Virus record (IMG/VR): IMGVR_UViG_2565956624_000008
DNA length: 64,000 nucleotides
Reading direction: 5' to 3' (one strand)
Source: a virus
Taxonomy: Duplodnaviria > Heunggongvirae > Uroviricota > Caudoviricetes
How positions within the stretch are numbered: position 1 is the first letter of the stretch; each line of letters opens with the position of its first letter. Of the stretch, positions 1 to 64,000 are shown in pieces. The notes under the pieces were generated by a model, which saw only the letters and a list, made by a program, of their open reading frames with translations, had not been told where the DNA came from and made no database searches. The position numbers were made by a program, and so were the translations under genes.

Positions 1-23458: not shown

Positions 23459-23690
23459 ACAGAACGAAAAAGCTATCGCTCAAATTGCTGATTATATCCC
23501 GCGTGCGTGCCGGGGTATGCAGTTGCAGGAAGCCAAAGCGCGCCTGGAGAAAAAAATTGCGCTCTATATTGATGACGGCTGTGATGCTGCCGTTCTTAAC
23601 GCGGCGTTCGCACCAGCTCTTAACAGTCATACTCGGGAGTCTTTTTTTTCGTGCATCGAAGCGCAACTCCGCAAAGGAGGCAGCCAGTGA
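23451..23690 (+). CDS. small hypothetical protein ending LRKGGSQ, 79 aa
   Basis: Shares the conserved C-terminal junction of the downstream paralog array. Confidence 0.45.
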   Translation: MFKQNEKAIAQIADYIPRACRGMQLQEAKARLEKKIALYIDDGCDAAVLNAAFAPALNSHTRESFFSCIEAQLRKGGSQ

Positions 23691-24388
23691 GCAAAATTAA
23701 TTACCGGGCACTGCGTGAGATAGCAAAACAGGCAACACAGGGCGAATGGGTCGCATTTATTTCGCCGGGTACTGGTACGTATGCGGTGCATACGCCCGGT
23801 GATAAACGATGTGAAGATGTTATCAAATGGACCGGCTTTGATGGGCTGAAAAACGCAGAGAACAACGCTCGTTATGTTGCCGCATTCAACCCAAAGGTTG
23901 CACTGGCGCTACTTGGTGAAATTAAGCGCCTGGAGGACACAAATATTGATGCTATGTGCCGAATAGCACCGCTTGAGACTAAGCTCGCGGCGCTGGTGGC
24001 AGAGAACGCCGGGCTGAAACACGCAATGGCCGTAACTCTTGAGCATGTGTCGGTCACGGATGCAGGGCAGGCTGGTGTTGCTGCAATGATTATCAACGAT
24101 GCCCTACACCACAGCGAAACTCCAGCTACCGATGCTTTTCTGGCTGAAATTCGTGCGGAAGCACGCAACGAGGGGATTAACTATACCGCCAGCCGTCTTG
24201 CTGCTGCGTTCAATCACGGATTTATCAATAAGTCTTTGCGTGAAGTTTTCGACGTTACACGCATGATTTTGTCAGCGAAAGAAGAGTTGGCTAATGAAGC
24301 GCATCCGATTGATGGCCTGTCTGGTGAATATGCGGAGAAATCCCTTGAAGAATGGGCGGAACAGATTCGCAAAGGAAGCAGCCAGTGA
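23687..24388 (+). CDS. Ead/Ea22-like paralog 1 (GTG start after AGGAGG)
   Basis: SKINYRALREIAKQATQGEWVAF, ALVAENAGLK, PATDAFLAEIRAE, QIRKGSSQ. Confidence 0.55.
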   Translation: MSKINYRALREIAKQATQGEWVAFISPGTGTYAVHTPGDKRCEDVIKWTGFDGLKNAENNARYVAAFNPKVALALLGEIKRLEDTNIDAMCRIAPLETKLAALVAENAGLKHAMAVTLEHVSVTDAGQAGVAAMIINDALHHSETPATDAFLAEIRAEARNEGINYTASRLAAAFNHGFINKSLREVFDVTRMILSAKEELANEAHPIDGLSGEYAEKSLEEWAEQIRKGSSQ

Positions 24389-24675
24389 ATATCGACACGA
24401 CAATAACGATCGATACGCTCCTAAATACCGGTCTGGCACTTCTCGGTTGGCTTTACATCATGTCCCGCACATGGCGATGGCTGGGTTCCATTTTCCTAAA
24501 ACAGTGGAAAAAACGGCGCAAACAGGAACTACGCCAGAAGGCATTAGAAGCGTTCTATGACGCATTTGAGCTTAGCCGCATTGAACCAGGTACAACAGCC
24601 AGGATAGCGACAAAAGGCGACCTGATGATAGTGATGTTCCGACAGGAGAGAGCAGAGAAAGGGGAATCAGCATGA
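24385..24675 (+). CDS. small membrane protein, 96 aa (GTG start at conserved junction)
   Basis: Hydrophobic segment LLNTGLALLGWLYIM; junction AAAGGAAGCAGCCAGTGA. Confidence 0.45.
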   Translation: MNIDTTITIDTLLNTGLALLGWLYIMSRTWRWLGSIFLKQWKKRRKQELRQKALEAFYDAFELSRIEPGTTARIATKGDLMIVMFRQERAEKGESA

Positions 24676-25319
24676 AATTTTCCAAATTTTCTGAGTTGGT
24701 GAATCGTATTTTGTCCAACAACCACAGCCATCGTCGCGATATGGATGTAACAATCGTTGTTCATTCGCCTGGCAGCATTGGTTCAACACCTTCAGTTGAG
24801 GTTCAGTCAATTCACGCTGGTTTTGATTGGGATTCCGGGAAAGTGCTTATTTTCCCATCACAGCCACTGACCACGCTAACACCAGAACAGATTACTGATA
24901 TCACTGATAGTGTGCGCAAAGGTCAGTCTTGGCACGCATATCAGGAATACAAGAAGCATCAAGAGCAGTTGGAAAAATTGTCGATTGAACTGGATGCCGC
25001 AAAACAGCGCATTGCAGAGCTGGAGGGTAATCGCACGGCGCTGGCAGTGGAGAATGAGCTGGCTCGTAAGGCAGTTCAGGCATTCTGCGATGTTGTTGGC
25101 GACAACACCGAGGTTATCGCTGAGGTGGTTGGGCGAGATGGCGTTCTGGTTATTTTGGAGGCCATGAAGGCAACAGGAAATATGCCAGCCACCGATGCTT
25201 TCCTGGCTGAAGTACGGGCGCAGGGCGTGGAGATGTTTGCGGAGTGTGCATACACGCTTGAACATCATGATCACGCAGTAGCCTTCGCCGCTGAGCTTCG
25301 CAAAGGAGGCAACCAGTGA
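24672..25319 (+). CDS. Ead/Ea22-like paralog 2, 215 aa
   Basis: ALAVENELARKA, PATDAFLAEVRAQG, ELRKGGNQ. Confidence 0.55.
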   Translation: MKFSKFSELVNRILSNNHSHRRDMDVTIVVHSPGSIGSTPSVEVQSIHAGFDWDSGKVLIFPSQPLTTLTPEQITDITDSVRKGQSWHAYQEYKKHQEQLEKLSIELDAAKQRIAELEGNRTALAVENELARKAVQAFCDVVGDNTEVIAEVVGRDGVLVILEAMKATGNMPATDAFLAEVRAQGVEMFAECAYTLEHHDHAVAFAAELRKGGNQ

Positions 25320-25903
25320 GCAAGATTGACTATCAAGAACTGCGCGAGGCGGCGGAACAGGCAACGCAAGATGAATGGGTAGCATATATTTTGCCGGGTC
25401 ATAACGGCATTTATCCTGCGCGCACGTCTGAGGGTAGGCATTGCGGATACTTTATTGACTGGCCTGGCGTCTGTCAGGGGCGGGAGAGCATCAGCATCAG
25501 AACCTACGCAGTGAATTGCAATGACGCATGGCTAAACACCGAAGGTGATGACATCTCCGGCTCATACGTTAAGTACAAAGACCATCAGGAAGTGGTTGCC
25601 GCTCTTGAGGCCAAGTGCGCGGCGCTGGCAGTGGAGAATGCGGCGCTTAAACAGTCGGAGAAGGAATTTAATAACTTCTGTCGTCAGGAGTACTACGGTT
25701 GGGAGGACAACTTCACGGAAACCCCAGCTACCGACGCTCTCCTGGCTGAAGTACGTGCGCAGGGGGTGGATATGGCTCGTAACGCGATGATTGATTTTGT
25801 TGATGGTGAAGTTGGGCCAAACAAGAACGTTCCGGGGCTGATTAGAGGCGCAGAGATATGCGTAAGTATTGCTGAACAGCTTCGCAAAGGAGGCAACCAG
25901 TGA
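25316..25903 (+). CDS. Ead/Ea22-like paralog 3, 195 aa (GTG start)
   Basis: SKIDYQELREAAEQATQDEWVAY, ALAVENAALKQ, PATDALLAEVRAQG, QLRKGGNQ. Confidence 0.55.
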   Translation: MSKIDYQELREAAEQATQDEWVAYILPGHNGIYPARTSEGRHCGYFIDWPGVCQGRESISIRTYAVNCNDAWLNTEGDDISGSYVKYKDHQEVVAALEAKCAALAVENAALKQSEKEFNNFCRQEYYGWEDNFTETPATDALLAEVRAQGVDMARNAMIDFVDGEVGPNKNVPGLIRGAEICVSIAEQLRKGGNQ

Positions 25904-26346
25904 GCAAGATTGATTATCAAAAGCTTCGTGAAATCGCTGAAAAAACAAAAATTGCTGGTGAAGCACCTGTAATGCCCTTCGATCAGCGAATTAATGCGCT
26001 TAACGATTTTATGAAGCACTTTTCGCCAGATATCGCGCTGGCACTGCTGGATGAACGGGAAAGAAACCAGCAATACATCAAATCCCGCGACCAGGAGAAC
26101 GAGGATATTGCGCTAACGGTAGGGAAGTTGCGCGTTGAGCTTGAGGCAGAAAAACAGCGGGCAAAGGATCTGTTTATGGAAAATGCTCGGCTTAAGTCAG
26201 GTATAGCCGGTCTGATACACCTCGGTATTCGATATGCAGATGTTGATGTCATGAAAATTGCTGGAGATGCCCAGCTTTCTACCCCATGCACTGACAGCAT
26301 CATAAACAGCATTGCAACAGGCATTCGCATCAACGGAGGTGAGTAG
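25900..26346 (+). CDS. Ead/Ea22-like paralog 4 (short), 148 aa (GTG start)
   Basis: SKIDYQKLREIAEK N-terminus shared with paralogs. Confidence 0.5.
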   Translation: MSKIDYQKLREIAEKTKIAGEAPVMPFDQRINALNDFMKHFSPDIALALLDERERNQQYIKSRDQENEDIALTVGKLRVELEAEKQRAKDLFMENARLKSGIAGLIHLGIRYADVDVMKIAGDAQLSTPCTDSIINSIATGIRINGGE

Positions 26347-26884
26347 TGCGTGTGGCATGTATTGGCTTGTTACCGTACCCGACTCGTTTTTGGGCTTCTG
26401 CGCTAATTGCAAAGCCACATGTCCTGATGGCTGACAACATCATCCCGGCACCAAAGCGCCGCCATACCGGTATTGCAGCGGCACGACGAGCAGCAAAGAG
26501 ACGCAGGAGAGCAAAGCGATGAAAAACCGTAAGGCAAAACGACTTTTTTTACAGCGACCTGTGCGTGTGGTGGAGCTGGTTATTAGCAACCATAAGATAG
26601 CGGTAATCCATCCATTATTTGGTCAGGTGGCTTTTGCCGCAAAGCGTAAGCCTACTGCGTCACAGAACAGGCGGAAGAAAGGGTACGCAGTAAGATGAAA
26701 AACCGTAAAGCAAAGATTCTGTTAGTTCGTAGAAACGCTCCTGGCGTCTGGCAGTGGGTGAGACTCAGCAACCGACGGATGGGGTTGATGAAATATTACG
26801 GGATGATGGATTGTGGTTTTTGCAAAAAGCCCAGCGCGGCGCAAAACCGCTGGAAAAACCACTTGCGTACTAAAGGAGAGTGAT

Positions 26885-27094
26885 ATGGCTATCGCTGCAA
26901 GTTACACCATGCATCTCTATTGTGACTGCCGTCAGTGCACGGAAGGTGTATATCCAGTGCCAGACTTCGGTGAGTATATAGGTACGTCATGGGCTGGCTG
27001 TGCAAAAGAGGCGCGCAAGGATGGCTGGCGAATAAGCAAAGACAAAACACGTACTTTTGCGCCCGGGCATAAAGTTTTGAGGATTAACACATGA
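26885..27094 (+). CDS. small Cys-rich hypothetical protein, 69 aa
   Basis: ATG after AAAGGAGAG; CDCRQC motif. Confidence 0.4.
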   Translation: MAIAASYTMHLYCDCRQCTEGVYPVPDFGEYIGTSWAGCAKEARKDGWRISKDKTRTFAPGHKVLRINT

Positions 27095-27459
27095 CCACTA
27101 TTACCAAAGAACGTGCGGAGATTAAATCATTCATCACAGGCTTCCTGAGCGACCCGGCGCACGATAACCAATCTTCAGACAGCCTGCTTGCCAATGTGTT
27201 TCGTATCGCGCTGGCATCGCTGGAAGCAGAACCGGTGGCGTGGATGCGTGATGACGCAGATGGTCGTGAGTATAACGCTCGCAATGAATTTTCTGGTGGA
27301 GGGGGAGGAATTCCACTCTACGCCACCCCTCAGGTGCAGGTAGTGCCGGAAGAAATGTATTGGCAGGATGCGCCAGTTGAAGGCAGCAGCAAAGCGGCTG
27401 CATACGCTACAGGCTGGAATGCCTGCCGCGCCGCTATGCTTCATGGGAAAGGAGAGTGA
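27091..27459 (+). CDS. hypothetical protein (MTTITKER family, short paralog), 122 aa
   Basis: Shares N-terminus and IALASLEA/VVPEE motifs with 27735-28622. Confidence 0.5.
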   Translation: MTTITKERAEIKSFITGFLSDPAHDNQSSDSLLANVFRIALASLEAEPVAWMRDDADGREYNARNEFSGGGGGIPLYATPQVQVVPEEMYWQDAPVEGSSKAAAYATGWNACRAAMLHGKGE

Positions 27460-27460
27460 T

Positions 27461-27724
27461 ATGGCAACTTTAACAAAAAAAGAACGGGCATGGTTGAACG
27501 AATTACAGGACGTTCTTGATCGCTGCCCATCACCGAAAAAAATTGGTTTTTACACCATTGGCGATAAAAGCATTTACCTGTATGACCTGCGCCGCATGGA
27601 TGAAATCATGGAGGCTCTTGATAATCGTTCGTCGATGGATTGGTGTGTTGCTGTTCATGATATGAATGCAGGGTTTGATGAAAAGATTTTGTTCCCCTCA
27701 TCAGTTGAAAGCACAGCGGGTTAA
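27461..27724 (+). CDS. small hypothetical protein, 87 aa
   Basis: ATG after AAAGGAGAG. Confidence 0.4.
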   Translation: MATLTKKERAWLNELQDVLDRCPSPKKIGFYTIGDKSIYLYDLRRMDEIMEALDNRSSMDWCVAVHDMNAGFDEKILFPSSVESTAG

Positions 27725-27734
27725 GGAGTAACAC

Positions 27735-28622
27735 ATGACCACTATTACCAAAGAGCGACTGCTGACAATCAAGCAGTGGCGCGAAACATACGGACCTGGT
27801 AGCAACGTTGTACTGCCAGCAGAAGAAGCGGAAGAACTGGCACGGATTGCACTGGCATCGTTGGAAGCAAAACCAATAGGTGCATTCCACATTGCAGAAC
27901 AGCAAGTTGACGGCACAAGTGACTACCTCAAGGATGGAGAATGGCCTATTGATAATGGAATTATTGAGGTCTACGCCGCTCCCCCCGTTCCAGTAGTACC
28001 GGAAGAAAAACCAATGCCTAACGCTCTAAGCATGCTTGAAAGAGAGATCACACAACTGATTGGTGATGCGCAGGAAGCCACTGTTACTGGCTATGAGTTA
28101 ATCGCTGAAGCTTGGCGTTTGATGGATGGACAAGACCCTAAAACCAGCGATTGGCATAGCAAGGCTTCGAAGTATTTAAATTCCAATATTGTAGAAAAAG
28201 TTGATGATGACCGTATTGAGGCTGTTAAGGCTGTTTTGCGTAGACTGGCTGGCAACTATCCGGATATTCCGGATAGTTCGGTGCCAGCGCCAGGAAAGGG
28301 CGTCACCGGTGAACGTATCCGCATTAAGCCGCATGTTTATCGCGAACTGGTTAACCGTCTCCACGATACAGCGATCAAGTGTGCTGGCACCCAGCAATTA
28401 CGAGAAAGAATTAGCCGTGTTTTGGGCGACGTTATTACACCAGATCATCATAAACAAGCCGAGAAAAGTGACCTGGAAAGGTGTCACCTTGAGGCGGCAT
28501 TAAACATTAAGCCGGGGCATACGCTTGGCATTATTGATGCACTATTGGTTCATAAGATGGCCAGGGCTTTATTGCCGCTGGTGGCTGAAAAGCATGAGGT
28601 GGACCATGCCAACGAAAGCTGA
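27735..28622 (+). CDS. hypothetical protein (MTTITKER family, long paralog), 295 aa
   Basis: Paralogous N-terminal region to 27091-27459. Confidence 0.5.
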   Translation: MTTITKERLLTIKQWRETYGPGSNVVLPAEEAEELARIALASLEAKPIGAFHIAEQQVDGTSDYLKDGEWPIDNGIIEVYAAPPVPVVPEEKPMPNALSMLEREITQLIGDAQEATVTGYELIAEAWRLMDGQDPKTSDWHSKASKYLNSNIVEKVDDDRIEAVKAVLRRLAGNYPDIPDSSVPAPGKGVTGERIRIKPHVYRELVNRLHDTAIKCAGTQQLRERISRVLGDVITPDHHKQAEKSDLERCHLEAALNIKPGHTLGIIDALLVHKMARALLPLVAEKHEVDHANES

Positions 28623-28890
28623 ATTACAGGTGCGCGTAGATGAGCTTGAAAAAGAGAACGCGAGCCTCAAAAAAATGCTGTCGCGGGCGGAAAGGGAATT
28701 ATCAGGCAAATTATTGCCAGAAGAACTGCCACCAGCAGATATACCTGATCGAGTGTCCTGGTGGATGAAGTATTTCCGTGCACCGTGGGAGGCGTTTTGG
28801 TGCTACGACCATCGCAGATGGTGTGATGAACTTGATAGCAATTTTCCCTACTTTGCGGAAGGGAACACCTGCCCTCAATGCAGGGGATAG
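28606..28890 (+). CDS. small coiled-coil/Cys-containing hypothetical protein, 94 aa
   Basis: ATG overlapping upstream stop; CPQC at C-terminus. Confidence 0.4.
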   Translation: MPTKAELQVRVDELEKENASLKKMLSRAERELSGKLLPEELPPADIPDRVSWWMKYFRAPWEAFWCYDHRRWCDELDSNFPYFAEGNTCPQCRG

Positions 28891-29257
28891 CATTTGACGA
28901 AATCGATCACCCTATCCTGAACTTCAGAAAGAAGGTCTTTTTCACGCGCCAGGACGTCAGGATATTGACGTTCTGGCCTTACCAGATGCCGGAGCTTCCC
29001 ATTAAGCAGAATGGCCTCAGAAAACACTTTTACGCTGTGCTTTATCCCCTCTGTTTCACTTTTCAGCGTCAAAATAAAGCGCAATTGCTTATTAGCCTGA
29101 TTCGGATTCAATACACGAATTTGCAGTTCGTCTATGCTGTTCCGCAATGGGATTGATGCCACCACACTGGTGCAGTCTCTGATTGTCTGAATTGAACGGC
29201 TAACATTGAGAACGTTATTGTGCATGTGCCTGATCCACTAACTCCTGGAGGTTTCTT

Positions 29258-29509
29258 GTGTCAGATCGAAATATAGCAGCTAAAAGCCAGGAAGAGCGAG
29301 ACAAGGTGAACGTAGACCTTGCCGCCAGCGGCGTTGCTTACAAAGAACGGCTGAATATACCTGTGATTGCAGAGCAGGTGGCCCGTGAGCAACCGGAAAA
29401 CCTGCGCGCCTATTTCATGGAACGGCTACGGCACTACCGGCAGTTAAGCCTCCAGTTGCCAAAAGGGAGCGATCCGGTGTATCAGAACGAGGATGCACCA
29501 AAAAAATAA
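29258..29509 (+). CDS. hot: homolog of DNA polymerase III theta subunit (HolE-like), 83 aa
   Basis: [33 protein letters not shown] matches theta family. Confidence 0.85.
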
Positions 29510-29594
29510 CGGCAAGATGGGGGAGAAATGTGATTAGCCCCCAGCGTGGCGCGCCTACAAACCCCGCTTTCACAAACTATGCCTTTTCAATGTA

Positions 29595-29614
29595 TACTGT
29601 ATGAATAAACAGTA
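29595..29614. promoter_or_regulatory. LexA box TACTGTATGAATAAACAGTA upstream of humD
   Basis: CTGT-N8-ACAG palindrome matching SOS-box consensus. Confidence 0.75.
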
Positions 29615-29632
29615 TCATTGAGGTAAAACGCT

Positions 29633-30022
29633 ATGGGCTTCCCTTCTCCTGCGGCGGATTATGTTGAAAGCCGAATTTCTCTTGATCAGCAGATAATTAG
29701 ACATCCTTCAGCGACCTACTTCATGCGGGCAGCTGATAGCCATCACCGTGAGGGAATATTGCAGGGTGCTTTGCTGGTGGTTGATTCCTCGCTTACTCCG
29801 GTTGATGGTTCTCTGCTTGTGTGCGCTATGGAGGGTGAATATCGCATAAAGAGATACAGGAAGTATCCGCGCCAGCACCTGGAGGACTTAAGCACCGGGA
29901 AGAAAGAGGCGTTACCAGTAGATGACGATGGATACACGGGCAGTAATGCTGTTTTTGGTGTGATCACTCATGTCATCAATGATGCCCGAAGTGGGGAATT
30001 TGATGATTGTCCGGTTATTTAA
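29633..30022 (+). CDS. humD: UmuD-like S24 peptidase homolog, 129 aa
   Basis: GFPSPAADYVE ... HPSATYF ... FGVITHVI similar to UmuD. Confidence 0.85.
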   Translation: MGFPSPAADYVESRISLDQQIIRHPSATYFMRAADSHHREGILQGALLVVDSSLTPVDGSLLVCAMEGEYRIKRYRKYPRQHLEDLSTGKKEALPVDDDGYTGSNAVFGVITHVINDARSGEFDDCPVI

Positions 30023-30094
30023 GCTGCAAAGTGCTGGTGCTTTATGCCTGTGAAGTTTATAATTGTGTACACATAACGAGTACACGAGGTGTTT

Positions 30095-30316
30095 ATGCAA
30101 TCCATTAACTTCCGTACCGCGCGTGGCAACCTTTCTGAAGTGCTCAACAATGTTGAAGCCGGGGAAGAGGTTGAAATCACCCGCAGAGGCCGTGAGCCAG
30201 CAGTAATTGTCAGCAAGGCTACTTTCGAAGCCTACAAAAAAGCGGCGCTGGATGCTGAATTTGCATCCCTGTTTGACACCCTGGACTCCACCAACAAGGA
30301 ACTGGTTAACCGATAA
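30095..30316 (+). CDS. phd: Phd antitoxin, 73 aa
   Basis: [39 protein letters not shown] recognised; stop overlaps doc start. Confidence 0.9.
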
Positions 30317-30696
30317 TGAGGCATATATCACCGGAAGAACTTATTGCGCTTCATGATGCGAATATAAACCGCTACGGCGGCCTGCCGGGAATGTCTGATC
30401 CGGGTAGGGCAGAGGCCATTATCGGGAGAGTTCAGGCCAGAGTTGCCTACGAAGAGATCACCGACCTTTTCGAAGTCTCCGCCACCTACCTGGTGGCTAC
30501 GGCGAGAGGGCATATATTCAATGATGCCAATAAGCGTACCGCGCTAAACAGTGCGCTGTTATTTCTACGCCGTAACGGGGTGCAGGTATTTGATTCACCT
30601 GAACTGGCAGACCTTACCGTAGGGGCTGCGACTGGCGAGATATCTGTATCTTCTGTCGCCGCCACGTTACGTAGATTGTATGGTTCTGCGGAGTAG
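30316..30696 (+). CDS. doc: Doc toxin (Fic-fold kinase), 126 aa
   Basis: [11 protein letters not shown] Fic-like motif; phd-doc operon. Confidence 0.9.
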
Positions 30697-30907
30697 ATTA
30701 ATGGCACGCAAATACAACAAATTGTCCCGTGAAGCGTTAAAGATGCTTCTTGATGGCGTGAGTCGCCGCAAGGTAAAGCAATACCTGGTTGGTAAGCAAA
30801 TTGGTGCCAGGACCGCTATTGCTGTGTTATGCCGTCAGGAAATGGTTGTGCTTAAACAGAGAATGCCGGGCAGCAGATAAAGCCCAATCAGTGATGAAAG
30901 GTGTGAT

Positions 30908-31951
30908 GTGAAAGCCGTAATTACTCCCTTTGTACAGAAAGAGCTTGGCGTCGCCACATTCAAAGTGGATCAGGAAGTCAGAAAGCTGGTGGAGGCTGGC
31001 CGTAAATTTATTATGGAGCCGGTGCCGCGTGAGTTAATCGAGCACATGGACGACGGCCTCGTTGTTTCCGAGCAGACTATGGCAACAAATGAGGCGTTGC
31101 AGCCGTTTTTTAACAGCGATGAACTGTTTCGCCGTATTGGTGGAATTGACGCGCTGGTGGCGTGGTTGCGTAGGAAAGAGGGTCAATGCCAGGCCGCAGA
31201 TCGTAGTTGGTGTGACAACCATATTGTCCACGCTGAACGAGACAATAGCGCGGTGTTGTTGTGCTGGCATCACGATAACCATTACCGGATGCGTGGTTTT
31301 AATGAGCTGAAAGAAACGCTGCATAATAATCGCGTTAACTGGATACTGGATGTCGCCCGTCAGGAAATGGGGCTTTCAGATGGTCATGATTTAAGTATTC
31401 AGGAACTGTGCTGGTGGGCTTTCATGCGCAACATGATGCACCTGATGCCGGAAGAAGTTTGCCGTATATCAATAAATAAGATGAAAGCCGCAACGCAGGA
31501 TAGCGGACCTCTGAAAGAGGCGGATATTCGCCCGTATGACGATCGCGCTACAGCATATGTTCAGATGATGGAAGAACGCGCCGCGCCGATGCGTGCAAAA
31601 GTATGCCCTGTGGATGTTGACTCCGACCCTGGCATGGCGCATTTCAAAATACCAAAACTGCAATCGCTAAAATTACCTGAGTACATGGACTTTGTTGCTT
31701 CCCGTCCATGCTGTGGGTGTGGAGCGGCGGGAGCTGGCGCTCACATTACGCCTTATATCGTTCGTCATAGTCGATTATGCGCGCATGACATTTACGCAAT
31801 TCCTTTGTGCCAGTCATGCCAGCGTGATATTGAGCGTGACCGCGATAATTGGGAGAAGACGCACGGTAGGCTGGCGATGCATCAACGATTGTTCTTTGAT
31901 TACGCGCTTGGAGTCGGCGCTATCACAAGTCACTCGTCGAGCGTTAGATAA
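30908..31951 (+). CDS. hypothetical protein, 347 aa (post-doc region)
   Basis: Long ORF, Cys/His-rich C-terminal part. Confidence 0.55.
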
Positions 31952-31952
31952 A

Positions 31953-31969
31953 ATTGCTCTAATGTATTG
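31953..31969 (+). promoter_or_regulatory. C1-operator-like site ATTGCTCTAATGTATTG
   Basis: 14/17 match. Confidence 0.45.
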
Positions 31970-32069
31970 CTATTTCTTTAATCGAGGGTATTATATTCCA
32001 CGTTGATTAGTTGACATGGGCTAATCAGTAGGTGACAGGATGTTACTTAACTGGCAGGGACGCCACTTC

Positions 32070-32492
32070 ATGGAAATAAATCACTCACGAATAACATCGT
32101 ACGAGATTGCGGATTACATGATCCGCACTAAATCTCTTCTATCAGCGAAAGAACTCGCAGCAATTCTTGAAAAGGAATACCCGCATCTGGATGTCGATAA
32201 GCGCGATGTTTATCTGCGCTTAAAGGCTATCGCTGTGTCTAAGTATTCGTCTGTTTTGATTGATGACAGTACACGCCCACGTAGATTTCAGATCCACTCT
32301 CTGAATCCTGAATTCTTTCGCCGTAGCCGCGCTCCGCGCCGGTTTGATGAAAAACTCCAGAACGAACTCTATATGACGCAGGACGAAAAGGAACGCCGGG
32401 AGCACCAGCCTTGGGTAATGGCGCGTCAACTTTTCAATAAGGTGGCCCGTCAGCACCGTCATTACGGTAATGCCACATCCGCACGTATCTGA
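32070..32492 (+). CDS. hypothetical protein, about 140 aa
   Basis: ORF upstream of pacA; start chosen at MEINHSR. Confidence 0.45.
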   Translation: MEINHSRITSYEIADYMIRTKSLLSAKELAAILEKEYPHLDVDKRDVYLRLKAIAVSKYSSVLIDDSTRPRRFQIHSLNPEFFRRSRAPRRFDEKLQNELYMTQDEKERREHQPWVMARQLFNKVARQHRHYGNATSARI

Positions 32493-32577
32493 TTGATTGC
32501 TTGCCCGTTCCGGGCCTTTTGACATGTGACTTTCGTTACCCTCGCGTCAAAAAGAGTTTTTACGAAAGGAAGCATAA

Positions 32578-33771
32578 GTGACCTGGGACGATCACAAAAA
32601 GAATTTTGCTCGCCTGGCGCGAGATGGTGGTTACACCATCGCACAGTATGCCGCCGAGTTTAATCTTAACCCTAATACCGCACGTCGTTATCTCCGTGCC
32701 TTCAAAGAAGACACCAGGACTGCGGACAGCCGCAAGCCAAATAAGCCAGTCAGGAAGCCACTAAAAAGCATGATCATTGATCACTCTAATGATCAACATG
32801 CAGGTGATCATATTGCGGCTGAAATAGCGGAAAAACAGAGAGTTAATGCCGTTGTCAGTGCCGCAGTCGAGAATGCGAAGCGCCAAAATAAGCGCATAAA
32901 TGATCGTTCAGATGATCATGACGTGATCACCCGCGCCCACCGGACTTTACGTGATCGCCTGGAACGCGACACCCTGGATGATGATGGTGAACGCTTTGAA
33001 TTCGAAGCGGGCGATTACCTGATAGATAACGTTGAAGCGCGGAAGGCCGCGCGCGCTATGTTGCGTCGTTCCGGAGCTGATGTTCTGGAAACCACTCTTC
33101 TGGAAAAGTCTCTTTCTCATCTCCTTATGCTGGAGAACGCCAGGGATACGTGTATTCGCCTGGTGCAGGAAATGCGCGATCAGCAAAAAGACGATGATGA
33201 AGGTACTCCGCCTGAATACCGTATCGCGAGCATGCTAAACAGCTGTTCCGCGCAGATAAGCAGCCTGATCAACACCATTTACAGCATCCGGAATAACTAT
33301 CGAAAAGAAAGCCGGGAGGCGGAAAAGCACGCTTTATCTATGGGGCAAGCTGGCATTGTTAAGCTGGCATACGAACGAAAGCGTGAAAATAACTGGTCAG
33401 TGCTGGAAGCGGCTGAATTCATCGAGGCGCATGGAGGAAAAGTGCCGCCCCTGATGCTGGAGCAAATCAAAGCCGATCTGCGTGCTCCTAAGACCAATAC
33501 CGATGATGAGGAAAGGCAAACAGCCGTCGGTGGCCCTTCTCTTGAAGATCTGGACAAAGTTGCGCGAGAACGGGCCGCCAACCGCCGCGCCGATGCCGCA
33601 TTGTGGATTGAGCAGCGTAGGGAAGAAATCGCCGATATTGTTGATACAGGCGGTTATGGAGATGTTGATACTGAAGGTGTATCAAACGACCCATGGCTGG
33701 AACAAGACCTGGACGAAGACGAGGAGGAAGACGAAGAAGTTACCCGCAAGCTATACGGGGATGATGATTAA
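32578..33771 (+). CDS. pacA: terminase small subunit / pac-site recognition protein, 397 aa
   Basis: Size and position match P1 PacA; pac hexamer clusters lie inside the gene; acidic C-terminus. Confidence 0.85.
32771..32929. other. pac packaging site: four TGATCA hexamers (32771-32810) and three TGATC(A/G) hexamers (32901-32929) flanking a roughly 90-bp core
   Basis: Read directly; matches the known 4+3 hexamer architecture of P1 pac. Confidence 0.8.
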
Positions 33772-35255
33772 TGGCCAGAAGTTGCGTAACGGATCCACGT
33801 TGGCGCGAGCTGGTGGCGCTATATCGTTATGACTGGATTGCGGCCGCTGATGTTTTGTTCGGCAAAACACCTACCTGGCAGCAGGATCTGATTATTGAGT
33901 CTGTGCAGGAACAGGGTAGCAAGACATCTGTTTCGTCTGGTCACGGTACCGGGAAATCAGACATGACTTCTATCATGATCATGTTGTTCATAATCATGTA
34001 TCCCGGTGCCCGCGCCATTATCGTTGCGAACAAAATTCAGCAGGTAATGACCGGTATATTCAAGTACATCAAGATAAACTGGGCTACTGCCACCAGCCGT
34101 TTTCCATGGCTTGCTGATTATTTTGTTCTGACAGAAACCGCTTTCTATGAGGTTACTGGTAAAGGTGTATGGACTGTAGTACCGAAGGGCTTTCGTCTGG
34201 GAAGTGAAGAAGCTCTCGCCGGTGAACACGCAGATCATCTTCTGTATATTATCGATGAAGCCTCCGGTGTCAGTGATAGAGCTTTCGGTATCATCACTGG
34301 TGCTCTTACCGGACAGGATAACCGCATCTTATTACTGTCACAGCCTACACGCCCAAGCGGCTATTTCTACGATACTCACCATAAACTGGCCAAGCGTCCT
34401 GGTAACCCTGATGGCGTTTATACGGCGATCACGCTTAACAGTGAGGAATCACCGCTGGTAACGCCAGCATTTATCAAAATGAAGCTGGCGGAGTACGGCG
34501 GGCGTGATAACCCTATGTACATGATTAAGGTACGCGGACTATTCCCTAAATCACAGGATGGCTTCCTTCTTGGACGTGATGAGGTTGAACGTGCGACGCG
34601 GCGGAAAGTCAAGATTGCCAAAGGATGGGGCTGGCTTGCATGTGTGGACGTTGCTGGTGGTACGGGACGGGATAAGTCCGTTATCAATATCATGATGGTG
34701 TCCGGCCAGAGAAATAAACGCCGTGTAATCAACTATCGAATGCTGGAATACACAGACGTTACAGAAACGCAGCTTGCCGCCAAAATTTTCGCAGAATGTA
34801 ATCCTGAGCGATTCCCAAATATCACCATAGCGATAGACGGCGATGGCCTGGGTAAAGCAACGGCGGATCTGATGTACGAGTATTATGGTATTACCGTACA
34901 GCGTATACGCTGGGGTAAAAAGATGCATAGCCGTGAAGATAAGAGCCTGTACTTTGATAAGCGTGCTTATGCCAACGTTCAAGCCGCAGAGGCCGTAAAA
35001 TCAGGTCGTATGAGACTGGATAAGGGTAATGAAACTATTGAGGAAGCGTCGAAAATCCCTGTAGGGATTAACTCCGCAGGTCAATGGAAGGTGATGAGTA
35101 AGGAGGATATGAAGAAAAAACTCAACCTGCACTCACCAGACCATTGGGATACATATTGTTTCGCTATGCTGGCGGATTATGTTCCCCAGGATGAAGTGCT
35201 TAGCGTCGAAGACGAAGCGCAGGTTGATGAAGCTCTGGCATGGCTTAATGAATAA
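33771..35255 (+). CDS. pacB: terminase large subunit, 494 aa
   Basis: Start overlaps pacA stop; Walker-A-like SGHGTGKS; size matches P1 PacB. Confidence 0.85.
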
Positions 35256-35279
35256 CTCATTGACCATGCCGGATAGAAA

Positions 35280-36131
35280 CTATTGCGCGCTTTCGGGGTT
35301 GTCGTTTACTGGCTGCCCCTTCTTAGTTTTACGGCTGCGCGTAACTGATGCGGCTGATTTGACCTTTTTCTCTTCGCGAGTGATGGCAATTTGTTTTTTT
35401 ACATTTTCAATATCTGCCAGGCGATATATTTTTGCCTGCGGCCAGCGGTCGCAGATGATCGGTTCTATAGAGTCATAAAGGCTAAATTTTGCTTTCTCGA
35501 ATTCACCGTTGATGATGATTCCATCACGGAGAGTTTCATCGCAGATAAACACACCACACAGCGGCACATGGTAACTAACTGATTTACCATCATTGTAGTT
35601 AGGGCTACTGGAAATGTAATGGACGCGCAGCATTGTTTCGCTAAAGCCGTGTACACGCATACGGAATTTTTCATCCTCCGGGTACTGCTTCATTAGCTCT
35701 TTTGTTGCTTCCAGGTTCTCTATGTATTTCGCACTGTGCTCATTGATCCCCGCGCTTTTCTGGATGCGAATGTCCTTATCAATCAGATGAATAATGCGGC
35801 CAGCGGTCATGTTGACGCTGTTCACAGCTTCTGTCTGATAAGTTGTAACCTTACGCACACCGCGAAGGATGTTAGGCACTGGATATAAAATAGTCTTTGG
35901 GATATTGAGGTCTGGGTACTGTTCCAGTTCCCGCGCCATTAAAGTCCATTTATCAATTTCAGCCTGAATGCTGTCCGTTTCTTTGAACGGCAGAACGACA
36001 ACCGGGCGAACAGGACGACCGTCGCTGGCGGCATCAACGTGTTGGGCGCGTGCAACAGCTTTTTTTAGAAAGAGATCCCTGAAGCTGACGAACTCCTGGT
36101 ACAGTTGTTCGCCGTAGACATAATTTATCAT
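35280..36131 (-). CDS. c1: C1 repressor of lysis, 283 aa
   Basis: N-terminus MINYVYGEQLYQEFVSFRDLF and length match P1 C1; operator 17-mers occur throughout the window. Confidence 0.9.
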   Translation of the reverse strand: MINYVYGEQLYQEFVSFRDLFLKKAVARAQHVDAASDGRPVRPVVVLPFKETDSIQAEIDKWTLMARELEQYPDLNIPKTILYPVPNILRGVRKVTTYQTEAVNSVNMTAGRIIHLIDKDIRIQKSAGINEHSAKYIENLEATKELMKQYPEDEKFRMRVHGFSETMLRVHYISSSPNYNDGKSVSYHVPLCGVFICDETLRDGIIINGEFEKAKFSLYDSIEPIICDRWPQAKIYRLADIENVKKQIAITREEKKVKSAASVTRSRKTKKGQPVNDNPESAQ

Positions 36132-36154
36132 TGATCCTCCTCCAGAATTGACAT

Positions 36155-36195
36155 GGCCAACAACTCACAGCGGATTACACTGGGAGTTGTTGGCC
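36155..36195. promoter_or_regulatory. perfect 12-bp inverted repeat GGCCAACAACTC / GAGTTGTTGGCC with 17-bp spacer between coi and c1
   Basis: Read directly. Confidence 0.5.
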
Positions 36196-36225
36196 ACCAT
36201 TATAGAAGGATCCAACGAAAATAAT

Positions 36226-36242
36226 AGATTTATTAGTGCATT
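36226..36242 (-). promoter_or_regulatory. C1-operator-like site (14/17) between coi and c1
   Basis: AGATTTATTAGTGCATT versus reverse-complement consensus. Confidence 0.5.
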
Positions 36243-36451
36243 TATTGTGAGTCTGGCTGGTTAGTGGCCATGAGATATTCGATTGTGTCAGTGAGATCAT
36301 CCAGGTCGTCTTGGGTGATGCGGTACTCCTGATTGGATATCTTTGAGTAGTGTTCAGCAATGGCGCGGGCAGCGTCGGTTTCGGCGGGGTCTACAGATAA
36401 AGCGTTAGAGCAATGTCTAACGTCGTCGATGGTTGGTGGAATGAAAGCCAT
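36242..36451 (-). CDS. coi: C1 inactivator Coi, 69 aa
   Basis: Small acidic ORF immediately upstream of c1, size as in P1. Confidence 0.75.
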   Translation of the reverse strand: MAFIPPTIDDVRHCSNALSVDPAETDAARAIAEHYSKISNQEYRITQDDLDDLTDTIEYLMATNQPDSQ

Positions 36452-36679
36452 AATTATGCCTCACTGTATTGACAACACAGAGCCTGAAGCTCTGACCTAC
36501 TGTTTCACCCATGATCCATGCTGGGGTAATCTAACAACATTGCGCTGTGTGTAAGATGAGCAATGCATAGCTGTAATGCCGTTGTATAAGGTTTCCCTGT
36601 TTGCTCATTTCCTTCTGAGCCGCTCTACAACGCTGAAGACACATTAAATAGTGAATCCAAAGTCGTATTACGAAACGGC

Positions 36680-36696
36680 GGCAAAACTATAATTTA
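36680..36696 (-). promoter_or_regulatory. C1 operator (16/17)
   Basis: TAATTTATTAGAGCAAT. Confidence 0.65.
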
Positions 36697-36762
36697 TTAG
36701 AGCAATTGTCAAACAACTATGAAAAACAATCCAGTTTTTGGCTGGTGGAGTGGGATTTTTCT

Positions 36763-36779
36763 CTCAAAATTTATTGCTC
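36763..36779 (+). promoter_or_regulatory. C1 operator-like site ATTGCTCTAATAATTCT (15/17)
   Basis: Read directly. Confidence 0.6.
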
Positions 36780-36838
36780 TAATAATTCTTGATTTTTATG
36801 CGCAGCTGGACGTAAACTCCTCTTCAGACCCTTAAGGG

Positions 36839-36976
36839 TTATTGAACATGATCAATTTACCTGTAAATCCATACAGTTCAATACCTTACAGGTCAAATAG
36901 TGATCACTTGATCATTTGATCAAGGTTGCGCTACGTAAAATCTGCGAAATGTTGGCAGTGTTAGTGCTCCAGATTT
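36839..36976. promoter_or_regulatory. cre upstream regulatory region: four TGATCA Dam sites (36839, 36891, 36899, 36907) and an imperfect 17-bp inverted repeat (36918-36934 / 36960-36976)
   Basis: Read directly; cre promoters are known to be Dam-methylation sensitive. Confidence 0.5.
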
Positions 36977-37018
36977 CGCGTAGCGCACTTAGCACCACCA
37001 ATCAATCAGAGGTGAAAA

Positions 37019-37240
37019 ATGGGATATTCAGCTGCTAAAGTGTCCACTCATCTTGAGCTTGAGAAAAACCGTGGTTACTGGCGGGCAAAAGGGTTTGATC
37101 GTGATAGTTGTCAACTGTCATTATCGCGCGGTGAAGAGAAAATAGAACGCACGCGCGGTCGCTGGCGTTTCTATGACGAGAACCATAAACAGGTAAAGGC
37201 AGAGCCGATCCTGTACACTTTACTTAAAACCATTATCTGA
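37019..37240 (+). CDS. small basic protein immediately upstream of cre, 73 aa
   Basis: ORF with RBS; position corresponds to the small ORF preceding cre in P1. Confidence 0.55.
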   Translation: MGYSAAKVSTHLELEKNRGYWRAKGFDRDSCQLSLSRGEEKIERTRGRWRFYDENHKQVKAEPILYTLLKTII

Positions 37241-37247
37241 GTGTTAA

Positions 37248-38279
37248 ATGTCCAATTTACTGACCGTACACCAAAATTTGCCTGCATTACCGGTCGATGC
37301 AACGAGTGATGAGGTTCGCAAGAACCTGATGGACATGTTCAGGGATCGCCAGGCGTTTTCTGAGCATACCTGGAAAATGCTTCTGTCCGTTTGCCGGTCG
37401 TGGGCGGCATGGTGCAAGTTAAATAACCGGAAATGGTTTCCCGCAGAACCTGAAGATGTTCGCGATTATCTTCTATATCTTCAGGCGCGCGGTCTGGCAG
37501 TGAAAACTATCCAGCAACATTTGGGCCAGCTAAATATGCTTCATCGTCGGTCCGGGCTGCCACGACCAAGTGACAGCAATGCTGTTTCACTGGTCATGCG
37601 ACGGATCCGAAAAGAAAACGTTGATGCCGGTGAGCGTGCAAAACAGGCGCTGGCGTTCGAACGCACTGATTTCGACCAGGTTCGTTCACTCATGGAAAAT
37701 AGCGATCGCTGCCAGGATATACGTAATCTGGCATTTCTGGGGATTGCTTATAACACCCTGTTGCGTATAGCCGAAATTTCTAGGATCAGAGTTAAAGATA
37801 TCTCGCGTACTGACGGTGGGAGAATGTTAATCCATATTGGCAGAACGAAAACGCTGGTTAGCACCGCTGGTGTAGAGAAGGCACTTAGTCTGGGGGTAAC
37901 TAAACTGGTTGAGCGATGGATTTCTGTCTCTGGTGTGGCTGATGATCCGAATAACTACTTGTTTTGCCGTGTCAGAAAAAATGGTGTTGCCGCGCCATCT
38001 GCCACCAGCCAGCTATCAACTCGCGCCCTGGAAGGGATTTTTGAAGCAACTCACCGATTGATTTACGGGGCTAAGGATGACTCTGGCCAGAGATACCTGG
38101 CCTGGTCTGGACACAGTGCCCGTGTCGGAGCCGCGCGAGATATGGCCCGCGCCGGAGTTTCAATACCGGAGATCATGCAAGCTGGTGGCTGGACCAACGT
38201 AAATATTGTCATGAACTACATTCGTAACCTGGATAGTGAAACGGGGGCAATGGTGCGCCTGCTGGAAGATGGCGATTAG
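37248..38279 (+). CDS. cre: Cre tyrosine site-specific recombinase, 343 aa
   Basis: Essentially identical to P1 Cre from MSNLLTVHQNLPALPVDATSDEVRKNLMDMF to MVRLLEDGD. Confidence 0.97.
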   Translation: MSNLLTVHQNLPALPVDATSDEVRKNLMDMFRDRQAFSEHTWKMLLSVCRSWAAWCKLNNRKWFPAEPEDVRDYLLYLQARGLAVKTIQQHLGQLNMLHRRSGLPRPSDSNAVSLVMRRIRKENVDAGERAKQALAFERTDFDQVRSLMENSDRCQDIRNLAFLGIAYNTLLRIAEISRIRVKDISRTDGGRMLIHIGRTKTLVSTAGVEKALSLGVTKLVERWISVSGVADDPNNYLFCRVRKNGVAAPSATSQLSTRALEGIFEATHRLIYGAKDDSGQRYLAWSGHSARVGAARDMARAGVSIPEIMQAGGWTNVNIVMNYIRNLDSETGAMVRLLEDGD

Positions 38280-38296
38280 CCGTTCATTTGCGCCAG

Positions 38297-38313
38297 ATTG
38301 CTCTAATTATTTG
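38297..38313 (+). promoter_or_regulatory. C1-operator-like site ATTGCTCTAATTATTTG just after the cre stop
   Basis: 14/17 match. Confidence 0.45.
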
Positions 38314-38329
38314 ATATTTATGGTGACAC

Positions 38330-38641
38330 ATGCGGAAGGATTTCAAAATAGACGGAAAATATGTGGTGCTGTCTGTAAGCTCTCAAATTCAGTCACCATC
38401 TGTCATTGTCACCGTAAAGTTGAGCGATAGGATGCCTGATATCGACTCGATATCTGTTGCGTTCCCCGTTAAAAGCATGCGGAGTGCTGAACATTTTGTG
38501 CTGAATGCAACGGAGGAGGAAGCGCGGCGCGGGCTTACTAGAGTGATGGCGGAATTTGGCGAACTCCTGGGTAAGGTAAACAATTCCCTTTCAATCAGTT
38601 CAGCAAGATCCAAAGCGTTAACAGCTTCCATGATGAAATAA
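38330..38641 (+). CDS. hypothetical protein downstream of cre, 103 aa
   Basis: ORF between cre and ref. Confidence 0.45.
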   Translation: MRKDFKIDGKYVVLSVSSQIQSPSVIVTVKLSDRMPDIDSISVAFPVKSMRSAEHFVLNATEEEARRGLTRVMAEFGELLGKVNNSLSISSARSKALTASMMK

Positions 38642-38765
38642 AAAAGCCTGGCAAGGAGCCAGGCTACACAAAAGAGCGGGTTTGTATTCCGCATCCAATC
38701 AATCAAGAAGGAGTATAGCACACAGGTACTGAAGTGAAAAAATGTGATTCGCGATAAACAAAATA

Positions 38766-38795
38766 TCGACAATTGCTCTAATTGATCGCTATAAT
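38766..38795 (+). promoter_or_regulatory. C1-repressible ref promoter: -35 TCGACA (38766-38771), operator ATTGCTCTAATTGATCG (38772-38788), -10 TATAAT (38790-38795)
   Basis: Spacing and motifs read directly; ref is known to be C1-controlled in P1. Confidence 0.6.
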
Positions 38796-38854
38796 TTAGC
38801 CGCAGTTTTTGTCAACTACGAAGACGTTGCCATTACTTAACTCCTTGACATCAT

Positions 38855-38882
38855 TGGCGGCCATCAGGCCGCCTTTTTTTTG
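38855..38882 (+). terminator. terminator-like hairpin GGCGGCC-atca-GGCCGCC plus T8 in the ref leader, 4 nt before the ref ATG
   Basis: Read directly. Confidence 0.5.
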
Positions 38883-38886
38883 CCAT

Positions 38887-39447
38887 ATGAAAACAATCGA
38901 ACAAAAAATTGAACAGCACCGTAAGTGGCAGAAGGCAGCCAGAGAACGAGCGATCGCTCGGCAACGGGAGAAGTTGGCTGATCCGGCCTGGCGAGAATCT
39001 CAATATCAGAAAATGCGGAATACTATCGACCGCCGTATCGCTAAACAGAAAGAGCGCCCACCAGCCAGCAAAACGCGGAAAAGCGCGGTAAAGATAAAAT
39101 CTCGTGGCTTGAAGGGGCGAACACCGACAGCGGAGGAACGGAGCATCGCCAATGCTCTTGGCGCTCTCCCCTGCATTGCCTGCTACATGCATGGAGTAAT
39201 ATCTGAAGAGGTGTCTCTGCACCATATTTCCGGTCGTACCGCGCCTGGTTGTCACAAAAAGCAATTGCCACTTTGTAGATGGCACCACCAGCATGCAGCA
39301 CCGGCTGAAGTAAGAGCAAAATACCCCTGGCTGGTCCCTGTTCATGCCGATGGTGTGGTTGGAGGCAAGAAAGAATTCACCCTGCTGAACAAGTCAGAGA
39401 TGGAGTTACTGGCTGACGCCTATGAGATGGCAAACATCATGCACTAA
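38887..39447 (+). CDS. ref: recombination enhancement function Ref (HNH-family endonuclease), 186 aa
   Basis: Cys/His cluster CIACYMHG...HHISGRT...CHKKQLPLCRWHHQ; size and position match P1 Ref. Confidence 0.8.
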   Translation: MKTIEQKIEQHRKWQKAARERAIARQREKLADPAWRESQYQKMRNTIDRRIAKQKERPPASKTRKSAVKIKSRGLKGRTPTAEERSIANALGALPCIACYMHGVISEEVSLHHISGRTAPGCHKKQLPLCRWHHQHAAPAEVRAKYPWLVPVHADGVVGGKKEFTLLNKSEMELLADAYEMANIMH

Positions 39448-39635
39448 TAAATATATTATTTTTAATAATAAATGATTGACAACTGACAAGTGACTTCAGT
39501 CAGAATCATCACATGCCCGGTACGGATGGATCCCTTTTCAAATATTCCATGGACGGCACAGTCTGAGTACCGGGCGCTACCTTCAGTTGTATTGCTAAGC
39601 CGCCGCTGGTGGCTTTTCTTTTTTGTAGGGGCGTT

Positions 39636-40277
39636 ATGGATAAGAAAATATGCGTTGTTTCGATGAGCGTCGGCAAACCGGCATCAATGACTGCTGCATG
39701 GATCAATAACGAGCTGATAATGGCTGAGCGGACCAGCTACCCTGAACGCCGCCGCGATATGGAACTCCAGCTGCTGCGCGAATTGCGAGAAAAAGAGGAA
39801 AAGGGTTTTATCGTGCTGGTGGAAGAGGAAAACAGCTTTATTACTGGTCGAGTTGGCCAGCGTGTAAGGTTGCGCGATCCCTTCATGAACGGCAGGCCGG
39901 TACTAATTGAGGCAATGCAGATTTATAAGGAGCTGGAACGCCAGAAAGCAATCAAGTTACCGCGCAAGGAATCCGGCAAATACATCCTCCACCAAAGCAT
40001 CTTCGATTCCGAACACGATAAAAAAGGCGATGAATTTTTCAACATCAACTGGAGCGAAATAACGACAGAGCACGTTCTGACGTTGTTATGCTGCTTCGCA
40101 ACGGAATATAACAACGTTGCAAGCGCCGACTACATTAGGGCAATGGCAGGAGAAGTTGATGCCCGCCAGGAATCATCGTTACTAAGCCCTCTGATTAACA
40201 TAATTCGCGGAACCCAAACACTGGCACAAAAACGGGTGCCTAAAGGGGAGTTAACTGGAAAAGGAAATTATCTATAA
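39636..40277 (+). CDS. hypothetical protein, about 213 aa (possibly P1 mat-like by position; alternative start 39609)
   Basis: ORF with backbone-like GC, co-directional with and 56 bp upstream of the SIR2-like gene. Confidence 0.55.
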   Translation: MDKKICVVSMSVGKPASMTAAWINNELIMAERTSYPERRRDMELQLLRELREKEEKGFIVLVEEENSFITGRVGQRVRLRDPFMNGRPVLIEAMQIYKELERQKAIKLPRKESGKYILHQSIFDSEHDKKGDEFFNINWSEITTEHVLTLLCCFATEYNNVASADYIRAMAGEVDARQESSLLSPLINIIRGTQTLAQKRVPKGELTGKGNYL

Positions 40278-40333
40278 ACGTCAATGCATTAGGGTATACT
40301 TCTCCATAGAACTATAAGTAAATGGAGTAAGTA

Positions 40334-41641
40334 ATGAGCGAATATGTTGAGTTAGCATACGCTGCCGCTACAAGCAGGCTTTGTCTATTTACCGGGACTG
40401 GCTTTTCAAAGGCAGTCTCGAACGGTGAAGCTCCAACGTGGAAGGAACTATTAAAAAAAGTTTGCAGCAAAGTTCACAATGCCAAAAAGTTGGAAGACAC
40501 GTTATTCCCTGATGATAAACCACCAGCACTGAGTCTTGAAGAAGCCGCACAAATACTATCTTTGAAGCTCAATATTGAGGGTAAGTCGATTTATGATGAA
40601 ATTGTTGACATCATATCTCCAATTCAACTTGGAGAAGACATATCAAATATAAAAGATTTTTTCCAAAAAAACTCATTCCGTGTCATTACAACAAATTATG
40701 ACAAGTTGGCTGAATGCTTGGTTGGAGATGAAAGTGTGCAGTCTATCACGCCCGGCCTGCCAATTCCAAAGTATCCATCCAAGGTGAAAATATATCATGT
40801 TCATGGTTCTATTGATTCGCCAAAAAATATGATTGTCACTTCAGATGATTACTTCAGATTTATAAATTCCGATACTTATTTTTCACGAAAACTTAGTACG
40901 ATGCTGCATGAAAATACAGTTGCGATATTAGGGTATTCTTTAAGCGACACAAATCTTAAAGCAATTATAAATGACTATAAAAAATTTTCGAAAAATAATG
41001 CCCTGTGCTCTAATATCTTTTTGATATCTCGCAACAAAGTAAGTCAAGATATGAAGGATTATTACTTCTATTGCTTTGGTATAAGGGTAATTGACAATAC
41101 AGAAATAGATTGTTTCTTTAGTCGATTAAGTTATAAGATTTCTCTCATTAAAGACATCATTGAAAGAGCGCGCGAAAATATCAGAAAAGTTGTTTCGGGG
41201 GCTTACACTTATAAAAATGAATATCTTAAATTAGAGGATTCATTTTATCAAATTATATCATCAATTATATCGGAAGGTTTAGATTGGAATGATGATAAAG
41301 TCGTTTCTCTTTTCGAAAGGATAATAGAAAAAAAGAGAAAGTTAACAAGGAATAACGGAGCGTGGGAGCAATATGAACAGTTGGCAAAATGGCTTATATA
41401 TTTTGGAAGCATCATAGAGGTTAGCAATACTAAGTATGAAAAAACATATTTAGACGCAGTTGAATACTCGATGGGTCATATGAGTAAAGAAAGGAATTGG
41501 GGAGTTTCTTGGCATGCTTACAGAGCTTGGGAAACACGATGGCCTGCAATAATTGCCTCAAATAGATTAATGATAAAAAACCACATTGAAACATTAGGCA
41601 CCTTGAAGGACGCCAACCTTATAGTTAAGAATATAGTGTAA
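40334..41641 (+). CDS. SIR2-family (SIR2_2-like) protein with uncharacterised helical C-terminal domain, 435 aa; candidate NAD-consuming defence effector
   Basis: Motifs LFTGTGFSKA, ITTNYDKL, YHVHGS, ILGYSLSD; GGAG RBS; markedly AT-rich versus flanks. Confidence 0.85.
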   Translation: MSEYVELAYAAATSRLCLFTGTGFSKAVSNGEAPTWKELLKKVCSKVHNAKKLEDTLFPDDKPPALSLEEAAQILSLKLNIEGKSIYDEIVDIISPIQLGEDISNIKDFFQKNSFRVITTNYDKLAECLVGDESVQSITPGLPIPKYPSKVKIYHVHGSIDSPKNMIVTSDDYFRFINSDTYFSRKLSTMLHENTVAILGYSLSDTNLKAIINDYKKFSKNNALCSNIFLISRNKVSQDMKDYYFYCFGIRVIDNTEIDCFFSRLSYKISLIKDIIERARENIRKVVSGAYTYKNEYLKLEDSFYQIISSIISEGLDWNDDKVVSLFERIIEKKRKLTRNNGAWEQYEQLAKWLIYFGSIIEVSNTKYEKTYLDAVEYSMGHMSKERNWGVSWHAYRAWETRWPAIIASNRLMIKNHIETLGTLKDANLIVKNIV

Positions 41642-41652
41642 TTGTGGTCGAT

Positions 41653-41690
41653 AAAAATTTATCGGGCAGATAAAACTGCCCGATAAATTA
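41653..41690. terminator. bidirectional terminator hairpin ATCGGGCAG-ataaaa-CTGCCCGAT flanked by A/T runs, between convergent SIR2-like and lxc-like genes
   Basis: Perfect 9-bp stem read directly. Confidence 0.65.
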
Positions 41691-41936
41691 ATCAGCATTC
41701 AGGAGCAATGCGTTATCTATGATGATCTGCTCCCATTCTTCGAATGCCCGGTCACGGACGCCCTGGGGAACGCTGTTAGTTTTGAAATCGACGACCGTAC
41801 GCCATTTCCCGTCCGGACGGTACATGCGCAGAGCTTTACTTCCCCCTTCCCTGCGCACCTCAACGTTATGCTTATCAGCAAACTCTTGTAATGCTCGTAG
41901 CGTCCCATGCTTTACTGTGTAGTATCGCTTTTTCAA
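41688..41936 (-). CDS. small protein, 82 aa (P1 Lxc/Bof-like by size and position)
   Basis: Last gene of the minus-strand operon headed by darB. Confidence 0.55.
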   Translation of the reverse strand: MKKRYYTVKHGTLRALQEFADKHNVEVRREGGSKALRMYRPDGKWRTVVDFKTNSVPQGVRDRAFEEWEQIIIDNALLLNAD

Positions 41937-42373
41937 GTTTTCTCTCCAGCCTGTGCTAAGGCTTCAACTTCCAAATCGTAAGACTCAAACTCATAGTCCT
42001 GGTCGTCAACCTCTTCAGGCACTGGCAGTAAATGCCAGGCTGAGTATATCTGACCATTATCAAAACGCTCCTGGCTGTAGAGCGTCGCAGCTATGAGCGT
42101 CAGCGCCGGGCGGTCATAACGGTAAATTTTGCGAACGTCACGGTCAACGAGACGACCGAAATTACCATAACCGCGCTCCAGTAATAATTTTTTAATTTCC
42201 GGCCAGTATGGACCATAGCTGCGGTACAGGCGGGGATTTTTCAGTAATCGCCCGCGTAGCCCTGACAGGAAGAAATCAACGTATTCGTCTTCTGTCTTTC
42301 CTAACAACGCTGTACGGAGTACCGCCTCAAGATATGTTTTATTCGGTTTTATTGTATCAGATAGTGTGGCCAT
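41933..42373 (-). CDS. hypothetical protein, 146 aa (P1 Ulx-like by position downstream of darB)
   Basis: Overlaps neighbour stop; operon context. Confidence 0.55.
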   Translation of the reverse strand: MATLSDTIKPNKTYLEAVLRTALLGKTEDEYVDFFLSGLRGRLLKNPRLYRSYGPYWPEIKKLLLERGYGNFGRLVDRDVRKIYRYDRPALTLIAATLYSQERFDNGQIYSAWHLLPVPEEVDDQDYEFESYDLEVEALAQAGEKT

Positions 42374-42406
42374 ATTATGCGACGCCCGGCGAACCGGGCG
42401 CTCCTG

Positions 42407-45400
42407 TTATGCGTATTGTTGGATGACGGCCAGAACGTCCGCCACGTTGTGTTTTGTCTCGATAATCCACCAGTTACCCGGGAAATCGCTGTTCTTCGCC
42501 TTCGCTGGCAGCCAGCGAGCGCCGAATTTCGCCTTGATTGCGTCTTTCGCACGGAAAAGAACGCCTTTCATGCCTGAGGCTTCCTGAAGCCCAAATACCT
42601 CGCCAGCGGCGAATTTTGGTGCGTACATCATCTTCAGGTCGGCGGTGGATACGCGATAATTCAGACCAAGAGACTGAGCTATGCTGGTGGCATCACCCTG
42701 TATTGATGATAACTCTTCTTGTTTCTCGTTTCTGGCGGCAATTTCTTCCTCCGTGATGTTGCCAAGGGCCAGGTTTATCCGATCAGCGTCGGCCTGTTTC
42801 TCTTCATCGGTGCGCCCGGCAAGAACCGTGTTAATTCTCTGCAATATCTCCACATGATTCTTACGCATGCTGAGCAATTCCGGCGTAACTTCGTTAAGAT
42901 CCACCAGCCCAAGGATGGCAAGGTCGGAAAACATTGATACCAGGTTGTAGGTCATGCGATAGCTGAGTTGGCCATAGGCTGATGGCAACTGCACCGCATC
43001 CATTTTATAGGCATCCATAAATTTAGAGCCGTCGTTTACGACATCCGCAATTGCCGGTGTGATTTTTCCTGTGGTGGCGGCCTCCCTGATTGCTGTTACC
43101 CACGATTGAGTCAGCGCGGAAACTGCATGATTCAGATTGGCTTTGCGTTCTGCTGCAATGCGCGCGCTTGCAGCGTCCATTGACTGTTTGATCTCGTCTT
43201 TATTGCTGTAAATGCCAATGGTGCCAAACTGTGCTGTGGTGATCTCATAATCTGACGCCCGGAACTCATTGGTACCGAAAATGGCATTGGTGACTTCAAG
43301 TTCAGAATCCCCGTTACGAGTAGCCCCCTGGCTTGTTTTTTCCGGCATTCTGGCGATCGCATCCGCTATTTTCTCCTGAATTGCTTCAGGGGATAGCGTA
43401 TCTCCGTATGACGCGATTACATCGCCATAATTGGAGCCAAACAGTTCAACCAGGAATGTTTCTGCCGAACGGATCTGGCGGTTATTCCCTTCCGACATCA
43501 TACCAAGCACCCATTTTGCAATTGACGACTTCAGCGCGCCGTCACGGCGATCCGGGTAAACCGCATGCTTCAGTGGGTCCGTATAGGTACCAACAAAATC
43601 AATGCTATAGCCTGACTCTGTAGTCTGAACGCCGTATGAGTCAGTGATTTTGATCATGCCGCGCTGCTGGAAACGGTAGAAATCGTCACAGGAAATGATG
43701 TCGTTAATCCCGGCGATGGAGACGCCGCCACTGATTTTCTGCATAACAGCATCTTCATCGGGAGTTACATCAACCTGTTTATCCAGCGTCTTCACATCCC
43801 AGTTACCCGATTTGGTGCCTTTGAAGGTAAAGATGATCTCCACGTCTGCGCGGTGGCTGTCGAAGTCCAGCGACTTAATGCGAACGATATCACCGGCACA
43901 ATCGTAGTATTGGCCTACACGCCATGAGCGATCGCCGATAACAAGGAACTCATTCGCATGGTTAACCAGATCAGGATCAACATCCAGAATGCCTTTATTT
44001 ATTGCATCCTCCACCAGCGGGCGCAGGCGTTTGATATCCGTCGCGGCCTTCTGAGTACGGTTCAATAATTTCTCATAGCGGGAGATGGCCTGAGAGATAT
44101 TAGCCTTGCGCTGAATGGCGCTTTTCAACGACGCGCGATACTGTGCTAACAACGTACGGTCTGTGTGATGGACGCTACCCCAGCGGGCCTTCCAGTCTGC
44201 GTTATCAGCTGCTTTGGCCATTACCGCCTGTTTGAATTTAGCTACCTCGGCGGTGGTCTTTTCAAGTTCCGCTTTGCTTCGCTCTAATTCAGCGGTAAGT
44301 ACCTCCACATCCTCGCCAGCTGCGTGCTGCGCCTTGATGTAGTTCTGAAGGTCGATAGTAGCCTGTTCTTTCTGGCGAGCGCGTTGCGCGGCTTTCGCCT
44401 TATCCATTTGAACCTGCATCATTGCCAGACGTTCGCCATCATCCTTAGCGGTATACATCTGCATTTCGATCATATCGTTGGCGTCGGCGTTCTCCATTTC
44501 AGACTTATCTGAGCGGAGGATATCGGAGATCCAGCCTGCTTTACGCTTCAGCGTCTTCAGTCGGTATTCATCGAAAGAACCCTTGCCGCAGTAGTAGTGA
44601 ACGCGAACGCTTGCACGGTTGGAGCCAACTCGTGCACCGCGACCGTTACGTTGTGCGATACTGGCTGGTGTCCACGGCAACGTCAGGTGGTGGATATCCG
44701 TCGTTCCTCGATGCAGGTTGATACCCACCTCTGCCTTTTTGTTGCAGATGATGATCGGAGTCCGGCCCTCCTGGAAGTCGGCTGCAATCTTTTCCAGACC
44801 GCCCAACGACATTTCATTTTGCTGCGCGATATAGGCGTCATACAGAGCCATTTGCTCGTTGTATCTCGCTATCTGTGCATCTGTTGGTTCATCCGGTAGC
44901 TCTTTCGGCGGTTTAACCGCTTTCAGTTTCTTACCGGTTTTACCTGCCTCGGCAACCGTCTGAGCATTCAGGATCCCCACCTTTGAAGGTTCAAGGTTAA
45001 GAGCATTGCAGATAATGCGCTTGAGCTTCTGGTGTTGCGTTTTTTCATCGGTGAAGATGATTTGCTTACCTTCCGGGAAAAACTCCTTCAGCGTGGCAAT
45101 CAGCTTCGCGTATTTGGGCGTAACGGGGTGAGTTACGGTCTGTTCGTCAATGCCAAACCTGGCCAGGCGCTTATTCACTTCCTGCTCGAACGCTTCCGGA
45201 ACCTGCAACTGAATAAACTCGCCCTTATCTATCAGGGAGTATTGCGATTGCTGCGTGATTGAATCATCACTGTCGTCGTCTTCGCTGGTGGCTTGTTTAG
45301 GCAAACTGTCCGCCAGCTGCTGCACCGCATCGGCGTACTCCGGCAGGAAACGATAGGTGATCCGGCGATAGTACAGGTCCATGTCAGTACATACGCGGTC

Positions 45401-48400
45401 CATATCCCTGATTATTGAGAAGATCGGACGGGCTTTCTCGTGCTCAATCACGCCGTCTTCATTGACCGAGGTCGTTACGCCATTGTTGGCTTTGGCCGCC
45501 GCTTCCGCCTGCTGACGTAATTCTTCATACGCCGCCAGTTGTTCTTCAGTAAGTGGTGCATCCTGCTGGTGCTCGTCCAGTTCCGGGATCTCCACGGTAT
45601 CCTTAACGTCTTCCGCCGTTTTAAGCGTTGTCCAGCGATGGAATATGCCGCGCAGCGCATCAAGGTTTTCAAAGCCCACCAGCGCCATTTTTTCTTCAAC
45701 TTCACCGCTGATTTTCTGTACCGTTTCCAGCCTGGTCTTGCCGAAGAATTTAACGAAGTCATCAGGACCGTAGATCCCCATCTTCTGCCAGTATTCCTTC
45801 GGCAGCACATGAGAAAGCATGTTGTATGCATCGATCGGGGTGTTAACGACTGGCGTTGCAGTCAGGAGAACCGGTCCGCGCCCACCATTCTTTTTCATCA
45901 GGTACGCGTTTTTAATTGCCATATCCCGCGCCGATTGCGCCACCGCGCTGGTGGGCAGATAGGCCAGTTGTGACGCTTCGCGACCATTTTTATAGCTATT
46001 GCGGTAGTTGTGACCTTCGTCAGCGATCACACTATCGAAGCCCATATCCTCAAAGTACGGATACTTCTCTGCTTTTTCGGTGCCGGTATCTGAATACTCC
46101 GACAATACCCGGCGACGCGCGGCCTCTTTGCGGTGGGAGTCGGAGTCCATTGCGCTGGCTACGCGCCCGGCGGCAACGAAGTCATAAAGCATATCCTGTG
46201 CATGCTCATCTACGGTGTCATCACGTAGCGGAATGCGGGCGTATTGTTCTTTGGTAAACACGACTGCACGGTAATTTGAGTGCGGGATCGCGTTCATCCG
46301 CGCCGTGATAGTGGCTTCATCTGCCAGTTTTAGGGCATCGCGCATAACTGGAGTGCCATCAGTACCAAGAACAGGTTTACCGTTCTCATCGAGCACCGGC
46401 ACCTGGCGAATCTGATCGCCATCCATCAGCACATCAAGACCGACGAACAGGTAGTTACTGAATGCCTCTTCACTCAGGAATTCTTTTGCTTCGTAATACC
46501 AGTTTTCCAGCACTGATTTAGGCACTACATACGCAGTACGGGTGGAGCGACCGTTCTCATAGTTGAACGCTTCAAGCGCCAGCGCGGTCGTAGTTTTACC
46601 CAGCCCGGTGCCGAAGCCCAGGATGCCGCGCCCATCTTCGGACAGTCGGCGCACTTCGCTATTCTGGTAATCAAATGGCTGGCGCTTACCGCTTAATCCC
46701 TTCAACCCAAGCGGATCGCCAGAGTGTTCATACGGGATATTGCTATTGAACACATCGTTGTATTTGGCAACCAGTTCATCGTAGCGATCGTGCGTCTTGA
46801 TCCACTTATTGAACTGGTCCTCAAGCAGTGCCATCTGCTCGCGGTAGCCGTTCGCCGTCGCGCTATCTTTGCCACCGATACGCGCACCATTGAGATACTT
46901 TTCCAGCTGTGCCGGGAACCCGGTCGCGTTTTCACCTGATTTACGGTCCCACTCGTAGCGGATCTCGCCTGTTTCTTTATCCTTGCGCTGGACGACACCG
47001 TATCGGTGCCCGACGAACAGACCATCACCACCGTGATAGGTGTCAGAAACCATTTCGTCGCCTTCCAGCTGCACTGACTGCACATAGCGAAGATCCGGAT
47101 AGCCGTTTTCCTGCAAAAATTCCAGAATGACGGAACGGTCGAACCAACGGCTATTGAGCTTAAAGCGGATATTCTCTGCTGGCGTCTTGATGCGCTTCTC
47201 TTCGATCGCTGCCAGCTGATTAAGGACGTTGTTCTTTACTGGACCGTCGGGGAGTGTGGCAAGGAATTCCTGTTTTGGTGCCACTATCTCGTTAATGTCG
47301 CCGCTGGTGGCGCGGGCGAACGGAACAATCCCGCCATACGGTGAAACCGCAATGCCAGGGGTGCTGGCCAATAAATTAAGCAACTCGTCATCACTGGCTG
47401 GCAGTTCGCCGGTAAACGCAAGGCGGAAATCATCGAGCTGGATTGGATCGCGAGTGAGATCACTGTAGAGATAACGCAGGGTGTCCTGATAGCTGGTGGA
47501 GTCATAACTGGCGCTGGAATCATGCGTAACCAGTTTTCCTGTCAGCTCGTCAGAAATAGTGCCATCCAGCTTAATTGCACCACGGAAAGCAAACCAGGCG
47601 CGCGCACCGCTCCCCGATAATTTCGCTATCGGACCGCGACCGGGGTTACCAAAACGGTCAATCTCTGCCTGCAAACGGGATACCAGAGAAAGGCGCTGCT
47701 GTTCGATTTGTTCAGCACTATGCCCGGCGGCCTTCATGTCCTGATATTCAATTAACATCCGGCCAATCATCGCCCCGCGATACAAGCGTTCACGGTATTT
47801 TTCAGGCTGGCTGTTAATCCAGTCCACCAGCTGCACCATATCGTCGCTGATTGATGTGGTGTACTTATCGCGGACATTTGCCATCTGGGTAAATGTCATA
47901 CCGAGACGGCCTTCTGTTGTAGTCAGGTTACGCTGAAGAGCCTCCCAGCTGTCCGCGCCATAACTGGCAACATCAATCTTCAGCTCCTTCCCTGCATCAG
48001 ATTCAATCCAGCGACCACCAGCATATTTTTGCCATACGCCATTAATCAGGCGCATTTCCCCTTCATCAACAACGTCTGCGGTCGGTGACGGTTCAGCCAT
48101 ATTGAGCAAAGACCAGTCGATACGACTTTCGAAACGATGAATCAGCTTCGCTTTAAGAGCCTGGTTATCAATCTGCCCGTCGGCACGAACCTCAATACGC
48201 CCCTGGAATCCCTTCTCCTGGGTGCCATGAACAAACCGGCGGCCGTCCTTTTCAAACCACTTGCCAGAAATAAACGTTGGCCAAAGCACATTTGCCGATT
48301 CAAGAGTGCCTTCATCCACCAGGGGGATTTTCTCAGCCATCTCTGCCGGATGTTTGCGCATCAGCACCACATCAACGACTGTACTGGTCCCGTTTGCGTC

Positions 48401-49174
48401 AAAAGTACCGGTAGGCAAGCGGTGAGCGCCAAGAAATTCAGCTTTCCGTGATAGGCGCAGGCGTAACCGCTTCATGTTTGAACCTGAAACAATGGACGGC
48501 GGCACAATCACGCACATGAATCCGCCTGGCTTTATCTTGTCCAGCATGCGGAGCATGAAGTAAGAACCCATGTCCGTTTCTTCTGCGTAAGGCTTATCGA
48601 TGTTGCGTGTGTTATCACGACCACCGAACGGAACGTTACCCACAACATGGTCGAATGAATCGTTAGGCGTGCTTACAGCCAGCTGTTCGAACGGGGAAAT
48701 CTGTACGCTGTCTTCCGGGTGTAACAGCTGGTTTATACGACCGGAAACACTGCTGATCTCAGTCGCAGTCATCACCGTACCAACCGGTTTTGTCTCATTA
48801 AAAACGCCGGTGCCCGCCGATGGTTCCAGAGTGTTACCTACGTCCGCGCCGTAGAGCTTCATGATCTCCCAGACACCTTCAGCGATCGGCTTTGGTGTGT
48901 AATATTCGGAGACGGACCCGCCAATGCCGCCTTCACCGGTGTACCCAGCCAGGATCTGGCGCTGTTCATCTGTCAGTGTCGCGCCGTCCACCAGCGAATT
49001 AAGCAAATCTATCGCCTTCTGATTCGCCTCCCGGCGCAGTCGGTCATAGCTTTTGCCTTCCACCTTTTCCACGCCGTATTTAATCGGCGCTCGGTGAGAT
49101 GTTATTGCCCTAATGTATTTCAATATTTCGCTGACACTTGAACAGCGAAACACCCCCATAGATAGCTTGTTCAT
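42407..49174 (-). CDS. darB: DarB-like antirestriction protein: N-terminal N6-adenine methyltransferase domain fused to DExH helicase, 2255 aa
   Basis: LEPSAGTGVF and GNVPFGG MTase motifs; GFGTGLGKTTTA and VIADEGHNYRN helicase motifs; length matches P1 DarB. Confidence 0.9.
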   Translation of the reverse strand: MNKLSMGVFRCSSVSEILKYIRAITSHRAPIKYGVEKVEGKSYDRLRREANQKAIDLLNSLVDGATLTDEQRQILAGYTGEGGIGGSVSEYYTPKPIAEGVWEIMKLYGADVGNTLEPSAGTGVFNETKPVGTVMTATEISSVSGRINQLLHPEDSVQISPFEQLAVSTPNDSFDHVVGNVPFGGRDNTRNIDKPYAEETDMGSYFMLRMLDKIKPGGFMCVIVPPSIVSGSNMKRLRLRLSRKAEFLGAHRLPTGTFDANGTSTVVDVVLMRKHPAEMAEKIPLVDEGTLESANVLWPTFISGKWFEKDGRRFVHGTQEKGFQGRIEVRADGQIDNQALKAKLIHRFESRIDWSLLNMAEPSPTADVVDEGEMRLINGVWQKYAGGRWIESDAGKELKIDVASYGADSWEALQRNLTTTEGRLGMTFTQMANVRDKYTTSISDDMVQLVDWINSQPEKYRERLYRGAMIGRMLIEYQDMKAAGHSAEQIEQQRLSLVSRLQAEIDRFGNPGRGPIAKLSGSGARAWFAFRGAIKLDGTISDELTGKLVTHDSSASYDSTSYQDTLRYLYSDLTRDPIQLDDFRLAFTGELPASDDELLNLLASTPGIAVSPYGGIVPFARATSGDINEIVAPKQEFLATLPDGPVKNNVLNQLAAIEEKRIKTPAENIRFKLNSRWFDRSVILEFLQENGYPDLRYVQSVQLEGDEMVSDTYHGGDGLFVGHRYGVVQRKDKETGEIRYEWDRKSGENATGFPAQLEKYLNGARIGGKDSATANGYREQMALLEDQFNKWIKTHDRYDELVAKYNDVFNSNIPYEHSGDPLGLKGLSGKRQPFDYQNSEVRRLSEDGRGILGFGTGLGKTTTALALEAFNYENGRSTRTAYVVPKSVLENWYYEAKEFLSEEAFSNYLFVGLDVLMDGDQIRQVPVLDENGKPVLGTDGTPVMRDALKLADEATITARMNAIPHSNYRAVVFTKEQYARIPLRDDTVDEHAQDMLYDFVAAGRVASAMDSDSHRKEAARRRVLSEYSDTGTEKAEKYPYFEDMGFDSVIADEGHNYRNSYKNGREASQLAYLPTSAVAQSARDMAIKNAYLMKKNGGRGPVLLTATPVVNTPIDAYNMLSHVLPKEYWQKMGIYGPDDFVKFFGKTRLETVQKISGEVEEKMALVGFENLDALRGIFHRWTTLKTAEDVKDTVEIPELDEHQQDAPLTEEQLAAYEELRQQAEAAAKANNGVTTSVNEDGVIEHEKARPIFSIIRDMDRVCTDMDLYYRRITYRFLPEYADAVQQLADSLPKQATSEDDDSDDSITQQSQYSLIDKGEFIQLQVPEAFEQEVNKRLARFGIDEQTVTHPVTPKYAKLIATLKEFFPEGKQIIFTDEKTQHQKLKRIICNALNLEPSKVGILNAQTVAEAGKTGKKLKAVKPPKELPDEPTDAQIARYNEQMALYDAYIAQQNEMSLGGLEKIAADFQEGRTPIIICNKKAEVGINLHRGTTDIHHLTLPWTPASIAQRNGRGARVGSNRASVRVHYYCGKGSFDEYRLKTLKRKAGWISDILRSDKSEMENADANDMIEMQMYTAKDDGERLAMMQVQMDKAKAAQRARQKEQATIDLQNYIKAQHAAGEDVEVLTAELERSKAELEKTTAEVAKFKQAVMAKAADNADWKARWGSVHHTDRTLLAQYRASLKSAIQRKANISQAISRYEKLLNRTQKAATDIKRLRPLVEDAINKGILDVDPDLVNHANEFLVIGDRSWRVGQYYDCAGDIVRIKSLDFDSHRADVEIIFTFKGTKSGNWDVKTLDKQVDVTPDEDAVMQKISGGVSIAGINDIISCDDFYRFQQRGMIKITDSYGVQTTESGYSIDFVGTYTDPLKHAVYPDRRDGALKSSIAKWVLGMMSEGNNRQIRSAETFLVELFGSNYGDVIASYGDTLSPEAIQEKIADAIARMPEKTSQGATRNGDSELEVTNAIFGTNEFRASDYEITTAQFGTIGIYSNKDEIKQSMDAASARIAAERKANLNHAVSALTQSWVTAIREAATTGKITPAIADVVNDGSKFMDAYKMDAVQLPSAYGQLSYRMTYNLVSMFSDLAILGLVDLNEVTPELLSMRKNHVEILQRINTVLAGRTDEEKQADADRINLALGNITEEEIAARNEKQEELSSIQGDATSIAQSLGLNYRVSTADLKMMYAPKFAAGEVFGLQEASGMKGVLFRAKDAIKAKFGARWLPAKAKNSDFPGNWWIIETKHNVADVLAVIQQYA

Positions 49175-49240
49175 TGGTAATCCTTAACAAGTGACTAGTG
49201 TTAAATTCCGTTCAAACACGATGTGAATTATTCTAATTAA

Positions 49241-51971
<2,731 letters not shown>

Positions 51972-52262
51972 CCACCAAAAATAACCCCGGCGGCTGCCGG
52001 GGTTCTCGTTAACTATTATCGCCTTCGCCTGCGTGCCATATATTTGCGCACCGCGCGGCGTGGACAATCTGAAGCGGTTTCTTTCTGCTGCATCAATCTT
52101 GCAGCCATGCTCAAAAATGTCAGGCACAGCCGAAGCCCGGCATACAATAGCGGTTCCAGTGGCCACGTCTCATTGAGCACATATACCGCCATGAAAATCG
52201 AGTCGAAAACTATCGCCGCCAACGATAACTTCATTGTCGAAAGTCGGCGGAGCTGCCGGAGT

Positions 52263-52820
52263 TTATTCATTGACCAGTCCCGTCAGGCAAAGCTGGCGTT
52301 CTTTTTCACGGCGAATCTTTAAACCTCGCAGGGGCACGCCGTTACTGTTCACGAAATCAGGGAGATGGTTACACATATTCACCCATTCCCCTTTCTGCGC
52401 CCACTTGTGGATGGACGTTTCTACTCGCATGCCTCGCGCTTTGCTGTAGTAGGTCCGTAAGCTATTGCATCCCATATTGAATGCCGCGCTTGTCATTGCA
52501 CTGAAGGCATTATCGGGCATGTCTTTGCCCCGGAAGTGCTGATTAATACAGCGTTCAGCGATCAGGATATTCTTTTCCCAATCAGCGGCGATTTGCTGGT
52601 CTGTTTTTCGCACACCCGGCGTTACCCCGTGTGTATTACCGATCCCGTCAGTCCATACCCCTGCCGGGCACATGTATGGATCACGTCGGCAACCTTCAGC
52701 GTTACCAATCAGCTCAAGCCCCGCCTGGTTGGTTCGCACATTGCCATTACCCATCACGATGGTAATCATCACCGCGATAGCGCAAATTGCACCGCCTCCT
52801 GCGGCTGTTTTTCCCTTCAT
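52263..52820 (-). CDS. lyz: SAR endolysin (T4-lysozyme family with N-terminal signal-anchor-release domain), 185 aa
   Basis: MKGKTAAGGGAICAIAVMITIVMGNG SAR domain then lysozyme motif; matches P1 Lyz. Confidence 0.9.
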   Translation of the reverse strand: MKGKTAAGGGAICAIAVMITIVMGNGNVRTNQAGLELIGNAEGCRRDPYMCPAGVWTDGIGNTHGVTPGVRKTDQQIAADWEKNILIAERCINQHFRGKDMPDNAFSAMTSAAFNMGCNSLRTYYSKARGMRVETSIHKWAQKGEWVNMCNHLPDFVNSNGVPLRGLKIRREKERQLCLTGLVNE

Positions 52821-52953
52821 AAAGACCTCATAAGCGAATTTTTTACGCTCCAGGACAAACACCCATTCACAGCCAATACCGACTGACTCGATCCCTTTAG
52901 AAGGCACAGGATAATGCAAATCACTTGTTAGCTACGTTTCAAAGATATACATT

Positions 52954-52970
52954 ATTGCTCTAATTATTTT
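52954..52970 (+). promoter_or_regulatory. C1-operator-like site ATTGCTCTAATTATTTT upstream of ssb
   Basis: 15/17 match. Confidence 0.55.
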
Positions 52971-52989
52971 ATTTTATTAGGTAAGAAAA

Positions 52990-53478
52990 GTGGCACAACG
53001 CGGTGTAAACAAAGTCATCCTGATTGGTACCCTGGGGCAAGACCCGGAGATCAGGTATATACCAAATGGCGGCGCGGTCGGAAGACTCAGCATCGCAACG
53101 AATGAATCATGGCGCGACAAGCAAACGGGCCAACAGAAAGAGCAAACAGAATGGCATAAAGTCGTTTTGTTCGGAAAACTTGCTGAAATTGCGAGTGAGT
53201 ATTTACGAAAAGGTTCTCAGGTCTACATCGAAGGGAAACTTAAAACCCGTAAGTGGACAGATGACGCCGGTGTAGAACGTTACACGACGGAAATTATCGT
53301 CAGCCAGGGCGGCACCATGCAAATGATCGGCGCTCGCCGTGACGATTCACAGTCCTCAAATGGCTGGGGGCAATCAAACCAACCTCAAAACCACCAGCAA
53401 TACAGTGGTGGCGGTAAACCTCAGAGCAACGCCAATAACGAACCTCCAATGGACTTTGACGACGATATTCCGTTTTGA
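52990..53478 (+). CDS. ssb: single-stranded DNA-binding protein, 162 aa
   Basis: OB-fold N-terminus like E. coli SSB; Gly/Gln-rich linker; acidic tail MDFDDDIPF. Confidence 0.9.
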
Positions 53479-53675
53479 ATGTGTAAAAAACGACTGAAAG
53501 AAAAGCGGTGGTCCAGACGCCGACAAAAGCACGAACTCGCAAACAAACGCCAAAGTTGGCAATGGCACGCGCTCTTCACGAAAAGAACACCCCGAGATAT
53601 TGCGTTCGCTGGTGGGAAAACATTCCTGACCCACCTGAAGGCGCAATACATCAGGTTTTAAGCAGAGGAAAGACT

Positions 53676-54353
53676 ATGAATAACATGACAACGAAAGAGC
53701 TTTTGACGGCACTTCCAAAATACAAAAGCCATAAAACAGTTCGCGCCTCAAAAATCAAAGATATCGAAATTATCGCCCTAATGGATGTGGTCCTTTTTTG
53801 CAACATCGAAGTCGTTGAGCCAGAAGGGGTAAAAGTCCATGTTGATAAAATATTTTTGCAAAAACACCGACCAGAAATTGGCGGATATCTGGTCGCTTAT
53901 GAGGACGGATCTCTGTCCTATTCACCAGAAAAAACATTTGAAGAAGGCTTTAGTCGGACTAACGACTTCTTCGAAAATGGGGTATCGCTCAGCATTGAAG
54001 GTCACAATGGGGTGACATTCATTACAGCCAGGGACGTAACTATTTCTGCTGGCGGTATCGCTACTCTACAAGAAGAAATCGACCTTGAAGCAGCCGACTT
54101 TTCTGACGCGCTGATGTGGCTGAAGGATGGCAAGAAAGTTGCCCGACGCGGGTGGAACGGCGAAAACCAATTCTGCTGGCTGGTTCCTGAAGGACAGTAC
54201 CCGGCACGAATGGAAGCCATTAAGGGATATTTCCCCGGCGACCTCGTTCCGTATGGTGCTTATTTCGCCTTAAAAAATGCACAAGGTGTAGTTGTTCCGT
54301 GGGTTCCTTCTGTAGGCGACTTACTGGCATGTGACTGGTTTGTAGTGGAGTGA
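53676..54353 (+). CDS. hypothetical protein with C-terminal DUF2829-like domain, 225 aa (alternative start 53508)
   Basis: GAGGAA RBS before ATG 53676; C-terminal LKDGKKVARRGWNG motif. Confidence 0.5.
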   Translation: MNNMTTKELLTALPKYKSHKTVRASKIKDIEIIALMDVVLFCNIEVVEPEGVKVHVDKIFLQKHRPEIGGYLVAYEDGSLSYSPEKTFEEGFSRTNDFFENGVSLSIEGHNGVTFITARDVTISAGGIATLQEEIDLEAADFSDALMWLKDGKKVARRGWNGENQFCWLVPEGQYPARMEAIKGYFPGDLVPYGAYFALKNAQGVVVPWVPSVGDLLACDWFVVE

Positions 54354-54359
54354 TTTAAC

Positions 54360-55142
54360 GTGGAAAATACTAAAGCAATTCAATACCGCCTGCGTAATGG
54401 TCAGAGTGTCGAAGTGACCATCAATAATGATGGTGTGCCTGGCGAAAAGGTTTCGATCTCTGATCTGGCTATCGAAAAAACCATCATGTGCCACCTTGGC
54501 TTTACTGAAGAAGTGAGCAAAAAGCATGGTGTAGCAATCTGGAGCGCAATGGATACTGGTATGCGCAGATTCATTACTGCTCGTACCCCAGGGATGACCA
54601 TGATGGACCTCATGCAGATTGCGTCGCTGTTTGAATGTGAGCCTTTAGATGTATTCAGCAATCCAGCTATCTGCCAGCAGCTATATGGTGAGATGAAACT
54701 CGCGGTTACCCCCATTGTGCTGCATGAAGGATCGCTTGCTGGCGTGTGGAAAGTGGAGCGTATTTCAAGCTACATGCCTTTCCATGTCAACGGCGTAATC
54801 ACTGGTGAAAATCAACCTGTTTCCGTTATAAAGTCAGACCTCAAGCGCGCAATTCTTGAAGCAAGTTGTCGAGTTGTCGGCCTGGGCAAACAGTCTTATG
54901 TTTCCTTCCCGGCTGGCCCTGAAGGCCCGGCAGAAATTCTGATTATGGATGCCGATCTGCTCTGGCAAATACAGTTTCTGATTGGCAAAAGCATCATCCG
55001 CGCTGAAGAACTCGATCAGTACATTACCTGCACGATGACGGATGAAGTCAAAAGTGTGGCTATAGCCAATGCCCGGAACCTATGTCGTGCTGCATTAACA
55101 GAACTGCAAGAAAACACCACGGAAGAAGTGGAAAGCGATTAA
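54360..55142 (+). CDS. hypothetical protein, 260 aa
   Basis: Intact ORF. Confidence 0.5.
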   Translation: MENTKAIQYRLRNGQSVEVTINNDGVPGEKVSISDLAIEKTIMCHLGFTEEVSKKHGVAIWSAMDTGMRRFITARTPGMTMMDLMQIASLFECEPLDVFSNPAICQQLYGEMKLAVTPIVLHEGSLAGVWKVERISSYMPFHVNGVITGENQPVSVIKSDLKRAILEASCRVVGLGKQSYVSFPAGPEGPAEILIMDADLLWQIQFLIGKSIIRAEELDQYITCTMTDEVKSVAIANARNLCRAALTELQENTTEEVESD

Positions 55143-55171
55143 AAAAAATCCCGCCGAGTGGCGGGATTTCT

Positions 55172-55480
55172 TCAATATACGATCTGGTCAACATGATCAC
55201 CAAAATCATCGTCGTCGTCCTCATCGCCACCATCTACTGCTGGCCAATCAACAAACCAGCCAGCGTAAAGATGCAGCGTTCGGAGAACATCACTTGCGGG
55301 AGCATCAAGGGTGTTAACGAATCCCATATAGCTATTGGGATTTGCCCCAGCTATGGCTTCAGCGATCATGTCCTCGGTAATGTCACCGGAGATAATGCTT
55401 AAACGCCCGGAAACTTCTTCATTATCATCAAATTCGATAATGGCATCTCCACCTAATGGCGCTGCGATTTTAATCTGCAT
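55172..55480 (-). CDS. small acidic protein, 102 aa, last gene of dar operon
   Basis: Asp/Glu-rich C-terminus GGDEDDDDDFGD. Confidence 0.5.
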   Translation of the reverse strand: MQIKIAAPLGGDAIIEFDDNEEVSGRLSIISGDITEDMIAEAIAGANPNSYMGFVNTLDAPASDVLRTLHLYAGWFVDWPAVDGGDEDDDDDFGDHVDQIVY

Positions 55481-58457
55481 TATTTAGCTCCTTTGCCACA
55501 CCTAATAACAGTTCCAGCAATCCGTCACCATTCATCAGTGATGCGGCAGCGGCCTCTTTGTCATGATACAACTGAAGAGCCATAGAGAATACTTCCGTTG
55601 CTGACGTTTTGGAAATAGTCGGTGATTTCTGCCGAATTTTCCCGGTGTTACTTACTGAGGCTGGCGGGTATACCTTCGCCATATAAATATTACTCAATCG
55701 AGATCTGAAGCACCATTCAGGCTTGCCACGCCCACCGATATTGACGAAAGATGGCTTATCCCCTTCAACATTGGCCTTCAGGAATGACCGGGCTTTCTCT
55801 AACAAACCAGGGTTACTGTACTCAAGATGATGACCCAGCTCGTGCCACAGTGCACTTGCATTTTCATCGTTCAAATTGACAGCAACAACACCATTAAGAT
55901 TTGCATATGCCCTTCCCTGGTGGTGAACTACCTTTGATAAGGTCGATATTTTCCCGCCGGTCAGGCGATAAATATCAGCAAGTTCCTTGCGCAGGTCTAT
56001 CCCACCATTCTGTCCAGCGCGGACTTCTTCCACTTCTTCTGTGATAAAAGAGTCGGCCCACTCAAGAGCTTTTTCTTCAGATACGGATGAGTTTGCGATC
56101 GCACTGTTCATGGCAGATAACACTTTCTCGTGGACCGAACCCATACTTCGCTGATTCATTTGCCAGCGTATCTGCGGGTTATATGAGAATCGCTTAAGTA
56201 GTTGGTCAAGCTGCTCAAGTTCTTCTTCACTGACATACTTTTTAGCCTCACCAATAATGCCAGGGAGAATATTGCCGTTAGGATTAAACGCTCGCGAAAG
56301 GAAGAGTTTCAGCGCCCCCATGCCCTCCGATGCTTCAATATCACCAATAACCCGGTTAACAATGGCCGCACTCTTCGGATTAGCATCCGCCAACGCTCTG
56401 GCTACGATTTGCAGGGACGATACGACCTCACGCTGCATATCAGTCCTGATCTCATCAATAAACTCTGGCGTTATGCCGTGCTCTTTAAGAATATCCCGGC
56501 CTTCCGCCGTTACCCCATCGATATCACCGACATGTTTATTAACACGACTTTGCAATGCCTTAAATGCCTTCAGAATTCCACGGGCATCATCCGCTTTACT
56601 AACGGCCTTCCTGAATGCTGGCAAGAAGTCTGAGTTAACCTCATTTTGTTGATCGGCCCACTGAATGGAGGCTTCTTTCATCTCGTCCAGAGTCAGATCA
56701 CCCAACGCGGTATGGTCTGTGAATATGAGCGACAACCTCTGAACCATTTCTGCCAATGGTGATGCCGAATGCGCCGCGCTAAGGAATGCTTTCACCCTGG
56801 TTGGGCGAATGGAAAACCAGTCAATAGCTGGTGGCATATCTCCGTTTTTTATCGCCTGCGCTATCTCGTCAAAGCCATCGCGCCCAAGGGAGGATGCGTG
56901 ATTTAACAAGCCGCGAAGTAACGAATTGCTGATACCGAATAATCGGCACCATTTTTTCACGTCGGCAACAGGCATTCGAACAAAATGCGCAAGCACTTGT
57001 ACAAGCTGTTCATCCTGGGGATCTGTGCGGGAAAGCAGCCTGATCAGATGAATAATGTCTTTGATGCCGGATGCCCGATGTAATAGCAAACTGGTATACG
57101 GAGCAACACCGTTGTAACTACCGCCGGAAACGGACTCGAAAAGACCGCCGGATATCCCTTGCATGCCTTCGTTTTCCAGTTCCTGAGACACCTGGCGAAG
57201 GATATCCTGTAACGACACATCGCCGCCGCCAAACATATCCCCCAGCGCCTGGCCCTGGTGCTGTAACTCATCATTGATACGTTGAGCCATCAACTTAAAG
57301 GCGGTGGCCATACGCTTCGCGCTACGGTTATTCGCGACGATGAACAACGCGAGTGCTTTCACTTCCGGGGCCGTTTCGCTGAACATATCCCCCTGAGCAA
57401 TAACATCGGTAATATGCTGGCCTGACTCCTTCGATTGCCTTACCAGGTCTACCGCATCTTTCAATGCCGCCAGCGCCTTTTTATCGAGGCTATCCGCTGT
57501 CTCAATGCCATCAACAATAGTTGTCACAGCCTGCTTGTGCGCTTCTCCTGATAAAGCCTGCATCTGGACAAAATCATTGGCTGCCGCATTAAGCGCCGTC
57601 AGAACATTACGCATATCCGGATCAGGTTCTTCTGCAACCATCCTTACCAGGCGCGCATCCTTATATGCCTTGGCAAAGATCGCGTTTTGTATACGGTCTA
57701 CAAGTTGCCGTGTTGGTCGCCCATCTTCAGTTACAAGGCCAGCCGCCTGTGTGGCACCAACTTGCGTCATAAATCCGCGAATAAACGCGTCATTACTGCG
57801 GCTAAGCAGATCTCCACTTTCTGACGGGTTAAACAACGCCATCATCGCCGGTGTTATGCTGTCGGCATCAACAAAAGCCTTTTCACTGGCTGCCATTTCC
57901 TGGAGATCAGAAATATTTGAGTCCTTGGCAAACTGAACACGGTCAACCTTCGTTAACCGGCGGCGCACCAGTACCGGAGCCGTCATTGATTCAACCTTTT
58001 CAGGCCGTATGCCGAATTCGGTCGCATGTTCAATCAGGTACTCCCGATACCGATCCGCATTACCGTCCTGATAGGCTTTAATGATCCCCATGGTCCGCCC
58101 ATTACCTGACTCAACGGCATTGTCCTCACCAATTATTGGCGCACCATGGCTGGATAAACCGGAATCAGTAAGCTGAGCTGGCCGCAAATCTTTGGATATC
58201 TGGTTAACCTGAAGAAGGCTGGATGCGCGGGTCCGGTCGCGCGGCTGAAGTTCCTGGGGATAGTCAGGATTAATTTTCCCATCCAGAGTATTGGATACCA
58301 AAAGAGCTGAGGCATCGACGATATCAAACGCTGTTTTTACCTCGTCTCCCTTCGCTGTCACCACATACGAAACCCGCCCATAATCGGGCAGGTTCTTTAG
58401 CAGCTCGATCAGCGTTTCTATGCTGGTGGCCATTACCACCTGATCGCTTAAGCTCAT
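55470..58457 (-). CDS. large virion-associated protein with HExxH zincin-like motif, 995 aa (P1 DdrB-like by position)
   Basis: WHELGHHLE motif near C-terminus; position downstream of darA. Confidence 0.65.
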   Translation of the reverse strand: MSLSDQVVMATSIETLIELLKNLPDYGRVSYVVTAKGDEVKTAFDIVDASALLVSNTLDGKINPDYPQELQPRDRTRASSLLQVNQISKDLRPAQLTDSGLSSHGAPIIGEDNAVESGNGRTMGIIKAYQDGNADRYREYLIEHATEFGIRPEKVESMTAPVLVRRRLTKVDRVQFAKDSNISDLQEMAASEKAFVDADSITPAMMALFNPSESGDLLSRSNDAFIRGFMTQVGATQAAGLVTEDGRPTRQLVDRIQNAIFAKAYKDARLVRMVAEEPDPDMRNVLTALNAAANDFVQMQALSGEAHKQAVTTIVDGIETADSLDKKALAALKDAVDLVRQSKESGQHITDVIAQGDMFSETAPEVKALALFIVANNRSAKRMATAFKLMAQRINDELQHQGQALGDMFGGGDVSLQDILRQVSQELENEGMQGISGGLFESVSGGSYNGVAPYTSLLLHRASGIKDIIHLIRLLSRTDPQDEQLVQVLAHFVRMPVADVKKWCRLFGISNSLLRGLLNHASSLGRDGFDEIAQAIKNGDMPPAIDWFSIRPTRVKAFLSAAHSASPLAEMVQRLSLIFTDHTALGDLTLDEMKEASIQWADQQNEVNSDFLPAFRKAVSKADDARGILKAFKALQSRVNKHVGDIDGVTAEGRDILKEHGITPEFIDEIRTDMQREVVSSLQIVARALADANPKSAAIVNRVIGDIEASEGMGALKLFLSRAFNPNGNILPGIIGEAKKYVSEEELEQLDQLLKRFSYNPQIRWQMNQRSMGSVHEKVLSAMNSAIANSSVSEEKALEWADSFITEEVEEVRAGQNGGIDLRKELADIYRLTGGKISTLSKVVHHQGRAYANLNGVVAVNLNDENASALWHELGHHLEYSNPGLLEKARSFLKANVEGDKPSFVNIGGRGKPEWCFRSRLSNIYMAKVYPPASVSNTGKIRQKSPTISKTSATEVFSMALQLYHDKEAAAASLMNGDGLLELLLGVAKELNNAD

Positions 58458-58469
58458 CCCTGTTACGCC

Positions 58470-58835
58470 TTATGCTGCCTCTTTAATGTTGGCGGCTATC
58501 CATGCCGCAGTGTGCTGTTTAACCTGGTCCAGGTCGATGTATGTGCCAACATATTGACTCAAATCCTGCAAGGTACCGATAAATGCATCGGTGCTCTGAT
58601 CGACGAATTTATCAGCCAGGAAATCAGCAACCAGTTTTGGCACACCATCATGTTCCGAAGGTTGTTTTTCCTCGCCACTACCACCGCCGGACGCGCCGTA
58701 CCCCATCTGTTGCATGATCTGGTCAATTTCATCGCTGATATCCAGCAACTCCATGCCACTCGCGGTCGCCGCTTTGGACATCAGAGCATCCAACTTATCG
58801 CTGAGATCCATTAACTCAATAGCTGATAGTGTCAT
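58470..58835 (-). CDS. small acidic protein, 121 aa (P1 DdrA-like by position)
   Basis: Operon context. Confidence 0.55.
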   Translation of the reverse strand: MTLSAIELMDLSDKLDALMSKAATASGMELLDISDEIDQIMQQMGYGASGGGSGEEKQPSEHDGVPKLVADFLADKFVDQSTDAFIGTLQDLSQYVGTYIDLDQVKQHTAAWIAANIKEAA

Positions 58836-60751
58836 ACCGCTACCCCCGCTTTCTGGATTGCTACCAACAGATCAGCCAGGTGGCGAGCTGCGCCGTTAAC
58901 CAGCTCTTCGTTTTCCTCAAAACGTCCGGCAGCCTGAAGGGCTGCAATCGCTTCCCGGACATTGCCCCGGGCGTTACGGATCTCCGCCATGTCAGTGCTT
59001 TGTATATCCATCACGTTATTGAGATATTCAATGGCTTTATTAGCCTCTGCATCTGCTTCGCTAACCGTTTCATCAGGCTGTGCCGGGGCCGGTTCTGGCT
59101 GAGTAATCTCACCGACTTCGGCCTGCAATGCATTGATCATGCTCTGCACCATTTTCTCGGTGCCAGCGCCACCCGGAAACGCAATATTGGGGAAAGTTTT
59201 TTGAAACTGAGTTTTCAGCATTACGCGGAACTCGTCTGGTGAGCTGGTGGCCTGCTCCAGAGCTTTTTGTGCATATTTGCCAAATGGACCATTAGTAAGT
59301 GTCTTCGCCAGGAAGTCGAAAGAATCCTCGCGAGGCAATAACTTCAGGTCGTACTCGCTCATTTGCTGATCAGAAAGCGGGGTATCGTAAGTAGCAATGC
59401 CGTAGCGTGCATATTCATAATACGGGTCACCTTCATCAGGGCGTGGCAGAATTGCTTTGTTACCTTCAGGTATTGCGCCAGGGGCCGCCGGACGCATTTG
59501 CAGGGCATATCGATATGCACCTATAGAGACTTCTGGTTCAGGCGAAGAGCTACCGGTATCCTCCGCTGGTTCAGGTTCGACGTTTTCCGGTTTATGTTCT
59601 TCTGGTTGGACCAGGTATTCCGATACATTACCCGCTTTATAGGCTTTAAACAGCTTGCCGATCGCATCTGCCATGTCCACACCCTGTATGGATTTAGCCT
59701 TGATCATGTACACGCTGCCATCCGAATCGGTTAACTGGATATACCCTTCACCGTCCTCAATGAATTGCTTCATTGATGCACCATTACTGAGCGTCACTTC
59801 CCCGTTCATATGCATACGATTTTTGATACTTGCAAGGCGATCCGTCATCGCGCGAGAGTGTCCACCTGTCATCCCCGCAGGAGCAATGGTTTCGCGCCCA
59901 CCAGTGCGATTGAGCTGATCAATCTCCGTCTGCAAACGCTCATTCTCTTCATAAAGAGAATCCGCTTCCGATGCAACAGCGTTAATTTTCTGCTCCAGAT
60001 CTACCTTCTGCCCTTCTACCGCTGCCACCTGATCCGCGAGGTCGCTCATGGCATCCTCTTTCTGGTCACTGTCAGCCTGTAGTTGGGTTATTTCATCAAC
60101 CAGGGCTTTTTTCTTCTTCTGCGCACGCTGGAATTTTGCCGAGTTTTTCTCTGCAAGGTTGGCAAGTTTCATGGTGACCTGCGCCAGCGTCATATCACGT
60201 CCACTCATCGGAGCAACGGTGTGAGTAACGTCTTTTTTATTCAGTAAGAACTGGAAAGCAACCAGCGTATCGCTATTGGTGATCCGGTTTTCCGCTGTCG
60301 GGCTATGAAACAGAATGCTGATAGTCTGACCATCACTGAGCGGAATAATGGCTGGCAGGACCGGCAGCCCGTTAACGTTACGTGCCCGGCCAATTTCAGC
60401 GCCGCCGATCGCGCGCGCGCCGCTCTGGGCCACATCCCCCGTTTTATCACTCCCCGCAGAGATTCCGGTACCATTCAGCTTCTGGTTCAATGCCCGGACA
60501 AATGCCTGCATGGTCCGGTGTAACTGCAAACGAGTAGAACTAATCGCCTCCAGTAAATCCGTAGCACACCAGTGGATCGGCGTGTCATAGAAGAACGTAG
60601 CCTCGATTTCCTCCAGGGTGTTGGATTCCGTCATCAGATAGCGGTCCTCACCGGCCATTAATGCGCGATATTCATCATCAGTCACTGGCGGGGGAAGCAC
60701 GTCAAGCCCAGGCTTGATCGTCACCCCTTTATTGATATTGAACTGTTCCAT
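58832..60751 (-). CDS. darA: DarA-like antirestriction/capsid internal protein, 639 aa
   Basis: Size and operon position match P1 DarA. Confidence 0.75.
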   Translation of the reverse strand: MEQFNINKGVTIKPGLDVLPPPVTDDEYRALMAGEDRYLMTESNTLEEIEATFFYDTPIHWCATDLLEAISSTRLQLHRTMQAFVRALNQKLNGTGISAGSDKTGDVAQSGARAIGGAEIGRARNVNGLPVLPAIIPLSDGQTISILFHSPTAENRITNSDTLVAFQFLLNKKDVTHTVAPMSGRDMTLAQVTMKLANLAEKNSAKFQRAQKKKKALVDEITQLQADSDQKEDAMSDLADQVAAVEGQKVDLEQKINAVASEADSLYEENERLQTEIDQLNRTGGRETIAPAGMTGGHSRAMTDRLASIKNRMHMNGEVTLSNGASMKQFIEDGEGYIQLTDSDGSVYMIKAKSIQGVDMADAIGKLFKAYKAGNVSEYLVQPEEHKPENVEPEPAEDTGSSSPEPEVSIGAYRYALQMRPAAPGAIPEGNKAILPRPDEGDPYYEYARYGIATYDTPLSDQQMSEYDLKLLPREDSFDFLAKTLTNGPFGKYAQKALEQATSSPDEFRVMLKTQFQKTFPNIAFPGGAGTEKMVQSMINALQAEVGEITQPEPAPAQPDETVSEADAEANKAIEYLNNVMDIQSTDMAEIRNARGNVREAIAALQAAGRFEENEELVNGAARHLADLLVAIQKAGVAV

Positions 60752-60752
60752 G

Positions 60753-61364
60753 TTAATTTCCTGCTTTCAGTTGCTTAAGACGGCGTTTGAGTTCGCCATT
60801 TCGGGCCTTTTCGTTATTGAGTCGGCCTGTCTCCTTATCCAGCTTCGCCCGCAAATCAGTGATCTGCTGTTGATTGAAAGACACCGAGTTCTGCGCTGAT
60901 TTATAAGCGGCAACCACCTGAGCATTCCGCTGTTTTGCCTCTTGCAGGCGCTGAAAGTTGGATTTTACTGCCGGTTTCTTGTCTACCGGATTGGCAACAC
61001 GTTTCGCTTTGGCGATCAGTGATTTCTGGAATTTTGCGGAGTTTTTGCGGGCCGCTTGCCCCATGACGGTACCAAGCGTCTTGATATCCGGCGATTGAGC
61101 GTTAGGAATAGCTTTTCCATTCAGCCTCACAGACGATATATCGCCAGTATCGTTTACCTGTATGGCAAGAATTTGTCCGTCGTTAAGAACCAGCTTTGCG
61201 GTTTTAACTTTAACGCCATCTTTCGTTGTTGCGCGGTTGCTGGAGTCAACCTCAATTACCGTAACACTGGTTTTATTGATCGCCGCGATAAGGGATTTCA
61301 GCCCCTTTTCATTAACCTGGTCAAAATCGACCGTTGCATACTTATTTTTCGTCATCTGACACAT
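60753..61364 (-). CDS. basic protein, 203 aa (P1 Hdf-like by position)
   Basis: Operon context upstream of darA. Confidence 0.55.
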   Translation of the reverse strand: MCQMTKNKYATVDFDQVNEKGLKSLIAAINKTSVTVIEVDSSNRATTKDGVKVKTAKLVLNDGQILAIQVNDTGDISSVRLNGKAIPNAQSPDIKTLGTVMGQAARKNSAKFQKSLIAKAKRVANPVDKKPAVKSNFQRLQEAKQRNAQVVAAYKSAQNSVSFNQQQITDLRAKLDKETGRLNNEKARNGELKRRLKQLKAGN

Positions 61365-61785
61365 CCTGTGCGAGATTTATTACGTAACTTCTGCGGATTT
61401 GCTGAGTAACAGGGAAAATCCGATACAACGGGTTAATGAACGAGTCGCCATGCGTAACCATGACGTTGAAATGCCACAGCCGTTCTCCTTTACCCATATA
61501 TTCAGTGGGTATGTACAACCATTCACTGTTTTCGCCCTGTTCAGCCGACGTCAGACAACGTTGTTCGCCTTCAATCACTGTCGTCGGCTTCTGAACATCG
61601 CGGATCCAATATCTGACCGTTGCGCCGCGCAAAAACGGGAATTTAGACCGGTATTTGAACGGCACCCGGATGAAACCCGGTTTAATTTCCACATCACCAA
61701 GTTCTAAATGCGTGATGTCCTTGCGTTTTAGCAAATAGCGATCGGCTAAGGCTAACGCAAGAACGCATACACCCCAGCCAATCAT
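61342..61785 (-). CDS. lydB: putative antiholin, 147 aa
   Basis: Immediately downstream of holin-like gene, as in P1. Confidence 0.6.
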   Translation of the reverse strand: MIGWGVCVLALALADRYLLKRKDITHLELGDVEIKPGFIRVPFKYRSKFPFLRGATVRYWIRDVQKPTTVIEGEQRCLTSAEQGENSEWLYIPTEYMGKGERLWHFNVMVTHGDSFINPLYRIFPVTQQIRRSYVINLAQDVSDDEK

Positions 61786-62111
61786 TTCCCGCCTCCCTTT
61801 TTCACCAAACTTGTAAGAACATTCAGAATGCTATCGATATTCACTCGTTTCATCCCTGAAATCACCTCATGACCGTTATTGCTGGCTATCGTTACCATTA
61901 AGTACGTAATTGATAACTCCCAGCCCTCGTGTTGCCCCAATAGGTACGCCACCGCGCCAGCTGTCACTGCAACAAAGATCTCCGTAACCAATCCCAACAA
62001 ATTGCCAGACTGGCGACCGTCTCGGACATCCATCAGGAACGTGCCTATCCCACCAATTACTGAAAGCAGGAGCGCAATAGCAACTGGAGCTAATTCCTGT
62101 GTGTCAAGCAC
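61782..62111 (-). CDS. lydA: putative holin, 109 aa
   Basis: Multiple TM helices; charged C-terminus KKGGGK. Confidence 0.65.
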   Translation of the reverse strand: MLDTQELAPVAIALLLSVIGGIGTFLMDVRDGRQSGNLLGLVTEIFVAVTAGAVAYLLGQHEGWELSITYLMVTIASNNGHEVISGMKRVNIDSILNVLTSLVKKGGGK

Positions 62112-62185
62112 AAGTTCCCTCCTACGTTGTCAGGAGGTAATGGTATGCAAAGTAACTTCTCAACCGGTTATGTTGCATAAGAGAC

Positions 62186-62449
62186 TTACCTATTCAACCG
62201 ACTTTTGGAACCTTCAATAATAAGCCTGCTATTGGCGCTGAAAATAAGAACCATGCAGCTCTGAAGGCTTTCATTCATATCCTTATATTCCGCGAGATAC
62301 ATGCCAATAAAGCCAGCAAGTACGGCGGAAATACATTCGGCCAGCAATTTCTTGCATGAAGACTCGTAACGGTTTTCACATAGCCCACTCAAATACGAAT
62401 ACACCCCACCAAGAAGGGATAACATCACGATATGTACATAAAATGTCAT
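62186..62449 (-). CDS. small membrane protein, 87 aa
   Basis: Two hydrophobic helices; AT-rich. Confidence 0.45.
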   Translation of the reverse strand: MTFYVHIVMLSLLGGVYSYLSGLCENRYESSCKKLLAECISAVLAGFIGMYLAEYKDMNESLQSCMVLIFSANSRLIIEGSKSRLNR

Positions 62450-62576
62450 TTTTTACCTATACAACAGTAAGTTGAACAACATCTGAGAACGGTATGCACT
62501 TTGTGATTTCCACACACACTGGTTTTGTTAATTAAAACCTGTAGCTTGCAATAAATAACGATAGTGGGCAGAAAAT

Positions 62577-62790
62577 ATGCTAATAGGCTATGTACGCATA
62601 TAGACAAATGAACAAAACACAGCTATGCAGTGAAAAGCACTTGAAAGCGCAGGATGTGAGCTAATTTTTGCGAATAAGGCGAGCAGCAAAAAGGCTGGGC
62701 ACCCTGGGTTAAAAAAGGTTCTGCGTATGCTTTCCAGAGGTGATACCCTAGTCTCGGGCTAGGGACAACATTTCGAGGACAGTTTTCATT
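62577..62790 (+). pseudogene. remnant of a serine-recombinase DNA invertase gene (N-terminal about 70 codons with in-frame stops, then truncated)
   Basis: Translates as MLIGYVRI* TNEQNTAMQ* KALESAGCELIF...PGLKKVLRMLSRGDTLV, the conserved invertase N-terminus interrupted by nonsense codons. Confidence 0.7.
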
Positions 62791-62884
62791 AGCGGTCAGC
62801 AGGCGCTAGATACATCGAATTGATGTGCCGCGCGATAAATGTACCTATTCTATCAAGATAAATTACACCGACGCGGCATTAGAA

Positions 62885-63457
62885 TTACAGCTCAGATTGA
62901 GTTTGGCGCTTCTCTACAGGATGATAACGATAAATCGTCGATACACCGATATCGTAAATAATTGCCAACTGTTTCCTGCTGTAGCCATTTTCGATCAACC
63001 TCGCTATTTGCTCATGTTGTTCTTTTGTCAACTTCGGGCGACGTCCGCCAATGCGTCCCTGTTCGCGTGCAGCTGCCAGTCCGGCCAGTGTTCTCTCAAC
63101 AATTAATTCACGTTCCATTTCTGCTAAAGCCCCCATGACGTGAAAAAAGAAACGCCCCATGGGTGTTGATGTGTCAATACTGTCTGTCAGACTACGGAAA
63201 TTAACACCTTTTTCCCGCAACTCCTCTATAAGCGTGATAAGGTGTTTCATACTTCTGCCAAGCCTATCCAGCTTCCAGACAACCAGCGTATCTCCTTCTG
63301 ATAACGTTCTGAGCAGCTTTTTCAAGCCTGGTCTGGCTGACTTTGTTCCGCTTATTTTATCTTCAAAAATCAGTTCACATCCTGCGCAGTTCAGTGCATT
63401 TCTTTGTAAATCTGTGTTTTGGTCATTTGTTGACACACGAATGTAGCCAATTTGCAT
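62885..63457 (-). CDS. cin: Cin DNA invertase (serine recombinase), 190 aa
   Basis: MQIGYIRVSTNDQNTDLQRNAL ... VVWKLDRLGRSM ... C-terminal HTH; adjacent to invertible tail-fibre segment. Confidence 0.9.
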   Translation of the reverse strand: MQIGYIRVSTNDQNTDLQRNALNCAGCELIFEDKISGTKSARPGLKKLLRTLSEGDTLVVWKLDRLGRSMKHLITLIEELREKGVNFRSLTDSIDTSTPMGRFFFHVMGALAEMERELIVERTLAGLAAAREQGRIGGRRPKLTKEQHEQIARLIENGYSRKQLAIIYDIGVSTIYRYHPVEKRQTQSEL

Positions 63458-63519
63458 GAAAAACAACCTCTTTGTTTAGTTAAAAATACATCGTTGGTAT
63501 AGGTAGGGATTAAGACTAA

Positions 63520-64000
63520 AACGTTGGTTTGGGGGAAGGCTCAGCATTGCCTGTTGGCGTACCTGTTCCGTGGCCCTCAGCCACACCTCCAACGGGGTGG
63601 CTGAAATGCAATGGTGCAGCATTTTCTTCTGAAATGTATCCCAAACTGGCAAAAGCCTACCCCACCAATAAATTACCGGATTTACGGGGAGAATTTATTC
63701 GCGGCTGGGATGATGGGCGCGGGGTGGATGCGGGACGTGCTTTATTGAGCATTCAGACAGGAATGCTGGAAAAGCACCGACATATTGTTGTAGCCAATGA
63801 TGGTTACGACACAAAAGATGAATGGGAGCTGGCGACAATTTTCAAAAAAACATACACACAAGGACGGGGACTTGATGCCGCAAATACAGGAGGGAGTCTG
63901 ATCCCATCACCGACACTTCATTCACGAGGGAGTATCGGTAATACTGGCGGGAGTGAAACCCGTCCACGAAATATCGCATTTAATTACATCGTAAGGGCGG
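63520..64000 (+). CDS. 5-prime end of an invertible tail-fibre variable cassette (Sv-prime-like), no own start codon, continues beyond window
   Basis: Open frame from 63520 encoding PVPWPSATPPTGWLKCNGAAFSSEMYPKLAKAYPT..., typical of Mu/P1 tail-fibre variable C-termini. Confidence 0.6.

What the first reader, a model, noticed from the sequence alone, without database searches (positions are those of the whole stretch)
36452..37247. No canonical loxP seen upstream of a near-identical Cre
Cre matches P1 Cre almost residue for residue, and the upstream TGATCA cluster typical of its Dam-sensitive promoters is present. By eye I could not find the 34-bp loxP sequence (ATAACTTCGTATA-8 bp-TATACGAAGTTAT) in the c1-to-cre interval, or elsewhere in the window. 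The region instead has an imperfect 17-bp inverted repeat with a 25-bp spacer (36918-36976). This may be my scanning error or a misremembered loxP position.
Basis: partly seen in the sequence, partly recalled or inferred. Interest (0 to 1): 0.5.

Follow-up and report, generated by a model that had tools for sequence, protein, structure and literature searches.

The report
loxP removed by linker-trimming artefact
The missing loxP site next to an intact P1-type Cre gene is almost certainly not biology: the 36 missing bases are exactly the part of the native sequence that matches a loxP-based sequencing linker, and they were cut out of this one batch of assemblies, so the record rather than the plasmid lacks loxP.

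Summary
The window has no loxP (none at up to 3 mismatches), although it carries a complete P1-type immC–cra–cre region with Cre 342/343 identical to P1 Cre. The reason is a clean 36-bp gap between window 36830 and 36831, exactly where P1 and hundreds of P1-like plasmids carry lox.

The missing bases (TA plus the 34-bp loxP) have no microhomology. They equal the longest exact match between the native sequence and the 454/Cre-Lox mate-pair linker CGTAATAACTTCGTATAGCATACATTATACGAAGTTATACGA. Where the base after loxP is A instead of C, the match is 37 bp, and the two loxP-less relatives of that type lack 37 bp.

Only four public sequences show the gap: the window's source (GCA_000485695.1, KI522140.1), a neighbouring assembly (GCA_000485635.1), and two IMG genomes with adjacent IDs. 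The same plasmid sequenced elsewhere (0 mismatches over 20.9 kb) has loxP. No complete plasmid, phage or E. coli genome record has either junction, whereas 329 plasmid records have the native one.

Verdict: a linker/adaptor-removal artefact, not a lox-less Cre system.

The parts
36830..36831 (.). Junction of the 36-bp gap. TAATAACTTCGTATAGCATACATTATACGAAGTTAT (TA plus the 34-bp loxP) is missing between these two bases (CAGACC|CTTAAGGG). It corresponds to about 61432/61433 of scaffold KI522140.1.
   Evidence: Alignment A1. L050, L051, L009 and L006 are identical on both flanks but carry the 36 bp. The gap equals the longest common substring with the 454/Cre-Lox linker.
36773..36818 (+). C1 operator Oc1e (36773-36789, ATTGCTCTAATAATTCT) and promoter P4cre (-35 TTGATT at 36789-36794; -10 TAAACT at 36813-36818), immediately upstream of where lox should be.
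   Evidence: Mapped from the P1 AF234172 annotation. Sequences checked.
36850..36881 (.). Dam site 1 (36850-36853), LexA box (36859-36878, CTGT-N8-ACAG) and the P2coi promoter on the minus strand (36854-36881), immediately downstream of where lox should be.
   Evidence: P1 annotation; sequence check.
36901..36941 (+). TGATCA/GATC cluster (36901, 36909, 36917) overlapping promoter P3cre (= pR1): -35 TTGATC at 36916-36921, -10 TAAAAT at 36936-36941. This is the Dam-sensitive cre promoter.
   Evidence: Annotations of X03453 and AF234172.
36927..36987 (.). Conserved imperfect inverted repeat: arms 36927-36944 and 36970-36987, 25-nt spacer. It belongs to the cre/cra regulatory region and is not a lox substitute.
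   Evidence: Identical in 25 loci including loxP-bearing ones, with conserved arms and a variable spacer. RNA fold -28.4 kcal/mol, z = -4.1.
37019..37240 (+). cra (ORF1, 73 aa, Cre-associated), containing promoters P2cre (37095-37124) and P1cre (37212-37236).
37248..38279 (+). cre, 343 aa, identical to P1 Cre except A178S.
   Evidence: The same exact protein is on at least 1000 contigs.
36242..36644 (-). coi (36242-36451), imcB (36417-36512) and imcA (36531-36644): the immC side of the interval.
   Evidence: Coordinates transferred from the phiW39 annotation (L002), using the 99.7% identical ungapped alignment of L002 1-1879 to window 34952-36830.

Best explanation
The plasmid in the sequenced strain almost certainly has a normal loxP. 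The deposited sequence lost it during data processing. Native loxP plus its two upstream bases is identical to the core of the Roche 454 / Cre-Lox mate-pair circularisation linker. A step in this submitter's pipeline recognised that match by local alignment and cut it out, joining the flanks. That step could have been read-level linker removal with concatenation, or post-assembly excision after an adaptor or contamination screen. Shown here: the missing bases are exactly the linker-matching bases; the end point shifts with the flanking polymorphism as that rule predicts; the effect is confined to one batch of assemblies; and the same plasmid has loxP when sequenced elsewhere. Inferred: which software step did it, and that the physical plasmid carries loxP.
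For: (1) The gap is 36 bp, TA plus loxP, with no microhomology, so its end points are unambiguous. (2) The linker 5'-CGTAATAACTTCGTATAGCATACATTATACGAAGTTATACGA-3' is documented in PMC5199103 and PMC7038657. Its longest common substring with the native sequence is exactly those 36 bp for C-type flanks and 37 bp for A-type flanks. (3) This was predicted before it was seen: A-type loxP-less sequences should lack 37 bp. L005 (P1-type flank) and L058 both have CAGACC|TTAAGGG. A loxP-bearing locus with L058's flank haplotype and an A after loxP exists (L021). The C-type sequences (window/L063 and L004) lack 36 bp. (4) The four loxP-less elements are different plasmids, 97-99% identical to each other, with different markers within 60 bp of the junction. 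(5) Batch effect: the window is GCA_000485695.1 KI522140.1 (100% over 20,279 bp) and L058 is GCA_000485635.1 KI521826.1. The two IMG/VR cases have adjacent genome IDs, 2565956617 and 2565956626. All 38 IMG/VR contigs with native loxP come from other ID ranges (Fisher p = 0.0013). Assemblies from other submitters carrying the same 92-aa gene call all have loxP wherever the region is present (L059, L060, L062, L065). (6) The same plasmid sequenced elsewhere has loxP: L050 (GCA_033038905.1) and L051 (Logan SRR26512816) show 0 mismatches over 20,852 and 12,703 bp and share a protein found on only three contigs in the whole index. L009 is also 100% identical, and L006 has 2 mismatches in 26.7 kb. 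(7) Neither junction occurs in 72,556 plasmids, 5,426 complete E. coli genomes, 50,697 phage records, GTDB representative genomes or JGI metagenomes. The native 40-mer control hits 329 plasmid records. (8) LoxP detection, trimming and splitting is standard for 454 and Cre-Lox Illumina libraries, and a published tool variant removes LoxP and concatenates the flanks (PMC3273786).
Against: I could not see the raw reads, the GenBank assembly comments or the pipeline description, so the step that removed the bases is inferred. I could not show that the two IMG genomes belong to the same submission as the two GCA assemblies; adjacent IDs are only suggestive. The window shows no other processing scars: no Ns and no linker remnants of 11 nt or more. 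In principle one strain collection could share a biological peculiarity.
Confidence: 0.93

Rival explanations
1. Genuine natural deletion: P1-like plasmids in these strains have really lost loxP, for example by slippage across the loxP palindrome, while keeping an intact cre. Such plasmids would be unable to resolve dimers or cyclise through Cre.
For: The sequence as deposited lacks the site. From established knowledge of P1 biology (not tested here), lox- or cre-defective P1 is viable, with less stable plasmid inheritance. The four cases could come from one strain collection.
Against: There is no microhomology at the junction. Four different plasmid backgrounds would each have had to lose precisely the linker-matching bases, 36 bp or 37 bp according to the A/C polymorphism after loxP. 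A site-specific biological excision would not track identity to a synthetic linker. A plasmid identical over 20.9 kb has loxP. There are zero cases among 329 or more complete plasmid records. Cre recombination always regenerates a lox site and cannot excise one.
Confidence: 0.04
2. Cre in this element acts on a different site: the 18-nt inverted repeat at 36927-36987, or a diverged lox elsewhere in the replicon.
For: An inverted repeat with a spacer lies 100 bp downstream of the expected lox position. About 25 kb of the 89.5-kb scaffold lies outside the window.
Against: The repeat is identical in 25 loci that also carry loxP, and it is present in P1. Its 25-nt spacer and arm sequence are unlike lox, and it overlaps the -10 of promoter P3cre. 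cre DNA is 100% identical to that of loxP-bearing plasmids, and Cre differs from P1 Cre only by A178S, so there is no sign of changed specificity. No lox-like site exists in the window at 3 or fewer mismatches.
Confidence: 0.01
3. The reader simply missed loxP or looked in the wrong place.
For: None after checking.
Against: Exact and fuzzy searches find nothing. The P1 annotation places lox in precisely this interval.
Confidence: 0

Closest known systems
Cre/loxP site-specific recombination module of phage-plasmid P1 (Punavirus); region order c1-coi-imcBA-lox-cra-cre-c8
   Same: Gene order, all annotated promoters and operators (Oc1e, P4cre, LexA box, P2coi, Dam sites, P3cre/P2cre/P1cre), Cra (72/73) and Cre (342/343) match P1. 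The flanks are 100% identical to many P1-like IncY plasmids.
   Different: The 34-bp loxP plus 2 bp is absent from the deposited sequence. The evidence indicates this is a property of the record and not of the plasmid.
   Same: The removed bases are exactly the maximal local match to the published linker. The end point follows the flanking polymorphism, and the effect is confined to a batch. Published tools trim, split or excise-and-concatenate at LoxP.
   Different: Here the 'linker' was genuine genomic sequence, because the linker was derived from P1 loxP itself. I found no published description of this particular side effect on P1-like plasmids.

Membership tests
P1-type Cre/loxP module | Cre tyrosine recombinase, 343 aa, near-identical to P1 Cre | tested here: met
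   342/343 identical, A178S only. PF00589 is recorded on the identical product in related loci.
P1-type Cre/loxP module | 34-bp loxP (13-bp inverted repeats around the 8-bp spacer GCATACAT) about 0.4 kb upstream of cre, between P4cre and Dam site 1 | tested here: not met
   Absent at 3 or fewer mismatches. A 36-bp gap lies at the expected place. It is not met in the record; I judge this an artefact.
P1-type Cre/loxP module | Context: c1-coi-imcB-imcA upstream, cra-cre-c8 downstream, with Dam-site-containing cre promoters | tested here: met
P1-type Cre/loxP module | Cre-dependent recombination at the site in vivo or in vitro | not testable with these tools
   Needs an experiment.
Linker/adaptor-excision artefact | Missing bases equal the maximal exact match to a known synthetic linker | tested here: met
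   Longest common substring is 36 bp for C-type flanks and 37 bp for A-type flanks, equal to the observed gaps. The linker sequence is taken from PMC5199103 and PMC7038657.
Linker/adaptor-excision artefact | Restricted to one production batch or submitter and absent from independent assemblies | tested here: met
   The cases are GCA_000485695.1 and GCA_000485635.1 plus IMG 2565956617 and 2565956626. There are 0 of 38 other IMG/VR contigs, 0 in PLSDB, RefSeq complete E. coli and INPHARED, and 329 native hits as control. That the IMG pair and the GCA pair share one submitter is inferred, not shown.
Linker/adaptor-excision artefact | The same replicon sequenced independently carries the site | tested here: met
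   L050 and L051 are 100.000% identical on both flanks and have loxP. The same holds for L009, and for L006 at 2 mismatches in 26.7 kb.
Linker/adaptor-excision artefact | Raw reads of the same strain contain the site | not testable with these tools
   No read-level assembly of the source strain is in the index. The marker protein is on only three contigs, none of them a Logan assembly of that strain.

The most novel reading that the evidence does not exclude
A set of clinical E. coli isolates carries P1-like phage-plasmids that have truly and repeatedly lost loxP while keeping an intact, expressed Cre. That would imply either selection against lox, or a Cre function independent of loxP.
Probability: 0.04. 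Interest if true: 0.45.

Novelty: not a real feature. Interest (0 to 1): 0.12.

Why it matters
Biologically this is ordinary: a standard P1-type Cre/lox module. The practical point is a warning about data. Because commercial mate-pair linkers were built from P1 loxP, linker or adaptor cleaning can silently delete the real loxP from assemblies of P1-like phage-plasmids. These elements are common carriers of resistance genes in Enterobacteriaceae. Surveys of lox sites, of Cre/lox co-occurrence or of 'orphan' recombinases in public draft genomes can therefore produce false lox-less elements. At least four records are affected: KI522140.1, KI521826.1 and two IMG/VR UViGs.

Tried and rejected
(a) Searches for a degenerate lox or half-sites in the window found nothing beyond chance.
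(b) I considered an assembly collapse or scaffold gap. The window has no Ns and no linker remnants, so the junction lies inside contiguous sequence.
(c) I considered editing of a known complete plasmid. No collection record matches the window at 99% or more over 24 kb, and the window proved to be KI522140.1.
(d) 454-type homopolymer errors as a clue to the platform: none. The window shows 0-2 mismatches and no indels against L050, L006 and L009 over 20-27 kb, so the platform cannot be inferred this way.
(e) An exact look-up of the 38-aa ORF that ends at the junction, meant to list all loxP-less assemblies, found no such gene on record.
(f) A look-up through DarA to find the JGI/IMG record collapsed all places into one.
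(g) Literature searches for the IMG IDs, the protein accession, the assembly accession, and for reports of loxP-less P1-like plasmids or this artefact found nothing relevant.
(h) Scans of GTDB representative genomes and JGI metagenomes for both junction types gave 0 hits.

Full report
**Observation**

The interval 36452-37247 is the P1-type region between the immunity genes (c1 35280-36131, coi 36242-36451, imcB, imcA, all on the minus strand) and cra (37019-37240) and cre (37248-38279).

- A pattern search for ATAACTTCGTATA-N8-TATACGAAGTTAT finds nothing in the 64-kb window on either strand with up to 3 mismatches.
- The single half-site hit at 2 or fewer mismatches is what chance predicts.
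- Cre differs from P1 Cre only by A178S, and Cra only by T5A.
- The TGATCA/GATC cluster is present at 36849-36922. It coincides with the Dam sites and promoter P3cre (= pR1) annotated in P1.
- The inverted repeat is real but lies at 36927-36944 / 36970-36987, not 36918-36976.

**What is there instead**

I aligned the window with P1 (X03453), phiW39 and the otherwise 100% identical plasmid pCREC-629_2. The window lacks exactly 36 bp, TAATAACTTCGTATAGCATACATTATACGAAGTTAT (TA plus loxP), between 36830 and 36831: CAGACC|CTTAAGGG.

Neither end of the gap can be shifted, so there is no microhomology. The neighbouring P1 features sit at their normal distances on either side of the gap:
- upstream: operator Oc1e and promoter P4cre;
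- downstream: Dam site 1, the LexA box and P2coi.

**Hypothesis and test**

The Roche 454 Titanium / Cre-Lox mate-pair circularisation linker is 5'-CGTAATAACTTCGTATAGCATACATTATACGAAGTTATACGA-3'. This is confirmed in PMC5199103 and PMC7038657.

- Its longest common substring with the native P1-like sequence is exactly the missing 36 bp when the base after loxP is C (the window's lineage).
- It is 37 bp (…GTTATA) when that base is A, as in P1 itself.

The artefact idea therefore predicted that any loxP-less sequence with an A-type flank should lack 37 bp.

A scan of IMG/VR for both junction types returned two contigs:
- L004, C-type, 36-bp gap;
- L005, with P1-reference-type flanks and the junction CAGACC|TTAAGGG, which is the predicted 37-bp gap.

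A later look-up found a fourth case, L058, also of the 37-bp type. A loxP-bearing contig with L058's exact flank haplotype and an A after loxP exists (L021).

The four loxP-less elements are distinct plasmids, 97-99% identical to one another. They carry different markers within 60 bp of the junction. One inherited deletion therefore does not explain them.

**Batch restriction**

An unusual 92-aa gene call led to the source. The window is GCA_000485695.1 scaffold KI522140.1, at about positions 24603-88602, with 100.000% identity over 20,279 bp including the junction.

- L058 is GCA_000485635.1 KI521826.1, a neighbouring assembly accession with the same type of scaffold accession.
- The two IMG/VR cases have genome IDs 2565956617 and 2565956626.
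- All 38 IMG/VR contigs with the native site come from other ID ranges (Fisher p = 0.0013).
- Assemblies from other submitters retrieved in the same look-up (L059, L060, L062, L065) all carry loxP.
- Neither junction occurs in PLSDB, in 5,426 complete E. coli genomes, in INPHARED phages, in GTDB representative genomes or in JGI metagenomes.
- A native 40-mer control of the same design hits 329 plasmid records.

**The same plasmid elsewhere has loxP**

A 295-aa protein of the window (27735-28622) occurs on only three contigs of the whole index. One of them is the source scaffold.

| Locus | Source | Match to the window | loxP |
|---|---|---|---|
| L050 | GCA_033038905.1 | 0 mismatches over 19,096 + 1,756 bp | intact |
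| L051 | Logan assembly of SRR26512816 | 0 mismatches over 12.7 kb | intact |
| L009 | Logan SRR5120221 | 100% identical on both flanks | present |
| L006 | GCA_039719055.1 | 2 mismatches in 26.7 kb | present |

L050 and L051 are the other two contigs that carry the 295-aa protein. In every case the 36 bp is the only structural difference.

**Mechanism**

- Shown: the deleted bases equal the local-alignment match to the linker; the end point tracks the A/C polymorphism; the effect is confined to a batch; independent sequencing of the same replicon has the site.
- Inferred: a pipeline step recognised the native loxP as linker and excised it. PMC3273786 documents that LoxP is computationally detected and trimmed, or reads are split at it, in 454 and Cre-Lox Illumina libraries. 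It also describes a tool variant that removes LoxP and concatenates the flanks. Post-assembly excision of a span flagged by an adaptor screen would give the same result.

The end points stop exactly at the first mismatch on each side. This fits a local aligner of the BLAST or cross_match type better than error-tolerant whole-adapter trimming. I could not determine which step was responsible.

**Rivals**

- *A real deletion.* This would need four backgrounds each to lose precisely the bases that happen to match a synthetic oligonucleotide, without microhomology, and only in this batch. Cre itself cannot excise a lox site. I give it about 4%.
- *An alternative recombination site, such as the inverted repeat.* The repeat is identical in loxP-bearing relatives and in P1, it overlaps the -10 of P3cre, and the cre DNA is identical to that of loxP-bearing plasmids. 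I give it about 1%.

**Comparison with what is known, and novelty**

The locus is an ordinary member of the P1 Cre/lox module in every tested respect except the site itself, and the absence of the site is a property of the record. I found no published note of this side effect. It is worth flagging to curators, but it is not a biological finding.

Interest is low (0.12). The classification is 'not a real feature'. The most novel reading not excluded is true, recurrent loss of loxP with Cre retained. I put it at about 4% probability, with moderate interest if true.

Noticed in passing
window 36927-36987: An 18-nt imperfect inverted repeat (TGCGCTACGTAAAATCTG / CAGATTTCGCGTAGCGCA, 25-nt spacer) overlaps the -10 of promoter P3cre. 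The arms are almost invariant across 45 P1-like loci while the spacer varies. As RNA it folds at -28.4 kcal/mol (z = -4.1). It is not annotated in the P1 reference. It may be an operator or a 5'-leader hairpin for transcripts from P4cre.
   Followed up: partly
window 36901-36906: The window and most P1-like plasmids have a third TGATCA (an extra Dam site) where P1 itself has TGACCA. This adds one more methylation site just upstream of the P3cre -35.
   Followed up: no
window 40334-41641: A SIR2_2-family gene sits between the darB-side genes and the RecA-dependent nuclease/c8/cre block. In the otherwise near-identical locus L007 the same slot holds a DUF2971 gene, which suggests a swappable defence-gene slot.
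   Followed up: no
window 27735-28622: A 295-aa ORF forms a singleton 90% cluster and is found on only three contigs in the whole protein index. It has no Pfam hit and lies in the variable Ead/Ea22-rich early region.
   Followed up: partly
L061 (GCA_001749045.1 MIWL01000021.1), about 15479-17939: A P1-like neighbourhood (phd/doc, humD) has a different 342-aa tyrosine recombinase and a 345-aa C1-like repressor in another arrangement, with no loxP. It is probably a distinct lineage with its own recombination site.
   Followed up: no
window 36719-36835: A 38-aa ORF ends at the junction. With loxP restored it would read through loxP and give 51 aa. It has never been called as a gene in the index, so it is probably not a gene.
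   Followed up: yes
L062 (GCA_000714895.1), left flank of loxP: A natural variant has GACCTG instead of GACCTA immediately before loxP. In such a sequence the linker match, and hence any artefactual gap, would be 1-2 bp shorter. This gives a further test of the artefact rule.
   Followed up: no

Follow-up and report, generated by a model that had tools for sequence, protein, structure and literature searches.

A single-gene SIR2-family cassette holds the res-mod slot of a P1-like phage-plasmid and probably encodes an anti-phage defence protein

P1-like phage-plasmids occur widely in Escherichia coli and Salmonella of clinical and animal origin, where they are vehicles of resistance genes. The cargo that they carry between the genes mat and lxc affects which other phages grow on the host, and it bears on phage therapy and on the competition between mobile elements. 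In P1 this place is held by the EcoP1I genes, res and mod, while in the 64-kb stretch of DNA analysed here (the window) it is held by one AT-rich gene. What is this gene, and what would its product do for an element that carries no res-mod? The sequence-only reading of the window had described a 435-aa product with a set of SIR2_2 motifs in its first half and an unrecognised helical second half, and had been unable to place it in any named system.

Results

The SIR2 gene replaces res-mod in a P1-like backbone

The window is a P1-like phage-plasmid, in which the genes run in the order c1 (35280-36131, minus strand), cra, cre (37248-38279), c8, ref, mat, SIR2, lxc, ulx, and darB. The features of the locus are:

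39636-40277, plus strand: mat (maturation control), the left flank, from homology to P1 mat and the PGAP annotation of an identical plasmid
40274-41687: imported cassette in place of res-mod, GC content 0.348, from the BLAST breakpoints
40324-40327, plus strand: Shine-Dalgarno sequence GGAG, 6 nt 5' of the ATG, read from the sequence
40334-41641, plus strand: SIR2-family gene, ATG start, 435 codons plus stop, from the list of open reading frames
40334-41098, plus strand: N-terminal SIR2_2 domain (DSR2/ThsA-type, NADase-like), residues 1-255
41099-41638, plus strand: C-terminal family-specific region, a predicted alpha-solenoid, residues 256-435
41656-41689: 14-bp perfect hairpin, a likely bidirectional terminator separating SIR2 from the convergent lxc gene, from RNA folding
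41688-41936, minus strand: lxc, right flank, from the P1 annotation
41933-42373, minus strand: ulx, right flank, from the P1 annotation
42407-49174, minus strand: darB, beyond ulx

By BLAST, homology between the window and P1 (NC_005856) ends at 40271 (P1 position 3462) and restarts at 41688 (P1 position 9750). When P1, an empty-slot plasmid (L009), and a plasmid carrying a different SIR2 allele were compared, the left homology ended at 40271-40273 and the right homology restarted at 41688. In P1, mat ends at 3468, res (3544-6456) and mod (with IS5) lie on the minus strand, and lxc occupies 9750-9998. The shared backbone breakpoints imply that the cassette at 40274-41687 replaces res-mod base for base, so that the SIR2 cassette and P1 res-mod occupy the same slot to within a few bases. 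The cassette ends in the last codons of mat on the left and at the base preceding the lxc stop codon on the right. The lxc-ulx flank shares 97.5-98.9% identity with P1 and its relatives among the P1-like plasmids, and in L009 only 43 bp separate mat from lxc. A tblastn search found no Res or Mod homologue anywhere in the 64-kb window, and the P1 genome itself is without the SIR2 gene.

The cassette is of foreign, imported origin. The GC content of the SIR2 gene is 0.349, compared with 0.469 in the 5 kb to its left, 0.515 in the 5 kb to its right, and 0.487 in the window as a whole; just 0.35% of the 1308-bp windows across the 64 kb are equally low, and all those below 0.40 overlap the gene, which makes the cassette the lowest-GC stretch of about 1.3 kb in the 64 kb. 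The list of open reading frames and the BLAST breakpoints leave one gene in the cassette, with no second open reading frame and no antitoxin-like partner. The claims made earlier for the locus, namely a single-gene island between ref/mat and lxc-ulx-darB, at the position of P1 res-mod, with no res-mod in the window and a GC content below that of every neighbour, were all borne out.

As for its expression, the SIR2 gene begins 56 nt 3' of mat on the same strand, and a terminator scan found no terminator between the two. Directly upstream, no sigma-70-like promoter was scored on the plus strand, and neither a P1 late-promoter-like AAGTGACTT box nor a C1 operator was seen by eye in 40230-40333. 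In P1, mat is annotated as C1-repressed and late-expressed, a point that we count against a role in defence. The hairpin 3' of the gene lies within the cassette and has a folding energy of -23.9 kcal/mol (z = -5.7; 0 of 200 shuffled sequences fold as well), and its T-run is better on the minus strand.

The mat-lxc slot is a precise cassette-exchange site

The flanks of the slot are matched by about 705 PLSDB records (P1-like plasmids). From these we took an evenly spaced sample of 60 and, together with six further loci, made an inventory of what the slot contains:

435-aa SIR2 family, in three allelic lineages
RelA/SpoT protein, matching PADLOC PDC-S33 over its full length (E 4.6e-185 to PDB 7ZTB, CapRelSJ46)
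YaaC-family gene with a 169-aa open reading frame, no PADLOC match
DUF2971 protein, PADLOC PDC-S31
PIN protein, PADLOC PDC-S34
GNAT acetyltransferase, no PADLOC match
EAL remnant, a 104-125-aa "EAL domain" fragment
no cargo, a 43-bp spacer
larger inserts, with flank pieces too distant for the search to join
EcoP1I res-mod, in P1

The slot is therefore a precise site of cassette exchange, holding mostly one- or two-gene cassettes for defence or candidate defence, among them the PADLOC candidate defence families PDC-S31, PDC-S33, and PDC-S34. In phage SJ46, CapRelSJ46 occupies exactly the mat-lxc slot, and this protein is an experimentally validated one-protein sensor-toxin anti-phage defence (PMC9712102). 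Across P1-like elements the SIR2 gene is an optional cargo and not a backbone gene, in line with the earlier view of it as an island.

The variability of the res-mod interval is already known: it has been published as variable region RD-1, P1 3,469-9,749 (PMC6906374), and as "region 1" of P1-like elements (PMC9603915). The SIR2 cargo is absent from both descriptions (PMC6906374, PMC9603915). A 2025 survey of P1/D6 phage-plasmids, presumed to be DefenseFinder-based, names a type III RM system, dGTPase, PrrC, and CapRel, and the SIR2 gene is missing from it (bioRxiv 10.1101/2025.09.12.675607). In the literature we found no description of the 435-aa protein, nor of SIR2 in P1-like elements.

A SIR2_2 domain is joined to a private, predicted helical tail

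The product of the gene is identical to WP_023156640.1, a "SIR2 family protein" of P1-like plasmids. The Pfam SIR2_2 profile (PF13289) matches residues 117-252 with E 1.1e-23 and 84.4 bits against a gathering cut-off of 24.5, and it matches all 40 aligned homologues as well. The four motifs that had been read from the sequence lie in the first half of the protein: GTGFS at 21-25, ITTNYD at 118-123, HVHGS at 155-159, and GYSLSD at 200-205. Invariant in the 40 homologues are G21-T-G-F-S25 (NAD loop), T119-T-N-Y-D123, and H155-x-H-G-S159. The residues at catalytic positions are N121, D123, and H157, of which N121 and H157 align with N133 and H171 of DSR2. The best PDB sequence match is likewise DSR2 (E 4.5e-10, residues 14-282), followed by KomC and ThsA. 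An AlphaFold model built from the 40-sequence alignment (pLDDT 83, pTM 0.81) gave DSR2 as the first Foldseek hit (E 4.5e-9), with TMt values of 0.65-0.70 at about 5 Å for the SIR2-only chains of DSR2. The canonical sirtuin profile, Pfam SIR2, had no match at E <= 1, and the protein contains neither a Cys4 zinc module nor CxxC pairs, its cysteines being at 17, 44, 128, 225, 247, and 260.

When the C-terminal 180 residues were modelled alone, they were all helical with a pLDDT of 90.3, so this half is confidently predicted to fold as an alpha-solenoid. No relative of the domain was found by Foldseek, by a PDB-sequence profile search, or in Pfam, and there was no specific fold match; the C-terminal profile found no DSR2 chain in the PDB, and no known nucleotide-sensor fold, SLOG and STALD included, was found in the domain. 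Residues W344, Q346, Y347, W353, W393, W399, W403, N410, and R411 are invariant in the 40-sequence alignment.

Among 1.84 billion representative proteins the C-terminal domain occurs in only 75 clusters. The full-length members are 421-480 aa long with the domain at about 255-435, and those checked carry SIR2_2. A sensor module shuffled onto other effectors was considered and rejected, all 75 of the 75 clusters being SIR2 fusions or fragments. The tail is therefore private to this SIR2 family.

The family is common, and its alleles are older than the backbones

To see how widely the gene is distributed, we searched plasmid, genome, and phage collections. By tblastn, 127 PLSDB plasmids carry a near full-length member of the family: 41 at 95% amino acid identity or more, 17 at 80-90%, and 69 at about 57-61%. 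The same collection contains 108 plasmids with EcoP1I res and 52 with the CapRel allele, which places the SIR2 family among the commonest slot cargoes, with a frequency at least that of EcoP1I (127 versus 108, PLSDB). By megablast, 64 complete E. coli genomes out of 5,426 have the SIR2 gene, and 66 of its 67 places are on plasmids. The picture of a gene peculiar to this element is corrected by these counts: it is neither rare nor confined here. It was found in none of the GenBank phage records of INPHARED.

The names given to the protein in databases are "SIR2 family protein" and, in current PGAP, "SIR2 family NAD-dependent protein deacylase". PHROG 7567, annotated "unknown function", matches residues 1-434 over positions 1-434 of 434 (E 3.8e-248). 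We collected 678 homologues. Most of the best 120 of the 678 are close to full length (about 434 aa); P1 alleles aside, these 120 share 52-62% identity with the window protein, and they come from Gamma-, Beta-, and Alphaproteobacteria. Seven neighbourhoods were compared, from an E. coli prophage, Halomonas, Paracidovorax, Pseudoalteromonas, Rhizobium, Pantoea, and Stutzerimonas, and no partner gene was common to the seven. The E. coli homologue sits at the int-att edge of a lambdoid prophage, with int on one side and narP-ccm of the host on the other. The Pantoea homologue adjoins an HD/HD_assoc (dGTPase-like) gene, the Stutzerimonas homologue is near NERD-UvrD and DUF2971, and the Halomonas homologue is in an HNH/DUF87/FRG island, with a DUF87 gene 2.6 kb away in Halomonas only. 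Ordinary genes surround the homologues of Rhizobium, Paracidovorax, and Pseudoalteromonas, and the small open reading frames upstream in Halomonas and Pseudoalteromonas are unrelated to each other. The SIR2 gene thus behaves as an autonomous mobile unit, often in defence-type surroundings.

The three allelic lineages found in the slot span 57-100% identity. Allele A is that of the window, WP_032271833 is an example of allele B, and WP_104989456 is allele C. Five sequenced alleles differ by a dS of 0.34-1.4 on backbones that are 95-99% identical, which indicates that the alleles are older than the backbones and that recombination has exchanged them. One of the breakpoints falls within the gene, about 80 nt from its start: allele C has its 5' intergenic sequence and its first 27 codons in common with allele A. 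Between alleles, dN/dS is 0.05-0.22 overall; the lower values (0.05-0.09) belong to the SIR2 half and the higher ones (0.12-0.22) to the tail. The tail has about five times the dN of the N-terminal half, and column entropy rises from 0.86 in the N-terminal half to 1.29 in the tail. This is a real gene on which purifying selection acts; a pseudogene or chance open reading frame was rejected on dN/dS and conservation. The faster divergence of the C-terminal half is as expected for a specificity domain in arms-race turnover.

The protein stands outside the named SIR2 systems

By its sequence features the protein seems closest to DSR2 in architecture, yet it falls outside DSR1/2, ThsA, SIR2-HerA, Lamassu, and Avs5, since it fails at least one defining feature of each; the earlier failure to place it in a named system therefore holds. 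DSR2 of Bacillus subtilis is likewise a single protein in which an N-terminal SIR2_2-type NADase domain is followed by an alpha-helical repeat (solenoid). DSR2 is reported to consist of SIR2 and an alpha-solenoid and to respond to a phage tail-tube protein as its activator (PMC11850899, PMC11263360). However, it is about 1000 aa long, of which its MID and CTD solenoids make up about 700 aa, whereas the helical part here is 180 aa. The NCBIfam model for Dsr2 (NF041819) reaches 22.5 bits against a cut-off of 1400, over residues 117-208 only, and that for Dsr1 (NF041818) reaches 26.2 bits against a cut-off of 1400. Since DSR2 combines SIR2 with a helical-repeat sensor, the protein is a short form of a logic already known, not something of a different kind.

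Thoeris ThsA is similar in size (about 480 aa), has an N-terminal SIR2_2 NADase domain, and is represented among the PDB matches. Its C-terminal SLOG domain, in contrast, binds 3'cADPR made by the TIR protein ThsB, while the C-terminal half here is predicted to be an all-alpha solenoid. The PADLOC ThsA models match within residues 14-238 only (119-238 among the hits), and a TIR-domain (ThsB) gene was found neither beside the SIR2 gene in the window nor in the seven homologue contexts. The cassette has no adjoining HerA-type ATPase/helicase gene, as SIR2-HerA (Nezha) would require; the NAD-depleting system of V. cholerae, which we considered as a match and rejected, is Nezha and differs from the 435-aa SIR2 family. 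The Lamassu LmuA model matches at positions 14-238 of 433 only, and there is no SMC (LmuB) gene in the cassette. For Avs5, no NTPase (STAND) domain appeared in the Pfam, NCBIfam, or PADLOC scans, and the protein is too short.

Two further comparisons come from the slot itself. CapRelSJ46 shares the identical mat-lxc slot, the same strand, a single gene of about 1.1-1.3 kb, and the plan of a one-protein sensor with a toxic effector, for which abortive-infection defence has been demonstrated in CapRelSJ46; its effector, however, is of the RelA/SpoT family (toxSAS) rather than SIR2, and there is no sequence similarity. EcoP1I is like the SIR2 cassette in its slot and breakpoints and in being AT-rich imported cargo; it differs in having two genes over 6.3 kb on the opposite strand and in acting by DNA discrimination, not as a metabolic suicide effector. 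The best PADLOC match of the SIR2 protein is PDC-S25 (E 1.4e-26). Of the 517 model positions the best stretch spans 127-289, which is the SIR2 core, so the C-terminal half of PDC-S25 appears to be unlike that of the 435-aa protein. We found no experimental support for either PDC-S25 or PHROG 7567.

Lactococcal AbiH (PF14253), named in Pfam as a phage abortive-infection protein, gave weak matches in 10 of 40 family members (best E 7.8e-5). All of them are below the Pfam cut-off (20.5 versus 30.9 bits in one reported), and the window protein itself had no match at E <= 1. We treat AbiH as a lead, not as a relationship.

Discussion

We propose that the cassette is a one-gene anti-phage defence in an exchangeable slot and that it probably encodes a self-contained, DSR-like sensor-plus-NADase abortive-infection protein. 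The NADase activity, the auto-inhibition, the trigger, and the protective phenotype are parts of this proposal that we infer. In the mechanism that we envisage, the N-terminal SIR2_2 domain would be an NAD+ hydrolase held inactive, and the C-terminal alpha-solenoid would act as a regulatory or sensing module and possibly as an oligomerisation module too. On infection of the lysogen by a competing phage, some cue derived from that phage (in all likelihood a protein) would engage the solenoid and activate the SIR2 domain. NAD+ would then collapse, and the cell would die or arrest before the intruder matures, so that sister cells carrying the plasmid would be spared.

Several observations point to defence. 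The closest solved relatives, DSR2, KomC, and ThsA, are defence NADases, and the domain is of the SIR2_2 type rather than a canonical sirtuin, with N121, D123, and H157 invariant in 40 homologues. The same slot carries EcoP1I, CapRelSJ46, and PADLOC candidate defence families, and homologues lie at a prophage edge or near defence-type genes with no partner in seven contexts. Finally, the slot holds three allelic lineages in which the C-terminal dN is about five times the N-terminal. Besides the late-expressed neighbour mat and the lack of a sigma-70-like promoter directly upstream, we count against a defence role the many invariant aromatics in the tail, the fact that the tail has never recombined with other effectors, an overall dN/dS well below 1 in both domains, and the absence of the gene from DefenseFinder-based survey results on P1-like elements. 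Compared with phage-protein sensors of the typical kind, which evolve fast, the tail is more conserved and less modular. It is conceivable, if rather unlikely, that the protein is a minimal SIR2 switch unlike DSR2, whose solenoid senses no variable structural protein of a phage but a conserved cue, such as a small molecule, the state of a nucleic acid, or a perturbed host, with the three lineages tuning the response. SIR2 effectors would then have a new mode of activation, on what is possibly the commonest cargo of an uncharted single-gene defence-exchange site.

Other explanations depend on what the tail does or on whom the gene serves. The protein could be a non-autonomous SIR2 NADase effector that takes a small-molecule signal or a partner from the P1 backbone or the host, with the Trp-rich solenoid as the docking site. 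ThsA, KomC, and SIR2-HerA are SIR2 effectors reliant on signals or partners, and an invariant aromatic cluster (W344, Y347, W353, W393, W399, and W403) in a C-terminal domain exclusive to the SIR2 family would suit this. We nevertheless hold it to be unlikely: across Alpha-, Beta-, and Gammaproteobacteria the seven contexts share no conserved neighbour, the cassette travels as a single gene among unrelated backgrounds, and known nucleotide-sensor folds, SLOG and STALD included, are missing from the protein. The main role might instead be inter-element competition or plasmid maintenance, by exclusion of other P1-like phage-plasmids or as an addiction-like module, as for EcoP1I, and not defence against lytic phages. 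The res-mod genes of the same slot are regarded as an aid to the stability of the P1 plasmid (PMC6906374), the E. coli gene is nearly plasmid-confined, and divergent alleles on near-identical backbones could define exclusion groups. This account, which overlaps with defence, seems quite improbable as the main role, as the cassette is without an antitoxin-like partner or second open reading frame and homologues are also found in chromosomal, non-plasmid contexts.

An NAD-dependent protein deacylase or ADP-ribosyltransferase that modifies a host or phage protein, regulating for example P1 maturation or serving counter-defence beside ulx and darB, is very unlikely. The PGAP name, the position downstream of mat across a terminator-free gap, and the annotation of ulx and darB in P1 as anti-restriction genes speak for such an enzyme. 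The profile match, however, is to SIR2_2 only, the CxxC zinc module is missing, every one of the nearest relatives with a solved structure is a defence NADase, and the gene is optional, interchangeable with defence genes in the slot, and absent from P1. That the gene merely hitch-hikes in a recombination hotspot, decaying or without function, could be argued from the EAL remnants in the slot and from the lack of a detected promoter, but it is effectively refuted by conservation: the 435-codon frame is intact in more than 120 plasmids with a dN/dS of 0.05-0.22, full-length identity is 52-62% across three proteobacterial classes, and the predicted fold is confident.

We therefore return to the self-contained defence protein as the reading that we favour. 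If active, it would be among the smallest self-contained SIR2 sensor-effectors, and its three natural alleles on near-isogenic backbones would be a ready system with which to map a short helical domain onto phage specificity.

The mat-lxc interval behaves as a cassette-exchange site

In P1-like plasmids, the interval between mat and lxc behaves as a site of cassette exchange. Its breakpoints are fixed at the stop codons of mat and lxc (40274-41687 in the window; comparison loci L009-L016 and L027), and the cargoes seen between them are SIR2 genes of three lineages, CapRel, YaaC with a 169-aa ORF, DUF2971, PIN, GNAT, an EAL remnant, res-mod, or nothing at all. Several of these cargoes matched the PADLOC candidate families PDC-S31, S33, and S34. 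In plasmid pRWS531 (L018, 1-844), mat is truncated by an IS26 copy directly upstream of the allele B SIR2 cassette; despite this truncation, the SIR2 ORF is still intact.

The cargo labeled as an EAL domain in CP099125.1 (L013) is a short fragment followed by ~1.3 kb without an annotated gene, within which lies a 170-aa ORF:
L013 827-2509, "EAL domain" cargo, fragment of 104-125 aa
This cargo looks like a decayed or misannotated cassette and, extrapolating from the even-step sample (60 of the 705 PLSDB records that match the slot flanks), may be present in ~80 plasmids.

Recombination within the SIR2 gene

Allele C, which is 60% identical to the window allele, was compared with it over the following region:
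Window 40274-40413 versus L010 967-1104, 5′ intergenic region and start of the SIR2 gene
Nucleotide identity is ~95% across the intergenic region and the first ~27 codons, while past this point it falls to ~72%. This step in identity indicates that a recombination breakpoint lies inside the SIR2 gene.

SIR2 relatives in other settings

A 60%-identical paralogue, P0010, is found at the extreme edge of a lambdoid prophage in E. coli chromosomes, a place next to the integrase that is a classic position for morons or defense genes:
L003-L006 8001-9311, P0010 gene, with the integrase on one side and host narP/ccm on the other
For this paralogue, 67 blocks are listed in the assembly collection. In Stutzerimonas (L025/L026, 3110-7237), a NERD-UvrD helicase gene lies 29 bp upstream of a family member, and downstream of it comes a DUF2971 gene. 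Since DUF2971 is not only a neighbor here but also among the other cargoes of the P1 slot, such single-gene cassettes may travel in one common pool.

Sub-threshold matches to Pfam AbiH were obtained for 10 of the 40 SIR2-family members in alignment A1 (P0130; best E 7.8e-5), a hint that lactococcal AbiH may contain a SIR2-like core.

The mat start and its upstream region

In the window (39490-39666, 39609-40277), the first ~37 mat codons are frame-shifted with respect to their annotation in P1. A separate 58-aa ORF here encodes the peptide MDPFSNIPW... that forms the N terminus in P1, and PGAP places the mat start at MDKKICVV (39636). A 1-nt indel is present either in the window element or in the P1 annotation. 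Between ref and the mat core, at 39597-39615, there is a terminator-like hairpin with a T-run, which falls within the stretch annotated in P1 as the mat N terminus.

Besides the SIR2 cassette, the window has a second, milder AT-rich dip (36400-36999, GC 0.39). It falls between the coi-side ORFs and cra, in the lox/cre upstream regulatory region.

What the first reader, a model, noticed from the sequence alone, without database searches (positions are those of the whole stretch)
62577..62884. Decayed second DNA-invertase gene lying tail-to-tail with cin
The plus strand encodes the conserved serine-invertase N-terminus but with in-frame stop codons and truncation after about 70 codons. An invertase pseudogene directly beside the functional cin suggests a past duplication or acquisition of another inversion system.
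Basis: seen in the sequence. Interest (0 to 1): 0.5.

Follow-up and report, generated by a model that had tools for sequence, protein, structure and literature searches.

The report
Dead cin stub beside imported invertase
This is a real but dead leftover of the phage's original DNA-flipping gene (cin), stranded when a different flipping module (Min type, apparently from a Mu-like transposable phage) replaced it; the same leftover sits in plasmid p15B, so it is evolutionary debris, not a new working part.

Summary
Window 62577-62753 (+) encodes the first 59 codons of a serine DNA invertase (Pfam Resolvase 37.5 bits; 83% identical to P1 Cin, E=1e-34). TAG replaces the catalytic Ser9 codon, TGA sits at codon 19, and homology ends abruptly after codon 59.

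The interpretation needs inverting. The stub lies where cin lies in P1: next to lydC, in the same orientation, with about 90 bp of cin's own 5' flank. So it is the resident cin. The intact convergent gene (62885-63457) is not cin. It is 74% identical to Cin and 96% identical to the invertase of chromosomal BcepMu-like transposable prophages, and it matches the Min type of plasmid p15B.

The rest of the flagged interval holds two further relics:
- 62755-62814 (-): the decayed 3' end of a tail-fibre cassette.
- 62821-62884: the terminal 64 bp of a BcepMu-like phage, starting at its 5'-TG end.

The arrangement occurs in about 160 P1-like plasmids. Coordinate arithmetic on the P1 RefSeq annotation places it in p15B too. 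I found no orphan crossover site and no sign of retained function. The stub is already known and ordinary. The phage-end scar is a modest new clue to where the Min module came from.

The parts
62186..62449 (-). lydC (holin homologue), used as the synteny anchor: in P1, cin starts just beyond lydC on the opposite strand
   Evidence: 87-aa ORF; annotated LydC in the matching phage record; the lydC-cin order in P1 is shown.
62484..62576 (+). Relic of the cin 5' regulatory region. The predicted P1cin -35 is intact (62507-62512, TTTCCA). The -10 is mutated TAAAAT>TAAAAC (62533-62538). The RBS is mutated GAG>GGG (62566-62568). The P2cin region is not conserved.
   Evidence: DNA alignment to P1; feature-by-feature mapping; P1 promoter annotation, which is predicted only; no sigma-70-like site passes the consensus scan.
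62577..62753 (+). psi-cin: codons 1-59 of the resident cin. It has 19 substitutions over 177 nt relative to P1 cin, with stops at 62601-62603 (Ser9>TAG) and 62631-62633 (Arg19>TGA).
62595..62666 (.). Decayed copy of the cin recombinational enhancer (sis), 62/72 identical to P1's. All 10 differences fall in its first 45 nt.
   Evidence: using the enhancer coordinates in the P1 annotation.
62755..62814 (-). Decayed 3' end of a Min-type tail-fibre cassette (motif ...ETRPRNIAFNYIVRAA*). The window copy keeps CCT CGA AAT (P-R-N). Its distal part was lost in a deletion of about 130 bp that also removed cin codons 60 to about 102.
   Evidence: Local alignments against cassette 3' ends give z=4.7 for the window copy and up to 7.2 for the pEc-050 copy, with 0/300 shuffles reaching those scores. 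The MAFFT alignment is collinear. The less-deleted pEc-050 homologue is shown.
62815..62820 (.). Six bases (TCGAAT) abutting the phage end. They may be one copy of a 6-bp target-site duplication. This is inferred only.
   Evidence: Complete prophages of this family have 6-bp duplications. The second copy is absent here.
62821..62884 (-). Terminal 64 bp of a BcepMu-like transposable phage. It starts at its 5'-TG terminus (TGATGTGCCGCGCGATAAATGTACC...) and contains two GATAAAT-type repeats.
   Evidence: Chromosomal prophages in different host genes share sequence only from this TG inward. blastn homology to the prophage begins at 62820. Prophage ends and target duplications were defined.
62885..63457 (-).
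   Evidence: Pfam hits; 74% identical to P1 Cin; 96% identical to the prophage invertase; exact match to UniRef Q05517_ECOLX; pJIE250-3 is 99.8% nt identical across 62450-63540, and its invertase is reported as 98.5% aa identical to p15B Min (PMC6906374).
63506..63531 (.). Functional crossover (mix-type) site, core AAACCAACGTTT at 63519-63530. It is the left border of the invertible tail-fibre region and the only such core in the 64-kb window.
   Evidence: A plasmid identical across 62450-63540 has five such cores in 3+2 orientation.

Best explanation
The interval is a stack of three non-functional scars left when a P1-like plasmid-prophage swapped its single-segment Cin/C inversion system for a multi-cassette Min-type system.

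(1) psi-cin is the first 59 codons of the resident cin plus its 5' flank, still in cin's native place beside lydC. Nonsense codons kill it, one of them at the catalytic serine. Its 3' half and cixL are gone.
(2) Next comes the decayed last ~60 nt of a tail-fibre cassette, on the opposite strand.
(3) Then comes the last 64 bp of a BcepMu-like (Mu-type) transposable phage, followed directly by that phage's final gene, a Min-type invertase, its crossover site and its tail-fibre cassettes.

Shown: the identity of each piece, the sharp boundaries, and the population-wide fixation of the lesions.

Inferred history: a BcepMu-like phage transposed into a tail-fibre cassette of the P1-like ancestor. 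Recombination between the related tail-fibre genes then removed the phage body. A later deletion removed the redundant cin 3' half, cixL and the old cassettes. In the pEc-050 lineage that deletion junction lies in a short microhomology at the cassette stop and cin nt ~305. The window lineage then lost about 130 bp more.

The stub itself does nothing today. At most an 8-codon ORF remains, behind a damaged promoter and RBS.
For: - Stub identity and lesions.
- Native position, orientation and 5' flank shared with P1. P1 homology ends at 62753.
- The stub is closer to Cin (83%) than to its neighbour (63%) or to Gin (~61%).
- The neighbour is 74% identical to Cin and 96% identical to the BcepMu-like prophage invertase.
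- The prophage is a transposable phage: rve transposase, AAA_22 MuB-like ATPase, Gam, Mor, Portal_Mu. Its transposase is 68% identical to BcepMu's. It is bounded by TGATG...TAATCA with 6-bp target duplications at two different chromosomal sites.
- Homology to the prophage starts exactly at that terminus in the window.
- Tail-fibre cassette relic.
- The pEc-050 lineage keeps cin to nt ~307 and the same relic and phage end, but has different lesions (Ser9 intact; 2-nt and 9-nt deletions).
- The region is Min-type with several crossover sites.
- p15B has the same layout. The P1 annotation maps p15B nt 7147-7408 to the cin 5' region and nt 6463-6533 to the enhancer, which implies a 135-nt spacer, as in the window.
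- No constraint on the enhancer copy: 10/72 differences inside it against 9/105 outside. The -10 and RBS are mutated. There is no Rfam hit.
Against: - The order of events, and whether transposition hit the P1-like plasmid itself or some other tail-fibre gene, cannot be read from the sequence.
- No intermediate (a P1-like plasmid carrying a whole BcepMu-like prophage) was found.
- The nearest chromosomal copies of the invertase module are only ~90-92% identical at the nucleotide level, so the true donor is unsampled.
- The cassette-relic assignment rests on ~50-60 nt at ~70% identity. It is significant against shuffles, but the motif was identified after scanning several targets.
- Non-function of the stub is inferred from sequence, not measured.
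Confidence: 0.85

Rival explanations
1. The stub arose by local (inverted) duplication of the neighbouring invertase gene and then decayed.
For: The two invertase-like sequences lie side by side in opposite orientation.
Against: The stub is only 63% identical to the neighbour but 83% identical to P1 Cin. Its upstream 90 bp is homologous to P1's cin 5' flank, not to the neighbour's. A foreign phage end and a tail-fibre relic separate the two genes.
Confidence: 0.02
2. The stub is kept because it still works in cis: as a second Fis-dependent recombinational enhancer for Min, as a promoter giving antisense RNA into the convergent min gene, or as part of lydC's regulatory region.
For: The junction has persisted in two lineages that differ by ~20% across the relics. 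The 3' part of the enhancer copy (CTTGAAAGCGCAGGATGTGAGCTAATT) is identical in P1 and the window, and differs at one position in pEc-050. The -35 of P1cin is intact. Positions 62450-62576 must also hold whatever drives the divergent lydC gene.
Against: The enhancer copy has more substitutions (10/72) than the rest of the stub (9/105). pEc-050 has a 2-nt deletion between the two conserved blocks, which would change their spacing. The -10 lost its final T and the RBS is mutated. No promoter-like site passes the scan. min carries its own enhancer region. The window lineage tolerated a further ~130-bp deletion.
Confidence: 0.07
3. The [cassette relic + phage end + min + cassettes] block was not created by transposition into the P1-like plasmid. 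It was copied from a chromosome where a BcepMu-like prophage sat inside another prophage's tail-fibre gene, through one illegitimate and one homologous crossover.
For: The anatomy is the same as in the best explanation. The junction with cin in pEc-050 looks like an illegitimate join at a microhomology. Many E. coli prophages carry such cassettes and invertases.
Against: No chromosomal locus with the 66-72-nt relic next to a phage end was found in 5,426 E. coli genomes or in a pattern scan of 185,579 species-representative genomes. It needs a double crossover with a chromosome. It is not excluded.
Confidence: 0.25
4. The frame is actually intact, and the stops are assembly or sequencing errors.
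For: None. One related phage record (ON470617.2) does have a probable 1-nt error or mutation, but it lies in the neighbouring invertase gene.
Against: The same stops occur in >150 independent plasmid assemblies. Homology to any invertase ends at codon 59.
Confidence: 0.01

Closest known systems
Min inversion region of plasmid p15B (GenBank X62121; Iida et al. 1990, Sandmeier et al. 1990/1992)
   Same: The layout is the same: lydA-lydC, a ~260-bp stretch 89% identical to the P1 cin 5' region, a ~135-nt spacer, then a convergent min gene with its own enhancer and a multi-site invertible tail-fibre region. This is deduced from the cross-references in the P1 RefSeq annotation, which match the window's numbers. 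The window's invertase exactly matches UniRef Q05517_ECOLX, and a 99.8%-identical plasmid's invertase is reported as 98.5% identical to Min (PMC6906374).
   Different: The p15B sequence and the primary papers could not be opened here, so nucleotide identity was not measured. My recollection that those authors already called this a truncated or pseudo cin is unverified. The plasmid that stands in for the window beyond its end has five exact crossover cores, whereas I recall six sites described for p15B.
cin / C-segment system of phage P1 (NC_005856)
   Same: The stub has the same position and orientation beside lydC and a homologous 5' flank. It is 89-90% nt and 83% aa identical over codons 1-59.
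   Different: P1 cin is intact (186 aa), ends in cixL and serves one 4.2-kb C segment. Here codons 60-186 and cixL are gone, the catalytic serine codon is a stop, and inversion is run by a different enzyme transcribed the other way.
BcepMu-like transposable phages (Burkholderia phage BcepMu/phiE255; Escherichia phage PhiKM; E. coli prophages in yccM and yehQ)
   Same: The invertase is 96% identical, and the crossover site, the first cassette and the terminal 64 bp up to the 5'-TG are homologous. In these prophages the invertase is the last gene, 64-78 bp from the end.
   Different: The window holds only this end fragment. It has no transposase, no second end and no testable target duplication. 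Nucleotide identity to sampled prophages is only ~82-92%. In phage Mu itself (from memory) gin is followed by com/mom before the right end.
Other truncated cin genes in P1-like plasmids (pSvP1, pTZ20_1P; plasmid of strain AR437)
   Same: An N-terminal cin stub is left beside the lysis genes after the tail-fibre/host-range module was rearranged (PMC6906374).
   Different: Those truncations come from IS26/IS-mediated events or from a different replacement module. AR437 has its own nonsense codon (Leu17>TAG) and a different downstream gene.

Membership tests
Serine recombinase catalytic domain (Pfam PF00239 Resolvase) | Profile match above the curated threshold | tested here: met
   37.5 bits against a cutoff of 23.3, E=3.2e-9, profile positions 2-68 of 145. 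This shows descent, not activity.
Serine recombinase catalytic domain (Pfam PF00239 Resolvase) | Catalytic serine (Ser9 in Cin/Gin numbering) present | tested here: not met
   TCA>TAG at 62601-62603. The position aligns with the S9A residue of Gin structure 3UJ3.
Serine recombinase catalytic domain (Pfam PF00239 Resolvase) | Complete catalytic domain plus C-terminal HTH DNA-binding domain | tested here: not met
   Homology stops at codon 59. No invertase signal in any frame of the following 66 nt.
cin of P1 (as its orthologous relic) | Closest to P1 Cin among Din invertases | tested here: met
   83% to Cin, 63% to the Min-type neighbour, ~61% to Gin. Pin and Hin were not compared directly.
cin of P1 (as its orthologous relic) | Native locus: next to lydC, same strand as in P1, homologous 5' flank | tested here: met
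cin of P1 (as its orthologous relic) | cixL crossover site at the 3' end of the gene | tested here: not met
   The 3' half is deleted. The only Din-type core in the window is at 63519-63530. Relaxed matches near the stub are at chance level.
cin of P1 (as its orthologous relic) | Functional recombinational enhancer in codons 7-30 | not testable with these tools
   Sequence copy is 62/72 identical, with no excess conservation. Fis binding and enhancer activity need an experiment.
Min system of p15B (the arrangement as a whole) | Min-type invertase, transcribed convergently with a cin-like stub at the p15B spacing | tested here: met
   Coordinate arithmetic on the P1 annotation gives the same 135-nt spacer and the same 31570-3183x homology block. 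This is indirect, because X62121 itself was not available.
Min system of p15B (the arrangement as a whole) | Invertase protein essentially identical to Min | tested here: inconclusive
   Chain of evidence only: pJIE250-3 is 99.8% nt identical to the window locus, and its invertase is reported as 98.5% aa identical to Min (PMC6906374). The window protein exactly matches Q05517_ECOLX.
Min system of p15B (the arrangement as a whole) | Several crossover sites bounding multiple tail-fibre cassettes | tested here: met
   Five exact cores in 3+2 orientation in plasmid p50579417_1, which is identical to the window over 62450-63540. Only the first site lies inside the window.
BcepMu-like transposable phage (end fragment) | Homology begins exactly at the element terminus (5'-TG), as defined by independent insertions | tested here: met
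BcepMu-like transposable phage (end fragment) | Flanking 6-bp target-site duplication | not testable with these tools
   Only one end is present in the window. Duplications were seen for two complete chromosomal prophages.
BcepMu-like transposable phage (end fragment) | Transposase/MuB-like genes and a second end (a complete element) | tested here: not met
   Absent from the locus. P1 tail-fibre gene S follows the cassettes. No P1-like plasmid with a whole prophage was found.

The most novel reading that the evidence does not exclude
The Min multi-cassette host-range switch of p15B and of roughly a third of the P1-like phage-plasmid hits was captured from a BcepMu-like transposable phage that transposed into a tail-fibre cassette of a Cin-bearing ancestor. 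The 64-bp phage terminus, the ~60-nt cassette relic and psi-cin would then form a readable three-layer scar of that event. I could not find this origin stated in the searchable literature.
Probability: 0.5. Interest if true: 0.4.

Novelty: already known. Interest (0 to 1): 0.25.

Why it matters
For annotation: in this common class of P1-like phage-plasmids the intact invertase should be called min-type, not cin, and the upstream stub should be flagged as a cin pseudogene. RefSeq leaves it unannotated in most copies.

For evolution: the locus records a host-range module moving between two unrelated temperate-phage lifestyles, a transposable Mu-type phage and a plasmid-prophage. It also shows the lydC-proximal edge of cin as a recurrent breakpoint, with at least three independent cin stubs.

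It does not reveal a new mechanism or a second working inversion system.

Tried and rejected
- Duplication of the neighbour: rejected on identity.
- Orphan cix/mix site near the stub: none found. The only core is at 63519-63530, and 2-mismatch matches are at chance level. One of them, at 62743, sits on the homology break. I considered a quasi-cix inversion and dropped it, because the pEc-050 junction is better explained by a plain deletion.
- The 66-nt filler as further decayed cin: no DNA similarity (z=0.5) and no Pfam signal in any frame.
- The filler as host DNA: no other context in E. coli genomes or phages. A degenerate 19-base pattern scan of species-representative genomes gave two chance hits.
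- The filler (+ strand) as the start of a U'/tfa gene: 21/23 nt to P1 U', but similarity stops after 8 codons, no other tfa matches, and it covers the same bases as the better-supported cassette match.
- Promoter scan and Rfam: nothing.
- Primary p15B and P1 genome papers: not held. Text searches for a described pseudo-cin or a BcepMu link found nothing relevant.
- Search for an intermediate plasmid with a whole BcepMu-like prophage: none in P1-like replicons.

Full report
**What the window is.** The region is a P1-like phage-plasmid. On the minus strand lie darA, hdf, lydB, lydA and lydC (62186-62449), then the flagged interval, then an intact 190-aa invertase at 62885-63457. The 441 bases around the finding are 100% identical to Escherichia phage vB_EcoM-813R1. 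The 1.09 kb spanning the stub, the invertase and the crossover site is 100% identical to many ~96-kb E. coli plasmids.

**Checking the observation.** Frame 1 from 62577 reads MLIGYVRI*TNEQNTAMQ*KALESAGCELIFANKASSKKAGHPGLKKVLRMLSRGDTLVSG*.
- With stops masked, it matches P1 Cin 49/59 (E=1e-34) and Mu Gin at about 61% (E=3e-16).
- It passes Pfam's Resolvase threshold on its own (37.5 bits against 23.3).
- Codon by codon against P1 cin there are 19 substitutions in 177 nt. These include Ser9 TCA>TAG (62601), which is the catalytic serine, and Arg19 CGA>TGA (62631).
- DNA homology to P1 runs from about 62484 to 62753 and stops abruptly at codon 59.
The relic is 59 codons long, not about 70, and the last 131 nt of the flagged interval is something else.
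- The lesions are not sequencing errors. 161 PLSDB plasmids and 172 complete E. coli genomes carry the same sequence at 98-100% identity. The most divergent copy examined keeps both stops.

**Which gene is the original.** In P1, cin sits on the plus strand immediately after lydC and is preceded by its predicted promoters. The stub has that same position and orientation. Its 5' flank (62484-62576) is homologous to P1's.
- The stub is 83% identical to Cin but only 63% identical to its neighbour, so it is not a duplicate of the neighbour.
- The neighbour is only 74% identical to P1 Cin.
- Plasmid pJIE250-3 is 99.8% identical to the window across this locus (hit H39). Its invertase was reported as 98.5% identical to Min of p15B and as lying in reverse orientation relative to P1 cin (PMC6906374).
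- The window protein exactly matches UniRef Q05517_ECOLX.
- A plasmid identical to the window over 62450-63540 carries five exact AAACCAACGTTT crossover cores, three in one orientation and two in the other, at the borders of short tail-fibre cassettes. That is a Min-type multi-segment region, not P1's single C segment.
- The stub is therefore the resident cin, and the intact gene is an incoming min-type invertase.

**Link to p15B.** The P1 RefSeq annotation cross-references p15B (X62121). P1 31570-31832, the cin 5' region, is "89 pct identical (1 gap)" to p15B nt 7147-7408. The cin enhancer matches p15B nt 6463-6533.
- The window matches P1 over 31570-31836 at 89.9% with one gap.
- If min nt 25-95 are p15B 6463-6533, min ends at about nt 7011. 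That leaves a 135-nt spacer before the cin-like block, which is the same as in the window.
- The arrangement was therefore already in a 1992 sequence and was noted by the P1 annotators.
- I recall that the p15B authors described a truncated cin-like pseudogene. Those papers are not held here, so this recollection is unverified.

**The rest of the interval: a phage end.** The 131-nt spacer has no phage match other than the two near-identical records. In E. coli chromosomes its last ~60 nt recurs, at 81-84% identity, just downstream of a near-identical invertase. In each case it lies next to a different truncated host gene: yccM, yehQ, the rcsC region, or an SDR gene.
- Aligning these copies shows that they share sequence only from TGATGCGCCGCGCGATAAA inward.
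- Two complete prophages were examined. Each encodes an rve-type transposase, an AAA_22 (MuB-like) ATPase, Gam, Mor and a Mu-type portal.
- Each is bounded by 5'-TGATG...TAATCA-3'. Each is flanked by a 6-bp target duplication: GGTCGT in yccM and ATTAAA in yehQ.
- The transposase is 68% identical to those of Burkholderia phages BcepMu and phiE255, and 93-98% identical to those of Escherichia phage PhiKM and Klebsiella phage KP12.
- The divergent early and late operons also fit the BcepMu layout as I recall it.
- The window's invertase is 96% identical to the prophage invertase, and blastn homology to the prophage begins at window 62820.
- So 62821-62884 is the terminal 64 bp of such a phage. 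This sequence is functional in the phage and functionless here, which gives the direction of transfer.

**The rest of the interval: a tail-fibre relic.** The remaining 66 nt (62755-62820) shows no cin similarity (z=0.5) and no invertase signal in any frame.
- A diverged plasmid lineage (pEc-050-T0_3) helps. It has the same phage end and a homologous 72-nt filler, but its psi-cin runs on to cin nt ~307. Its lesions are different: Ser9 is intact, and there are 2-nt and 9-nt deletions. The window lineage has lost about 130 bp internally.
- The reverse complement of the filler, in both lineages, aligns with the conserved 3' end of Min-type tail-fibre cassettes (...ETRPRNIAFNYIVRAA*). The scores are z=4.7 for the window and up to 7.2 for pEc-050, with 0/300 shuffles reaching them. 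The MAFFT alignment is collinear, and the window keeps the P-R-N codons.
- In pEc-050 the cassette relic runs to its stop and joins antisense cin at nt ~305 within a short microhomology.
- A competing match of the plus strand to the start of P1 U' was judged to be chance.

**History (inferred).**
- A BcepMu-like phage end came to lie inside a tail-fibre cassette.
- The phage's invertase, crossover sites and cassettes were joined to the P1-type S gene. P1 homology resumes only in S.
- The redundant cin 3' half, cixL and the old cassettes were deleted.
- Whether the phage transposed into the plasmid itself, or the block was copied from a chromosome, cannot be decided. No intermediate or donor locus was found. 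BcepMu-like phages do occur inserted in other plasmids.
- Between the window and pEc-050 the relics are 79-84% identical, but the invertase and crossover site are 99% identical. The junction is therefore old, and the invertase has since been exchanged between lineages.

**Function.** Nothing suggests that the stub works.
- The predicted P1cin -10 has lost its final T (TAAAAT>TAAAAC), the RBS is GAG>GGG, and P2cin is not conserved.
- No promoter-like site passes the consensus scan, and there is no Rfam match.
- The enhancer copy (62595-62666) is 62/72 identical to P1's. It carries more substitutions (10/72) than the rest of the stub (9/105), so it shows no sign of constraint.
- pEc-050 has an indel between its two conserved blocks.
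- There is no orphan crossover site.
- A residual cis role cannot be excluded without experiments. I give it about 7%.

**Verdict.** The finding is a real pseudogene and is correctly spotted. It is the original cin, not a second acquired invertase or a duplicate. It is common, and by strong indirect evidence it is the stub present in p15B, so I rate it already known and of low interest. The adjacent 64-bp BcepMu-like terminus and the tail-fibre relic are a modest and possibly unreported clue to the origin of the Min module.

Noticed in passing
window 62821-62884: The terminal 64 bp of a BcepMu-like transposable phage, starting at its 5'-TG end, lies directly downstream of the invertase stop codon inside a P1-like genome.
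   Followed up: yes
window 62755-62814 (minus strand): Decayed 3' end of a Min-type tail-fibre cassette (ETRPRNIAFNYIVRAA motif, P-R-N codons intact), wedged between the phage end and psi-cin.
   Followed up: yes
L003 (plasmid pEc-050-T0_3) 2188-2625 versus window 62577-63540: The relics (psi-cin, cassette relic, phage end) are 79-84% identical between the two lineages, but the invertase and crossover site are 99% identical. The discontinuity falls at the invertase stop codon, implying recent exchange of the invertase between old lineages.
   Followed up: partly
L014 (E. coli AR437 IncY plasmid NZ_CP029103.1) about 1500-2230: A third, independent cin stub (Leu17>TAG plus other lesions) is followed by a different module: a glycine-rich-domain protein on the opposite strand. 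The lydC-proximal part of cin appears to be a recurrent breakpoint.
   Followed up: partly
L001 (phage vB_EcoM-813R1, ON470617.2) 6436-7007, equivalent to window 62885-63457: That record has a 1-nt deletion in an A-run (window 63143 equivalent) and a divergent 5' end, so its invertase is annotated as two CDSs, 'Hin1' and 'Hin2'. The window's copy is intact. The window also differs from this record further left (2,632 mismatches in an ungapped comparison of 58000-64000, probably largely a register shift from an indel in or near darA).
   Followed up: partly
L008 1047-38147 and L010 105-37650 (E. coli chromosomes): Complete ~37-kb BcepMu-like prophages inserted in yccM and yehQ, with 6-bp target duplications. 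The invertase is their terminal gene, 64-78 bp from the end. Both ends carry GAGATAAAT(G/T)ACA-type repeats that look like transposase-binding sites.
   Followed up: partly
L009 (plasmid p50579417_1) 3320-3781: RefSeq leaves the stub unannotated, and the locus_tag numbering skips RS01640 between lydC and the invertase. In pEc-050 the equivalent stub is annotated as a frameshifted partial recombinase pseudogene.
   Followed up: no
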